Assembly: GCA_964480905.1 (NCBI GenBank)
Contig: CAYZRO010000001.1
Span: 1-26,985 of the forward strand
Direction: 5' to 3'
Length of the DNA: 26,985 nucleotides
Source of the DNA: an uncultured Candidatus Saccharibacteria bacterium
GTDB taxonomy: Bacteria > Patescibacteriota > Minisyncoccia > Portnoybacterales > JAGGTM01
Shown here: positions 1 through 26,985 of the stretch, in pieces
How the letters are laid out: each line of letters opens with the position of its first letter
Position numbering within the stretch: position 1 is the first letter of the stretch
Translations under genes and position numbers: made by a program
The notes under the pieces: model-generated
Databases searched by the model: none
What the model was told of the DNA's origin: nothing
What the model saw: the letters and a program-made list of their open reading frames with translations, nothing else

Positions 1-1395
1 AGTATAGTAGATATTTTGAAGCGTTTAGAGAAAAAAATAAACGATTTGGTTCGTGGTTCCGAGGGACATCCTGTAAAGAATCCGGGTTTGATAAAAGCAA
101 TAACTGATAAATTACAGATATTGGAGCAGCAATACCAAGAATTAAAGAAACGACTGCAGGAAAAAAATCTAGTCAGATCGCAACTTAAAGAACTTTCAGA
201 GAAATACGAGAAATTAAAAAAGCAATATAAATTAATAGAAGAAAACGTAAAAGACATTCGTTTTTATTTTCAAGCACAAGAAAAAATAAAACAGAATGAA
301 AATGATTTAAATTTTATTTATCAAGATTTACAAAGAATAGAGGATTTAGAAAAAGAAGAAAAAGAATTAAAAAAACAAATAAAAGAATTTTCAGGCGTTA
401 AAGTCGGAACAAAAATCACAAATAATTCTTTTATCTTTGCCGTTGTTTTTTTTGTTGGTTTAGTTTTAGGGGTTTTAGGGTATTTTATTAGTCATTGGTT
501 GTTTTTGTTTTTTTTCTTATCAATTTTTTCCTTAATTTTATTTTTTAGAAAGTATATATCCGGTTTAAAGACTGAAAATAATTCCACTCTTCAGAGGTTG
601 GCTAAACGATTAGAAAAAATTAAGGGAGAGAAGCAAGGAATTTTAAGAGGTAGGTCTTTGGCTGATTTAAAGAGTAAAAAGCTGCATTTGGCTAAGCGGA
701 TTGCCATTGAAGAAGAAAAGATTAAAGAGGAATATAAGTTTCAAAAACCTTCTTTAGAGAATCTTAAGAAACTAGAATCAGAATTAAGAAATTTAGAAAG
801 CCATAAAGAAACAATGAGCAGGCAAATTGCTGAATATTCAGCAATTTTGAAGCAAAGCCCAATCAATCAAGAGCACTTAATTGAGTTAGAAGAAGAGATA
901 AACCATTTTAAAGAAAAGTTAGCTTATCTATTAAAAAAGAAAAAAATATATTTGTTGTTAAAAGAAGTTTTTTTAGAAGCAAAAGTTGAGACGATTTCAA
1001 AAATTCGAAATAGTTTAGAACATCGAATGGCCTATTTTTTAAAAAGGATTACCCGAAACAAATATAGCCAAATGGTTTTGGATGATAATTTGTCCTTAAA
1101 AGTTTGGAGTCCGGAAAAAAAAGAGATATTAATACCTGATGAAGAATTAAGCAGAGGCACTATCGATCTTTTGTATTTAGTCGCCAGATTTGCCTTAATT
1201 CAGTTATTGAACAAGGCTAATCAGCATCCTTTAGTTATTTTAGATGATCCTTTTATCTCTTTAGATTTAGATAGACGTAAAGAAACAAAGAAAATTCTTC
1301 AAGAGTTAAGCAATAAATTTCAGATTATTCTTCTTACTTGTTCTGATGATTATAATAATTGGGGTGAGGTTGTAGATTTGAATAAGTATAAGTAA
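1..1395 (+). CDS. YhaN/SbcC-like (SMC-type) coiled-coil ATPase, C-terminal part, 5'-truncated by the window edge
   Basis: Frame 1 is open from base 1. Long coiled coil with an internal hydrophobic stretch (FIFAVVFFVGLVLGVLGYFISHWLFLFFFLSIFSLILFF). C-terminal ABC-type signature variant LSRGT, Walker B VILDDPF, D-loop SLD and LLTC in the H-loop position. Confidence 0.8.
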   Translation, partial: SIVDILKRLEKKINDLVRGSEGHPVKNPGLIKAITDKLQILEQQYQELKKRLQEKNLVRSQLKELSEKYEKLKKQYKLIEENVKDIRFYFQAQEKIKQNENDLNFIYQDLQRIEDLEKEEKELKKQIKEFSGVKVGTKITNNSFIFAVVFFVGLVLGVLGYFISHWLFLFFFLSIFSLILFFRKYISGLKTENNSTLQRLAKRLEKIKGEKQGILRGRSLADLKSKKLHLAKRIAIEEEKIKEEYKFQKPSLENLKKLESELRNLESHKETMSRQIAEYSAILKQSPINQEHLIELEEEINHFKEKLAYLLKKKKIYLLLKEVFLEAKVETISKIRNSLEHRMAYFLKRITRNKYSQMVLDDNLSLKVWSPEKKEILIPDEELSRGTIDLLYLVARFALIQLLNKANQHPLVILDDPFISLDLDRRKETKKILQELSNKFQIILLTCSDDYNNWGEVVDLNKYK

Positions 1396-1507
1396 TATCT
1401 TTGTAAATAAAAAATTAATTTATTTTATTGACTAAAGGCGAAAAAAATTATAATTTAAACTTAATATCTAAATTTCTAAAGATAAATAGGATAAATAATT
1501 TAAAAAT

Positions 1508-1816
1508 ATGTTTGCAGTAGTTAAAATTGGGGGAAAACAATATAAAGTTTCTCCGGGAGATAAAATTGAAGTAGCCAAAATAGAGAAACCTGAAGGACGA
1601 ACAATAGTTTTTAAGGATGTGTTATTGTTATGGAAAGATAAAAAGTTGAAAATAGGCACTCCGATTGTTAAGCAGTCAAAAGTGAAAGCTAAAATTTTGA
1701 AACACGGTAAGTCTGAGAAAAAAATTATTTTCAAATATAAACCAAAGAAAAGATATAAAATTAAAAAGGGCCATCGTCAGTTATATACAACTATAGAGGT
1801 TGTTGAGATAAATTAA
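1508..1816 (+). CDS. rplU: 50S ribosomal protein bL21
   Basis: MFAVVKIGGKQYKV N-terminus; GHRQLYT C-terminal motif. Confidence 0.98.
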   Translation: MFAVVKIGGKQYKVSPGDKIEVAKIEKPEGRTIVFKDVLLLWKDKKLKIGTPIVKQSKVKAKILKHGKSEKKIIFKYKPKKRYKIKKGHRQLYTTIEVVEIN

Positions 1817-1834
1817 AAATATTTTTCTTGGTTT

Positions 1835-2422
1835 TTATTCTATCTTGATTGTTTTGGCAGTTATTTGTTTAGCATTTATAATTTCTTGGATTAACTCAGG
1901 AATTTTTTTTAGGACTCTGTTAATTTTTTTTCTTTCTTCTAACTTAAATTTATTCAGAACGAAATTTTTTGTTTCTATGCTTTGAAGGGGATTTTGCTTT
2001 TGTGGTTTAGGCCTAATACCTATTCTTAAACGAATGAAATTTTTTGAATTCAGCGCCTTAATAATAGATTCTACTCCTTTATGTCCGGCAGAACTTTTAT
2101 TTATTGAAATTTTAATCGTCCCTAAATCAAGATCGATATCGTCATGGATAACGACAATATCTTGGTTGTTTATTCCATATTGGTTTTTTAACAAGGCAGC
2201 TGTTTGTCCGGAGTTATTCATATAAGTTAAAGGTTTAACTAATATAATGTTTTTCTTAGCAATTCGGCTACTGATATAAAGGTAATGGGCTTTTTTATTT
2301 TTTTTCCAGTTTTTTATTGGTTGGAGTTTTTTTACTAAAAAATCAATCGCCATAAAGCCTGTATTATGTCGTGTTTCTTTGTATTTTATTCCGGGATTTC
2401 CTAAACCAATAATTAATTTCAT
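1835..2422 (-). CDS. pth: Peptidyl-tRNA hydrolase
   Basis: GLGNPG..Y..TRHN.GF, KPLTYMNNSG, HDDIDL and GHKG motifs. Confidence 0.97.
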   Translation of the reverse strand: MKLIIGLGNPGIKYKETRHNTGFMAIDFLVKKLQPIKNWKKNKKAHYLYISSRIAKKNIILVKPLTYMNNSGQTAALLKNQYGINNQDIVVIHDDIDLDLGTIKISINKSSAGHKGVESIIKALNSKNFIRLRIGIRPKPQKQNPLQSIETKNFVLNKFKLEERKKINRVLKKIPELIQEIINAKQITAKTIKIE

Positions 2423-2503
2423 GATTTTATTATACTGTTATTTGATTTAAATTAAAAGTTATGGTATTTTATAATCAATAAAAATTATTGATATTGAAAA
2501 GGC

Positions 2504-3067
2504 ATGAAGAAATTTTTAATTTTTAGTTATGAAACAATAAAAATAGTTATTATTTCTCTTTTAATTATTATTCCTTTAAAGTTTTTTATTGTTCAGCCGT
2601 TTTTTGTCAGAGGAGCTTCGATGGAACCGAATTTTGAAAATGGTGATTATTTGATAGTTAATGAATTAGTTTACCATTTTAGTAGCCCCAAGAGAGGCGA
2701 TGTAGTTGTTTTTAAATTTCCTCTTGATCCTTCGCAATATTATATAAAACGAATAATTGGCTTGCCGGGTGAAACCGTGGAAATTAAAAATGGTCAAGTA
2801 ATTATTTACAATAATGCTTTTCCTCAGGGAATGATTTTAGATGAGTCTATGTATTTAAGAAATGAAGAGACTAAAGGTGATTTAAAAGTAACTTTAGATG
2901 AGAATGATTATTTTGTTTTAGGCGATAATAGACAAGCGAGCGCTGATTCAAGAATTTGGGGTCTTGTTCCTCAACATTATATTGTTGGCCGTGTTTGGTT
3001 AAGGGCTTGGCCTTTTGATAAAGCTCAAGCTTTTGCTTCAATAAATTATCAATTGATTAAGAATTAA
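2504..3067 (+). CDS. lepB: Signal peptidase I
   Basis: N-terminal TM helix; catalytic Ser in GASMEP; Lys in YIKRIIG; GDNR.AS.DSR box. Confidence 0.97.
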   Translation: MKKFLIFSYETIKIVIISLLIIIPLKFFIVQPFFVRGASMEPNFENGDYLIVNELVYHFSSPKRGDVVVFKFPLDPSQYYIKRIIGLPGETVEIKNGQVIIYNNAFPQGMILDESMYLRNEETKGDLKVTLDENDYFVLGDNRQASADSRIWGLVPQHYIVGRVWLRAWPFDKAQAFASINYQLIKN

Positions 3068-3082
3068 TTTGTTTAAAAGCTT

Positions 3083-4396
3083 ATGCCTAGAGGGAAAAAG
3101 GTTTTTAGATCTCCAAAAGGGGTTTATGATATTTTGCCAGATGAACAGATTTATTGGGAAAAAGTTCGCCAAACTGTGAAGCGTATTTGTGAAATCTATG
3201 GATTTTCTCGAATTGACACCCCAATTATAGAAGAAGCTCAACTTTTTGCTAGAAGCGTTGGCTTAAGCACTGATGTAGTGGAGAAAGAGATGTATAGTTT
3301 TAAAACTAAAGGGAAAGATAATTTAGTTCTTCGTCCTGAATTTACTGCTGGCGTTGTCCGCGCCTATATTGAGCATGGGATGTTTAATATGACTCAGCCT
3401 GTTAAGTTATATTATCTAGGTCCTTGTTTTCGTTATGAGCAACCTCAGAGCGGACGCAATAGACAATTTTATCAATTTGGTTTTGAAATTTTTGGTAGTC
3501 AGGAGCCAATCTTGGACGCCGAAGTGATTCAAGTTTTTTTTAATATATGCAGAGAGTTAGGATTGAAAAATTTAATTGTCCATATTAATAGTTTGGGATG
3601 CAGCAGCTGTCGTCCTGCTTATAAAAAAGTTTTAGTAAATTATTATCGTCCTTTTATTAAAAAATTATGCCCAGATTGTCAGCGTCGTTTTAAGTCTAAT
3701 CCACTTCGTTTGTTAGATTGCAAACAAAACAAGTGTCAAATTTTTATTAATAATGCGCCTCAAATTATTGATTATTTATGCGATTCATGTCATAATCATT
3801 TCAAGAGTGTTTTAGAATTTCTTGATGAGTTAAAAATCCCATATATTTTAGATTCGCATTTAGTTAGAGGCCTTGATTATTATACAAGAACAGTTTTTGA
3901 GATTTTTTTTACTGGAGGAGAGAATAAAAATGAAATTGAACCGGTTAATAAATTATTAGCGATAGGCGGAGGCGGACGATTCGATAATTTAGTTAGTCTA
4001 TTGGGTGGGCGTGAGACACCGGCTATAGGTATAGGAGGAGGGATAGAACGAATTGTTGATTTAATGAAAAAGAGTAAACCCGTAAAATCTCTTGTTAAAT
4101 CTTTTCCTCAAGTATTTCTAGTTCAATTAGGCGATTTAGGCAAAAAAAGATCTCTTTCTTTATTTGAACAGTTGTGGCGTTCAGGGATTAAAGTTGCTGA
4201 GTCAGTAAGTAAAGATAGTATAAAATCACAGCTAAAGCTGGCTAATAAAATGAATGTGAAATTAGCACTTATTCTTGGACAGAAGGAAGCTTTAGATGAA
4301 ACAATAATTGTCCGTGATATGAGGACTGGAGCTCAAGAAGTTATACCTTTAAAAACGATTGTTAGAGAAATTAAAAAAAGACTAAAAAATAAATAA
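3083..4396 (+). CDS. hisS: Histidine--tRNA ligase
   Basis: LRPEFTA, RYEQPQSGRNRQFYQ, LVRGLDYY and GGGRFD motifs; C-terminal anticodon-binding domain. Confidence 0.98.
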   Translation: MPRGKKVFRSPKGVYDILPDEQIYWEKVRQTVKRICEIYGFSRIDTPIIEEAQLFARSVGLSTDVVEKEMYSFKTKGKDNLVLRPEFTAGVVRAYIEHGMFNMTQPVKLYYLGPCFRYEQPQSGRNRQFYQFGFEIFGSQEPILDAEVIQVFFNICRELGLKNLIVHINSLGCSSCRPAYKKVLVNYYRPFIKKLCPDCQRRFKSNPLRLLDCKQNKCQIFINNAPQIIDYLCDSCHNHFKSVLEFLDELKIPYILDSHLVRGLDYYTRTVFEIFFTGGENKNEIEPVNKLLAIGGGGRFDNLVSLLGGRETPAIGIGGGIERIVDLMKKSKPVKSLVKSFPQVFLVQLGDLGKKRSLSLFEQLWRSGIKVAESVSKDSIKSQLKLANKMNVKLALILGQKEALDETIIVRDMRTGAQEVIPLKTIVREIKKRLKNK

Positions 4397-4425
4397 TATT
4401 TATAAGCTTATAAATAAATTAATTA

Positions 4426-4776
4426 ATGGAATCTTGTATTTTTTGTCAAATATTAGAAGGGAAAATACCAACAAAATTTCTTTACCGCGATAGAGAAATT
4501 GCCGCTTTTTATGATATACATCCGATAGCTCCTGTTCACATTCTTATTATTCCTGTAAAACACATTCCTTCTATTGTGGATTTGACGCCGGCAGATACAG
4601 AATTGGTTGGCAGAATGATACTGGTGTCAAAAGAGCTTGCCGAGAAAGAAAATATCGCCCAGGATGGTTATAAATTGCTTTTTAGGGTTGGAAAGCATGG
4701 CGGTCAAGAGATTAATCATATTCATTTACATCTAATTGGTGGGGCGCCATTAAAGGAAGAAATTCGTCCTAAATAG
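4426..4776 (+). CDS. HIT (histidine triad) nucleotide-binding protein, HinT-like
   Basis: CIFCQI N-terminus; HIHLHLIGG histidine triad. Confidence 0.95.
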   Translation: MESCIFCQILEGKIPTKFLYRDREIAAFYDIHPIAPVHILIIPVKHIPSIVDLTPADTELVGRMILVSKELAEKENIAQDGYKLLFRVGKHGGQEINHIHLHLIGGAPLKEEIRPK

Positions 4777-4811
4777 CGGTAAGATAAATATTAAAAATAA
4801 TATAATAAGAA

Positions 4812-4819
4812 AAGGAGGT
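4812..4819 (+). promoter_or_regulatory. Strong Shine-Dalgarno site of rpsU
   Basis: AAGGAGGT, 8 nt before the GTG start at 4828. Confidence 0.85.
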
Positions 4820-4827
4820 GTATATAT

Positions 4828-5106
4828 GTGGTCATTGAGGTTAAAAAGAGAAAAACAGAAACAATTAGCAATTTAATTAGGAGATTTACTAGATCTGTTC
4901 AACAAAGCGGGATTTTGATTCAGGCTCGACAGAGGCGATTTTATAGAAAGCCAAAAAATAAAAGAAAGAAAAGAGAAAGCGCTTTACGGCGCCAAGAGAT
5001 ACTTCGTTTGAGAGAAGAATTAACAAAGCAAGGATTGCTGAGAGAGGGAGAAATGATACCAAAAGATAAAATTAAAAAATTAGATGAGCTTAAAGAAAAA
5101 AATTGA
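4828..5106 (+). CDS. rpsU: 30S ribosomal protein bS21 with C-terminal extension
   Basis: IEVKKR..E.ISNLIRRF.RSVQQSGIL...RRFYRKP..KR pattern; conserved HIT-rpsU-yqeY gene order. Confidence 0.88.
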   Translation: MVIEVKKRKTETISNLIRRFTRSVQQSGILIQARQRRFYRKPKNKRKKRESALRRQEILRLREELTKQGLLREGEMIPKDKIKKLDELKEKN

Positions 5107-5593
5107 AGATTCTTTAATAAATGCTTTAAGGACAAAAAATGAGCTAAAGGCTCGTGTTTTGAGGACTCTGAACGCTGTCATTAAAAACAAAGAAATCGAA
5201 AAACGGACGAAGTTGTCTCATAAAGAAAAATTAGCTATTCAGGAATTAACAAAACAAAGTCAACTTTCAGATGACGAAATTTTGAGTATTATTAATGGCG
5301 AGATTAAAAGGCGGAGGGAGGCTGTTGAGGCTTACGAAAAAGCCAAGAGAAAAGATTTGGCTTTGAAAGAGAAGGAAGAAATAGAGGTCCTGAAACAATT
5401 TTTACCTGGACAGCTTTCTCTGGATAGAATAAGAGAGTTAGTTAAAGAAACAGCTCAGGAATTGCAGGCAAGCGGTTTGAATGACATTGGCAAGGTGATG
5501 AGTATTATTATGCCAAAAGTTAAGAATAGGGCTGAAGGAAAAGTGGTAAATCAAATAGTCCGTGAGGAGTTAAGAAAAATAGAGAACGGCTAA
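5084..5593 (+). CDS. yqeY: GatB/YqeY domain protein
   Basis: K.R.EA.E.YEKAKR.DLA.KEKEEI.VL..FLP.QLS and DIGKVM..IMPKVKNRAEGK; ATG overlaps the rpsU 3' end by 23 nt. Confidence 0.93.
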   Translation: MSLKKKIEDSLINALRTKNELKARVLRTLNAVIKNKEIEKRTKLSHKEKLAIQELTKQSQLSDDEILSIINGEIKRRREAVEAYEKAKRKDLALKEKEEIEVLKQFLPGQLSLDRIRELVKETAQELQASGLNDIGKVMSIIMPKVKNRAEGKVVNQIVREELRKIENG

Positions 5594-5637
5594 AAAGTTT
5601 TTTCAAAAAAATAATTTAACAAAGGAATAACAGTTCA

Positions 5638-6093
5638 ATGTTAGAGATAAATAATTTGACTAGGGTAAAAGTAGAGAAATCTTTTTTAAAGAAAACTTTC
5701 CAGGCGGTTTTAGATTTTTTAAAAATAAAAAGACCTTTTGAAGTCAGCTTGGTTTTGGTTGGCAAGGATAGAATAAGGAAGTTAAATAAAAAATATCGAA
5801 ATTATGATAAAGCGACCGATGTTTTAGCTTTCCCCTTTTTTTATTATCAAGAGGGAAAAGAAAGTTTGCCAAAAAGATTTAAACAAGACAATTTTTTGGG
5901 AGAAATAGTAATATGTTTACCTTTTGCCAAAGAGCAATCTTTAAAAGCTGGACATTCATTAAAGAGAGAATTGACTGTTCTTTTTGTTCATGGTATTTTA
6001 CATTTGTTGGGGTTTAATCATGAGTCAAATGATAAGGGAAAAAGTGAAAAGATGAAAGATTTAGAGAAAAGAATTTTAAAAAAATTAAAATAA
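5638..6093 (+). CDS. ybeY: rRNA maturation endoribonuclease YbeY
   Basis: LNKKYR..DKATDVLAFP, LGEIVI and HGILHLLGFNH zinc motif. Confidence 0.96.
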   Translation: MLEINNLTRVKVEKSFLKKTFQAVLDFLKIKRPFEVSLVLVGKDRIRKLNKKYRNYDKATDVLAFPFFYYQEGKESLPKRFKQDNFLGEIVICLPFAKEQSLKAGHSLKRELTVLFVHGILHLLGFNHESNDKGKSEKMKDLEKRILKKLK

Positions 6094-6119
6094 AAATAAA
6101 ATTTTAAAAAAACTTAAGT

Positions 6120-6160
6120 TTTAGTAATTGATTAATTGATTCAATTAATCAATTACTAAA
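6120..6160. repeat. Perfect 20-bp inverted repeat with a 1-nt centre
   Basis: tttagtaattgattaattga-t-tcaattaatcaattactaaa; the arms are exact reverse complements. Confidence 0.9.
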
Positions 6161-6175
6161 TTTAATTTAAAGACA

Positions 6176-7411
6176 TTGTCTAAAAAGCAAATATCAGTTG
6201 GTTTAGACGTTGGTACGAGCAATGTGAGGGTAATTGTCGCTAAGTATAATGAAAGAGATGATAAGCCACAAATTATTGGCGTAGGTCAAGCATTTTCCTC
6301 TGGTATGCGGCGAGGAGCAGTAGTTGATATTGAGGAAGTTGTAAAGTCTATTAGGCAGGCAGTAAAACAGGCTGAACAGACAAGCGGCGTACCCATTGAG
6401 CATGTTTTAGTAAGTGTTGGCGATTGTCAAATAACAAGCCGACCTAGCAAAGGAGTTATTGCCGTTTCTCGGGCTGACGGAGAGATTTCAAAAGAAGATA
6501 TAAGGAGAGTAATTGAGGCTTCAAGGGCAATTTCTTTGCCTCCCAACCGTGAGATTATTCATGTCATTCCTCGGAGTTTTACAATAGATGGCCAAGAAAT
6601 GATTAAAGATCCAGAAGGCATGAATGGAGTTAGGCTGGAGGTTGATACTTTATTAATAGAGGGTTCAATTCCTTTTATTAAAAATTTAACCAAGTGTATT
6701 AATTTAGCAGGTTTAGATATAGATGATTTAGTAGTTTCACCAATTGCTGCTTCCCAAGCCGTTTTGACTAAAAGACAGAAAGAATTAGGCGTTTTGGCTT
6801 TAGATATTGGTGGAGGCACTGTGGGTTTGACAGTTTTTGAAGAAGGCAATATAATACATAGTCAAGTTCTTCCTATCGGAGCGTCTCATATTACCAATGA
6901 TATTGCTATAGGTTTGAAAACAAGTATTGATGTGGCAGAAAGAGTTAAACTGGAATATGGTTCAGTTTTGCCTAATGAGATAAATAAGAAAGAAGTAGTT
7001 GATTTGTCAAAACTTGAAGGGGAAGAAGGAATGGTACCTCGTCGCCATATTGCTGAGATTATAGAAGCGAGAATGTCTGAAATTTTAGATTTAGTTAACA
7101 AAGAACTTAAAAAGATAGATCGGCAAGCGCTTTTGCCAGGAGGAATTGTTTTAGTAGGCGGAGGGGCGAAAACCCCGGGCTTGATTGATTTAACCAAGAA
7201 AACATTAGCTTTGCCAGTTCAAATTGGTTTTCCGACAGAAATAGAAGGTTTAGTCGACAAAGTGGACGATCCAAGCTTTGCTACAGCAGTTGGATTGATA
7301 AAGCCTCAATTTTTTGATCAAAAAGATATTAGAGAAAATGTATCCGAGAGAAAAAGTTTGTCTCAGATAGGTTTTAAAATCAAAAAATGGCTAAAAGGGT
7401 TTTTACCTTAA
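6176..7411 (+). CDS. ftsA: Cell division protein FtsA
   Basis: GLDVGTS, GMRRGAVVDI, LDIGGGT, HITNDIA and GGGAKTPG actin-fold motifs; C-terminal amphipathic helix; TTG start. Confidence 0.98.
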   Translation: MSKKQISVGLDVGTSNVRVIVAKYNERDDKPQIIGVGQAFSSGMRRGAVVDIEEVVKSIRQAVKQAEQTSGVPIEHVLVSVGDCQITSRPSKGVIAVSRADGEISKEDIRRVIEASRAISLPPNREIIHVIPRSFTIDGQEMIKDPEGMNGVRLEVDTLLIEGSIPFIKNLTKCINLAGLDIDDLVVSPIAASQAVLTKRQKELGVLALDIGGGTVGLTVFEEGNIIHSQVLPIGASHITNDIAIGLKTSIDVAERVKLEYGSVLPNEINKKEVVDLSKLEGEEGMVPRRHIAEIIEARMSEILDLVNKELKKIDRQALLPGGIVLVGGGAKTPGLIDLTKKTLALPVQIGFPTEIEGLVDKVDDPSFATAVGLIKPQFFDQKDIRENVSERKSLSQIGFKIKKWLKGFLP

Positions 7412-7449
7412 TAAATAATTTTGAGTTGAAAAGAAATTTTAAATGTAAG

Positions 7450-7479
7450 AAATACAGGAGGGGACTCTTGTATTTTTTT
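7450..7479 (+). terminator. Intrinsic terminator after ftsA
   Basis: aaatacaggag-ggga-ctcttgtattt stem (one G.U pair) followed by a T run. Confidence 0.65.
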
Positions 7480-7565
7480 AAAAAATATATTATTGTGATT
7501 TATTAATCATTAAGTTTCAACTAACATTAATAAGAATTGATATTATTGTTAGTTGAGTATAATTT

Positions 7566-8684
7566 ATGCCTCGGATTAAACCTGAACTTGAAACTTTCGC
7601 TAAAATTAAAGTAATCGGCGTAGGCGGGAGCGGCGGCAATGCTATTACAAGAATGATGGCTTGTAAAATTAAAGGCGTTGATTTTGTTGCTATCAATACG
7701 GACGCTCAGGATCTCCATCATACCGACGCTCCGGTAAAATTACATATTGGTAAAAATTTAACTAGAGGATTGGGCGCTGGTATGAATCCAGAAATAGGAC
7801 GTCAAGCAGCCGAAGAAAATAGGGAAGAAATACACGAGGTAGTTAAGGGGGCAGATATGGTTTTTGTTACCTGTGGATTAGGAGGAGGTACAGGAAGTGG
7901 AGCTTCTCCAATTATTGCTGAGGCGGCTAAAGATGCTGGTGCTTTAACTGTGGCAGTTGTCACTAAGCCATTTTCTTTTGAAGGGATTCAAAGAGCAAGG
8001 ATTGCTGAGGAATCTTTGGGGATTTTAAAAGACAAAGTAGATACCTTAATTACTATTCATAATGATAAATTATTAGGAATAATTGAGAGAAATACTTCTT
8101 TGGCAGAAGCTTTTGGTGTAGTTGATGACATTTTACGTCAAGCGGTTCAGGGAATTTCTGATTTGGTAGTTACCCCGGGTATTGTTAATGTTGATTTTGC
8201 TGATGTAAAAACAATTATGGAGAATACCGGTTCGGCAATGATGGGAATTGGTCGAGCTAGCGGTGAAGAGCGAGCCATAGAGGCAGCAAGAGCCGCTATT
8301 AATTCTCCTTTATTAGAGCTTTCTATAGATGGGGCGCGAGGAGTTTTGTTTAATGTTTGTGGAGGGCCTGATTTGACAATGACGGAAATTAATGAAGCGG
8401 CAAAGGTTATTACTGAATCAATTGACCCTGAGGCAAAAGTTATTTTCGGTGCAGTGACAGATGAGAGTATTAAAAAAGGCGAAATAAAGGTGACAGTTAT
8501 TGCTACAGGATTTAACAATGAGCCGTTTCATAAAAGAAAAGTTGATGGTATAGATGAGGCAGCAGAAGTTGATAGTTCAAAGAAACAGATAAAAAAGAAA
8601 AAAGAAGCCGTTACCACTGTGCCGGTAGAAGAAGAAAAAGATGAATGGGATATTCCTGCTTTTATTCGCCGGAAGATAAAATAA
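7566..8684 (+). CDS. ftsZ: Cell division protein FtsZ
   Basis: [18 protein letters not shown] tubulin signature, NVDFADV, C-terminal DIPAFIRR peptide. Confidence 0.99.
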
Positions 8685-8701
8685 GTTAACGAAAAAATAT
8701 C

Positions 8702-8710
8702 TTATCCACA
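8702..8710 (+). promoter_or_regulatory. Consensus DnaA box upstream of nrdD
   Basis: Exact TTATCCACA. Confidence 0.55.
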
Positions 8711-8738
8711 AAAAGCAGTCGTTTGACTGCTTTTTGTG
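8707..8738. terminator. Perfect 14-bp hairpin after ftsZ (probable terminator)
   Basis: cacaaaaagcagtc-gttt-gactgctttttgtg. Confidence 0.7.
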
Positions 8739-8751
8739 ATTAGAGTAAAAT
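8723..8751 (+). promoter_or_regulatory. Putative sigma70 promoter of nrdD
   Basis: TTGACT (8723-8728), 17 nt, TAAAAT (8746-8751). Confidence 0.6.
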
Positions 8752-8798
8752 GTAAATATCTTATTAGTTAAAATCTAAGAAAATTTATATATAAACGT

Positions 8799-10925
8799 AT
8801 GCCTAAGAAGAAAAAAAAGAGCCTTATCAGAAGAGTAACTAAAATTCAAAAGAGAGATGGGACTATTGTTGATTTTGATAAGTCAAAAATAACTAACGCA
8901 ATCGCTAAAGCTTTAACAGCTTCTCATCAAGGAGACGGTTTGAAGGCAAAAAAACTTTCTGATAAAGTAGTTGATTTAATAAATCACCGTTTTAAAAAAG
9001 GCGAAATTCCTAAAGTAGAAGAAATTCAAGATATTGTTGAAGAAGCACTGATTCTAGAAGGTTTTACTGAAACAGCCAAAGCTTATATTCTTTATCGTGA
9101 GCAGCGTCGCCGGATTAGAGAAGCCAAAACAGCTATAGATGAAGCAGTAGAGATGGTAGATAACTATATTCAGGAATTAGACTGGCAAGTCAGAGAGAAT
9201 GCTAATATGGCTTATTCTCTGCAAGGATTAAATCATTATGTTACTTCGGCCGTAACCAAGAAATATTGGTTGAATAAGATATATCCAAAAGAAATTCGGG
9301 AAGCTGTAGAAAGCGGAGATTTTCATATCCATAATTTAGACATTTTAAGCACTTATTGTTGTGGTTGGGATTTGTATGAATTGCTTTTGAAGGGATTTGG
9401 CGGTGTCGCCGGCAAAGTGGAATCAAAGCCAGCTAAACACTTAAGGAGTGCTTTGGGACAACTCGTTAATTTTTTCTACACCCTTCAAGGAGAATCAGCT
9501 GGAGCTCAAGCTGTCTCTTCATTTGACACTTTACTTGCTCCTTTTATTCGCTATGACGGATTGAATTATCAGCAAGTTAAACAGGCCCTTCAAGAATTTA
9601 TTTTTAATTGCGCTATTCCTACCCGTGTTGGTTTTCAAAATCCTTTTACTAATATTACTTTAGACATTGTTCCTCCGGCAACTTTCGCTAAACAGCCAGT
9701 TATTATTGGCGGTCAGCCGCAAAAAGAGACCTATGAGGAATTTCAGGAAGAAATGGATATTTTTAATCAAGCTCTTTATGAAGTAATGATGGAAGGTGAT
9801 GCTAAGGGCAGGGTATTTACTTTTCCTATTCCTACTATCAATATCACAAAAGATTTTCCTTGGGATAAACCCGCTTTAAAGCCAATGTGGGACGCAACTG
9901 CTAAATATGGCATTAATTATTTTGCTAATTTTATTCAATCAGAAATGAAGCCAGAAGATGTTCGTTCTATGTGTTGTCGTTTAAGGCTTTCCAATAAAGA
10001 ACTTTACAAAAGAGGAGGGGGGCTTTTTGGCAGTAATCCTCTGACTGGCTCAATTGGAGTAGTAACAATTAATCTTCCTCGTTTGGGTTATTTGTCTAAA
10101 ACCAAAAAAGATTTTTTTGCCAGATTAAGCCATCTAATGGATTTGGCCAAGACTAGTTTAGAAGTTAAGAGAAAAAATTTAGAAAATTTTATTAGAAAAG
10201 GACTTTATCCTTATTCTAGATATTATTTATCTAATGTGGAAAAAATGAGAGGTCAATATTGGGCTAATCATTTTTCAACCATTGGTTTAGCCGGCATGAA
10301 TGAATGTTTATTAAATTTTATTGGTCGTGATATTGGTTCTCTTCCGGGACGTCGTTTAGCTTTAGAAATTTTAGATTTTATGAGAAAAAAATTAATTAAA
10401 TATCAAGAGGAAACAGGCAATCTTTATAATTTAGAGGCGACACCCGCTGAATCAACGGTTTATCGTTTAGCGAAAAAAGATAAAGAGAAATATCCTGAAA
10501 TTATTACTGCCGGAGAAAAAGAACCTTATTACACAAATAGCTCTCAGTTGCCGGTAAATTATACTGATGATTTGTTTAAAGCTTTAAAATTACAAGACGA
10601 ACTACAATGTCGATATACTGGAGGAACTGTTTTTCATATCTTTTTAGGGGAGCAGATTTCTAATCCAGAGTCAGTTAAAAAGTTGATACAAAAAGTTTTC
10701 AGCAAATTCCATCTGCCTTATATTACTTTAACTCCTACTTTTAGTATTTGTCCTCAACATGGTTATCTCTCAGGCGAACATTTTTATTGCCCGAAATGTG
10801 TTGTTAAGCAGCCATGTGAGGTATATTCGCGAGTGGTTGGTTATCTTCGACCAATTCAGCAATGGAATAATGGCAAACAGGAGGAATTTAGAGAAAGAAA
10901 AGAGTTTCAAATATCGCCAGATTAA
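8799..10925 (+). CDS. nrdD: Anaerobic (class III) ribonucleoside-triphosphate reductase with N-terminal ATP cone
   Basis: ATP cone (IQKRDGTIVDFDKSKI..AI), finger loop SMCCRL, LEATPAES, zinc site CPQH..CPKC, glycyl-radical loop YSRVVGYLRP. Confidence 0.96.
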   Translation: MPKKKKKSLIRRVTKIQKRDGTIVDFDKSKITNAIAKALTASHQGDGLKAKKLSDKVVDLINHRFKKGEIPKVEEIQDIVEEALILEGFTETAKAYILYREQRRRIREAKTAIDEAVEMVDNYIQELDWQVRENANMAYSLQGLNHYVTSAVTKKYWLNKIYPKEIREAVESGDFHIHNLDILSTYCCGWDLYELLLKGFGGVAGKVESKPAKHLRSALGQLVNFFYTLQGESAGAQAVSSFDTLLAPFIRYDGLNYQQVKQALQEFIFNCAIPTRVGFQNPFTNITLDIVPPATFAKQPVIIGGQPQKETYEEFQEEMDIFNQALYEVMMEGDAKGRVFTFPIPTINITKDFPWDKPALKPMWDATAKYGINYFANFIQSEMKPEDVRSMCCRLRLSNKELYKRGGGLFGSNPLTGSIGVVTINLPRLGYLSKTKKDFFARLSHLMDLAKTSLEVKRKNLENFIRKGLYPYSRYYLSNVEKMRGQYWANHFSTIGLAGMNECLLNFIGRDIGSLPGRRLALEILDFMRKKLIKYQEETGNLYNLEATPAESTVYRLAKKDKEKYPEIITAGEKEPYYTNSSQLPVNYTDDLFKALKLQDELQCRYTGGTVFHIFLGEQISNPESVKKLIQKVFSKFHLPYITLTPTFSICPQHGYLSGEHFYCPKCVVKQPCEVYSRVVGYLRPIQQWNNGKQEEFRERKEFQISPD

Positions 10926-10939
10926 TTTATCTTAAATTA

Positions 10940-11650
10940 ATGGAAATTGCTGGATTACAGAAATTAACCTTAATTGATTTTCCCGGACGTATTGCGGCAA
11001 CAGTCTTTACTCGCGGTTGTAATTTTCATTGTGGTTTTTGTCACAATAAAGAGCTAGTTGATTCTCGTTATTTTAATCAGAATTTATTAATATCTGAGGA
11101 AACATTTTTTCGTTTTTTAGATAAACGAAAAGATTTTTTAGAAGGCGTTTGTTTAACTGGTGGCGAACCGACTATTCAGCCGGACTTGCCATTGTTTATA
11201 AAAAAGATTAAATCAAAGAAGCTGGCGGTAAAATTAGACACAAACGGAAGTCGGCCAGATGTTCTTAAAAATTTAATAGAAGATTGTTTAGTTGACTATT
11301 TAGCTATGGACGTTAAAGTCCCTTTTGACAAATATAAATTATTAGTAGATTCAGAACAATTAATTGAGAATGTAAATCAAAGTATAAGTTTATTAAAGTC
11401 TTTAAAATCATCTACAATTGATTACGAATTTAGGACAACTATTGTTCCCGGATTAATTCAGATAAAAGATATAAAAGAAATTGGTAAATGGATACAAGGA
11501 GCAAAACTTTGGGCATTACAGCAATTTAAGCCTTTTAAGACTTTAAACAAGAATTTTGAAAAATTAAAGCCTTATTCTGATAAAATAATGAATGAGTTTT
11601 TAGGGACCGCTTCAATTTATGTTCAAAAAGCTGAATTAAGGAATTTGTAA
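10940..11650 (+). CDS. nrdG: Radical SAM activating enzyme for class III RNR
   Basis: GCNFHCGFCHN (CxxxCxxC), TGGEPT, KLDTNGS; directly follows nrdD. Confidence 0.93.
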   Translation: MEIAGLQKLTLIDFPGRIAATVFTRGCNFHCGFCHNKELVDSRYFNQNLLISEETFFRFLDKRKDFLEGVCLTGGEPTIQPDLPLFIKKIKSKKLAVKLDTNGSRPDVLKNLIEDCLVDYLAMDVKVPFDKYKLLVDSEQLIENVNQSISLLKSLKSSTIDYEFRTTIVPGLIQIKDIKEIGKWIQGAKLWALQQFKPFKTLNKNFEKLKPYSDKIMNEFLGTASIYVQKAELRNL

Positions 11651-11655
11651 ATAAG

Positions 11656-13230
11656 ATGGAGTGGGTGAATAAAGCTAATGTTTTCTTTGTTTTGAATCTT
11701 TCATTCATATTTGGTATTTATTTAGGTTCTTTATTTCATTCTCCAGTTATTTGGTTAATTTCTTTAATTTTAGCTTCAGCAAGTATAGTTGTTTTTACAA
11801 TTTTTTTCCGGCAAAGTTTTATAGGTAAATTAATATTGCTTTTTGGCGTAGCTTTTTTAGTTGTCGTTTTTGGTATTTTTCGTTCAGACATAGCTTTTAA
11901 GCATATTGATGAAGATAAGTCAAATAATTTTTTTCTTTATAATGATCAAGGAGAAATTGTTTTTCGGGGGATTGTTAGCAGTGATCCTTTAATTTATTTA
12001 GATCGTGTAAAATATGTTATTTCGGTTTTGCCCGCCAAAGGAGATAATTCAGCGGATCAGCTCCTTCAGGGTAAAATTTTTTTAATTCATAAGAAATATC
12101 CTATTTATCATTATGGAGATTTATTAGAGATAAAAGGTAGATTAAAATCACCCCCGGTTTATCCTGATTTTAATTATCAAGATTATTTGGTTACTAAAAA
12201 AATATATTCATTGGTTTATTATCCAAAAATAAAATTTATTTCCTCTGATGCTTTTTGCCATTTTTCAAGCCAAAAAGGACTAGAGAGAATTTTTATTTGC
12301 TGGCAATACAATTTTTATCAGAACCTTTTTAATTTAAAAAATCAACTTAGGCATTCTTTATTGCGTATTATTTCTCCGCCCGAAGAAGCAATTTTAGGAG
12401 CAATGATTTTAGGCGATAAGCAGAGTTTGTCTTTAGATTTGAAAGACAAACTTAATCGAATCGGCCTACGACATATTGTTGCTATTTCAGGAATGCATAT
12501 TATCATTATCATTACTGGTTTATCTGAAATTTTAATTCTATTCGGACTTTGGCGGAACCAAGCTTTTTATTTCGCTTTGATTGGCATAATTATTTTTATT
12601 TTAATGATTGGCGCTCCCCCCTCAGCTGTACGTGCCGGTTTAATGGGCATTTTATGTTTATTAGCCCAGAAGTTAGGACGACTCAACCAAGCTTGGCGTT
12701 CGGTTATTTTTGTCGCTGTAGTAATATTAATTTTTAACCCCTTATTATTAAAATATGATGTAGGTTTTCAACTTTCTTTTGCCGCTGTTTTGGGTATTAT
12801 ATATTTTAAGCCTTGGTTTGATAAAATTTTGCTTTCTCGTTTTCATTCTAAAATTTTAACATTATTGTCTATGAGTTTAGCTGCTCAAATAACAACTTTG
12901 CCGATTTTAATTTATAATTTCAGCAAGATATCTTTGGTTGCCCCTTTAACTAATATTTTAGTAGTCGGTTTTCTGCCTATTGTGATGGGCTTTGGTTTTT
13001 TAGGAGCTTTTTTTGGTATTTTTTGGACCTTGTTAGGACAAATTTTTGTTTGGCCTTCTTCGCTTTTATTAAATTATATTATGAAAATTGTTGACTTTTT
13101 TTCTTCTTTATCTTTAGCTAGCCTAGAGATAAAAAATATTCATTGGTTATGGTTAGCTGTTTATTATCTGTTCTTGTTTATTCTTTATTTAAAAATTAGG
13201 GAAAAGCCATTGGTTAAACAAATTAAATAA
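11656..13230 (+). CDS. comEC: ComEC/Rec2 DNA uptake channel (DUF4131/OB + competence membrane domains, no nuclease domain)
   Basis: Multi-pass membrane protein; HIVAISGMHI, PSAVRA, GFQLSF and LTNILV motifs. Confidence 0.93.
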   Translation: MEWVNKANVFFVLNLSFIFGIYLGSLFHSPVIWLISLILASASIVVFTIFFRQSFIGKLILLFGVAFLVVVFGIFRSDIAFKHIDEDKSNNFFLYNDQGEIVFRGIVSSDPLIYLDRVKYVISVLPAKGDNSADQLLQGKIFLIHKKYPIYHYGDLLEIKGRLKSPPVYPDFNYQDYLVTKKIYSLVYYPKIKFISSDAFCHFSSQKGLERIFICWQYNFYQNLFNLKNQLRHSLLRIISPPEEAILGAMILGDKQSLSLDLKDKLNRIGLRHIVAISGMHIIIIITGLSEILILFGLWRNQAFYFALIGIIIFILMIGAPPSAVRAGLMGILCLLAQKLGRLNQAWRSVIFVAVVILIFNPLLLKYDVGFQLSFAAVLGIIYFKPWFDKILLSRFHSKILTLLSMSLAAQITTLPILIYNFSKISLVAPLTNILVVGFLPIVMGFGFLGAFFGIFWTLLGQIFVWPSSLLLNYIMKIVDFFSSLSLASLEIKNIHWLWLAVYYLFLFILYLKIREKPLVKQIK

Positions 13231-13267
13231 AAAAGGTAGATCTAATTTGTTTCCGGTCTACCTTTTT
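13230..13267. terminator. Bidirectional terminator between convergent comEC and the antisense gene
   Basis: aaaaaggtaga (13230-13240) pairs with tctaccttttt (13257-13267), giving a U tract on both strands; overlaps the TAG of the minus-strand ORF. Confidence 0.6.
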
Positions 13268-13638
13268 AATATGTTTATTATTTTTTCTTTAACCTCTTTC
13301 ACTCCTTCTCCAGGTTTCCTTACAATGAAATTTATATCACTGGTATGTTTTCTATATCCTTCTTTTTTTCCTTTGGTTGATGATTTTGCATTCAGGAAGA
13401 GTTTTTGTCCTTCTTTATTAATAACGACAAAATCTATTCCTTTTTTCCAATCTAAATATTTATTTCCTTTTGAAAAGTTTATTATTTCCCCCTCACTTTT
13501 CAGCTCTTTTAGAGCTTTTGCTACCATTTTTTCACTTATTATTCCTCTTTCAAGAGATGTTTTTTTTACTTTCTTTAGTATTTTTGTTTTAGGATTATAT
13601 TGAATATATTTTATACTTTTCTTCGCTTTTTTATACAT
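13258..13638 (-). CDS. Small basic hypothetical protein with a PD-(D/E)xK nuclease-like motif pattern
   Basis: Strong SD (TAAGGAGGGT) 5-6 nt before the ATG. Motifs RG..SE..V, D..KGIDFVV and LFLNAKSS. The fold assignment is by eye only. Confidence 0.65.
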   Translation of the reverse strand: MYKKAKKSIKYIQYNPKTKILKKVKKTSLERGIISEKMVAKALKELKSEGEIINFSKGNKYLDWKKGIDFVVINKEGQKLFLNAKSSTKGKKEGYRKHTSDINFIVRKPGEGVKEVKEKIINILKR

Positions 13639-13723
13639 TTTTAACCCTCCTTATTTTTTAAGTAACTAATTATATTAAATAATAAAATTTAAAACTTGTA
13701 AATAGCATATTCATATTTTACAA

Positions 13724-14590
13724 ATGAATCTAAAGAATTTTTTAATTCAGAAATACAAGATTATCCTTTTGATGTTAACAGTTGTTTGTTTTTCGATTTG
13801 GCACAATGTCTTTACTCAAAATAATTCTTTGTTGGTAGTTCATTTTTACGACGTAGGCCAAGGCGATGCTATTTTTATTGAAACTCCGACTCATCATCAA
13901 ATTTTAATTGATGGTGGCCCAGACAGTACTATTTTAGAAAAATTAGGTAGAGATTTATCTTTTTTTGACCGTTCACTTGATTTAGTCATTTTGACTCATC
14001 CAGACAGTGATCATTTGAATGGCTTAATAGATGTTTTGCAATCTTATCATATAGATAAAATTATTTATACAGGTATTAAAGATGATTTAGCCGCTTACAA
14101 ATTTTGGCAGGAGCTTATTAAAAAGAAACATATTCCAGTAATTTTTGCCCAGGCGAATGAGAGAATTAAAATAAGTCAAAATTTGTGGATAGATATTCTT
14201 TATCCATTTGAAAATCTGGTTGGTCAATCTTTTAAAAAAACTAACAATACGTCAGTAGTTTGTCGTTTGGTCTTTGGTAAAGATTCTTTTTTATTGACAG
14301 GCGATATAGATATATCAGTTGAAAAACAATTGATAAAATTCTATAATTTAAAATCCAATGTTTTAAAAGTTAGTCATCATGGTAGTAAGTATTCCACAAG
14401 TCAGACGTTTCTGAAAGCAGTTTTGCCTCAAATGGCTGTTATTCCAGTAGGCAGGAAAAATCGTTATGGACATCCTCACCGAGAGACGCTTAAACGTTTA
14501 GAGGGCATTCATTTATTTCGAACAGATATTAATGGCGATATTGAAATTTTAACTGATGGCTATCATTTAGCAGTGAAAACTTTATATTAA
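13724..14590 (+). CDS. ComEC-type metallo-beta-lactamase-fold hydrolase (stand-alone nuclease domain)
   Basis: N-terminal TM anchor; DVGQGDA, LIDGG, THPDSDHLNG, LTGDI, KVSHHGSK, NRYGHPH and RTDINGDI motifs. Confidence 0.92.
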   Translation: MNLKNFLIQKYKIILLMLTVVCFSIWHNVFTQNNSLLVVHFYDVGQGDAIFIETPTHHQILIDGGPDSTILEKLGRDLSFFDRSLDLVILTHPDSDHLNGLIDVLQSYHIDKIIYTGIKDDLAAYKFWQELIKKKHIPVIFAQANERIKISQNLWIDILYPFENLVGQSFKKTNNTSVVCRLVFGKDSFLLTGDIDISVEKQLIKFYNLKSNVLKVSHHGSKYSTSQTFLKAVLPQMAVIPVGRKNRYGHPHRETLKRLEGIHLFRTDINGDIEILTDGYHLAVKTLY

Positions 14591-14674
14591 TTAAAGGATA
14601 AGTAAATTTTTTCTTTACAACATTAGAAAAAATAGATATAAAAATAAATATAAGAGTAATAAATATATAAATGT

Positions 14675-15286
14675 ATGAAAAATAATTCTAATTTACAAAG
14701 AAGATTTGAAGAAAGAACTTTAGTGATTATTAAGCCCGATGGAGTTCAGCGTGGTCTTGTCGGTGAAATTATTTCCCGTTTTGAAAAAGCCGGCTTAAAG
14801 ATGGTCGCTTTGAAAATGGTTTGGCCGACAAAAGAGCATTATAATATGCATTATCCTGACAAACAGGAATATTTAGAAAATTTAGGAGCTAAAACATTAG
14901 AGACTTATCAGCGTTATAAAATTGATGCTAAGAAAGAATTAGGGACTGACAATAAGTTGAAAATAGGCAAAATGGTGAAAAAGTGGTTAATTGCTTCTAT
15001 GAGTTCCGGGCCAGTTATTGCTATGGTTATTCAAGGTCCTCATGCTGTAGAGAGCGTGCGGATGATTACTGGTCCAACCTTACCTGCTTTTGCTCCTCCT
15101 GGCACGATTCGGGGAGATTTTTCAGTTGATTCTCCCGCTTTAGCTAATACAGGCAAAAGAGCGGTGAAAAATATTATTCACGCTTCTAGTAGTTTTGATG
15201 ATGCAGAGGAAGAAATAAAACTTTGGTTTGCCCCGGAAGAAATTCATGATTATCGCCGTGCCGAAGAAGAAATAATGTTTGAATAG
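14675..15286 (+). CDS. ndk: Nucleoside-diphosphate kinase (long form)
   Basis: ERTLVIIKPDGVQRGLVGEIISRFE, PGTIRGDF, NIIHASSS (catalytic His), EIKLWF. Confidence 0.95.
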   Translation: MKNNSNLQRRFEERTLVIIKPDGVQRGLVGEIISRFEKAGLKMVALKMVWPTKEHYNMHYPDKQEYLENLGAKTLETYQRYKIDAKKELGTDNKLKIGKMVKKWLIASMSSGPVIAMVIQGPHAVESVRMITGPTLPAFAPPGTIRGDFSVDSPALANTGKRAVKNIIHASSSFDDAEEEIKLWFAPEEIHDYRRAEEEIMFE

Positions 15287-15312
15287 TTTTTATTTATTTT
15301 TAATTGATTATT

Positions 15313-15321
15313 TGTTATAAT
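15313..15321 (+). promoter_or_regulatory. Extended -10 promoter for the 6S-like RNA
   Basis: TG-T-TATAAT ending about 6 nt before the 5' end of the RNA stem. Confidence 0.65.
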
Positions 15322-15326
15322 AAATT

Positions 15327-15473
15327 TGGTTCTGCTGGTCGAAACCTAGAATAATTTTGGATCAGTTGCGATAGAATGGGAGTCCTATATTTGTTTCCGC
15401 CGTGGCGGGAACGTGCGGACACCCACTTGTGATTAAGCCGAAAGTTTTCTAGGTTAATTCGACAGCAGAACCA
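15327..15473 (+). ncRNA. ssrS: 6S RNA (compact, about 147 nt)
   Basis: Rod structure: tggttctgct/agcagaacca, gtcgaa/ttcgac and acctagaa/ttctaggt closing stems, a central bubble, tggg/ccca, gtcc/ggac and an apical gtttccgc/gcgggaac hairpin. Motifs AGAATGGGAG and GGACACCCACTTG resemble conserved 6S bubble-flanking sequences. Has its own promoter and terminator. No covariance search was run. Confidence 0.72.
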
Positions 15474-15505
15474 CTAAAAAACTTCCCTTGAGGAAGTTTT
15501 TTAGT
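15473..15505. terminator. Symmetric bidirectional intrinsic terminator
   Basis: actaaaaaacttcc-cttga-ggaagttttttagt; 14-bp perfect stem with a U tract on both strands. Confidence 0.85.
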
Positions 15506-15506
15506 G

Positions 15507-15687
15507 TAAAAATGTTTACTATCCTATCTGCGAGCTCAGAGACAAATCCTAAAAAATTTAGGTTAGTTCCGAAAAATTTCGGAACAGAGGTCGGCATTTG
15601 CCGATTGCCTCTGACGAGGGCTATGATAAAACTTAGGAGGGGTCGTTTTACCAAAACCACTCACAGATAGGATAGTGAGCATTTTTA
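15507..15687. other. Unassigned structured element (ncRNA or MITE-like), 181 bp, with 28-bp terminal inverted repeats and at least four internal hairpins
   Basis: 15507-15534 pairs with 15660-15687 (25/28 Watson-Crick). Internal hairpins: cctaaa/tttagg, gttccgaa/ttcggaac, cagagg..tcggc/gccga..cctctg and gtttt/aaaac. Confidence 0.6.
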
Positions 15688-15699
15688 AAGTGATAGTTT

Positions 15700-15727
15700 A
15701 ATATAGCAACTTTAACTTATTTGTCAA
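15700..15727 (-). promoter_or_regulatory. Putative minus-strand sigma70 promoter pointing into the structured element
   Basis: TTGACA (15727-15722), 16 nt, TATATT (15705-15700), preceded by TGn. Confidence 0.55.
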
Positions 15728-15748
15728 GATTTTAAAACATGTTAAGAT
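15721..15748 (+). promoter_or_regulatory. Putative promoter of dprA-topA
   Basis: TTGTCA (15721-15726), 16 nt, TAAGAT (15743-15748), with TGn extension. Confidence 0.45.
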
Positions 15749-15757
15749 AAAACAAAT

Positions 15758-16843
15758 ATGGAAGAAAAATTTTTTAATGCCTTTAACCAAATTAGTCAGA
15801 TAGGCCCGATTAGATTTAAAAAATTAATTTCTTATTTTAATAATTTAGAAAGAGCTTGGCAGGCAAGTTCTGCTGAATTGGAAAAAGCCGGGATTGAGAA
15901 AAACGTAGTCAATGAGATTATCGCTAAAAGGCCTTTAATTAATCCGGACAGAGAAATGGAAAAAGTAGATAAATGCGGTTTAAAGATTTTAACTATTAAA
16001 AATAAAAACTATCCGGCTTTGCTTAAAGAGATTTACAATCCGCCAGCCATTCTTTATTATAAAGGGACTTTACAAGGACTTAATGATTTTAATTTAGCTA
16101 TTGTTGGCACTCGTCGTCCTTCAAAATATGGTCAGCAAGTAGCTATTCAGTTAGCACGGCAATTATCAGAAGCTGGTTTTAATATTATTAGCGGTTTAGC
16201 CCAAGGCATAGATAGTTATGTTCATCAAAGCGTTGTAGAAGGAGGAGGACGAACAATAGCGGTAATAGGTTCCGGATTAGACTATCAAAGTATTTATCCT
16301 GCTTTTAATCGAAGATTAGTTGATAAGATTATTGATAAAGGCGTCGTTTTAACTGAATATCCTGTTGGCACACCGGCTTTATCATTTCATTTTCCTGCCC
16401 GCAATAGAATTATTTCTGGATTAAGCCAAGGCGTTTTGGTTATTGAAGCAGGCGAGAAAAGTGGGGCTTTGATTACAGCTAAATACGCTTTGGAGCAGAA
16501 TCGTGAAGTATTTGCTGTTCCTGGTTCAATTTATAATCCTTTTTCTCGAGGTTCTAATAATTTAATCAAACTCGGCGCTAAACTAGTGAATCAAGCTCAG
16601 GACGTTCTTGATGAATTTAATCTTAATTTAGCAATAAAAGAGAGAAATAGTGATGATTATTTTCCTGAAACTACTGAGGAAGCTATTTTATTAAAGTTAA
16701 TTAGTAATGAACCTGTCCATATTGACAAATTAATTCAAAAGAGTAATTTAGGCACAGCTGTTGTTAACAGAACTTTAATTACTATGGAAATGAAGGGGAA
16801 AATAAAAAACTTAGGAGGCAATCAATATGTTTTAAGTCATTAG
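15758..16843 (+). CDS. dprA: DNA processing protein DprA (Smf)
   Basis: YPALLKEIYNPP..LY.KG, AIVGTR, IISGLAQGID, FPARNRIISGLS, SGALITA; C-terminal winged helix. Confidence 0.97.
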   Translation: MEEKFFNAFNQISQIGPIRFKKLISYFNNLERAWQASSAELEKAGIEKNVVNEIIAKRPLINPDREMEKVDKCGLKILTIKNKNYPALLKEIYNPPAILYYKGTLQGLNDFNLAIVGTRRPSKYGQQVAIQLARQLSEAGFNIISGLAQGIDSYVHQSVVEGGGRTIAVIGSGLDYQSIYPAFNRRLVDKIIDKGVVLTEYPVGTPALSFHFPARNRIISGLSQGVLVIEAGEKSGALITAKYALEQNREVFAVPGSIYNPFSRGSNNLIKLGAKLVNQAQDVLDEFNLNLAIKERNSDDYFPETTEEAILLKLISNEPVHIDKLIQKSNLGTAVVNRTLITMEMKGKIKNLGGNQYVLSH

Positions 16844-16865
16844 ATTTATTGATTTTAATTATTTT

Positions 16866-18968
16866 ATGAAATTAGTTATTGTTGAAAGTCCAACTAAAGC
16901 TCGAACTATCCAAAAATTTTTGGGAAAGTTTTTTGTAGTTAAGTCAAGTTACGGTCACATTCGTGATTTGCCAAAGAATGAATTGGGAATAGACGTTGAA
17001 AATGATTTTAAGCCAAGATATGTTGTTCCTCTGAAGGCAAAGAAAATAGTAAGCGAACTTAAGAAAATAGCTTCGCGGGCAAAAATAGTTATTTTGGCCA
17101 CTGATGAAGATAGGGAAGGCGAAGCAATCGCTTGGCATATCGCTCAAACGCTAAATCTTGGCGACTATTTTGCAGGCAAAGAAATAAAGAATAAAAAAGA
17201 AAAGCCTTATCAAAGGATTGTTTTTCATGAGATTACAGAAGGAGCAATTAAACAGGCCTTAGAAAATCCTCGACCAATAAATTTTGATTTAGTGAATGCT
17301 CAACAAGCGAGGAGAATTTTAGACAGATTGGTTGGTTATGAACTTTCTCCTTTTTTATGGAAAAAAGTAGCTAAAGGGTTGTCTGCTGGTCGGGTTCAGT
17401 CAGTAGCTGTTCGTTTGATCGTAGAGAGAGAGGATGAAATTAAATCGTTTAAGCCAGAAGAATACTGGACAATTGAAGCTGAATTAGCACCGCCCAAATC
17501 GCAAAGAATATTTTTAGCCAAATTAATTAAGAAAAATAATCGAGCTTTGCCTAAGTTAGGCATTAAAAATAAAGAGACAGTTGAAAAAATAATAAAGCAG
17601 TTAAGGAAGACGCAATTTCAAGTCAAAAGAATTAATTCTAAAAAAATTAATAGAAATCCATTGCCTCCCTTTACCACAAGTACTTTACAACAAACAGCAT
17701 CTAATTGGTTTGGCTTTTCGGCAAAACAAACAATGCGATTGGCTCAGCAACTTTATGAAGGGATTAATTTAGGTGATAAAGGTCGGGTGGGCTTGATTAC
17801 TTATATGAGAACAGATTCTCTGAATTTGTCTAACAGCGCTTTGGCAGATATTCGTCAAGTTATTGACAAGAAATATGGCAAAAAATTTTTGGCTGTTCAA
17901 ACGAGAATTTATAAGACTAAAAACAAAGGCGTTCAAGAAGCTCACGAGGCTATCCGTCCGACTCAACCTTTTCTTGCCCCTGATGATATTCGTCAATATT
18001 TGGACAATAAGCAGTTCAAACTTTATCAGTTAATATGGCAGAGAACAATAGCTTGTCAAATGTCTCCAGCAGTTTTAGAAACAACTGTCGTTGATGTTCA
18101 AGCTGGTCAATATATTTTTCGAGCCACTGGTAACAGAATTCAATTTGAAGGATTTTTGCGAGTTTATCCGATAAAAATAACAGAAGCATTCTTGCCCGAT
18201 TTAGAAAAAAATCAGATATTGAGTCTAATTGACCTTAAATCTTATCAGCATTTTACTCAACCACTTGCTCGTTATTCAGAAGCTAGTTTAATAAAAGCTT
18301 TGGAAAAAGAAGGTATTGGACGGCCTTCCACTTATGCTCCTATTATTAGTACTATTCAGGAGCGAAATTATGTGTTTAAAAATGAGCAAAAAAGATTCCA
18401 GCCGACTGAGATGGGTGTTTTGGTTACAGGAATTTTAGTTAAACATTTTCCTCAGATTGTTGATGTTAAATTTACAGCCAGAATTGAAGAAAAGTTAGAT
18501 AAAATCGCTTTAGGAAAATTAAAATGGATTTCTGTTATCCGCGATTTTTATTCTCCTTTTAAGGATAATTTAAATAAAAAATATAAAGAGATAAATAAGA
18601 AAGAATTAACCGAAGAAAAAACTACAAGAAAATGCCCTCAATGCGGAAGTGATTTAATTATTAAATTAGGACGTTATGGTAAATTTTATGCTTGTTCAAA
18701 TTTTCCCAAATGCAAGTATACCGAGCCTTTAAAGTCTCCTAATATCAATGTGCCTTGCCCTAAGTGTTTAGAAGGGGAGATTTTAGAAAGACATACAAAA
18801 AAAGGAAAACTTTTTTATAGTTGTAGTCGTTATCCCAAATGCGATTACGCTTCTTGGGATAAGCCAACCGGTCAGCGGTGTCCTAAATGCGGACATCCTT
18901 TAGTAGAAAAAGGGAAAAAGATTAAATGTTCTAATAAGGATTGTGATTATTCAGAAGATAAAAGTTGA
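16866..18968 (+). CDS. topA: DNA topoisomerase I (type IA) with three C-terminal zinc ribbons
   Basis: IVESPTKA, ATDEDREGE, SAGRVQS, ITYMRTDS (catalytic Tyr), GIGRPSTY; repeated CPxC..C....C. Confidence 0.99.
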   Translation: MKLVIVESPTKARTIQKFLGKFFVVKSSYGHIRDLPKNELGIDVENDFKPRYVVPLKAKKIVSELKKIASRAKIVILATDEDREGEAIAWHIAQTLNLGDYFAGKEIKNKKEKPYQRIVFHEITEGAIKQALENPRPINFDLVNAQQARRILDRLVGYELSPFLWKKVAKGLSAGRVQSVAVRLIVEREDEIKSFKPEEYWTIEAELAPPKSQRIFLAKLIKKNNRALPKLGIKNKETVEKIIKQLRKTQFQVKRINSKKINRNPLPPFTTSTLQQTASNWFGFSAKQTMRLAQQLYEGINLGDKGRVGLITYMRTDSLNLSNSALADIRQVIDKKYGKKFLAVQTRIYKTKNKGVQEAHEAIRPTQPFLAPDDIRQYLDNKQFKLYQLIWQRTIACQMSPAVLETTVVDVQAGQYIFRATGNRIQFEGFLRVYPIKITEAFLPDLEKNQILSLIDLKSYQHFTQPLARYSEASLIKALEKEGIGRPSTYAPIISTIQERNYVFKNEQKRFQPTEMGVLVTGILVKHFPQIVDVKFTARIEEKLDKIALGKLKWISVIRDFYSPFKDNLNKKYKEINKKELTEEKTTRKCPQCGSDLIIKLGRYGKFYACSNFPKCKYTEPLKSPNINVPCPKCLEGEILERHTKKGKLFYSCSRYPKCDYASWDKPTGQRCPKCGHPLVEKGKKIKCSNKDCDYSEDKS

Positions 18969-19020
18969 TTTAAGAGCTTAACAAATTCATATATCTATAT
19001 AGGAAAATAAAACCTTAGGA

Positions 19021-19056
19021 TAAAAAATAAGCCCCTTGGGTCTTATAGGGGCTTAT
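19021..19056 (-). terminator. Intrinsic terminator with a U tract only on the minus strand
   Basis: ataagcccct (19027-19036) / aggggcttat (19047-19056). The minus strand continues ttttttat; the plus strand continues aaaag. Confidence 0.6.
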
Positions 19057-19149
19057 AAAAGAAAAAGCAAAAAGGAGGGTAAGAGGGAATAATAACACAG
19101 AAAAGGTGCTAATTTAAGCTTATAATTTATTTAGAACATGTCAAGTTTT

Positions 19150-19158
19150 TTATCCACA
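19150..19158 (+). promoter_or_regulatory. Consensus DnaA box
   Basis: Exact TTATCCACA in the topA-ABC ATPase intergenic region. Confidence 0.45.
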
Positions 19159-19162
19159 ATTT

Positions 19163-19188
19163 TTTAAGAAATTTAAAAATTTCTTAAA
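19163..19188. repeat. Perfect 12-bp inverted repeat
   Basis: tttaagaaattt-aa-aaatttcttaaa. Confidence 0.7.
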
Positions 19189-19304
19189 GACAGTATTTTA
19201 TATTTTATTCAAGATGATTTGATATTCTTTTAAGAAGCAGAAGATTTGAGTAGATGTTCCTTGTTTTCTTAATTAATTTTTTATTTTATAATAATTTTTT
19301 AAAT

Positions 19305-19333
19305 TTGTCGTTCCCCAAACAATATGTTAATAT
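19305..19333 (+). promoter_or_regulatory. Putative promoter of the ABC ATPase/GTPase/ferredoxin cluster
   Basis: TTGTCG (19305-19310), 17 nt, TAATAT (19328-19333), with TGn; favours the ATG at 19363 as the start. Confidence 0.45.
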
Positions 19334-19362
19334 AAATTCATTTGTATATTAAAATATGCTTT

Positions 19363-20169
19363 ATGAAAAACCAGATTGCTAAATTAACAATTTTGCCAGG
19401 GATAAATAAATTTGGAAAAAAGGAAAAATTTGAAAAAATTGAGATAAAAAAAGGCGAGATAGTGGCAATAGTTGGTCCTACAGGTTCTGGAAAGAGTCAG
19501 TTGCTTTACGATATTGAAAAGTTAGCCCAAGGCGATACCCAGAGTCAAAGGAGGATTTTAATCAATAATAAAATTCCTGACCAAGAGTGGCGTTTTAATC
19601 CTAAAAGGAAATTTATTGCTTCTTTGGCCCAGACAATGAATTTTTTAACTGATGTTTCAGTGAGAAAATTTTTAGAATTACATATAAAAGCCAGAGGCAA
19701 GAAGCCAAAACCTGGATTAATTGACGAAGTTATTAGAGAAGCTAATGAAATAACAGGTGAGCCTATTGCGCCTGAAATGAATTTATTGAATTTATCTGGC
19801 GGGCAGAGTCGGGCTTTGATGATTGCTGATATCGCCAATATTAGTATTTCTCCTGTAATTTTAATCGATGAAATAGAAAATGCCGGTATAAAAAAAGAGA
19901 GGGCGATTCAAGTCTTAATTGAGGAAGGAAAAATTGTTCTTATTGTTACTCATGATCCTTCTTTGGCTTTAGGCGCTGATAAAAGAATAGTTATCAAAAA
20001 TGGTGGTATTATAAAAATTATTAAAACAACTTTAAAAGAAAAAGGCATAGCCCATTATTTGAATTGGGTAGAGGGATATAATTTAAAAATCAGAGAGCAA
20101 ATTAGACGAGGCGAGAGTATAGAAGAGATAGAAATGTTTTGTAAACCTACACATCAAAATAATATTTAA
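19363..20169 (+). CDS. ABC-type ATPase without an adjacent permease
   Basis: Walker A GPTGSGKS, signature LSGGQ, Walker B ILIDE, H-loop VTHD. Start placed at ATG 19363, in frame with the TTG at 19342 used by the track. Confidence 0.9.
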   Translation: MKNQIAKLTILPGINKFGKKEKFEKIEIKKGEIVAIVGPTGSGKSQLLYDIEKLAQGDTQSQRRILINNKIPDQEWRFNPKRKFIASLAQTMNFLTDVSVRKFLELHIKARGKKPKPGLIDEVIREANEITGEPIAPEMNLLNLSGGQSRALMIADIANISISPVILIDEIENAGIKKERAIQVLIEEGKIVLIVTHDPSLALGADKRIVIKNGGIIKIIKTTLKEKGIAHYLNWVEGYNLKIREQIRRGESIEEIEMFCKPTHQNNI

Positions 20170-20187
20170 TTAGGTTAAGTTATCAAT

Positions 20188-20994
20188 ATGAAATTTGTTA
20201 TTTTTGCCGGAACTCCCGGTTCTGGCAAAACAAGCATTATTAAATTTGTTATTCAAGAGTTAAGCAAAGAATTAAAATTATTCTTTGCTAAATTTGATTG
20301 TTTAAATACTGAGGATAATAAATTAATCTCAGAAAGATATCAAATTGATGCAGTAAAAAAATTGGCCGGCGAGCTTTGCCCAGATCATTATACAGCTTTA
20401 GAAGTGCCTAAAATTCTAAAGGAAAACCAAGATAAAGATATTATTATTTTAGAAACTGCTGGCTTGTGCCTTCGTTGTTCGCCCTATATTAATGAAGGAT
20501 TAGGCATTAATGTTTTGGATATTACCTCAGGTGATCCTAAGCGTTATGGTCCGATTTTGACTCAAGCAGATATCGTTGCGATTAGCAAAGGAGATTTAAT
20601 TTCTCAAGCGGAGAGAGAAATTTTTAGAGCTGGTGTTTTAAGAGTAAATCCTAAGGCTAAAATAGTGGAAGTTAATGGTTTAACTGGCGAAGGAGCAATT
20701 GATATAATAGAGTTTATTAAATTGTCTCCTGACGTCAACGGACAAAAACTTACCTTAAAGCATTCTATGCCTTCGGCTGTTTGCGGTTATTGTTATGGCA
20801 ATAAAATTATAGACGAGAAAGCTGTTCATGATAGATATTTGGCTGGGAGAGAGTTAAAAGCTCTAGTGCCTAATTTGAATTGTGGTCGATGCGGTTTTAA
20901 GTCTTGTAATGAATTTATTAGGGCGGTTTTGGATAGGGAGGCAGAAAAGGGACAATGTCCTTTTATTAAAAAGAAAAAGATAAATAACAAATAG
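20188..20994 (+). CDS. G3E (CobW/HypB/UreG-like) P-loop GTPase fused to a C-terminal putative Fe-S domain
   Basis: GTPGSGKT, CPDH, LETAGLCLRCSP, SKGD (NKxD-like); C-terminal CGYC and PNLNCGRCGFKSC...CP (CxxCxxxxC..C). Confidence 0.85.
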   Translation: MKFVIFAGTPGSGKTSIIKFVIQELSKELKLFFAKFDCLNTEDNKLISERYQIDAVKKLAGELCPDHYTALEVPKILKENQDKDIIILETAGLCLRCSPYINEGLGINVLDITSGDPKRYGPILTQADIVAISKGDLISQAEREIFRAGVLRVNPKAKIVEVNGLTGEGAIDIIEFIKLSPDVNGQKLTLKHSMPSAVCGYCYGNKIIDEKAVHDRYLAGRELKALVPNLNCGRCGFKSCNEFIRAVLDREAEKGQCPFIKKKKINNK

Positions 20995-21057
20995 TAATTA
21001 ACTGATTATCGAAGTGAGATAAAAAGATGTCAGTTGATAACTATTTTTTAATATATT

Positions 21058-21336
21058 ATGCCATGGGTTAATCAAGAAAAATGTATAGGTTGTGGGCTTT
21101 GTTCTAATGCATGTCCTGTAGGCGCCATTTCTTTTAGAGATGGCAAAGCTTTTATTGACCAAAGTAAGTGTATCAAGTGCGGTAAATGTATGGAGGTTTG
21201 TCCCCAGAAAGCGATTTTGCCTAATTCTGAAAATCCAGACTTAAGAGGCGGTTTAATTGCTAGAGGATCAGGGCAGGGTTTGGTTAGTCGTTTAAGAAAT
21301 CACTATCGTCATCGTCGAGGCCGTCGGCATTTTTAA
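21058..21336 (+). CDS. 2x[4Fe-4S] ferredoxin with a basic Arg/His-rich tail
   Basis: [12 protein letters not shown] and [12 protein letters not shown]. Confidence 0.93.
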
Positions 21337-21427
21337 GAAGTTAGGCTATTAAAATATTTATTATTTCATAAATAAAAATAAAAAAACTATTTTTATTATT
21401 TTAAGATAATTGAGAAAAATAATAATT

Positions 21428-21628
21428 ATGGGAAAATTGAAAGTAAATAAATCAAAGTGTGCCGGCTGTGGTGCTTGTCTTCAGGTTTGTCCTTATGGTG
21501 CTATTAAAATAGGTGATGATAACAAAGCCGTTATTGATAAAGAGAAATGCCGACACTGTGGCAAATGCAGGGAGATTTGTCCTTTTGGCGCTATTGAGGA
21601 GGAGGAAGAAGAAGGATCAAAAAAATAG
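21428..21628 (+). CDS. 2x[4Fe-4S] ferredoxin with an acidic tail
   Basis: CAGCGACLQVCP and CRHCGKCREICP; ATG 21428 preferred over TTG 21410. Confidence 0.93.
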   Translation: MGKLKVNKSKCAGCGACLQVCPYGAIKIGDDNKAVIDKEKCRHCGKCREICPFGAIEEEEEEGSKK

Positions 21629-21679
21629 TATTTTGAGATTGCCTGATTTAGAAGAAGATAACCTTAAATAAAATCAATA

Positions 21680-22783
21680 ATGAAAAAACTTTTTGAGATA
21701 ATCGTTGGCATTCCTTCGTATAATGAGGAAGATAATATTTCTTTTTTCACAGAAATAGTTGACAAAGGATTGGTTAAATATTTTCCAGGTAAAAAGTGCG
21801 TTATTATAAATGTTGATAATTGTTCTCCTGATAAAACAAGAAGAAATTTTTTATCTACCTCAACAAAAAGCGAAAAAATTTATATCTCTACTCCTAAGAA
21901 TATTAAAGGCAAGGGGAATAATTTTTATAATCTTTTTAAATCGGCTTTAAAGTTTCAAGCAGAATATATAATGGTGGTTGATGCCGATTTAAAAAGCATT
22001 TTCCCTGAATGGGTTCCTTTTTTAATTAACCCAGTTGAAAAAGAGGGGTACGATTTTGTTTTTCCGTACTATAGGCGTCATTATGACGATGCCACTATTA
22101 CGAATTTTATATGTTATCCATTAGTTTATGGATTACTTGGTTTTAATATTCGCCAGCCGATTGGCGGAGATTTTGCTTTTAATCAAAAAATGATTAGATA
22201 TTGGCTTAAAAGAAAATGGGATTCTTATATTCGTAATTATGGCATAGATATTTTTATGAGCCTTAATGCTATTTTTGGCAATTTTAAAATCTGTCAAGCT
22301 GATTTAGGAGAAAAAATTCATAAACCAAGCAGGCCGAAATTAAATCCAATGCTAGATGATGTTCTCATGACTGCCTTTACAATTATTTGGCAGAATGAGT
22401 CATTTTGGCGTAAAAAAAAATATAAAATAAAACAGCCTACTTTTTTTACCAATTTTACCAAGAATAAATTTGTCGGCGGATTAGAAAAAACATTGGGCTT
22501 GCCCGAAAAAGAGAATTTTTCAAAGCAAGAAAAAAGCGAAGTAGAGATAAAGAATGATTTTATTGATGCTAAGCAATGGGTAGAGATTGTTTATAGCGCT
22601 TTGAAAGATTTTAGAAGATTAAAGAGCTTGGGAATTTTTTTTAAAGATTTGTATTTTAAACGCATTAATTCATTTTTAAAAGAGATAAAATATTTATCTT
22701 TAGAAGATTCGGAATCTTTAATTCAGCAGCAAGCAGAAATTTTTTTTAAAAAAAGAGATCAATTTTTAGATAATTTAGATTAG
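21680..22783 (+). CDS. GT-A glycosyltransferase resembling the glucosylglycerate/mannosylglycerate synthase family
   Basis: GIPSYNEE, GKG, DADLKSIFPEWV, DATITNFI, QPIGGDF, YGIDI and K.H motifs. Confidence 0.78.
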   Translation: MKKLFEIIVGIPSYNEEDNISFFTEIVDKGLVKYFPGKKCVIINVDNCSPDKTRRNFLSTSTKSEKIYISTPKNIKGKGNNFYNLFKSALKFQAEYIMVVDADLKSIFPEWVPFLINPVEKEGYDFVFPYYRRHYDDATITNFICYPLVYGLLGFNIRQPIGGDFAFNQKMIRYWLKRKWDSYIRNYGIDIFMSLNAIFGNFKICQADLGEKIHKPSRPKLNPMLDDVLMTAFTIIWQNESFWRKKKYKIKQPTFFTNFTKNKFVGGLEKTLGLPEKENFSKQEKSEVEIKNDFIDAKQWVEIVYSALKDFRRLKSLGIFFKDLYFKRINSFLKEIKYLSLEDSESLIQQQAEIFFKKRDQFLDNLD

Positions 22784-22818
22784 GAAGGGTTTTATCTTGA
22801 TAGAAACAAAAACAGGGA

Positions 22819-22889
22819 TCGGAGTGCCGGGAGTTGAACCCGGGCTACACCCACCCCAAGGGTGCGTACTACCGTTATACTACACTCCG
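22819..22889 (-). tRNA. tRNA-Pro(GGG), CCA not encoded
   Basis: Minus strand CGGAGTG-TA-GTAT..GTAC-G-CACCC-TTGGGGT-GGGTG-TAGC-CCGGG-TTCAACT-CCCGG-CACTCCG-A; all four arms pair. Confidence 0.95.
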
Positions 22890-22908
22890 AAGCTTATAAA
22901 AAGCTATA

Positions 22909-23154
22909 TTATTTTTGTTCAGTTTTTATTTTAAGAGTTTTATATAAACTTTTTAGACAGCGACTACAGATTTTGATTCTTTTTCCTTTGTATTGATTGA
23001 ATTTACGAGGCAAATTTAATTCAGGTGAGATGAAAACCCATCTTAGATTTGGATATTTTCTTTTTTTAGCTGTTGGGTTATACTTGCCACGAAGTTTTTT
23101 TCGTACAGTAGCTACTATTGATTTTTTGCCGCAAATGTCGCACACTTTAGACAT
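22909..23154 (-). CDS. rpmB: 50S ribosomal protein bL28 (zinc-binding type)
   Basis: MSKVCDICGK, R..PNL and KICSRCLK. Confidence 0.9.
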   Translation of the reverse strand: MSKVCDICGKKSIVATVRKKLRGKYNPTAKKRKYPNLRWVFISPELNLPRKFNQYKGKRIKICSRCLKSLYKTLKIKTEQK

Positions 23155-23272
23155 ATTCTTTAATCCAAATTTTAATCCATAACCGTTTTATTTTGGATTT
23201 TAATTTGGCATTAAATGTTTTGTATTTTATTATAGAATTAGAATACAAGATAAAATAATTTTTGACAAGTAT

Positions 23273-23902
23273 ATGGATTCTTTCGTTATTATTTTAGTTC
23301 AGTTAATCATTTTATTAATGTCAGTGATAATTCATGAATTTGCTCATGGGTGGATGGCTTATCAATTAGGAGATCCTACGGCTAAATATGCTGGTCGGTT
23401 AACATTAAATCCTTTGGCGCATTTGGATTTCGTCGGTTCTTTTTTGGTTCCTTTAATCTGTTTTTGGTTAGGCGGATTTATTTTTGGTTGGGCTAAACCT
23501 GTTCCTTTTAATCCGTACAATTTAAAAGATCAACGTTGGGGTCCGGCTTTGGTGGGCGGGGCTGGTCCTCTAGCCAATTTATTTATTGCTATAATTTTTG
23601 GTTTGCTAATTAGGTTTATTCCTCAAGGCGATTCTCTGGTTTTTTATAATTTTATTCAAATTTTTACTTGGATTGTTTTCTTAAATATCCTTTTGGCTGT
23701 TTTTAATTTAATTCCTGTTCCGCCTTTAGATGGTTCAAAGATTTTACTGGCTGTTTTGCCTGAACGATGGAGTGAATTGAGATTCTTTTTAGAGAGATAT
23801 GGTATGTTTATCTTAATATTTGTTATTGTTTTTGCTTTCCGTTTAATTTTACCTTTCGTTAATTTTATTTTCAAATTGTTGACAGGACTTACTTTATTTT
23901 AA
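23273..23902 (+). CDS. Site-2 protease family (M50) intramembrane metalloprotease
   Basis: HEFAH, GDPT, AGPLAN and NLIPVPPLDG motifs; hydrophobic throughout. Confidence 0.95.
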   Translation: MDSFVIILVQLIILLMSVIIHEFAHGWMAYQLGDPTAKYAGRLTLNPLAHLDFVGSFLVPLICFWLGGFIFGWAKPVPFNPYNLKDQRWGPALVGGAGPLANLFIAIIFGLLIRFIPQGDSLVFYNFIQIFTWIVFLNILLAVFNLIPVPPLDGSKILLAVLPERWSELRFFLERYGMFILIFVIVFAFRLILPFVNFIFKLLTGLTLF

Positions 23903-23941
23903 ATAGATACAAAATACAATATGGGTATTAGTTTGTTTAAT

Positions 23942-23975
23942 TTGACTTTTTTTCTTTGTTCGTTTATGGTAGAAT
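23942..23975 (+). promoter_or_regulatory. Putative promoter of rpsL-rpsG-fusA
   Basis: TTGACT (23942-23947), 17 nt, TATGGT (23965-23970); overlapping TG-G-TAGAAT extended -10. Confidence 0.45.
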
Positions 23976-24051
23976 TGTTGGAATAAGAAAATATTAAGTT
24001 TATTTTATGGAGCCTTAAGGCTTTTTTGTTAACTAATTTTTTTATTGGATT

Positions 24052-24465
24052 ATGGCGACAATACAACAATTGATTAGAAAGCCAAGAAAAAAACCAAAGA
24101 AAAAACCAAAGGCGCCGGCTCTTTGGCGGAGTTTTAATACTAAAAAAAATAAGCCAGTTTTTTTTCCTTCGCCTTTCAAGAGAGGCGTATGTGTGAAAGT
24201 GACCACAACTACACCTAAAAAACCAAATTCAGCATTGAGGAAAATTGCCCGCGTTCGTTTGACTAATGGCATGGAAGTTACTGCTTATATTCCGGGTGAG
24301 GGTCATAATCTTCAGGAGCACTCTGTAGTTTTAATAAGAGGTGGTCGAGTAAAAGATTTGCCAGGAGTAAGATATCATGTAGTAAGGGGCGTTTTGGATG
24401 CTGAAGGAGTAGAAGGTCGCAAGCAACAAAGGTCTAAATATGGCACCAAGAAACCTAAACAATAA
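24052..24465 (+). CDS. rpsL: 30S ribosomal protein uS12
   Basis: [35 protein letters not shown]. Confidence 0.99.
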
Positions 24466-24479
24466 AAGATTATAAAATT

Positions 24480-24947
24480 ATGCGTCGTAAGAAAAAAATA
24501 AAAAAAATTATTCAGCCTGATCCGAGATATCAGAATACTACAGTAGCAAAATTGATTAATTATATTATGAAAGACGGCAAAAAATCTTTGGCTTCCCATA
24601 TTGTTTATCAAGCTTTTGATTTAATTGCTAAAAAACTTAAGAAAGAGGCTTTAGAAGTTTTTGATCAGGCGATTAAGAATACCTCGCCATTGGTAGAGAT
24701 TAAATCTCGCCGCATTGGCGGCGCTCATTACCAAATTCCTAAAGAAGTTAGAGGGGATCGTCGTTTGTCTTTGGCTATTAGATGGATTGTTGAGGGAGCG
24801 CGGAAAAGAAAAGGGAAGCCGATGTTTGAAAGATTAGCTGAGGAGTTAATTGAAGCGGCAAACAATACCGGTTTTGCCGTTAAGAAGAAAGAAGAAGTTC
24901 ATAGAATGGCTGAAGCTAACAGAGCTTTTGCTCACTTATCTAGATAA
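24480..24947 (+). CDS. rpsG: 30S ribosomal protein uS7
   Basis: [32 protein letters not shown]. Confidence 0.99.
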
Positions 24948-24956
24948 TTTAAATTT

Positions 24957-26985
24957 ATGCGTGAATATTCTATTGAGAAAACAAGAAATATTGGAATTAT
25001 CGCTCATATTGATGCCGGTAAGACCACGGTTACTGAACGAGTGCTTTATTATACCGGCAAAAAACATAAAATAGGCGAAGTTCATGAGGGAGAAGCTGAA
25101 ATGGACTGGATGGCTCAAGAAAAAGAAAGAGGTATTACGATTACTTCGGCGGCAACCACTTGTTTTTGGTCGCATTCAAATAGCCAAGATAAATATCGAA
25201 TAAACATTATAGATACACCCGGCCATATTGATTTTACTGTAGAGGTTCAGCGTTCTTTAAGAATTCTTGATGGAGCAGTTGTCGTTTTTGATGGAGTGGC
25301 GGGAGTTGAACCCCAATCAGAAACAGTTTGGCATCAAGCAGATAAATATCAAGTGCCACGCATATGTTTTATTAATAAACTTGATCGGACTGGAGCTAGT
25401 TTTGAGAAAAGTTTTCAGTCTATTTTAGAAAGACTTAGTCCGAATGCGGTCAGGATGCAGATGCCTATTGGCTTAGAAGAAAAACACATAGGGGTTATTG
25501 ATCTTTTAAAACAAAAGGCCATTTATTTTGAGGGGAAATTAGGCGAGGAGATTGTAGAGAAAGAGGTACCAGAAGAACTAAAAAAAGAAACAGAAGAAAA
25601 GAGGCACGAATTGATTGAAAAAATTGTTGAACATGATGATCAACTGATGGAGAAGTATCTTAATGGGCAAGATTTGCCAGTAGAAGATCTAAAAAAAGTT
25701 TTGCGTAAGGCGGTTTTAAATTATAAACTTATTCCTGTTTTTTGTGGTTCGGCTTTAAAGAATAAAGGCGTTCAACCATTATTAGATGCTATTATAGATT
25801 ATTTGCCTTCGCCGGTTGATTTGCCGCCTGTAGAAGGTTATGATTACAAGAATCCAGAAAAAAAGATTATTAGAGAGAGCAAAGATGATTCTCCTTTTGC
25901 CGCCTTGGTTTTTAAAATAGCTACCGACCCTTTTGTCGGACAGTTAGCTTATTTTCGTGTTTATTCAGGCATTTTGGAGGCCGGTTCTTATGTTTTTAAC
26001 TCTAACACAGGCCAGAAAGAAAGAGTCGGTCGAATAGTCCGTATGCACGCCAATCACAGAGAGGATCTTAAAGAGATTTTTGCGGGTGATATAGGAGCTA
26101 TTGTTGGTTTAAAAAATACTACTACTGGTGATACGCTTTGTGATCCTGTTGAACCGATTATTTTAGAAAAAATTTCTTTTCCAGAACCGGTTATTTCAAC
26201 AGCTATTGAGCCAAAAAGTAAAGCCGACCAAGAAAAAATGGCTATAGCTTTGAGACGATTAGCTGAAGAGGATCCCACTTTTGTTATAAAAGGCGATACA
26301 GAGACAGGACAAACAATTATCTCTGGAATGGGAGAATTACATTTGGAGGTTCTTGTGGATAGGCTAGTGAGAGAATTTAATGTTAATGCCAATATCGGTC
26401 AACCTCAAGTAGCTTATAAGGAAACTATTCGTGAGAAAGCTGAAGCTGAGGGAAAATATATTCGTCAGAGTGGCGGTCGTGGTCAATATGGACATGTTTG
26501 GTTAAGAGTTGAACCGTTGGAACGAGGAGGCGGTTTTGAATTTGTTGATGCTATTAAAGGAGGCATTATTCCAAAAGAATTCATTCCGGCAGTGGAAAAA
26601 GGCGTAAAAGAGGCGACAGAAAAAGGCATTTTGATTGGTTATCCGGTTGTTGATGTAAAGGTTACTTTATACGATGGTTCTTTTCATGAAGTAGATTCTT
26701 CTGAGGCCGCTTTTAAAATTGCCGGATCAATGGCATTTCAAGAAGCGGCTAAGCAGGCTAAGCCTGTTCTTTTAGAACCAATTATGACTCTTCAAGTTAT
26801 TACTCCAGAAAAATTTATGGGTGATGTGATAGGCGATATTAATTCAAAAAGAGGACATATTGAAAAAATAGAAGATAGAGGAGAGGGTAATTTTGTGACA
26901 AAAGTTATAGATGCCAAGGTGCCTTTAGCAGAAATGTTTGGTTATGCTACTGTTTTACGGTCAATGACTCAAGGAAGAGCTGTTT
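24957..26985 (+). CDS. fusA: Elongation factor G, 3'-truncated by the window edge (absent from the ORF track because no stop codon falls in the window)
   Basis: [77 protein letters not shown]; ends at LRSMTQGRA. Confidence 0.99.

What the first reader, a model, noticed from the sequence alone, without database searches (positions are those of the whole stretch)
4810..5106. rpsU is the only housekeeping gene here with a strong SD: possible Bacteroidia-like anti-SD occlusion and bS21 autoregulation
Seen: reading upstream of the roughly 30 starts, nearly all are A/T-rich with no GGAGG (rplU, hisS, ftsZ, nrdD, topA, rpsL, rpsG, fusA). rpsU has a perfect AAGGAGGT at 8-nt spacing, and this bS21 has a C-terminal extension (LREELTKQGLLREGEMIPKD...). 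Established: in Flavobacterium johnsoniae (Bacteroidia), bS21 helps sequester the 16S anti-SD, most mRNAs lack an SD, and rpsU carries a strong SD that gives autoregulation. Inference: the same logic may operate independently in this probable CPR lineage.
Basis: partly seen in the sequence, partly recalled or inferred. Interest (0 to 1): 0.62.

Follow-up and report, generated by a model that had tools for sequence, protein, structure and literature searches.

The report
Long Shine-Dalgarno site on bS21 gene
In this ultra-small (Patescibacteria) bacterium, whose core genes start translation without the classical ribosome-docking site, the gene for ribosomal protein bS21 keeps a 10-base docking site that is conserved in relatives with an intact 16S rRNA tail and absent where that tail has decayed; this is the signature of the bS21 feedback loop known from Flavobacteria, here in an unrelated phylum.

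Summary
rpsU (4828-5106, GTG start) is preceded by AAAGGAGGTG (4811-4820), 10 contiguous bases complementary to the 16S tail (-16.4 kcal/mol). Among 455 genes of this 466-kb MAG, SD-like sites upstream of starts are no commoner than at mock sites. rpsU ranks 3rd to 5th. EF-Tu, 17 recognisable r-protein genes of the S10-spc cluster, rpsF, rpsR, rplU, rpsL, rpsG, fusA and infA have none. About 15-25 other genes do carry strong SDs; those annotated are accessory (two pilins, a methyltransferase, DUF218, unknowns), so rpsU is not the only SD gene.

Across 86 distinct Patescibacteria rpsU loci the SD is bimodal: 57 are extended and 27 have none. Where the SD is strong, rpsU is nearly always the strongest gene in its neighbourhood.

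New here: all 21 SD+ genomes with a readable 16S end have the canonical tail. Eleven of 12 SD- genomes have a mutated or lost anti-SD. One genome with CAUCUCC has the matching GAGAUGA upstream of rpsU.

Pairing with the anti-SD is therefore well supported. Occlusion of the anti-SD by bS21 and feedback remain inferred: the Bacteroidia Tyr54 position holds Arg, and bS6 length and rpsR SD status do not differ with anti-SD state. This genome's own 16S 3' end is missing from the assembly.

The parts
4777..4810 (+). A/T-rich intergenic leader between the HIT-family gene (4426-4776) and the rpsU SD. It contains TATAAT at 4801-4806.
   Evidence: Sequence. The consensus scan found no full -35/-10 promoter on the + strand here, so the transcript start is unknown.
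4811..4820 (+). Extended Shine-Dalgarno AAAGGAGGTG: 10 contiguous bases complementary to 5'-CACCUCCUUU-3' of the canonical 16S tail.
   Evidence: duplex -16.4 kcal/mol with GAUCACCUCCUUUCU, contiguous match 10. Conserved as a 6-12-nt match in most of the 57 SD+ loci among 86 distinct Patescibacteria rpsU loci.
4821..4827 (+). 7-nt spacer TATATAT. Its last two bases plus the G of the start codon form an out-of-frame ATG (4826-4828) overlapping the GTG start (ATGTG).
   Evidence: ATGTG is shared by 11 of 27 GTG-start rpsU loci, all of the AAAGGAGGTG(A/G/T) type, while the other spacer bases vary.
4828..5106 (+). rpsU coding sequence: ribosomal protein bS21, 92 aa, GTG start, stop at 5104-5106. 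Its 3' end overlaps the yqeY start (5084).
   Evidence: Pfam PF01165 at 34.6 bits. Matches to solved bS21 chains. Alignment with 22 relatives.
5014..5103 (+). Codons 63-92: lineage-specific C-terminal extension EELTKQGLLREGEMIPKDKIKKLDELKEKN. It holds the conserved K-x-G, then a mixed-charge tail with an acidic cluster.
   Evidence: K67 and G69 are invariant and E73 nearly invariant in the order. The tail is at least 10 aa in every SD+ protein where it could be located. It is missing in the two SD-less paralogs of sister genus G001 and in five other SD- loci, including the ASD-lost G272 and G333.

Best explanation
The 10-nt element AAAGGAGGTG upstream of rpsU is a functional, gene-specific extended Shine-Dalgarno site. 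It pairs with the canonical 3' tail of 16S rRNA in an organism whose core genes initiate without SD-anti-SD pairing.

The most likely mechanism is the one demonstrated in Flavobacterium johnsoniae. 30S subunits that lack bS21, which is a late-assembling and exchangeable protein, have a freer anti-SD. They initiate on rpsU mRNA better than replete subunits do, so bS21 synthesis rises when bS21 is limiting and falls when ribosomes are replete (negative feedback).

Shown here:
- the SD exists, is extreme for this genome, and sits in an unstructured leader;
- it is conserved across much of Patescibacteria, specifically on rpsU;
- it co-occurs with the canonical anti-SD, is absent where the anti-SD has decayed, and matches the variant anti-SD in one lineage;
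- it is often combined with a weak GTG or TTG start codon.

Inferred, not shown: that bS21 (perhaps through its extended C-terminal tail) restricts the anti-SD, and that this produces feedback.
For: (1) SD-poor genome with rpsU as an outlier. EF-Tu plus 17 recognisable r-protein genes on C10 all score weaker than -7.4 kcal/mol. rpsF, ssb and rpsR have no SD.

(2) Conservation. 26 of 28 rpsU copies in 25 of 26 genomes of the same order have the SD. Of 86 distinct loci phylum-wide, 57 score <=-12, 2 are intermediate and 27 have none. In all 51 named SD+ loci rpsU is the strongest gene within +/-10 kb, while neighbours reach <=-8 at 9.9% against 13.5% at mock sites.

(3) In a 377-kb contig of a 100%-complete relative with a known canonical tail, rpsU ranks 3/384.

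(4) Link to the anti-SD. 21 of 21 SD+ genomes have GGATCACCTCCTTTCT or GAATCACCTCCTTTCT. 11 of 12 SD- genomes have CATCTCC, CATTTCT or no anti-SD at all. Fisher p = 6e-8, not phylogenetically corrected. G437 has the tail CAUCUCC and GAAAGAGAUGA upstream of rpsU: -12.6 kcal/mol with its own tail against -7.9 with the canonical one.

(5) 33 of 57 SD+ loci start with GTG or TTG, against 1 of 29 SD- loci (p = 3e-7). This implies that initiation on rpsU depends on the SD.

(6) The leader is unstructured: MFE -0.1 kcal/mol, z = +2.55. Control through an mRNA hairpin is therefore unlikely.

(7) The same signature (extended SD of 9-13 bp, <-13 kcal/mol, on rpsU in an SD-poor lineage) is experimentally tied to bS21 autoregulation in Bacteroidota (PMC7797042, PMC9976891, PMC13000457).
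Against: - There is no direct evidence of anti-SD occlusion.
- By offset, the Bacteroidia-specific Tyr54 position is Arg55 here, and the window protein has no aromatic residue after Y39.
- The bS6 C-terminal extension has similar length in canonical and ASD-lost lineages. rpsR has no SD in any lineage, and I saw no obvious bS18 difference between groups by eye.
- About 15-25 other genes have equally strong SDs, including a T4SS pilin and a type IV pilin. The anti-SD must therefore be usable at least part of the time, unlike in Flavobacteriales, where rpsU is typically the only such gene.
- Sister genus G001 keeps an SD-led gene class but has SD-less rpsU. Terrybacteria G056 has a canonical tail and no rpsU SD. 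The link is not obligatory.
- The co-loss of SD and anti-SD would follow from any functional SD, with or without feedback.
- This genome's own 16S tail was not observed.
Confidence: 0.5

Rival explanations
1. A plain strong ribosome-binding site with no feedback. The anti-SD is freely available. Core genes manage without an SD because their A/U-rich, unstructured leaders suffice. rpsU, like the pilins and other SD-led genes, simply uses an SD to secure efficient initiation, here compensating for a weak GTG or TTG start on a short mRNA.
For: Other strong-SD genes exist in this genome and in relatives, so SDs work for more than rpsU. Non-ATG starts accompany the SD. No pocket-forming residues of the Bacteroidia type were found. 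Co-loss with the anti-SD is expected for any working SD.
Against: This does not explain why, of roughly 25 translation genes examined, only rpsU has an SD. It does not explain why the SD is unusually long (mostly 8-12 contiguous bases), nor why it is kept on this one core gene across orders and classes while every other core gene lacks one. Weak SD-like sites are rarer upstream of starts than at mock positions, which hints at avoidance, although A/T-rich leaders could produce this too.
Confidence: 0.22
2. bS21 acts as a positive gate of an SD-led channel (E. coli-like role). From established knowledge, E. coli 30S lacking S21 bind natural SD-containing mRNA poorly. If bS21 promotes SD-anti-SD pairing here, then rpsU and the SD-led accessory genes form a class whose translation needs bS21, which gives positive feedback or a switch rather than homeostasis.
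For: rpsU shares its SD type with a small accessory class, including pilins and unknown proteins. Three genomes with a mutated anti-SD had no detectable bS21. bS21 is reported to be frequently absent in Parcubacteria (PMC9297842).
Against: Positive feedback on a stoichiometric ribosomal protein is hard to reconcile with homeostasis. Many lineages without an anti-SD keep bS21. The only experimentally studied SD-poor lineage shows the opposite polarity (PMC9976891).
Confidence: 0.1
3. Control by an anti-SD-mimic small RNA. A candidate ~96-nt RNA on the minus strand at 19021-19116 carries single-stranded CCCUCUUACCCUCCUUUUU between a small hairpin and a terminator. It could pair with the rpsU SD and with other SD-led leaders and so repress them, either alone or together with bS21 feedback.
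For:: TTGACA lies upstream on the minus strand and a terminator hairpin plus T-run follows; in the MFE fold the CCUCC stretch is unpaired. Its duplex with the rpsU leader is -16.6 kcal/mol, against -16.4 for the 16S tail and -6.3 to -12.5 for eight SD-less leaders. The duplex with the other SD-led gene of the window is -15.5. Earlier notes of this scan flag such an RNA; these are leads only.
Against: Expression is unverified. Conservation in relatives was not tested here. Any CCUCC-containing RNA pairs with any SD. The site may be merely the downstream flank of the topA terminator.
Confidence: 0.08

Closest known systems
bS21 (rpsU) translational autoregulation by bS21-lacking ribosomes in Flavobacterium johnsoniae and other Bacteroidia (Jha et al. 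2021, PMC7797042; McNutt et al. 2023, PMC9976891; PMC13000453 and PMC13000457, 2026)
   Same: An SD-poor genome with a canonical anti-SD in the lineage. rpsU carries an extended SD (10 bp, -16.4 kcal/mol here; 9-13 bp and -14 to -21 there). [quoted passage not shown] The SD changes with a variant anti-SD (one lineage here; the Chryseobacterium group there). Weak SD-like sites are under-represented upstream of starts.
   Different: A different phylum. bS21 here is longer (92 aa against 64), with a mixed-charge tail and no Tyr54 equivalent. No SD on rpsR in any lineage examined. About 15-25 further genes carry strong SDs, against typically one in Flavobacteriales. A large part of the class has lost the anti-SD altogether. 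prfB here has the CUU UGA frameshift site without the upstream SD. Occlusion and feedback are untested.
Chlorobia rpsU extended SDs (discussion of PMC9976891)
   Same: Another SD-poor lineage with unusually strong SDs on rpsU whose bS21 C-terminal region lacks Tyr54. There too the mechanism is inferred to be similar but not identical.
   Different: Chlorobia belong to Bacteroidota and conserve 11 other contact residues of bS21, bS18 and bS6. No such conservation could be established here.
Loss of the anti-SD motif in a subgroup of Parcubacteria and enlarged bS21 in CPR (Tsurumaki et al. 2022, PMC9297842)
   Same: That paper reports that CCTCCT is detected in only 48% of Parcubacteria 16S genes, and lists bS21 among the proteins enlarged in CPR. 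Both observations were reproduced here.
   Different: That paper links anti-SD loss to uL1 loss and does not examine SDs of individual genes. The link between anti-SD state and the rpsU SD, and the matching variant pair in G437, are not in it.
Classical autogenous control of ribosomal protein operons (S4, S7, S8, S15, L1, L4, L10, L20; established knowledge)
   Same: Feedback on translation of an r-protein mRNA, set by the balance between free protein and rRNA.
   Different: Those systems use the free protein binding an mRNA structure that mimics its rRNA site. Here the leader is unstructured, and the proposed sensor is the ribosome's own composition.

Membership tests
Ribosomal protein bS21 (Pfam PF01165) | Match to the family profile above its curated cut-off | tested here: met
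   34.6 bits against a cut-off of 27, residues 5-56. Matches to solved bS21 chains down to E = 8.5e-10.
Bacteroidota-type rpsU autoregulation through anti-SD availability | Genome-wide paucity of SD sequences (SD hits at or below mock hits) | tested here: met
   7.5% of starts against 8.8% of controls have any SD core. At <=-6 kcal/mol there are 43 hits against 69-78 at mock windows. Same pattern in relative G005 and in neighbours of 78 named loci.
Bacteroidota-type rpsU autoregulation through anti-SD availability | 16S rRNA retains an anti-SD complementary to the rpsU SD | tested here: inconclusive
   In the own 16S (C26:794-2329, minus strand) the canonical sequence breaks off after GAAGTCGT, and what follows holds a LAGLIDADG ORF, read as an intron. 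The contig ends before the 3' exon. Indirect support: 15 of 15 relatives in the order are canonical, and GGAGG, AGGAG and GAGGT are the most enriched G+C-rich 5-mers upstream of this genome's starts, while GGAGA and GAGAT are not enriched.
Bacteroidota-type rpsU autoregulation through anti-SD availability | rpsU carries an exceptionally strong, extended SD (<-13 kcal/mol, 9-13 bp) conserved in the lineage | tested here: met
   -16.4 kcal/mol and 10 contiguous bp in the window. 57 of 86 distinct loci score <=-12. In 51 of 51 named SD+ loci rpsU ranks first in its neighbourhood.
Bacteroidota-type rpsU autoregulation through anti-SD availability | rpsU is the only, or nearly the only, gene with such an SD (typical of Flavobacteriales) | tested here: not met
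   20 genes score <=-11 and 4-9 score <=-15 in this genome, including pilins, a methyltransferase, DUF218 and unknown proteins. rpsU is the only ribosomal or translation gene among them.
Bacteroidota-type rpsU autoregulation through anti-SD availability | Natural covariation between a variant anti-SD and the rpsU SD | tested here: met
   One lineage (G437): tail CAUCUCC with GAGAUGA upstream of rpsU, -12.6 against -7.9 kcal/mol. In addition, the SD is absent in 11 genomes with a mutated or lost anti-SD. This is a single compensatory case, so the support is limited.
Bacteroidota-type rpsU autoregulation through anti-SD availability | bS21 C-terminal region with signature Tyr54 stacking on A1534 | tested here: not met
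   Tyr54 lies 12 residues after S42 of the KPS/T motif. The same offset from K43 here is R55 (R54 and R55 are nearly invariant). There is no aromatic residue after Y39 in the window protein. This is offset counting only; no F. johnsoniae sequence could be retrieved for a true alignment.
Bacteroidota-type rpsU autoregulation through anti-SD availability | bS18 (K37, F50, N56) and the bS6 C-terminal helix (W100, R103) forming the pocket for the 3' tail | not tested
   No reference sequences were at hand to map these positions. What was seen: bS6 here is 159 aa with a Lys-rich C-terminal extension and no Trp. bS6 open frames are about equally long in canonical and ASD-lost lineages (136-193 against 143-212). 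I saw no obvious bS18 difference between the groups by eye.
Bacteroidota-type rpsU autoregulation through anti-SD availability | Ribosomes lacking bS21 initiate faster on rpsU mRNA, and the 3' tail is sequestered in replete ribosomes | not testable with these tools
   This needs biochemistry or cryo-EM on ribosomes of an uncultured lineage.

The most novel reading that the evidence does not exclude
Many Patescibacteria run two initiation channels. One is an SD-independent channel for the conserved core. The other is an SD-dependent channel used by rpsU and a small, turnover-prone accessory set (pilins, small Cys-rich and unknown proteins). The second channel would be gated by bS21 occupancy of the 30S, through the lineage-specific bS21 tail and possibly an anti-SD-mimic small RNA. 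Lineages that gave up this channel then let the 16S anti-SD decay, which would explain the puzzling loss of the anti-SD in about half of Parcubacteria.
Probability: 0.2. Interest if true: 0.8.

Novelty: new variant of a known kind. Interest (0 to 1): 0.6.

Why it matters
If the feedback is real, ribosome-composition-based control of bS21 is not a Bacteroidota peculiarity. It would recur, or be ancient, in SD-poor bacteria, including the huge uncultured Patescibacteria radiation.

It would also answer two open questions. First, why SD-poor lineages keep a perfect anti-SD: at least partly for rpsU. Second, why a large part of Parcubacteria could lose it: they no longer have an SD on rpsU.

The association between SD and anti-SD state also gives a cheap genomic marker for predicting which CPR lineages have SD-responsive ribosomes. 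That matters for gene calling, for heterologous expression, and for interpreting ribosome heterogeneity.

Tried and rejected
1. Reading this genome's own anti-SD. In the 16S gene the canonical sequence breaks off after GAAGTCGT; what follows holds a LAGLIDADG ORF and I read it as an intron. The contig ends inside it. There is no 3' exon or 23S anywhere in the 63 contigs.

2. The bS21 C-terminal tail as a strict determinant of the SD. Rejected as strict. Every SD+ protein in which the tail could be located has at least 10 aa after K-x-G, but so do 14 of the 38 SD- ones.

3. Covariation of bS6 or bS18 with anti-SD state. Nothing obvious.

4. An SD on rpsR or rpsF, as in Bacteroidales. Absent in this genome; rpsR lacks one in 27 genomes.

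5. An mRNA hairpin hiding the SD. The leader is less structured than all 200 shuffles.

6. A promoter in the 51-nt intergenic region. The consensus scan found none on the + strand.

7. A variant 16S tail explaining the GAAAGGAAGGTG SD of the Uhrbacteria-like group. Rejected: their tails are canonical, so the helix has a one-base bulge.

8. Retrieving the F. johnsoniae bS21 chain from the PDB sequence search, for residue mapping. Entry 7JIL did not appear among the matches.

9. An even sample of 400 genomes of the phylum for the CATCTCC tail. Only 4 matches, so that variant is clade-restricted.

10. Fewer strong-SD neighbours in SD- loci. Only a weak trend: 2.4% against 4.9%, p = 0.04.

11. "Best alternative start" scoring creates false positives, for example an internal TTG in infA. 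I therefore give ranks under both start rules.

Full report
**What is at the site.** The window is contig C1 of a 466-kb, 63-contig, 33% G+C assembly, 87.6% complete. Positions 4828-5106 encode a 92-aa protein that matches Pfam Ribosomal_S21 (34.6 bits, cut-off 27) and solved bS21 chains. The in-frame start is GTG at 4828. An ATG at 4826 is out of frame and opens a 16-codon ORF.

Upstream lies AAAGGAGGTG (4811-4820). The pairing extends one base further on each side, giving 10 contiguous base pairs with 5'-CACCUCCUUU-3' and a 7-nt spacer. The duplex energy with GAUCACCUCCUUUCU is -16.4 kcal/mol. The leader is unstructured: MFE -0.1 kcal/mol, less folded than all 200 shuffles.

The neighbours are a HIT-family gene upstream and yqeY (overlapping the 3' end of rpsU) and ybeY downstream. 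Further out are rplU, pth, lepB, hisS, ftsA and ftsZ.

**Is it unusual for this genome?** I called 499 genes with a simple ORF and codon-bias procedure. 455 have a 5' end inside a contig.

- An SD-like core at 3-12 nt precedes 7.5% of starts, against 8.8% of internal in-frame start codons. The full AGGAGG precedes 14 starts (3.1%) against 0.2% of controls.
- With the 15-nt tail, hits are fewer than at three kinds of mock window at weak thresholds (43 against 69-78 at <=-6). They are in excess at strong thresholds (20 against 4-10 at <=-11; 4 against 0-1 at <=-15).
- rpsU ranks 3rd using longest starts and 5th when the best of several alternative starts is allowed. The second rule creates false positives, such as an internal TTG of infA.
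- EF-Tu and the 17 recognisable r-protein genes after it on C10 all score weaker than -7.4. rpsF, ssb and rpsR on C4 have no SD. The same holds for the window's rplU and the ORFs I read as rpsL, rpsG and fusA.

The other strong-SD genes that could be annotated are a T4SS pilin, a type IV pilin, a methyltransferase and a DUF218 protein. Most of the rest have no Pfam match. The weaker members include genes I recognised by sequence only as GlyRS, ThyX and a response regulator. One unknown lies in the window at 13258-13638(-).

So the genome is SD-poor but has a small SD-led class. rpsU is the only translation gene in that class.

**The organism and its anti-SD.** Record titles of related loci name Candidatus Portnoybacteria, Parcubacteria and the Patescibacteria group.

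In the genome's own 16S gene (C26:794-2329, minus strand) the canonical sequence breaks off after GAAGTCGT. What follows holds a LAGLIDADG ORF, and I read it as an intron. The contig ends before the 3' exon. No 3' exon or 23S gene is in the assembly. The own anti-SD is therefore unobserved.

Indirect evidence supports a canonical tail. All 15 relatives of the same order with an intact 3' end read GGATCACCTCCTTTCT. In this genome the G+C-rich 5-mers most enriched upstream of starts are GGAGG (15 against 2), AGGAG (17 against 5) and GAGGT (10 against 3). GGAGA and GAGAT are not enriched.

**Relatives.**

- In the same order, 26 of 28 rpsU copies in 25 of 26 genomes carry an extended SD (AAAGGAGGTG, AAGGGGGTG, AGTGAGGTG or GGGAGGT) 5-9 nt from the start.
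- In neighbourhoods of up to 20 kb, rpsU was the strongest gene in 13 of the 15 SD+ loci where it was called, and second in the other two.
- In a 377-kb contig of a complete relative with a known canonical tail, rpsU ranks 3/384, with the same excess over mock windows.
- A scan of one genome per species returned 80 named Patescibacteria loci. In 78 the start could be placed. Of these, 51 score <=-12 kcal/mol, and rpsU is the strongest gene within +/-10 kb in every one. The other 27 score weaker than -9.
- Neighbours reach <=-8 at about 10%, no more than at mock sites (12-13%), in both groups.
- After removing duplicates there are 86 distinct loci: 57 strong, 2 intermediate and 27 without an SD. 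The distribution is bimodal.
- Contiguous complementarity in the SD+ loci is mostly 8-12 nt.

For genomes where both the rpsU leader and the 16S 3' end could be read:

- 21 of 21 SD+ genomes have the canonical CACCUCCUUUCU. These are 15 in the order, 4 from the Uhrbacteria-like and other groups, and 2 further families of the class.
- Of 12 SD- genomes, 11 have an altered tail. Five read CATCTCC and one CATTTCT. Five have no recognisable anti-SD, for example GGAACACTTAAAC or GGATTAATTCAATG.
- Only a Terrybacteria genome is canonical and SD-less.
- Fisher p = 6e-8. This is not corrected for shared ancestry, although many families are involved.
- One genome (G437) has the tail CAUCUCC and GAAAGAGAUGA five bases upstream of the rpsU ATG. 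The duplex is -12.6 kcal/mol with its own tail and -7.9 with the canonical one. This G-C to A-U change is the kind of natural covariation used as evidence in Chryseobacterium (PMC7797042).

This shows that the rpsU element works by pairing with the 16S tail. It also shows that wherever the canonical tail is kept, rpsU almost always keeps the element, although core genes do not use SDs.

Tsurumaki et al. (PMC9297842) had already reported that the anti-SD motif is missing in about half of Parcubacteria, and that bS21 is enlarged in CPR. They did not look at rpsU. I found no paper in the held library that connects CPR with an rpsU SD.

**Further features.**

- SD+ rpsU genes use GTG or TTG starts in 33 of 57 loci, against 1 of 29 SD- loci (p = 3e-7). 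This suggests that initiation on rpsU is made dependent on the SD.
- In the window and 10 other lineages of the AAAGGAGGTG(A/G/T) type, the GTG is always preceded by AT, giving an overlapping out-of-frame AUG while the rest of the spacer varies. I cannot explain this.

**The C-terminal extension.** The protein extends about 30 residues beyond typical bS21. K67 and G69 are invariant in the order, followed by an acidic cluster and then I-P-K or aromatic and basic residues.

Every SD+ protein in which the tail could be located has at least 10 residues after K-x-G, and 77 of those 80 have two or more acidic residues there. SD- proteins have a median of 8 residues, and seven have four or fewer. These seven include G272 and G333, which have lost the anti-SD, and both paralogs of G001.

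G001 is the sister genus. It has two 72-aa, SD-less rpsU copies without the tail, yet it keeps an SD-led gene class (5 genes at <=-14 against 0 mock). That fits the idea that the tail is what couples bS21 to the anti-SD. But it is one case, and 14 of the 38 SD- proteins have long tails, so the tail is at most necessary and not sufficient.

**Comparison with the Bacteroidia mechanism.** The defining genomic features are met:
- an SD-poor genome;
- a canonical anti-SD in the lineage;
- an extended, conserved rpsU SD;
- covariation with a variant anti-SD.

The structural signatures are not met or could not be tested:
- By offset from the KP(S/T/K) motif, Tyr54 corresponds to Arg55.
- bS6 has a Lys-rich 60-aa extension without Trp, and its length does not differ between canonical and ASD-lost lineages.
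- I saw no obvious bS18 difference between the groups, and rpsR never has an SD.
- Unlike Flavobacteriales, this genome has 15-25 other SD-led genes.
- prfB keeps the CUU UGA frameshift site but without the upstream SD.

I therefore file this as working like the Bacteroidota rpsU loop. It is not a proven member of that system.

**Verdict.**
- A functional SD-anti-SD interaction specific to rpsU among core genes is well supported (about 0.9).
- Negative feedback through bS21-lacking ribosomes is the best available mechanism (about 0.5).
- The rivals are a plain strong ribosome-binding site, a positive bS21 gate of the SD-led class, and control by a candidate anti-SD-mimic RNA at 19021-19116(-). 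That RNA's single-stranded CCCUCC..CCUCCUUUUU stretch pairs with the rpsU leader at -16.6 kcal/mol.

Earlier notes of this scan report the same rpsU signature in other CPR genomes. They are AI notes, and I used them only as leads.

Noticed in passing
window 19021-19116 (minus strand), between topA (16866-18968) and the next gene: Candidate ~96-nt small RNA. TTGACA lies at 19144-19139 on the minus strand. Then come a 5' hairpin, a single-stranded CCCUCUUACCCUCCUUUUU stretch (anti-SD-like), a terminator hairpin and a T-run. Its duplex with the rpsU leader is -16.6 kcal/mol, against -6.3 to -12.5 for eight SD-less leaders. Another first-stage note on this window flags it.
   Followed up: partly
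genome contig C26:1-2329 (locus L001): In the 16S rRNA gene the canonical sequence breaks off after GAAGTCGT (just before helix 45). What follows encodes a LAGLIDADG homing-endonuclease-like ORF, read as an intron. The contig ends inside it, so the 3' exon with the anti-SD is not assembled. No 23S gene is in the assembly.
   Followed up: partly
window 13258-13638 (minus strand); SD at 13646-13652: The only other SD-led gene in the window: a 126-aa basic protein with weak GMT-wHTH and DUF234 matches, preceded by AAGGAGGG 6 nt before its ATG (7 nt counting from AGGAGG) (-11.6 kcal/mol).
   Followed up: partly
genome contigs C18:206-619, C22:200-643, C63:192-1184, C26:2487-3023 and others: A small class of 15-25 genes with strong or extended SDs. 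It includes a T4SS pilin, a type IV pilin, a methyltransferase and a DUF218 protein; most of the rest have no Pfam match. A similar class of small, often Cys-rich ORFs is present in relative G005 and in G001.
   Followed up: partly
genome contig C40, about 2300-2400: prfB (RF2) has the programmed +1 frameshift site (..GAC TGT CTT TGA T..) but no SD-like stimulator upstream of it. E. coli and Bacteroidia prfB have one.
   Followed up: no
window 4826-4830 and rpsU loci L022, L024, L026, L028, L097, L101, L102, L130, L149, L151: An out-of-frame ATG overlapping the GTG start (ATGTG) is invariant in 11 lineages, while the other spacer bases vary. More generally, 33 of 57 SD+ rpsU genes start with GTG or TTG, against 1 of 29 SD- ones.
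   Followed up: partly
relative G001 (loci L009, L029, L066, L068, L228-L247): The sister genus has two 72-aa rpsU paralogs. Both lack the SD and the C-terminal tail. The genome still has AAGGAGGTG-led genes (5 at <=-14 kcal/mol against 0 mock in 180 kb). Its 16S was not found.
   Followed up: partly
genomes G112, G137, G261 (loci L197-L199): Three genomes of one family have the tail GGATCATCTCCTTTTT and no detectable bS21 gene (completeness 84-88%). Several ASD-less genomes of the class (G103, G130, G401) also gave no bS21 hit.
   Followed up: no
genome-wide, 351 SD-less ATG starts of G000: The start context is T at -1 (63%) and A-rich at -6 to -3 (50-62% A), with G and C each below 10% near the start. 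This is a UAUG-type context rather than an SD.
   Followed up: no
genome contig C4:12529-13008: bS6 is 159 aa with a ~60-aa Lys/Glu-rich C-terminal extension. Similar lengths occur in 29 other Patescibacteria genomes, whatever their anti-SD state.
   Followed up: partly

Follow-up and report, generated by a model that had tools for sequence, protein, structure and literature searches.

The window, by which we mean the whole 26,985-nt stretch of DNA analysed here, carries in order nrdD, a radical SAM gene resembling nrdG, comEC, a pair of unknown ORFs, a separate metallo-beta-lactamase ORF and ndk, followed by a plus-strand hairpin RNA at 15330–15476, a terminator, the element that concerns us at 15507–15687, dprA and topA. 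Its other genes include rplU, pth, lepB, hisS, HIT, rpsU, yqeY, ybeY, ftsA, ftsZ, rpsL and rpsG, together with those for an ABC ATPase, a cobW-like protein, a ferredoxin, a GT2 glycosyltransferase and an M50 peptidase. Downstream, dprA follows the element at a distance of 70 nt and has a plus-strand promoter-like site at 15721–15748. With a GC content of 0.398, against 0.328 for the whole window and 0.20–0.26 for the spacers on either side, it is richer in GC than its surroundings, as had been remarked in an earlier examination without database searches (the sequence-only reading). The neighbouring hairpin RNA at 15330–15476 is 6S-like in its shape only, which makes it at most a putative 6S RNA; the Rfam 6S model gave no match to it even at E ≤ 10, and homologues of it were found in none of 173 loci.

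The element is bounded by an inverted repeat whose arms, 15507–15534 and 15660–15687, are 28 nt long, complementary at 25 of 28 positions (89%) and separated by 125 nt; no second copy of this repeat occurs in the window, and a TA stands at either end. Between the arms, folding predicts four internal hairpins, and a purine-rich taggagggg lies at 15633–15641, with AGGAGGG running from 15635 on the plus strand. All of these features (the 28-bp repeat, the four hairpins, the purine-rich linker and the TA ends) had been described in the sequence-only reading, and each of them is confirmed. The predicted folds are unusually stable on both strands: −71.5 kcal/mol for the plus strand (z = −9.4 against dinucleotide shuffles) and −80.0 kcal/mol for the minus strand (z = −11.1), with none of 200 shuffles as stable in either case.

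Signals for transcription flank the element on the minus strand. A promoter scan finds a −35 hexamer, TTGACA, at 15722–15727 and, across a 16-nt spacer, a −10 hexamer, TATATT, at 15700–15705, preceded by the TG of an extended −10; the two hexamers agree with the consensus at 11 of 12 positions. Transcription would start at about 15693, some 7 nt past the −10. At the other end, a bidirectional intrinsic terminator at 15474–15504 is common to the element and the convergent plus-strand RNA at 15330–15476, with a U run on both strands and a hairpin of −20.6 kcal/mol on the minus and −19.4 kcal/mol on the plus strand; a simple terminator scan missed this hairpin, probably owing to the few G–C pairs in its stem. 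Promoter and terminator together predict a minus-strand primary transcript of about 225 nt (15468–15693) that ends at the U run and, at −101.6 kcal/mol, is predicted to fold with its architecture unchanged. We regard the element as a stand-alone RNA gene with a predicted near-consensus sigma-70 promoter (15727–15700) and a predicted terminator hairpin (15504–15474). The near-consensus minus-strand promoter and symmetric terminator noted previously are thus both there, and the earlier suggestion of a stand-alone minus-strand RNA of roughly 190 nt gains support, the length now being put at about 190–225 nt.

Relatives were sought in 167 non-redundant dprA-anchored loci drawn from genome and metagenome collections, a set biased to dprA-linked copies; loci were sampled in this way, rather than by motif scans, because the conserved letters, CCCTCCT with short junction motifs, would match by chance once per 10^7–10^8 bases. 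The first copies upstream of DprA homologues, recognised by nhmmer and visual inspection, were those of L002 (Parcubacteria GW2011_GWF2_39_13b) and L005; a copy in L012 followed. With the window sequence as sole query, nhmmer returned only a weak partial match, in L002, and a profile had to be built from four trimmed sequences. MAFFT and RNAalifold on the raw sequences misaligned the arms because of an insertion in the window copy, and the seed was rebuilt from trimmed sequences with a voted structure. Two covariance models were built, R1 from a seed of six and R2 from 26 sequences; their E-values are rough, the calibration having been short. Model R1 gave 18 + 9 matches and model R2 29–30 among the 167 dprA loci, at 30–90 bits.

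All matches occur in loci of the Patescibacteria type, once per locus, on the strand opposite dprA and, in most cases, less than 1 kb upstream of it. The usual position is between pth and dprA: pth is the convergent neighbour in nine of ten tested loci, as well as in L002, L005 and L012, which argues that the RNA is not the cis leader of one particular gene. Other genes stand between the RNA and dprA in L002, L009 and L020. The position is kept across species whose DprA proteins are 44–58% identical. The juxtaposition of the element with a 6S-like RNA in the window is not a conserved one: in relatives that place usually belongs to pth, the ancestral neighbour of the RNA. The labelled hosts belong to the Patescibacteria group, Paceibacterota, Buchananbacteria, Falkowbacteria and Parcubacteria, and the few automated MAG labels of other kinds among them (Gammaproteobacteria, Bdellovibrionales, Saccharibacteria) look unreliable. 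No match fell in the loci labelled Chloroflexi/Dehalococcoidia among the 167. The closest DprA relatives of the window protein are 52–58% identical to it, and those named by source are Parcubacteria or Patescibacteria.

The helices of this family covary. In a 29-sequence alignment, 89.7% of cells pair, against 37–46% when the 3′ partners are slid by 1–3 columns; cells changed on both sides number 293 (51–90 after sliding); the covariation score is 0.679 (0.08–0.15 after sliding); and 38 of 40 pairs show compensatory change. These counts are somewhat inflated, as the alignment was fitted to the model, and the slid controls use the same alignment. RNAalifold, applied to that same model-fitted alignment, also arrived at the three-way junction of the model, compensatory change being seen at 35 of its 37 pairs, and ten members folded singly had an identical architecture. 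At both the gathering threshold and E ≤ 10, searches of Rfam 15 with the window, with the element itself and with three of the homologous loci yielded only chance miRNA-type matches to the long hairpin and no family match; the sequence-only reading had likewise been unable to match the element by eye to several common families. The family was also not found described in the literature on ncRNAs of Patescibacteria or Parcubacteria, or in the Breaker-laboratory surveys of GC-rich intergenic regions (GC-IGRs). We are confident that the element belongs to a conserved, apparently undescribed family of structured, minus-strand RNAs of Patescibacteria; its proposal as an undescribed ncRNA holds.

The strand of the RNA, which the sequence-only reading had left open, is the minus strand. 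Three observations lead to this assignment. First, the helices of the family, read in the minus orientation, contain 163 G·U or U·G pairs against 22 A·C or C·A pairs, and the count without the seed sequences is similarly lopsided (108 against 14). Second, at least 16 of 26 homologues have, on the RNA strand and at a consistent spacing from its start, an upstream promoter of the form TTGACA-N16–18-TAnnnT. Third, with filters off, R2 scores 68.1 bits on the minus strand of the window and 15.1 bits on the plus strand, with nothing else above 12. At their 3′ ends, the homologues have either a U tract right after the closing stem or a separate terminator hairpin.

The fold is modelled as a three-way junction composed of a closing stem (P1), an arm made of P2 and P2a, and a long, variable hairpin (P3), with a core of about 115 nt in the family. 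All of the following parts lie on the minus strand. The conserved core in the window, comprising inner P1, the junction, P2/P2a and P3, spans 15519–15676 (70.5 bits with R1; 68.1 bits, E = 1e-15, with R2). P1 is formed by the terminal repeats, the right-hand one (15660–15687) supplying the 5′ strand and the left-hand one (15507–15534) the 3′ strand, as indicated by folding, by the inverted repeat and by covariation. Its 16 modelled pairs are 94% paired across 29 sequences, and 14 of them have changed on both sides. The stem varies in length from 12 to 30 bp across the family, and its junction end is a near-invariant A–U, G–C, Y–R.

From fold and alignment, P2 pairs GGUU (15655–15658) with AGCC (15619–15622), the latter preceded by AUAG where the family consensus is GUAG. 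The family consensus for the helix itself is GGYN/NRCC; it is 83% paired, with all four pairs changed on both sides. It is followed in about 60% of members by an internal loop, GAA(AG) in its 5′ strand and (G)AGUA in its 3′ strand, whose orientation we take to match that of the sarcin–ricin/loop-E module. In the window copy, UUUGG and AUAG stand at this internal loop, the usual 5′ linker GAAA/GAAG is replaced and the loop-E-like module is not clear. Beyond it, single-sequence folds predict the P2a hairpin (15624–15653), with a 9-bp stem and a 12-nt loop (11–13 nt across the family); the two corresponding helices of the model, 3 and 4, are 82–89% paired, and all six of their pairs covary. This hairpin presents the invariant motif of the family, the heptamer CCCUCCU (15635–15641; AGGAGGG on the plus strand), which contains the anti-Shine–Dalgarno (anti-SD) core CCUCC. 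Of 29 aligned homologues, 27 have the heptamer intact, and CCUCC is retained in the remaining two, within CCUCCUU and ACCUCCU. It is predicted to be unpaired in single-sequence folds.

The junction segment J2/3 has the consensus YAARU, and J3/1 is 1–2 nt long. According to folds and covariation, P3 joins a 5′ strand, UCAGAGGCAA (15605–15614), to a 3′ strand, UUGUCUCUGA (15536–15545). All ten of its pairs covary; compensatory change is seen in UCAGAG/CUCUGA in the window, UCAGGG/CCCUGA in L002 and UUAGGG/CCCUAA in L005. Within P3, the window copy carries a lineage-specific insertion of two extra hairpins, UCGGCAAAUGCCGA and GUUCCGAAAUUUUUCGGAAC (15566–15604), which is absent from most homologues and which the covariance model reads as an insertion of 57 nt. 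Folding also predicts an apical hairpin with a U-rich loop, P3a (CCUAAAUUUUUUAGG, 15548–15562), which is 92% paired in the family and covaries at all four pairs.

The conserved loop is set in genomes that make little use of Shine–Dalgarno (SD) sequences. An SD-like motif precedes about 14% of genes in the loci studied, and it is equally frequent where the RNA is present (13.8%) and in low-GC loci that lack it (14.8%). Of 25 genes in the window, rpsU (4828–5106) alone has a strong SD; the sequence is AAAAGGAGGUG and the start codon GUG, and rpsU in two of three distinct relatives has GGAGGUGA and GUG. In relatives, same-strand genes that begin less than 200 nt after the RNA depart from the rule: an SD-like motif precedes 8 of these 11, whereas among all remaining genes the figure is 20 of 198 (Fisher p = 5e-6). 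Of 30 loci, 11–15 have such a same-strand ORF; the window has none, nor do the loci in which pth is convergent. They encode heterogeneous small proteins with no shared family and no Pfam domain; 64-aa proteins with two predicted hydrophobic segments are among them. Both variants of the loop come with a matching downstream SD, CCUCCUUA with UAAGGAGG in L168 and CCUCCUU with AAGGAGG in L016. Six loci also have another long hairpin RNA on the strand of the first, immediately upstream of it and with UCCUCCUU at its apex.

The invariance of the loop, the SD-poor lineage, the SD of rpsU, the enrichment of SD motifs on genes downstream in cis and the second CCUCC hairpin suggest that the loop is likely to be the working part of the RNA and that GGAGG sequences are its likely partner. 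Among the 5′ regions of the window, the best duplex with the loop is predicted for rpsU (−14.2 kcal/mol), and an SD-led ORF at 13258–13638 (minus strand) carries AAGGAGGG, a perfect 7-nt complement of the loop. These target predictions come from one 27-kb window, and complementarity alone cannot single out targets, SD sites being complementary to CCUCC by definition. Two other partners for the loop were considered and rejected: the dprA leader, as dprA has no SD in 25 of 27 loci, and P3 through an internal pseudoknot, as P3 covaries while the loop is invariant.

In one mechanism that would join these observations, the CCCUCCU loop, held out by a rigid scaffold, would pair with ribosome-binding sites of the GGAGG type and thereby block or tune the initiation of translation. 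Few targets would be expected, because the lineage rarely uses GGAGG sites. For the relatives, the expected target is one in cis, namely the gene that directly follows the RNA on the same strand. In the window genome, no same-strand gene follows the RNA, so it would act in trans on a few strong-SD mRNAs, for which rpsU and the ORF at 13258–13638 (minus strand) are candidates. We advance this anti-SD-like pairing, cis-acting in the relatives and trans-acting in the window genome, tentatively, as a reading somewhat more apt to fail than to hold; the explanation as a whole, in which the identity of the RNA and the anti-SD mechanism share a single compromise judgement, seems to us evenly balanced between right and wrong. 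Against it, a three-way junction whose junction nucleotides are conserved, together with a loop-E-like module, is more than known seed-pairing small RNAs need, which hints at an additional or alternative protein or ribosome partner, and SD usage is alike in loci with and without the RNA.

A broader possibility is that the RNA is a trans-acting mimic of the anti-SD tail of 16S rRNA, part of a translation-control circuit in an SD-poor phylum. It has two versions: the RNA might compete for SD-bearing mRNAs, that of rpsU (bS21) foremost, or it might titrate the proteins that sequester the anti-SD. Even taking the two versions together, we consider such mimicry unlikely. In Bacteroidia, the anti-SD is sequestered by bS21, bS18 and bS6 (PMC7797042, PMC9976891), and rpsU is autoregulated through its own SD (PMC9976891, PMC7797042, PMC13000453). 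The SD-poor lineage studied here resembles Bacteroidia in keeping an extended SD and a GUG start at rpsU. Were the mimic reading true, the RNA would set how ‘SD-blind’ the pool of ribosomes is and would be an RNA-based counterpart, in Patescibacteria, of the bS21 autoregulatory loop of Bacteroidia.

Among the rival explanations, the one that survives best dispenses with mRNA pairing altogether. In it, the RNA is a ribonucleoprotein scaffold or decoy whose CCCUCCU mimics the 3′ tail of 16S rRNA and titrates a tail-binding factor, with the bS21/bS18/bS6 pocket proteins, YbeY or a tail-binding maturation factor as possible candidates. An elaborate, conserved architecture with a loop-E-like GAA/AGUA module is a typical protein-binding platform, a promoter of consensus strength suggests an abundant, housekeeping type of RNA, and an SD-poor lineage in which rpsU retains an extended SD and GUG bears the signature of anti-SD sequestration known from Bacteroidia (PMC7797042, PMC9976891). 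However, no partner protein gene consistently adjoins the RNA, the neighbours being pth, dprA and topA; the heptamer lies inside a hairpin loop rather than on a free 3′ tail; and the enrichment of SD motifs downstream in cis is left unexplained. We think a decoy role improbable, if worth keeping in view.

The same enrichment favours a cis-acting 5′ leader (a riboswitch, an attenuator or an SD-sequestering element) of a small same-strand gene, with the window copy as an orphan whose gene has been lost. A downstream ORF within 200 nt in 11–15 of 30 loci, bearing in 8 of 11 cases an SD-like motif that is rare in the lineage, fits such a leader, as does the co-occurrence of both loop variants (L168 and L016) with matching downstream SDs, and P1 followed by a U tract could be a conditional terminator. 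Yet at least half of the loci, the window included, have no same-strand gene and show a terminator and a convergent gene instead, and the RNA is conserved equally well where it stands alone. The downstream genes, moreover, are heterogeneous and share no family or Pfam domain, unlike the regulons of riboswitches. A leader function for the family is, in our estimation, improbable, though with the decoy role it is a serious rival to pairing.

Much weaker is the proposal that the plus strand is the functional one, as an element upstream of dprA that displays AGGAGGG, whether as a standby or decoy site or as a regulator of dprA. In the window copy, the stem mismatches are two T·G on the plus strand and one C·A, so that two of the three read as G·U on that strand; the excess of plus-strand wobbles noted previously was correctly counted for this copy. 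Those two T·G mismatches are in the outer part of the stem, which relatives do not conserve, and the family-wide count favours the minus strand (163 against 22), as do the model scores (68 against 15 bits) and the promoters and U tracts. Although the element is 70 nt upstream of dprA, its association with dprA is conserved and its plus strand folds well (z = −9.4), the promoter-like site of dprA at 15721–15748 is downstream of the element, and other genes separate the RNA from dprA in L002, L009 and L020. A plus-strand function is very improbable.

We give equally little credence to a divergent 6S or other RNA-polymerase-binding RNA, paralogous to the 6S-like RNA that adjoins it. The element shares with 6S RNA (ssrS, RF00013) a length of about 180 nt, a long terminal helix, a strong promoter of constitutive type and a stand-alone gene. 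It differs in having a three-way junction, with 1–2 nt on its 3′ side, where 6S RNA has a two-sided central bubble, and its conserved nucleotides, CCCUCCU and GAA/AGUA, are unrelated to 6S features. RF00013 gave no match at the gathering threshold in the window and none at E ≤ 10 on 15200–15800 or on L012:5660–5840.

Scarcely credible, finally, are the mobile-element readings raised from the sequence alone, a TA-flanked MITE of the IS630/Tc1 type (Correia- or RUP-like), suggested by 28-nt terminal inverted repeats with TA ends around some 125 nt, and retron msr-msd RNA, suggested by long terminal pairing like that of retron a1/a2 repeats: the element is single in the window (with filters off) and single in each of about 30 dprA loci, keeps its position among species with DprA 44–58% identical and has its own predicted promoter, its ‘repeats’ diverge in sequence while covarying as a helix (14 of 16 P1 pairs double-changed), and neither a transposase nor a reverse transcriptase was found among the window ORFs of at least 90 aa that were screened, in line with the earlier remark that the window has no RT gene, or, by Pfam, among the neighbours of the relatives.

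Other identities were set aside along the way. No Rfam match was obtained for the self-cleaving ribozymes hammerhead, HDV, twister, pistol and hatchet, and the plus-strand CUGACGAG at about 15611–15618 is on the strand opposite the RNA and varies among homologues. Two ORFs of 68 and 60 aa, at 15454–15660 and 15488–15670, are not supported as coding, because substitutions across the region compensate one another and insertions and deletions are common.

Patescibacteria, the Candidate Phyla Radiation, make up a large share of bacterial diversity and are nearly all uncultured. We found no published description of ncRNAs in this group beyond the universal ones. The present RNAs would form a phylum-specific, well-supported structured family whose sole invariant feature holds the mRNA-recognition sequence of the ribosome. 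That SD-poor organisms keep a strong SD on rpsU and on genes downstream of the RNA provides a testable handle on the control of translation initiation, and the covariance model would allow annotation of an intergenic region that is now blank or miscalled as small ORFs, in the window those of 68 and 60 aa.

In topology, the core recalls 5S rRNA, with about 115 nt, a closing helix and two arms leaving a three-way junction, a first-arm loop of 12–13 nt and a small second one, and an internal loop of loop-E type in one arm. However, the Rfam search at E ≤ 10 gave no 5S match, P1 has two to three times the length of the 5S closing helix, the conserved 5S loop sequences are missing and the arm with the loop-E-like motif is not the one that has it in 5S rRNA; the resemblance is one of shape and is not evidence of homology. 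Like raiA motif RNA, the family is an orphan, lineage-specific structured RNA that is conserved, covarying and stand-alone, and raiA RNAs adjoin a competence gene, comFC. The two differ in fold and in phylum, the core of the present family is much smaller, and it had no match to the Rfam library, which we assume to contain the raiA model.

A functional analogy can be drawn with small RNAs of Gram-positive bacteria that reach ribosome-binding sites through C-rich elements, among them RsaE, FsrA, RNAIII and the pneumococcal csRNAs (PMC4152353). Like RsaE/RoxS, FsrA, RNAIII and the csRNAs, the element would be a small RNA with its own promoter and intrinsic terminator, both predicted here; and it shares with the RsaE/csRNA class an unpaired C-rich motif complementary to the SD, with occlusion proposed for that class (PMC4152353) and predicted for ours. 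The likeness is one of function only, with no homology and no Rfam match. In the present family, the scaffold that carries a single invariant heptamer in one hairpin loop is a covarying three-way junction, closed by a helix of 12–30 bp and equipped in most members with a loop-E-like module, and is much more elaborate than in those RNAs; the host lineage is SD-poor. The csRNAs exist as several paralogues and control competence; here, the locus adjoins the competence genes comEC and dprA, and the hairpin RNA with a second CCUCC loop accompanies the family in six loci.

Small open reading frames with strong GGAGG sites lie directly 3′ of the RNA, the predicted three-way-junction element on the minus strand at 15507-15687, and on its strand (opposite dprA) in eight relatives (loci L094:822-1016, L058:2591-2785, L168:502-696, L017:2073-2369, L099:397-717, L165:1772-2110, L016:2210-2638 and L160:1874-2161). 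Such sites precede 8 of the 11 ORFs directly downstream of the RNA versus 20 of 198 other genes (p = 5e-6). The downstream ORFs include related 64-aa proteins, each with two predicted hydrophobic segments, and a family of 98-106 aa; no Pfam domains were found in the GGAGG-led ones.

Among 25 genes in the window, only rpsU, which encodes bS21 (4828-5106, plus strand; upstream region 4803-4827), has a strong extended Shine-Dalgarno site, AAAAGGAGGUG, followed by a GUG start, and 21-24 of the 25 lack a Shine-Dalgarno site. Two of three distinct relatives likewise combine GGAGGUGA with GUG at rpsU (L174:380-400 and L176:380-400). The pattern parallels the autoregulation of bS21 known from Bacteroidia. 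A perfect 7-nt complement to the RNA's CCCUCCU loop, AAGGAGGG, also stands 7 nt 5′ of the ATG of a minus-strand ORF (13258-13638; 126 aa) with only weak wHTH/DUF234 matches, which overlaps a plus-strand ORF (13247-13603) for which Pfam returned no match. This pair sits between comEC and the metallo-β-lactamase (MBL) ORF, in a gap of ~500 nt; ComEC appears to be split here into two plus-strand ORFs, one carrying the Competence/DUF4131 part (11656-13230) and the other the metallo-β-lactamase part (13724-14590).

Convergent with the RNA is a 147-nt long-hairpin RNA (15330-15476, plus strand), which folds at -69 kcal/mol and has a 6S-like outline. It gave no match to the Rfam 6S model, even with the threshold relaxed to E <= 10, and an nhmmer search of 173 loci recovered no homologues; 6S is a putative label, drawn from its shape.

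In a subclade in which the RNA carries a short P3, its variable long hairpin, a second RNA-like hairpin of about 100 nt with an apical UCCUCCUU lies opposite dprA, between the RNA's promoter and that gene (L099:~980-1090, L017:~2780-2890, L015:~2790-2900, L014:~2760-2870, L019:~2668 and L018:~597). Its stems vary in sequence among loci while pairing is kept, and in L099 mismatches that are C.A on the dprA strand are G.U on the opposite strand. In L002, the stretch that separates the RNA's promoter from an inserted 160-aa ORF also holds a long hairpin, GCGCGAACUUUCUGUCCGCUAUUCCA...UGGAAUAGCGGACAAAAGUCCGCGC (L002:1790-1880, plus coordinates), which may be one more structured RNA.

The window genome is rearranged relative to the common order pth-RNA-dprA-topA: pth (1835-2422, minus strand), usually the RNA's convergent neighbour in relatives, stands 13 kb away, adjoining lepB and hisS. 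In L009, two IS200/IS605 Y1-transposase genes (5268-5861 and 7169-7717; also in L010) bracket dprA and the RNA lies 5 kb upstream, past mfd, which indicates that insertions can break the linkage to dprA.

Follow-up and report, generated by a model that had tools for sequence, protein, structure and literature searches.

How Fe-S and thiol-redox proteins are built and powered in the minimal genomes of CPR bacteria and DPANN archaea is poorly understood. The 26,985-nucleotide stretch of DNA analysed here (hereafter the window) carries four neighbouring genes that code for an ABC-type ATPase, a GTPase fused to a putative Fe-S domain and two ferredoxins, and it raises the question of what these proteins do together. 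A first-pass annotation made from the sequence alone had suggested ATP/GTP-driven metal or Fe-S delivery or electron transfer. We consider this to be the right set of hypotheses, which the data presented here do not separate from one another. In this study, we characterized the four gene products computationally and compared the module with related loci in other genomes. We revealed that the four genes are the small-genome version, found in CPR, TM6 and DPANN organisms, of a widespread pairing of an ABC ATPase with a HypB/UreG-like GTPase.

Results

Organization of the four-gene module

All four open reading frames were found on the plus strand where the first-pass annotation had placed them, with intergenic gaps of 18, 63 and 91 nt. 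The ABC ATPase gene (19363-20169) encodes 268 amino acids from an ATG; the mechanically called frame opens at a TTG at 19342, and the ATG at 19363 was chosen because homologues start there. It is followed by the gene for the G3E GTPase fused to PF04060 (20188-20994), by that of ferredoxin 1 (21058-21336, 92 amino acids) and by that of ferredoxin 2 (21428-21628, 66 amino acids from an ATG, the mechanical frame opening at a TTG at 21410). The AT-rich stretch that separates topA from the module (18969-19362, plus strand) is likely to be the promoter region. It includes a GC-rich hairpin 3' of topA at about 19031-19057 and, upstream of the ATPase gene, a promoter-like sequence at 19327-19355, which is a consensus match only. 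The GC content of the module (0.30-0.33) equals that of the window and thus gives no sign of recent import at this locus, and a search for phage carriage as a vehicle of horizontal transfer found no relatives of the module on IMG/VR contigs.

Pairing of the ATPase and the GTPase in three architectures

Eighty-nine related loci were fetched and compared, comprising 25 of type A, 43 of type B and 21 of type C. In 87 of them, the ABC and GTPase genes are neighbours in the same orientation, and the other two sit at contig ends; the GTPase and the ABC ATPase are also naturally fused in single proteins (P0246, 613 amino acids; P0250, 509 amino acids). The pairing of the ATPase with the GTPase is obligate. 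Of the 25 type A loci, 24 have a ferredoxin gene in the flank, and with these two frequencies the four-gene arrangement is far beyond chance. The proposal that the four genes act as one functional unit is therefore supported by the obligate pair and by both ferredoxins, each of which belongs to a subtype that recurs beside it.

Type A, to which the window belongs, occurs in CPR, TM6 and DPANN organisms and has the GTPase fused to the FeS domain. Its usual gene order is Trx-ABC-GTPase-Fdx-FTR, with Trx in 16 of the 25 loci and an FTR-like protein, carrying a CPC-x16-CPC-x8-CHC motif, in 13. The main neighbours are disulfide-redox proteins: besides Trx and the FTR-like protein, these are TrxR-like, CoADR-like and HdrB-like proteins. 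Others are NifX-like proteins (PF02579), MinD/ParA-ferredoxin proteins, CDF cation efflux proteins and CsoR-type metal or persulfide repressors, and single loci contain a DsrE-like gene (L009) or a SLAC1/TehA-type anion channel (L019). In the 13 loci with an FTR-like gene, the pair sits inside an operon of the form Trx-...-Fdx-FTR-like, reminiscent of FTR systems (PF02943), whereas a tblastn search of the window found neither an FTR-like nor a Trx gene, and no remnants of Trx, FTR or CsoR. Neither ABC ATPases nor G3E GTPases are known from FTR systems. The recurrent Trx and FTR-like ferredoxin:disulfide reductase partners of the pair in other genomes had escaped the first-pass annotation.

Type B, found in methanogens and some Bacteroidales and Spirochaetes, has a separate COG2000 Fe-S protein. 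Type C, found in Clostridia and Desulfuromonadales, has a cytoplasmic DUF1858 solute-binding-like protein beside the pair, in which the DUF1858 domain occupies the place of a signal peptide, together with Hcp plus CRP in 6 of the 21 loci. Matches of this binding protein in the PDB (PotD, PhnS and Fe3+ binders) were weak and uninformative as to its ligand. A full-text literature search for DUF134/DUF5320 clusters, FTR in Patescibacteria and DUF1858-linked pairs found nothing.

The pair is among the most conserved proteins of its CPR, TM6 and DPANN carriers. The GTPase search returned 2027 clusters at 90% identity; the best 120 of these homologues all have the same two fused domains and are 74-82% identical to the query (one near-identical at 99%), compared with 67-76% for FtsZ. 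Close homologues of the ATPase are 67-78% identical. Identity of the pair with that of TM6 bacteria and DPANN archaea is 65-80%, and type A proteins are 58-89% identical pairwise across phyla and both domains (median 66%) and 70-74% identical between domains. Identity above that of FtsZ argues for a tightly constrained core function. The module is hence typical of CPR, TM6 and DPANN, contrary to the earlier remark that such hardware is unexpected in a reduced CPR-like genome.

The first-pass annotation had also named NrdG as an obvious client. In the window, nrdDG lies 8.5 kb upstream of the module with six unrelated genes in between, and the flanks of the 89 loci contain no relatives of NrdD or NrdG. 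We rejected NrdG as a genomically supported client, although it may be one biochemically.

A soluble ABC ATPase

The ATPase matches PF00005 at 51 bits (cut-off 25). Walker A (G38-K44), the Q-loop glutamine (Q90), L144SGGQ148, D169E170 (Walker B plus its Glu) and the H-loop histidine (H197) are invariant in 28 homologues, and a C-terminal helix at about residues 224-248 is conserved. An AF2 model (pLDDT 83) has an NBD fold.

As the first-pass annotation had noticed, a membrane partner is missing: the window contains no permease gene, and a survey of 80 related loci revealed no recurrent membrane partner. An open reading frame with four or more TM segments occurs within two genes of the pair in 11 of these loci and in none of the remaining 69, and the 11 encode MraY, SLAC1 and one uncharacterised membrane protein, none of them an ABC permease. 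The cognate permease beside the ATPase by which an ABC transporter is recognized was thus found neither in the window nor in the 80 loci. The ATPase is a soluble ABC-type protein without a transmembrane partner at the locus.

If the ATPase simply belonged to an ABC transporter with its permease gene at another locus, and the GTPase and ferredoxin genes were neighbours without a link to it, this would account for the complete set of PF00005 motifs, for the transporter NBDs that are the best PDB and NCBIfam sequence matches, and for the solute-binding-protein fold beside the type C pair. However, every NCBIfam transporter model scored 4- to 20-fold under its cut-off, membrane proteins near the pair are rare and of other kinds, the type C binding protein has DUF1858 at the signal-peptide position, and the ATPase is strictly adjacent, and in some proteins fused, to the GTPase. 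We regard this explanation as very improbable.

SufC and SmsC are similar to the ATPase in being ABC ATPases that function in an Fe-S-related context with no membrane domain, and SmsC (MJ0035), a part of the M. jannaschii SMS complex, sets a precedent for a soluble ABC clamp in Fe-S assembly. The partner differs, being a G3E GTPase here instead of SufB, SufD or SmsB. The ATPase also has no specific sequence affinity to SmsC, which scored 38.8 bits, under MacB/LolD-type NBDs at 45 bits; in a Foldseek search with the model, SmsC was the nominal top match but statistically tied with dozens of transporter NBDs.

A G3E GTPase with three invariant Cys/His motifs

The GTPase matches PF02492 at 40 bits (cut-off 20.7). 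Its G domain comprises residues 1 to about 190 and is followed by a CxxC linker and the PF04060 domain. UreG (4hi0) and HypB (2wsm and 2hf8) were the top Foldseek matches (probability 1.00; TM-scores of 0.69-0.73), and SIMIBI SRP/FtsY GTPases were also matched. The G3E motifs, namely the P-loop G8-T15 (GTPGSGKT), E89-G92 (ETAG) and S133-D136 (SKGD), are conserved in homologues. The membership of the GTPase in G3E, with a HypB/UreG fold, was thereby confirmed.

Three short motifs provide candidate metal or cluster ligands. C64-P-D-H67 (20377-20388, plus strand), a predicted metal site at the dimer interface, is invariant in 17 distant relatives, and C64 and H67 align with the UreG CPH and with the CH of HypB from M. 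jannaschii, in agreement with the UreG-like site assigned at first pass. C94-L-R-C97 (20467-20478, plus strand) lies directly 3' of the ETAG motif (G3/Walker B), and the residues invariant around it in distant relatives are E89, A91, G92, L93, C94, R96, C97 and P99. C199-G-Y-C202 (20782-20793, plus strand) is a CxxC in a flexible linker, a region (190-209) modelled with a pLDDT below 50, and is invariant across types A, B and C. All six Cys/His residues are invariant in the three architectures, including type C, which has neither the FeS domain nor a ferredoxin; the conserved core is thus independent of the electron-transfer domain.

The GTPase shares with HypB and UreG the fold, the P-loop, ExxG, (N/S/T)KxD and the aligned interface Cys/His, and JGI names its homologues 'Ni2+-binding GTPase involved in maturation of urease and hydrogenase'. 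This name, together with HypB and UreG as the best family and structure matches, would suit a divergent nickel chaperone for hydrogenase or urease. The scores, in contrast, fall far short of both families (HypB, TIGR00073, 61.3 bits against a cut-off of 121.2; UreG, TIGR00101, 28.4 bits against 204.2), and no hyp, ure or [NiFe]-hydrogenase genes were found in the window or in the inspected related loci. The GTPase lacks the N-terminal CxxCGC or His-rich metal site, and its invariant extra CxxC pairs, fused [4Fe-4S] domain and obligate ABC partner have no counterpart in HypB and UreG. A nickel chaperone of this kind is scarcely credible. CobW/COG0523 does not fit either: TIGR02475 gave 15.5 bits against 332, CLRC stands in place of CxCC, and PF04060 in place of CobW_C at the C terminus.

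The fused Fe-S domain and the two ferredoxins

The PF04060 'putative Fe-S cluster' domain (20869-20964, plus strand; residues 228-259 of the GTPase) scored 39.6 bits (cut-off 23). Its four cysteines, C232, C235, C240 and C257 in a C-x2-C-x4-C-x16-C pattern, are invariant within the close family, and the domain is a putative [4Fe-4S] carrier. A PF04060 [4Fe-4S] domain also stands at the N terminus of RnfB and of the large CoFeSP subunit, with the four-Cys pattern kept; in the present case, it is attached to a GTPase and not, as there, to a subunit of a membrane complex or to a corrinoid protein. The ABC motifs, CPDH, CLRC, CGYC and the four-Cys domain listed in the first-pass annotation were thus all present and are conserved in homologues.

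Both ferredoxins are small proteins with the two CxxCxxCxxxCP motifs of bacterial-type 2x[4Fe-4S] ferredoxins. Ferredoxin 1 (Fer4, 74.7 bits, two motifs) has a basic Gly/Arg-rich C-terminal tail and is orthologous to the 'MPWI..KCIGCG' ferredoxin encoded after the GTPase in loci L001, L003, L011, L013, L018 and L019. Ferredoxin 2 (Fer4, 66.9 bits, two motifs) has an acidic C terminus and is the orthologue of the 'K(F/L)KVNKSKCAGCG' ferredoxin beside the pair in L004, L007, L010, L015, L016 and L025.

The methanogen trio and its coenzyme M context

The ATPase/GTPase pairs in anaerobes and methanogens that the first-pass annotation mentioned do exist. Chadwick et al. (2025; PMC12068725, Fig 2 legend) noted that a trio of an ATPase, a 'Ni2+-binding GTPase' and a COG2000 protein co-localises with CoM genes and stated that its role is unknown; our full-text search found no other literature on the trio. 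Compared with the module, the ABC ATPase of the trio is 50-57% identical and the GTPase 40-47%, with the same invariant Cys/His; the PF04060 domain and the gene order are shared, and the two genes are adjacent in all type B loci. The two arrangements differ in that PF04060 forms the N terminus of a separate COG2000-type protein in the trio and is fused to the GTPase in the module. The C-terminal part of the COG2000 protein (roughly 150-170 amino acids), which has no Pfam or PDB relative, occurs in 42 of 43 type B loci and in none of the 25 type A loci. They also differ in context, with CoM genes in methanogens and ferredoxin, Trx and FTR-like genes in type A. The gene immediately upstream of the methanogen pair encodes cysteate synthase in 18 loci and ComA in 8, and the metalloprotein MMP16 (CoM synthase) and ComE are also nearby.

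Discussion

The reading that we tentatively favour, at less than even confidence, is that the module is an ATP/GTP-driven chaperone of Fe or Fe-S centres that draws electrons from its ferredoxins. The ABC ATPase and the GTPase would be parts of a single soluble assembly, probably a heterotetramer of A2G2 composition, which may use ATP and GTP hydrolysis for the loading, assembly or repair of an Fe or Fe-S centre in its clients. The GTPase dimer would hold the metal or cluster through the UreG/HypB-type interface site C64/H67 and the two CxxC pairs, the ABC dimer would act as a SufC-like mechanical clamp instead of a transporter motor, and the two adjacent ferredoxins would pass electrons to the fused [4Fe-4S] domain for reductive cluster chemistry. 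In CPR, TM6 and DPANN organisms, the likeliest clients would be the Fe-S proteins of the ferredoxin/FTR-like/thioredoxin disulfide relay that as a rule flanks the pair.

Several lines of evidence point to this chaperone. The G3E fold and the alignment of C64/H67 with the metal ligands of UreG and HypB place the GTPase near proteins of this function; the characterised G3E proteins met in our searches (HypB, UreG and MeaB/MMAA) are all metallocentre or cofactor chaperones. The obligate pairing and the natural fusions support a joint function, and the precedent of SmsC-like soluble clamps, along with the lack of a recurrent membrane partner, argues for a non-transporter role of the ATPase. The kinship of the fused domain with RnfB and CoFeSP and the near-constant ferredoxin of type A loci suggest electron-transfer partners. 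The context is rich in Fe-S and metal proteins, namely NifX-like, MinD/ParA-ferredoxin, CDF, CsoR and FTR-like proteins in type A, MMP16 in methanogens, and the DUF1858 protein and Hcp in type C. On the other hand, no gene of the SufB, IscU or cysteine desulfurase kind was noticed when the neighbours of the pair were inspected, the fold match to SmsC is tied with dozens of transporter NBDs, and MacB/LolD-type NBDs outscore SmsC by sequence. In addition, ComA and cysteate synthase are not Fe-S enzymes, and the dominant disulfide-redox neighbours of type A fit electron transfer at least equally well.

The chief alternative is that the module serves as an NTP-gated electron pump or as a reductive activase, in which the GTPase dimer with the ABC dimer would work like the nitrogenase Fe protein or RACo. 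Hydrolysis would lower the potential of a bound cluster and drive or gate electrons between thiols (thioredoxin/FTR) and ferredoxin or a client metalloenzyme, providing a low-potential electron source where the usual ferredoxin reductases are lacking; FTR, MMP16 or a radical-SAM activase like NrdG could be the recipient. PF04060 is an electron-transfer domain in RnfB and CoFeSP, the frequencies of ferredoxin, Trx and FTR-like genes in type A loci and the Pyr_redox_2 and HdrB-like CCG disulfide reductases nearby count in favour of such a pump, and MMP16 requires reducing equivalents for CoM synthesis according to the literature. The similarity to NifH and other NTP-driven reductive activators, which is a comparison of working principle only, lies in a dimeric SIMIBI NTPase with interface Cys ligands and adjoining low-potential ferredoxins. 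G3E proteins and NifH both belong to the SIMIBI class, in line with the SRP/FtsY matches. The GTPase here is nevertheless G3E and not MinD/NifH, the second NTPase is of the ABC class, and the bridging cluster is hypothetical. Moreover, no G3E protein is known in such a role, type C retains all invariant Cys/His without the FeS domain or a ferredoxin, the need for two different NTPases is left unexplained, and nrdDG is linked to the pair in none of the 89 loci. We consider the pump possible and, on this balance, doubtful.

Sulfur trafficking, in which the complex would bind or activate sulfide, persulfide or sulfite and pass it to sulfur-using enzymes, seems rather unlikely. The targets would be CoM pathway enzymes in methanogens and thioredoxin/FTR-dependent persulfide reduction in CPR. 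The CsoR family, which includes persulfide sensors, is represented by repressors in type A loci, and the DsrE-like gene and the SLAC1/TehA-type channel occur in one locus each. Cysteate synthase and ComA, mutually unrelated enzymes directly upstream of the methanogen pair, both consume sulfite and thus point to sulfur chemistry instead of Fe-S chemistry; the co-localisation with CoM genes was noted independently in PMC12068725. However, the CoM pathway is absent from the CPR, TM6 and Clostridia carriers, bacterial type B loci have no sulfur genes, rhodanese, TusA and desulfurase are not recurrent, and G3E proteins chaperone metal, not sulfur.

A bolder proposition, which we put forward as speculation and hold to be improbable as a whole, is that ultra-small anaerobes (CPR, TM6 and DPANN) have in the ABC-G3E pair a core machine that has so far gone unrecognised. 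It would be either a third minimal Fe-S assembly or repair system without a SufB/IscU-type scaffold or desulfurase, or an ATP/GTP-driven maker of low-potential reduced ferredoxin from thiol-level electrons, and would have passed by horizontal transfer between bacterial phyla and archaea, with recruitment to CoM biosynthesis in methanogens. The three architectures and the natural fusions offer concrete constructs and tractable hosts for tests. One biochemical answer would bear both on CPR physiology and on the gap in methanogen cofactor biosynthesis, as well as on the range of G3E metallochaperones and of non-transport ABC ATPases.

Four co-oriented genes in the window

The genes for an ABC-type ATPase (19363–20169, PF00005), a GTPase (20188–20994, PF02492 and PF04060) and two ferredoxins (ferredoxin 1, 21058–21336, and ferredoxin 2, 21428–21628, each with two Fer4 motifs) follow one another on the plus strand, separated by gaps of 18, 63 and 91 nt. 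ORF and Pfam domain analyses confirmed this four-gene unit as delimited in the first-pass annotation, and each of the GTPase motifs named there (CPDH, CLRC, CGYC and a four-Cys FeS domain) was found and is conserved. The window is a low-GC (about 0.32), typical CPR/Patescibacteria fragment that also carries genes for L21, Pth, LepB, HisS, FtsA, FtsZ, NrdD, NrdG, ComEC, NDK, DprA, TopA and S12/S7, and the named relatives of its FtsZ are Portnoybacteria and allies.

A 394-bp AT-rich spacer precedes the module and contains, just past topA, a GC-rich hairpin (AAGCCCCT…AGGGGCTT, 19031–19057), which may be the terminator of topA and was not called by a simple terminator scan. Ferredoxin 1 has a basic Gly/Arg-rich tail of 41 residues at its C-terminus (21214–21336). 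Equivalent ferredoxins in five of the related loci that we fetched (L010, L011, L013, L021 and L024) have comparable tails, and the tail resembles the Gly/Arg-rich N-terminal part of DUF5320 proteins in extended versions of the cluster.

Elsewhere in the window, positions 13001–14000 are the sole stretch with negative GC skew (−0.09) and have the lowest GC content (0.27). Two ORFs overlap there on opposite strands: 13247–13603 (plus), with no family match, and 13258–13638 (minus, 126 aa), with a faint wHTH match; the true gene within 13247–13638 is probably on the minus strand. Nucleoside diphosphate kinases are usually about 140–150 aa long. The one encoded at 14675–15286 has 203 aa, matches the Pfam NDK model in two stretches and, by comparison, seems to have an insertion or an extended N-terminus. 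A tRNA-Pro gene (GGG; 22816–22890, minus) lies directly downstream of a GT2 glycosyltransferase gene and is followed by an 81-aa zinc-ribbon ORF (22909–23154, minus) with a faint match to L28 (E 8e-4).

Obligate pairing of the ATPase and GTPase

In a tblastn census, an ABC homologue adjoined the GTPase gene and was co-oriented with it in 87 of the 89 fetched loci, and the two loci without an adjoining ABC gene both end at that side. Natural single-chain GTPase-ABC fusions were found in the representative library (P0246, 613 aa; P0250, 509 aa), with the GTPase first, which matches the gene order of one of the three architectures described below (type C). The ABC ATPase and the GTPase are an obligate pair. 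An ORF with four or more TM segments occurred within two genes of the pair in only 11 of 80 loci, and these ORFs encode MraY, a SLAC1-type channel or an uncharacterised membrane protein, none of them an ABC permease. The absence of a permease, noted earlier for the window, holds for the whole family.

Every catalytic ABC motif of the ATPase is invariant in 28 homologues, and the model of the protein has the NBD fold (pLDDT 83). Against all NCBIfam transporter ATPase models it scored only 35–60 bits, with cut-offs of 220–970, and a role as an ordinary transporter ATPase, largely excluded by these sequence and locus tests, is very improbable. A PDB search gave no preferred relative; the nominal top fold match, SmsC of the SMS Fe-S system, was tied with many transporter NBDs.

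The fold of the GTPase is that of the G3E family, as the first-pass annotation had recognized: the first Foldseek matches of its AF2 model (pLDDT 76.5) were UreG (4hi0) and HypB (2wsm and 2hf8), with TM scores of 0.69–0.73 to the targets. In the family profile, C64 and H67 coincide with CPH in UreG and with CH in Methanocaldococcus jannaschii HypB, the metal site at the dimer interface. The GTPase carries two more invariant CxxC pairs and, at its C-terminus, PF04060, a [4Fe-4S] domain of the RnfB/CoFeSP type. Identity with HypB, UreG or CobW was rejected, with 61 bits against a cut-off of 121 for the HypB equivalog model, 28 against 204 for that of UreG and 15 against 332 for the CobW model. 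A nickel role like that of HypB or UreG, largely excluded by the same kind of tests, is exceedingly improbable.

The N-terminus of the GTPase weakly matches NF041053 ("CobW-related selenoprotein", NCBIfam), and an FTR-like protein of the cluster matches NF041072 ("FtrB family double-selenoprotein") at 80 bits, below the cut-off. From these matches, selenocysteine versions of the GTPase and FTR-like partners may exist in other lineages.

Three gene architectures

The locus sample comprised the best 80 of at least 585 species matches and nine loci looked up directly; it is partly redundant, and the proportions below are valid for this sample only. For several MAG contigs, the taxon label (Chloroflexi, Syntrophaceae, Planctomycetia, Bdellovibrionales, "Saccharibacteria") may stem from binning or from naming conventions and not from the true host. 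Type A was found in 25 loci plus the window, in CPR, TM6 (Dependentiae), DPANN and some MAG contigs labelled otherwise. The module, which had been called unexpected in CPR, proved to be characteristic of them. All 25 loci encode a fusion of GTPase and FeS domain, and the fetched flanks encode ferredoxin (24 loci), thioredoxin (16), an FTR-like protein (13; PF02943, motif CPC-x16-CPC-x8-CHC), MinD/ParA-ferredoxin (11), a CxxC membrane protein (8), DUF5320 (7), a CsoR-type repressor (6), NifX-like proteins (5–6), CDF efflux (5) and DUF134 (5). Pyridine-nucleotide disulfide reductases and an HdrB-like CCG protein are also encoded nearby. The most frequent operon is [CsoR]-Trx-ABC-GTPase-Fdx-FTR. 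The window represents the minimal set, that is, the pair and two ferredoxins, one from each subtype found repeatedly beside it; no Trx, FTR-like or CsoR gene occurs anywhere in its 27 kb. Thioredoxin and the FTR-like disulfide reductase, the real recurrent partners, are invisible from the window alone. The earlier proposal of NrdG as an evident client finds no support: NrdG is linked to the pair in 0 of 89 loci, and in the window nrdDG lies 8.5 kb from the module with six unrelated genes between.

An NTP-gated electron pump or reductive activase of the NifH or RACo kind would suit well the Trx, FTR-like and ferredoxin neighbours and also the character of PF04060. It leaves type C unexplained, and we consider it somewhat doubtful. 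Type C (21 loci; Clostridia, Desulfuromonadales, Fusobacteria, Treponema and others) is without any electron-transfer domain. Its order is a cytoplasmic DUF1858 + SBP_bac_6 protein (20 of 21 loci), the GTPase and an ABC protein with an N-terminal extension, often followed by a small Cys-rich protein, or by CRP and hybrid-cluster protein (6 loci). In the Lachnoanaerobaculum saburreum locus (L073, 6730–12359) and five other type C loci, the operon runs on into a CRP/FNR-type regulator and Hcp; the first gene of the type C operon encodes a solute-binding-protein fold with a DUF1858 domain where a signal peptide would be.

In type B (43 loci; methanogens, some Bacteroidales and Spirochaetes), the ABC gene is followed by a GTPase without the FeS domain and then by a separate FeS-domain protein, which has a conserved C-terminal part in 42 of 43 loci; this part matched no family. 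Upstream of the methanogen pair lies cysteate synthase (18 loci; TIGR03844, 589 bits) or, alternatively, ComA (8 loci; PF02679), and ComE-like genes and MMP16 (TIGR03287) are close by. Cysteate synthase and ComA are mutually unrelated, and both use sulfite. In Methanolobus vulcani (L030, 5974–13501), and likewise in L053 and L058, the pair and a COG2000-like protein are wedged between coenzyme M genes. Trafficking of sulfide, persulfide or sulfite by the pair would account for its striking position directly after two unrelated sulfite-using enzymes, but it fits non-methanogens poorly and is rather unlikely.

Types B and C agree with the earlier statement that similar pairs recur in anaerobes and methanogens. 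The one relevant literature statement that was found, on the ATPase/GTPase/COG2000 trio of methanogens, gives its role as unknown (Chadwick et al. 2025, PMC12068725), and so the family is already noticed but uncharacterised, as first supposed. Full-text literature searches found no description of the fused CPR/TM6/DPANN variant or its thioredoxin/FTR context.

Distribution and conservation

A scan of one genome per species identified at least 585 carriers. The GTPase search yielded 2027 clusters at 90% identity, the best 120 of which were 74–82% identical, plus one at 99%; all have PF02492 and PF04060, and their named sources include CPR3, Wolfebacteria, Portnoybacteria, Shapirobacteria and Babeliales. 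ATPase matches behave likewise (67–78% identical, an archaeal MAG among them). In a 50%-identity library the fused GTPase form collapses to about two clusters, with matches in only 369 of 1.84 billion proteins. Among 22 type A loci, the GTPases are at least 58% identical pairwise, with a median of 66%, and an archaeal MAG shares 70–74% with CPR/TM6 loci. By comparison, the best 120 matches of the window FtsZ, from closely related lineages, are 67–76% identical, and within one locus the GTPase is 82% identical and L21 59%. By these sequence comparisons, the pair is under unusually strong constraint. Its transfer between CPR, TM6 and DPANN is very probable. No relatives were found in viral contigs.

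An extended island (L004, 113–10747; also L005 and L006) starts with a phage-type integrase and continues with DUF5320, two NifX-like proteins, ABC, GTPase, Fdx, Trx, an FTR-like protein, MinD-ferredoxin, a 567-aa membrane protein with no Pfam family, CDF efflux and DUF134. Its GTPase is identical on 21 contigs from several samples, and it looks like a mobile metal/redox island.

Possible function of the pair

The UreG/HypB-type interface Cys/His site and the two CxxC pairs are invariant across types A, B and C, and the catalytic motifs of both NTPases are intact. The electron-transfer-type [4Fe-4S] domain and ferredoxins belong to types A and B. Around the pair, genes for Fe-S proteins, metal homeostasis and thiol-disulfide redox predominate.

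We tentatively favour a soluble complex that loads or repairs Fe or Fe-S client metallocentres, since every characterised G3E protein is, to our knowledge, a metallocentre chaperone and since the conserved core, type C included, is a Cys/His-rich GTPase with an ABC protein; the probability left by this and the other readings falls to something else. In such a chaperone, both NTPases would join in one complex, the G3E dimer would hold Fe or an Fe-S cluster, with electrons supplied by the FeS domain and ferredoxins, and a SufC-like power stroke of the ABC dimer would load or repair the clients. Candidate clients in CPR would be FTR-like proteins and ferredoxins; MMP16 would be the candidate in methanogens, and Hcp the one in Clostridia.
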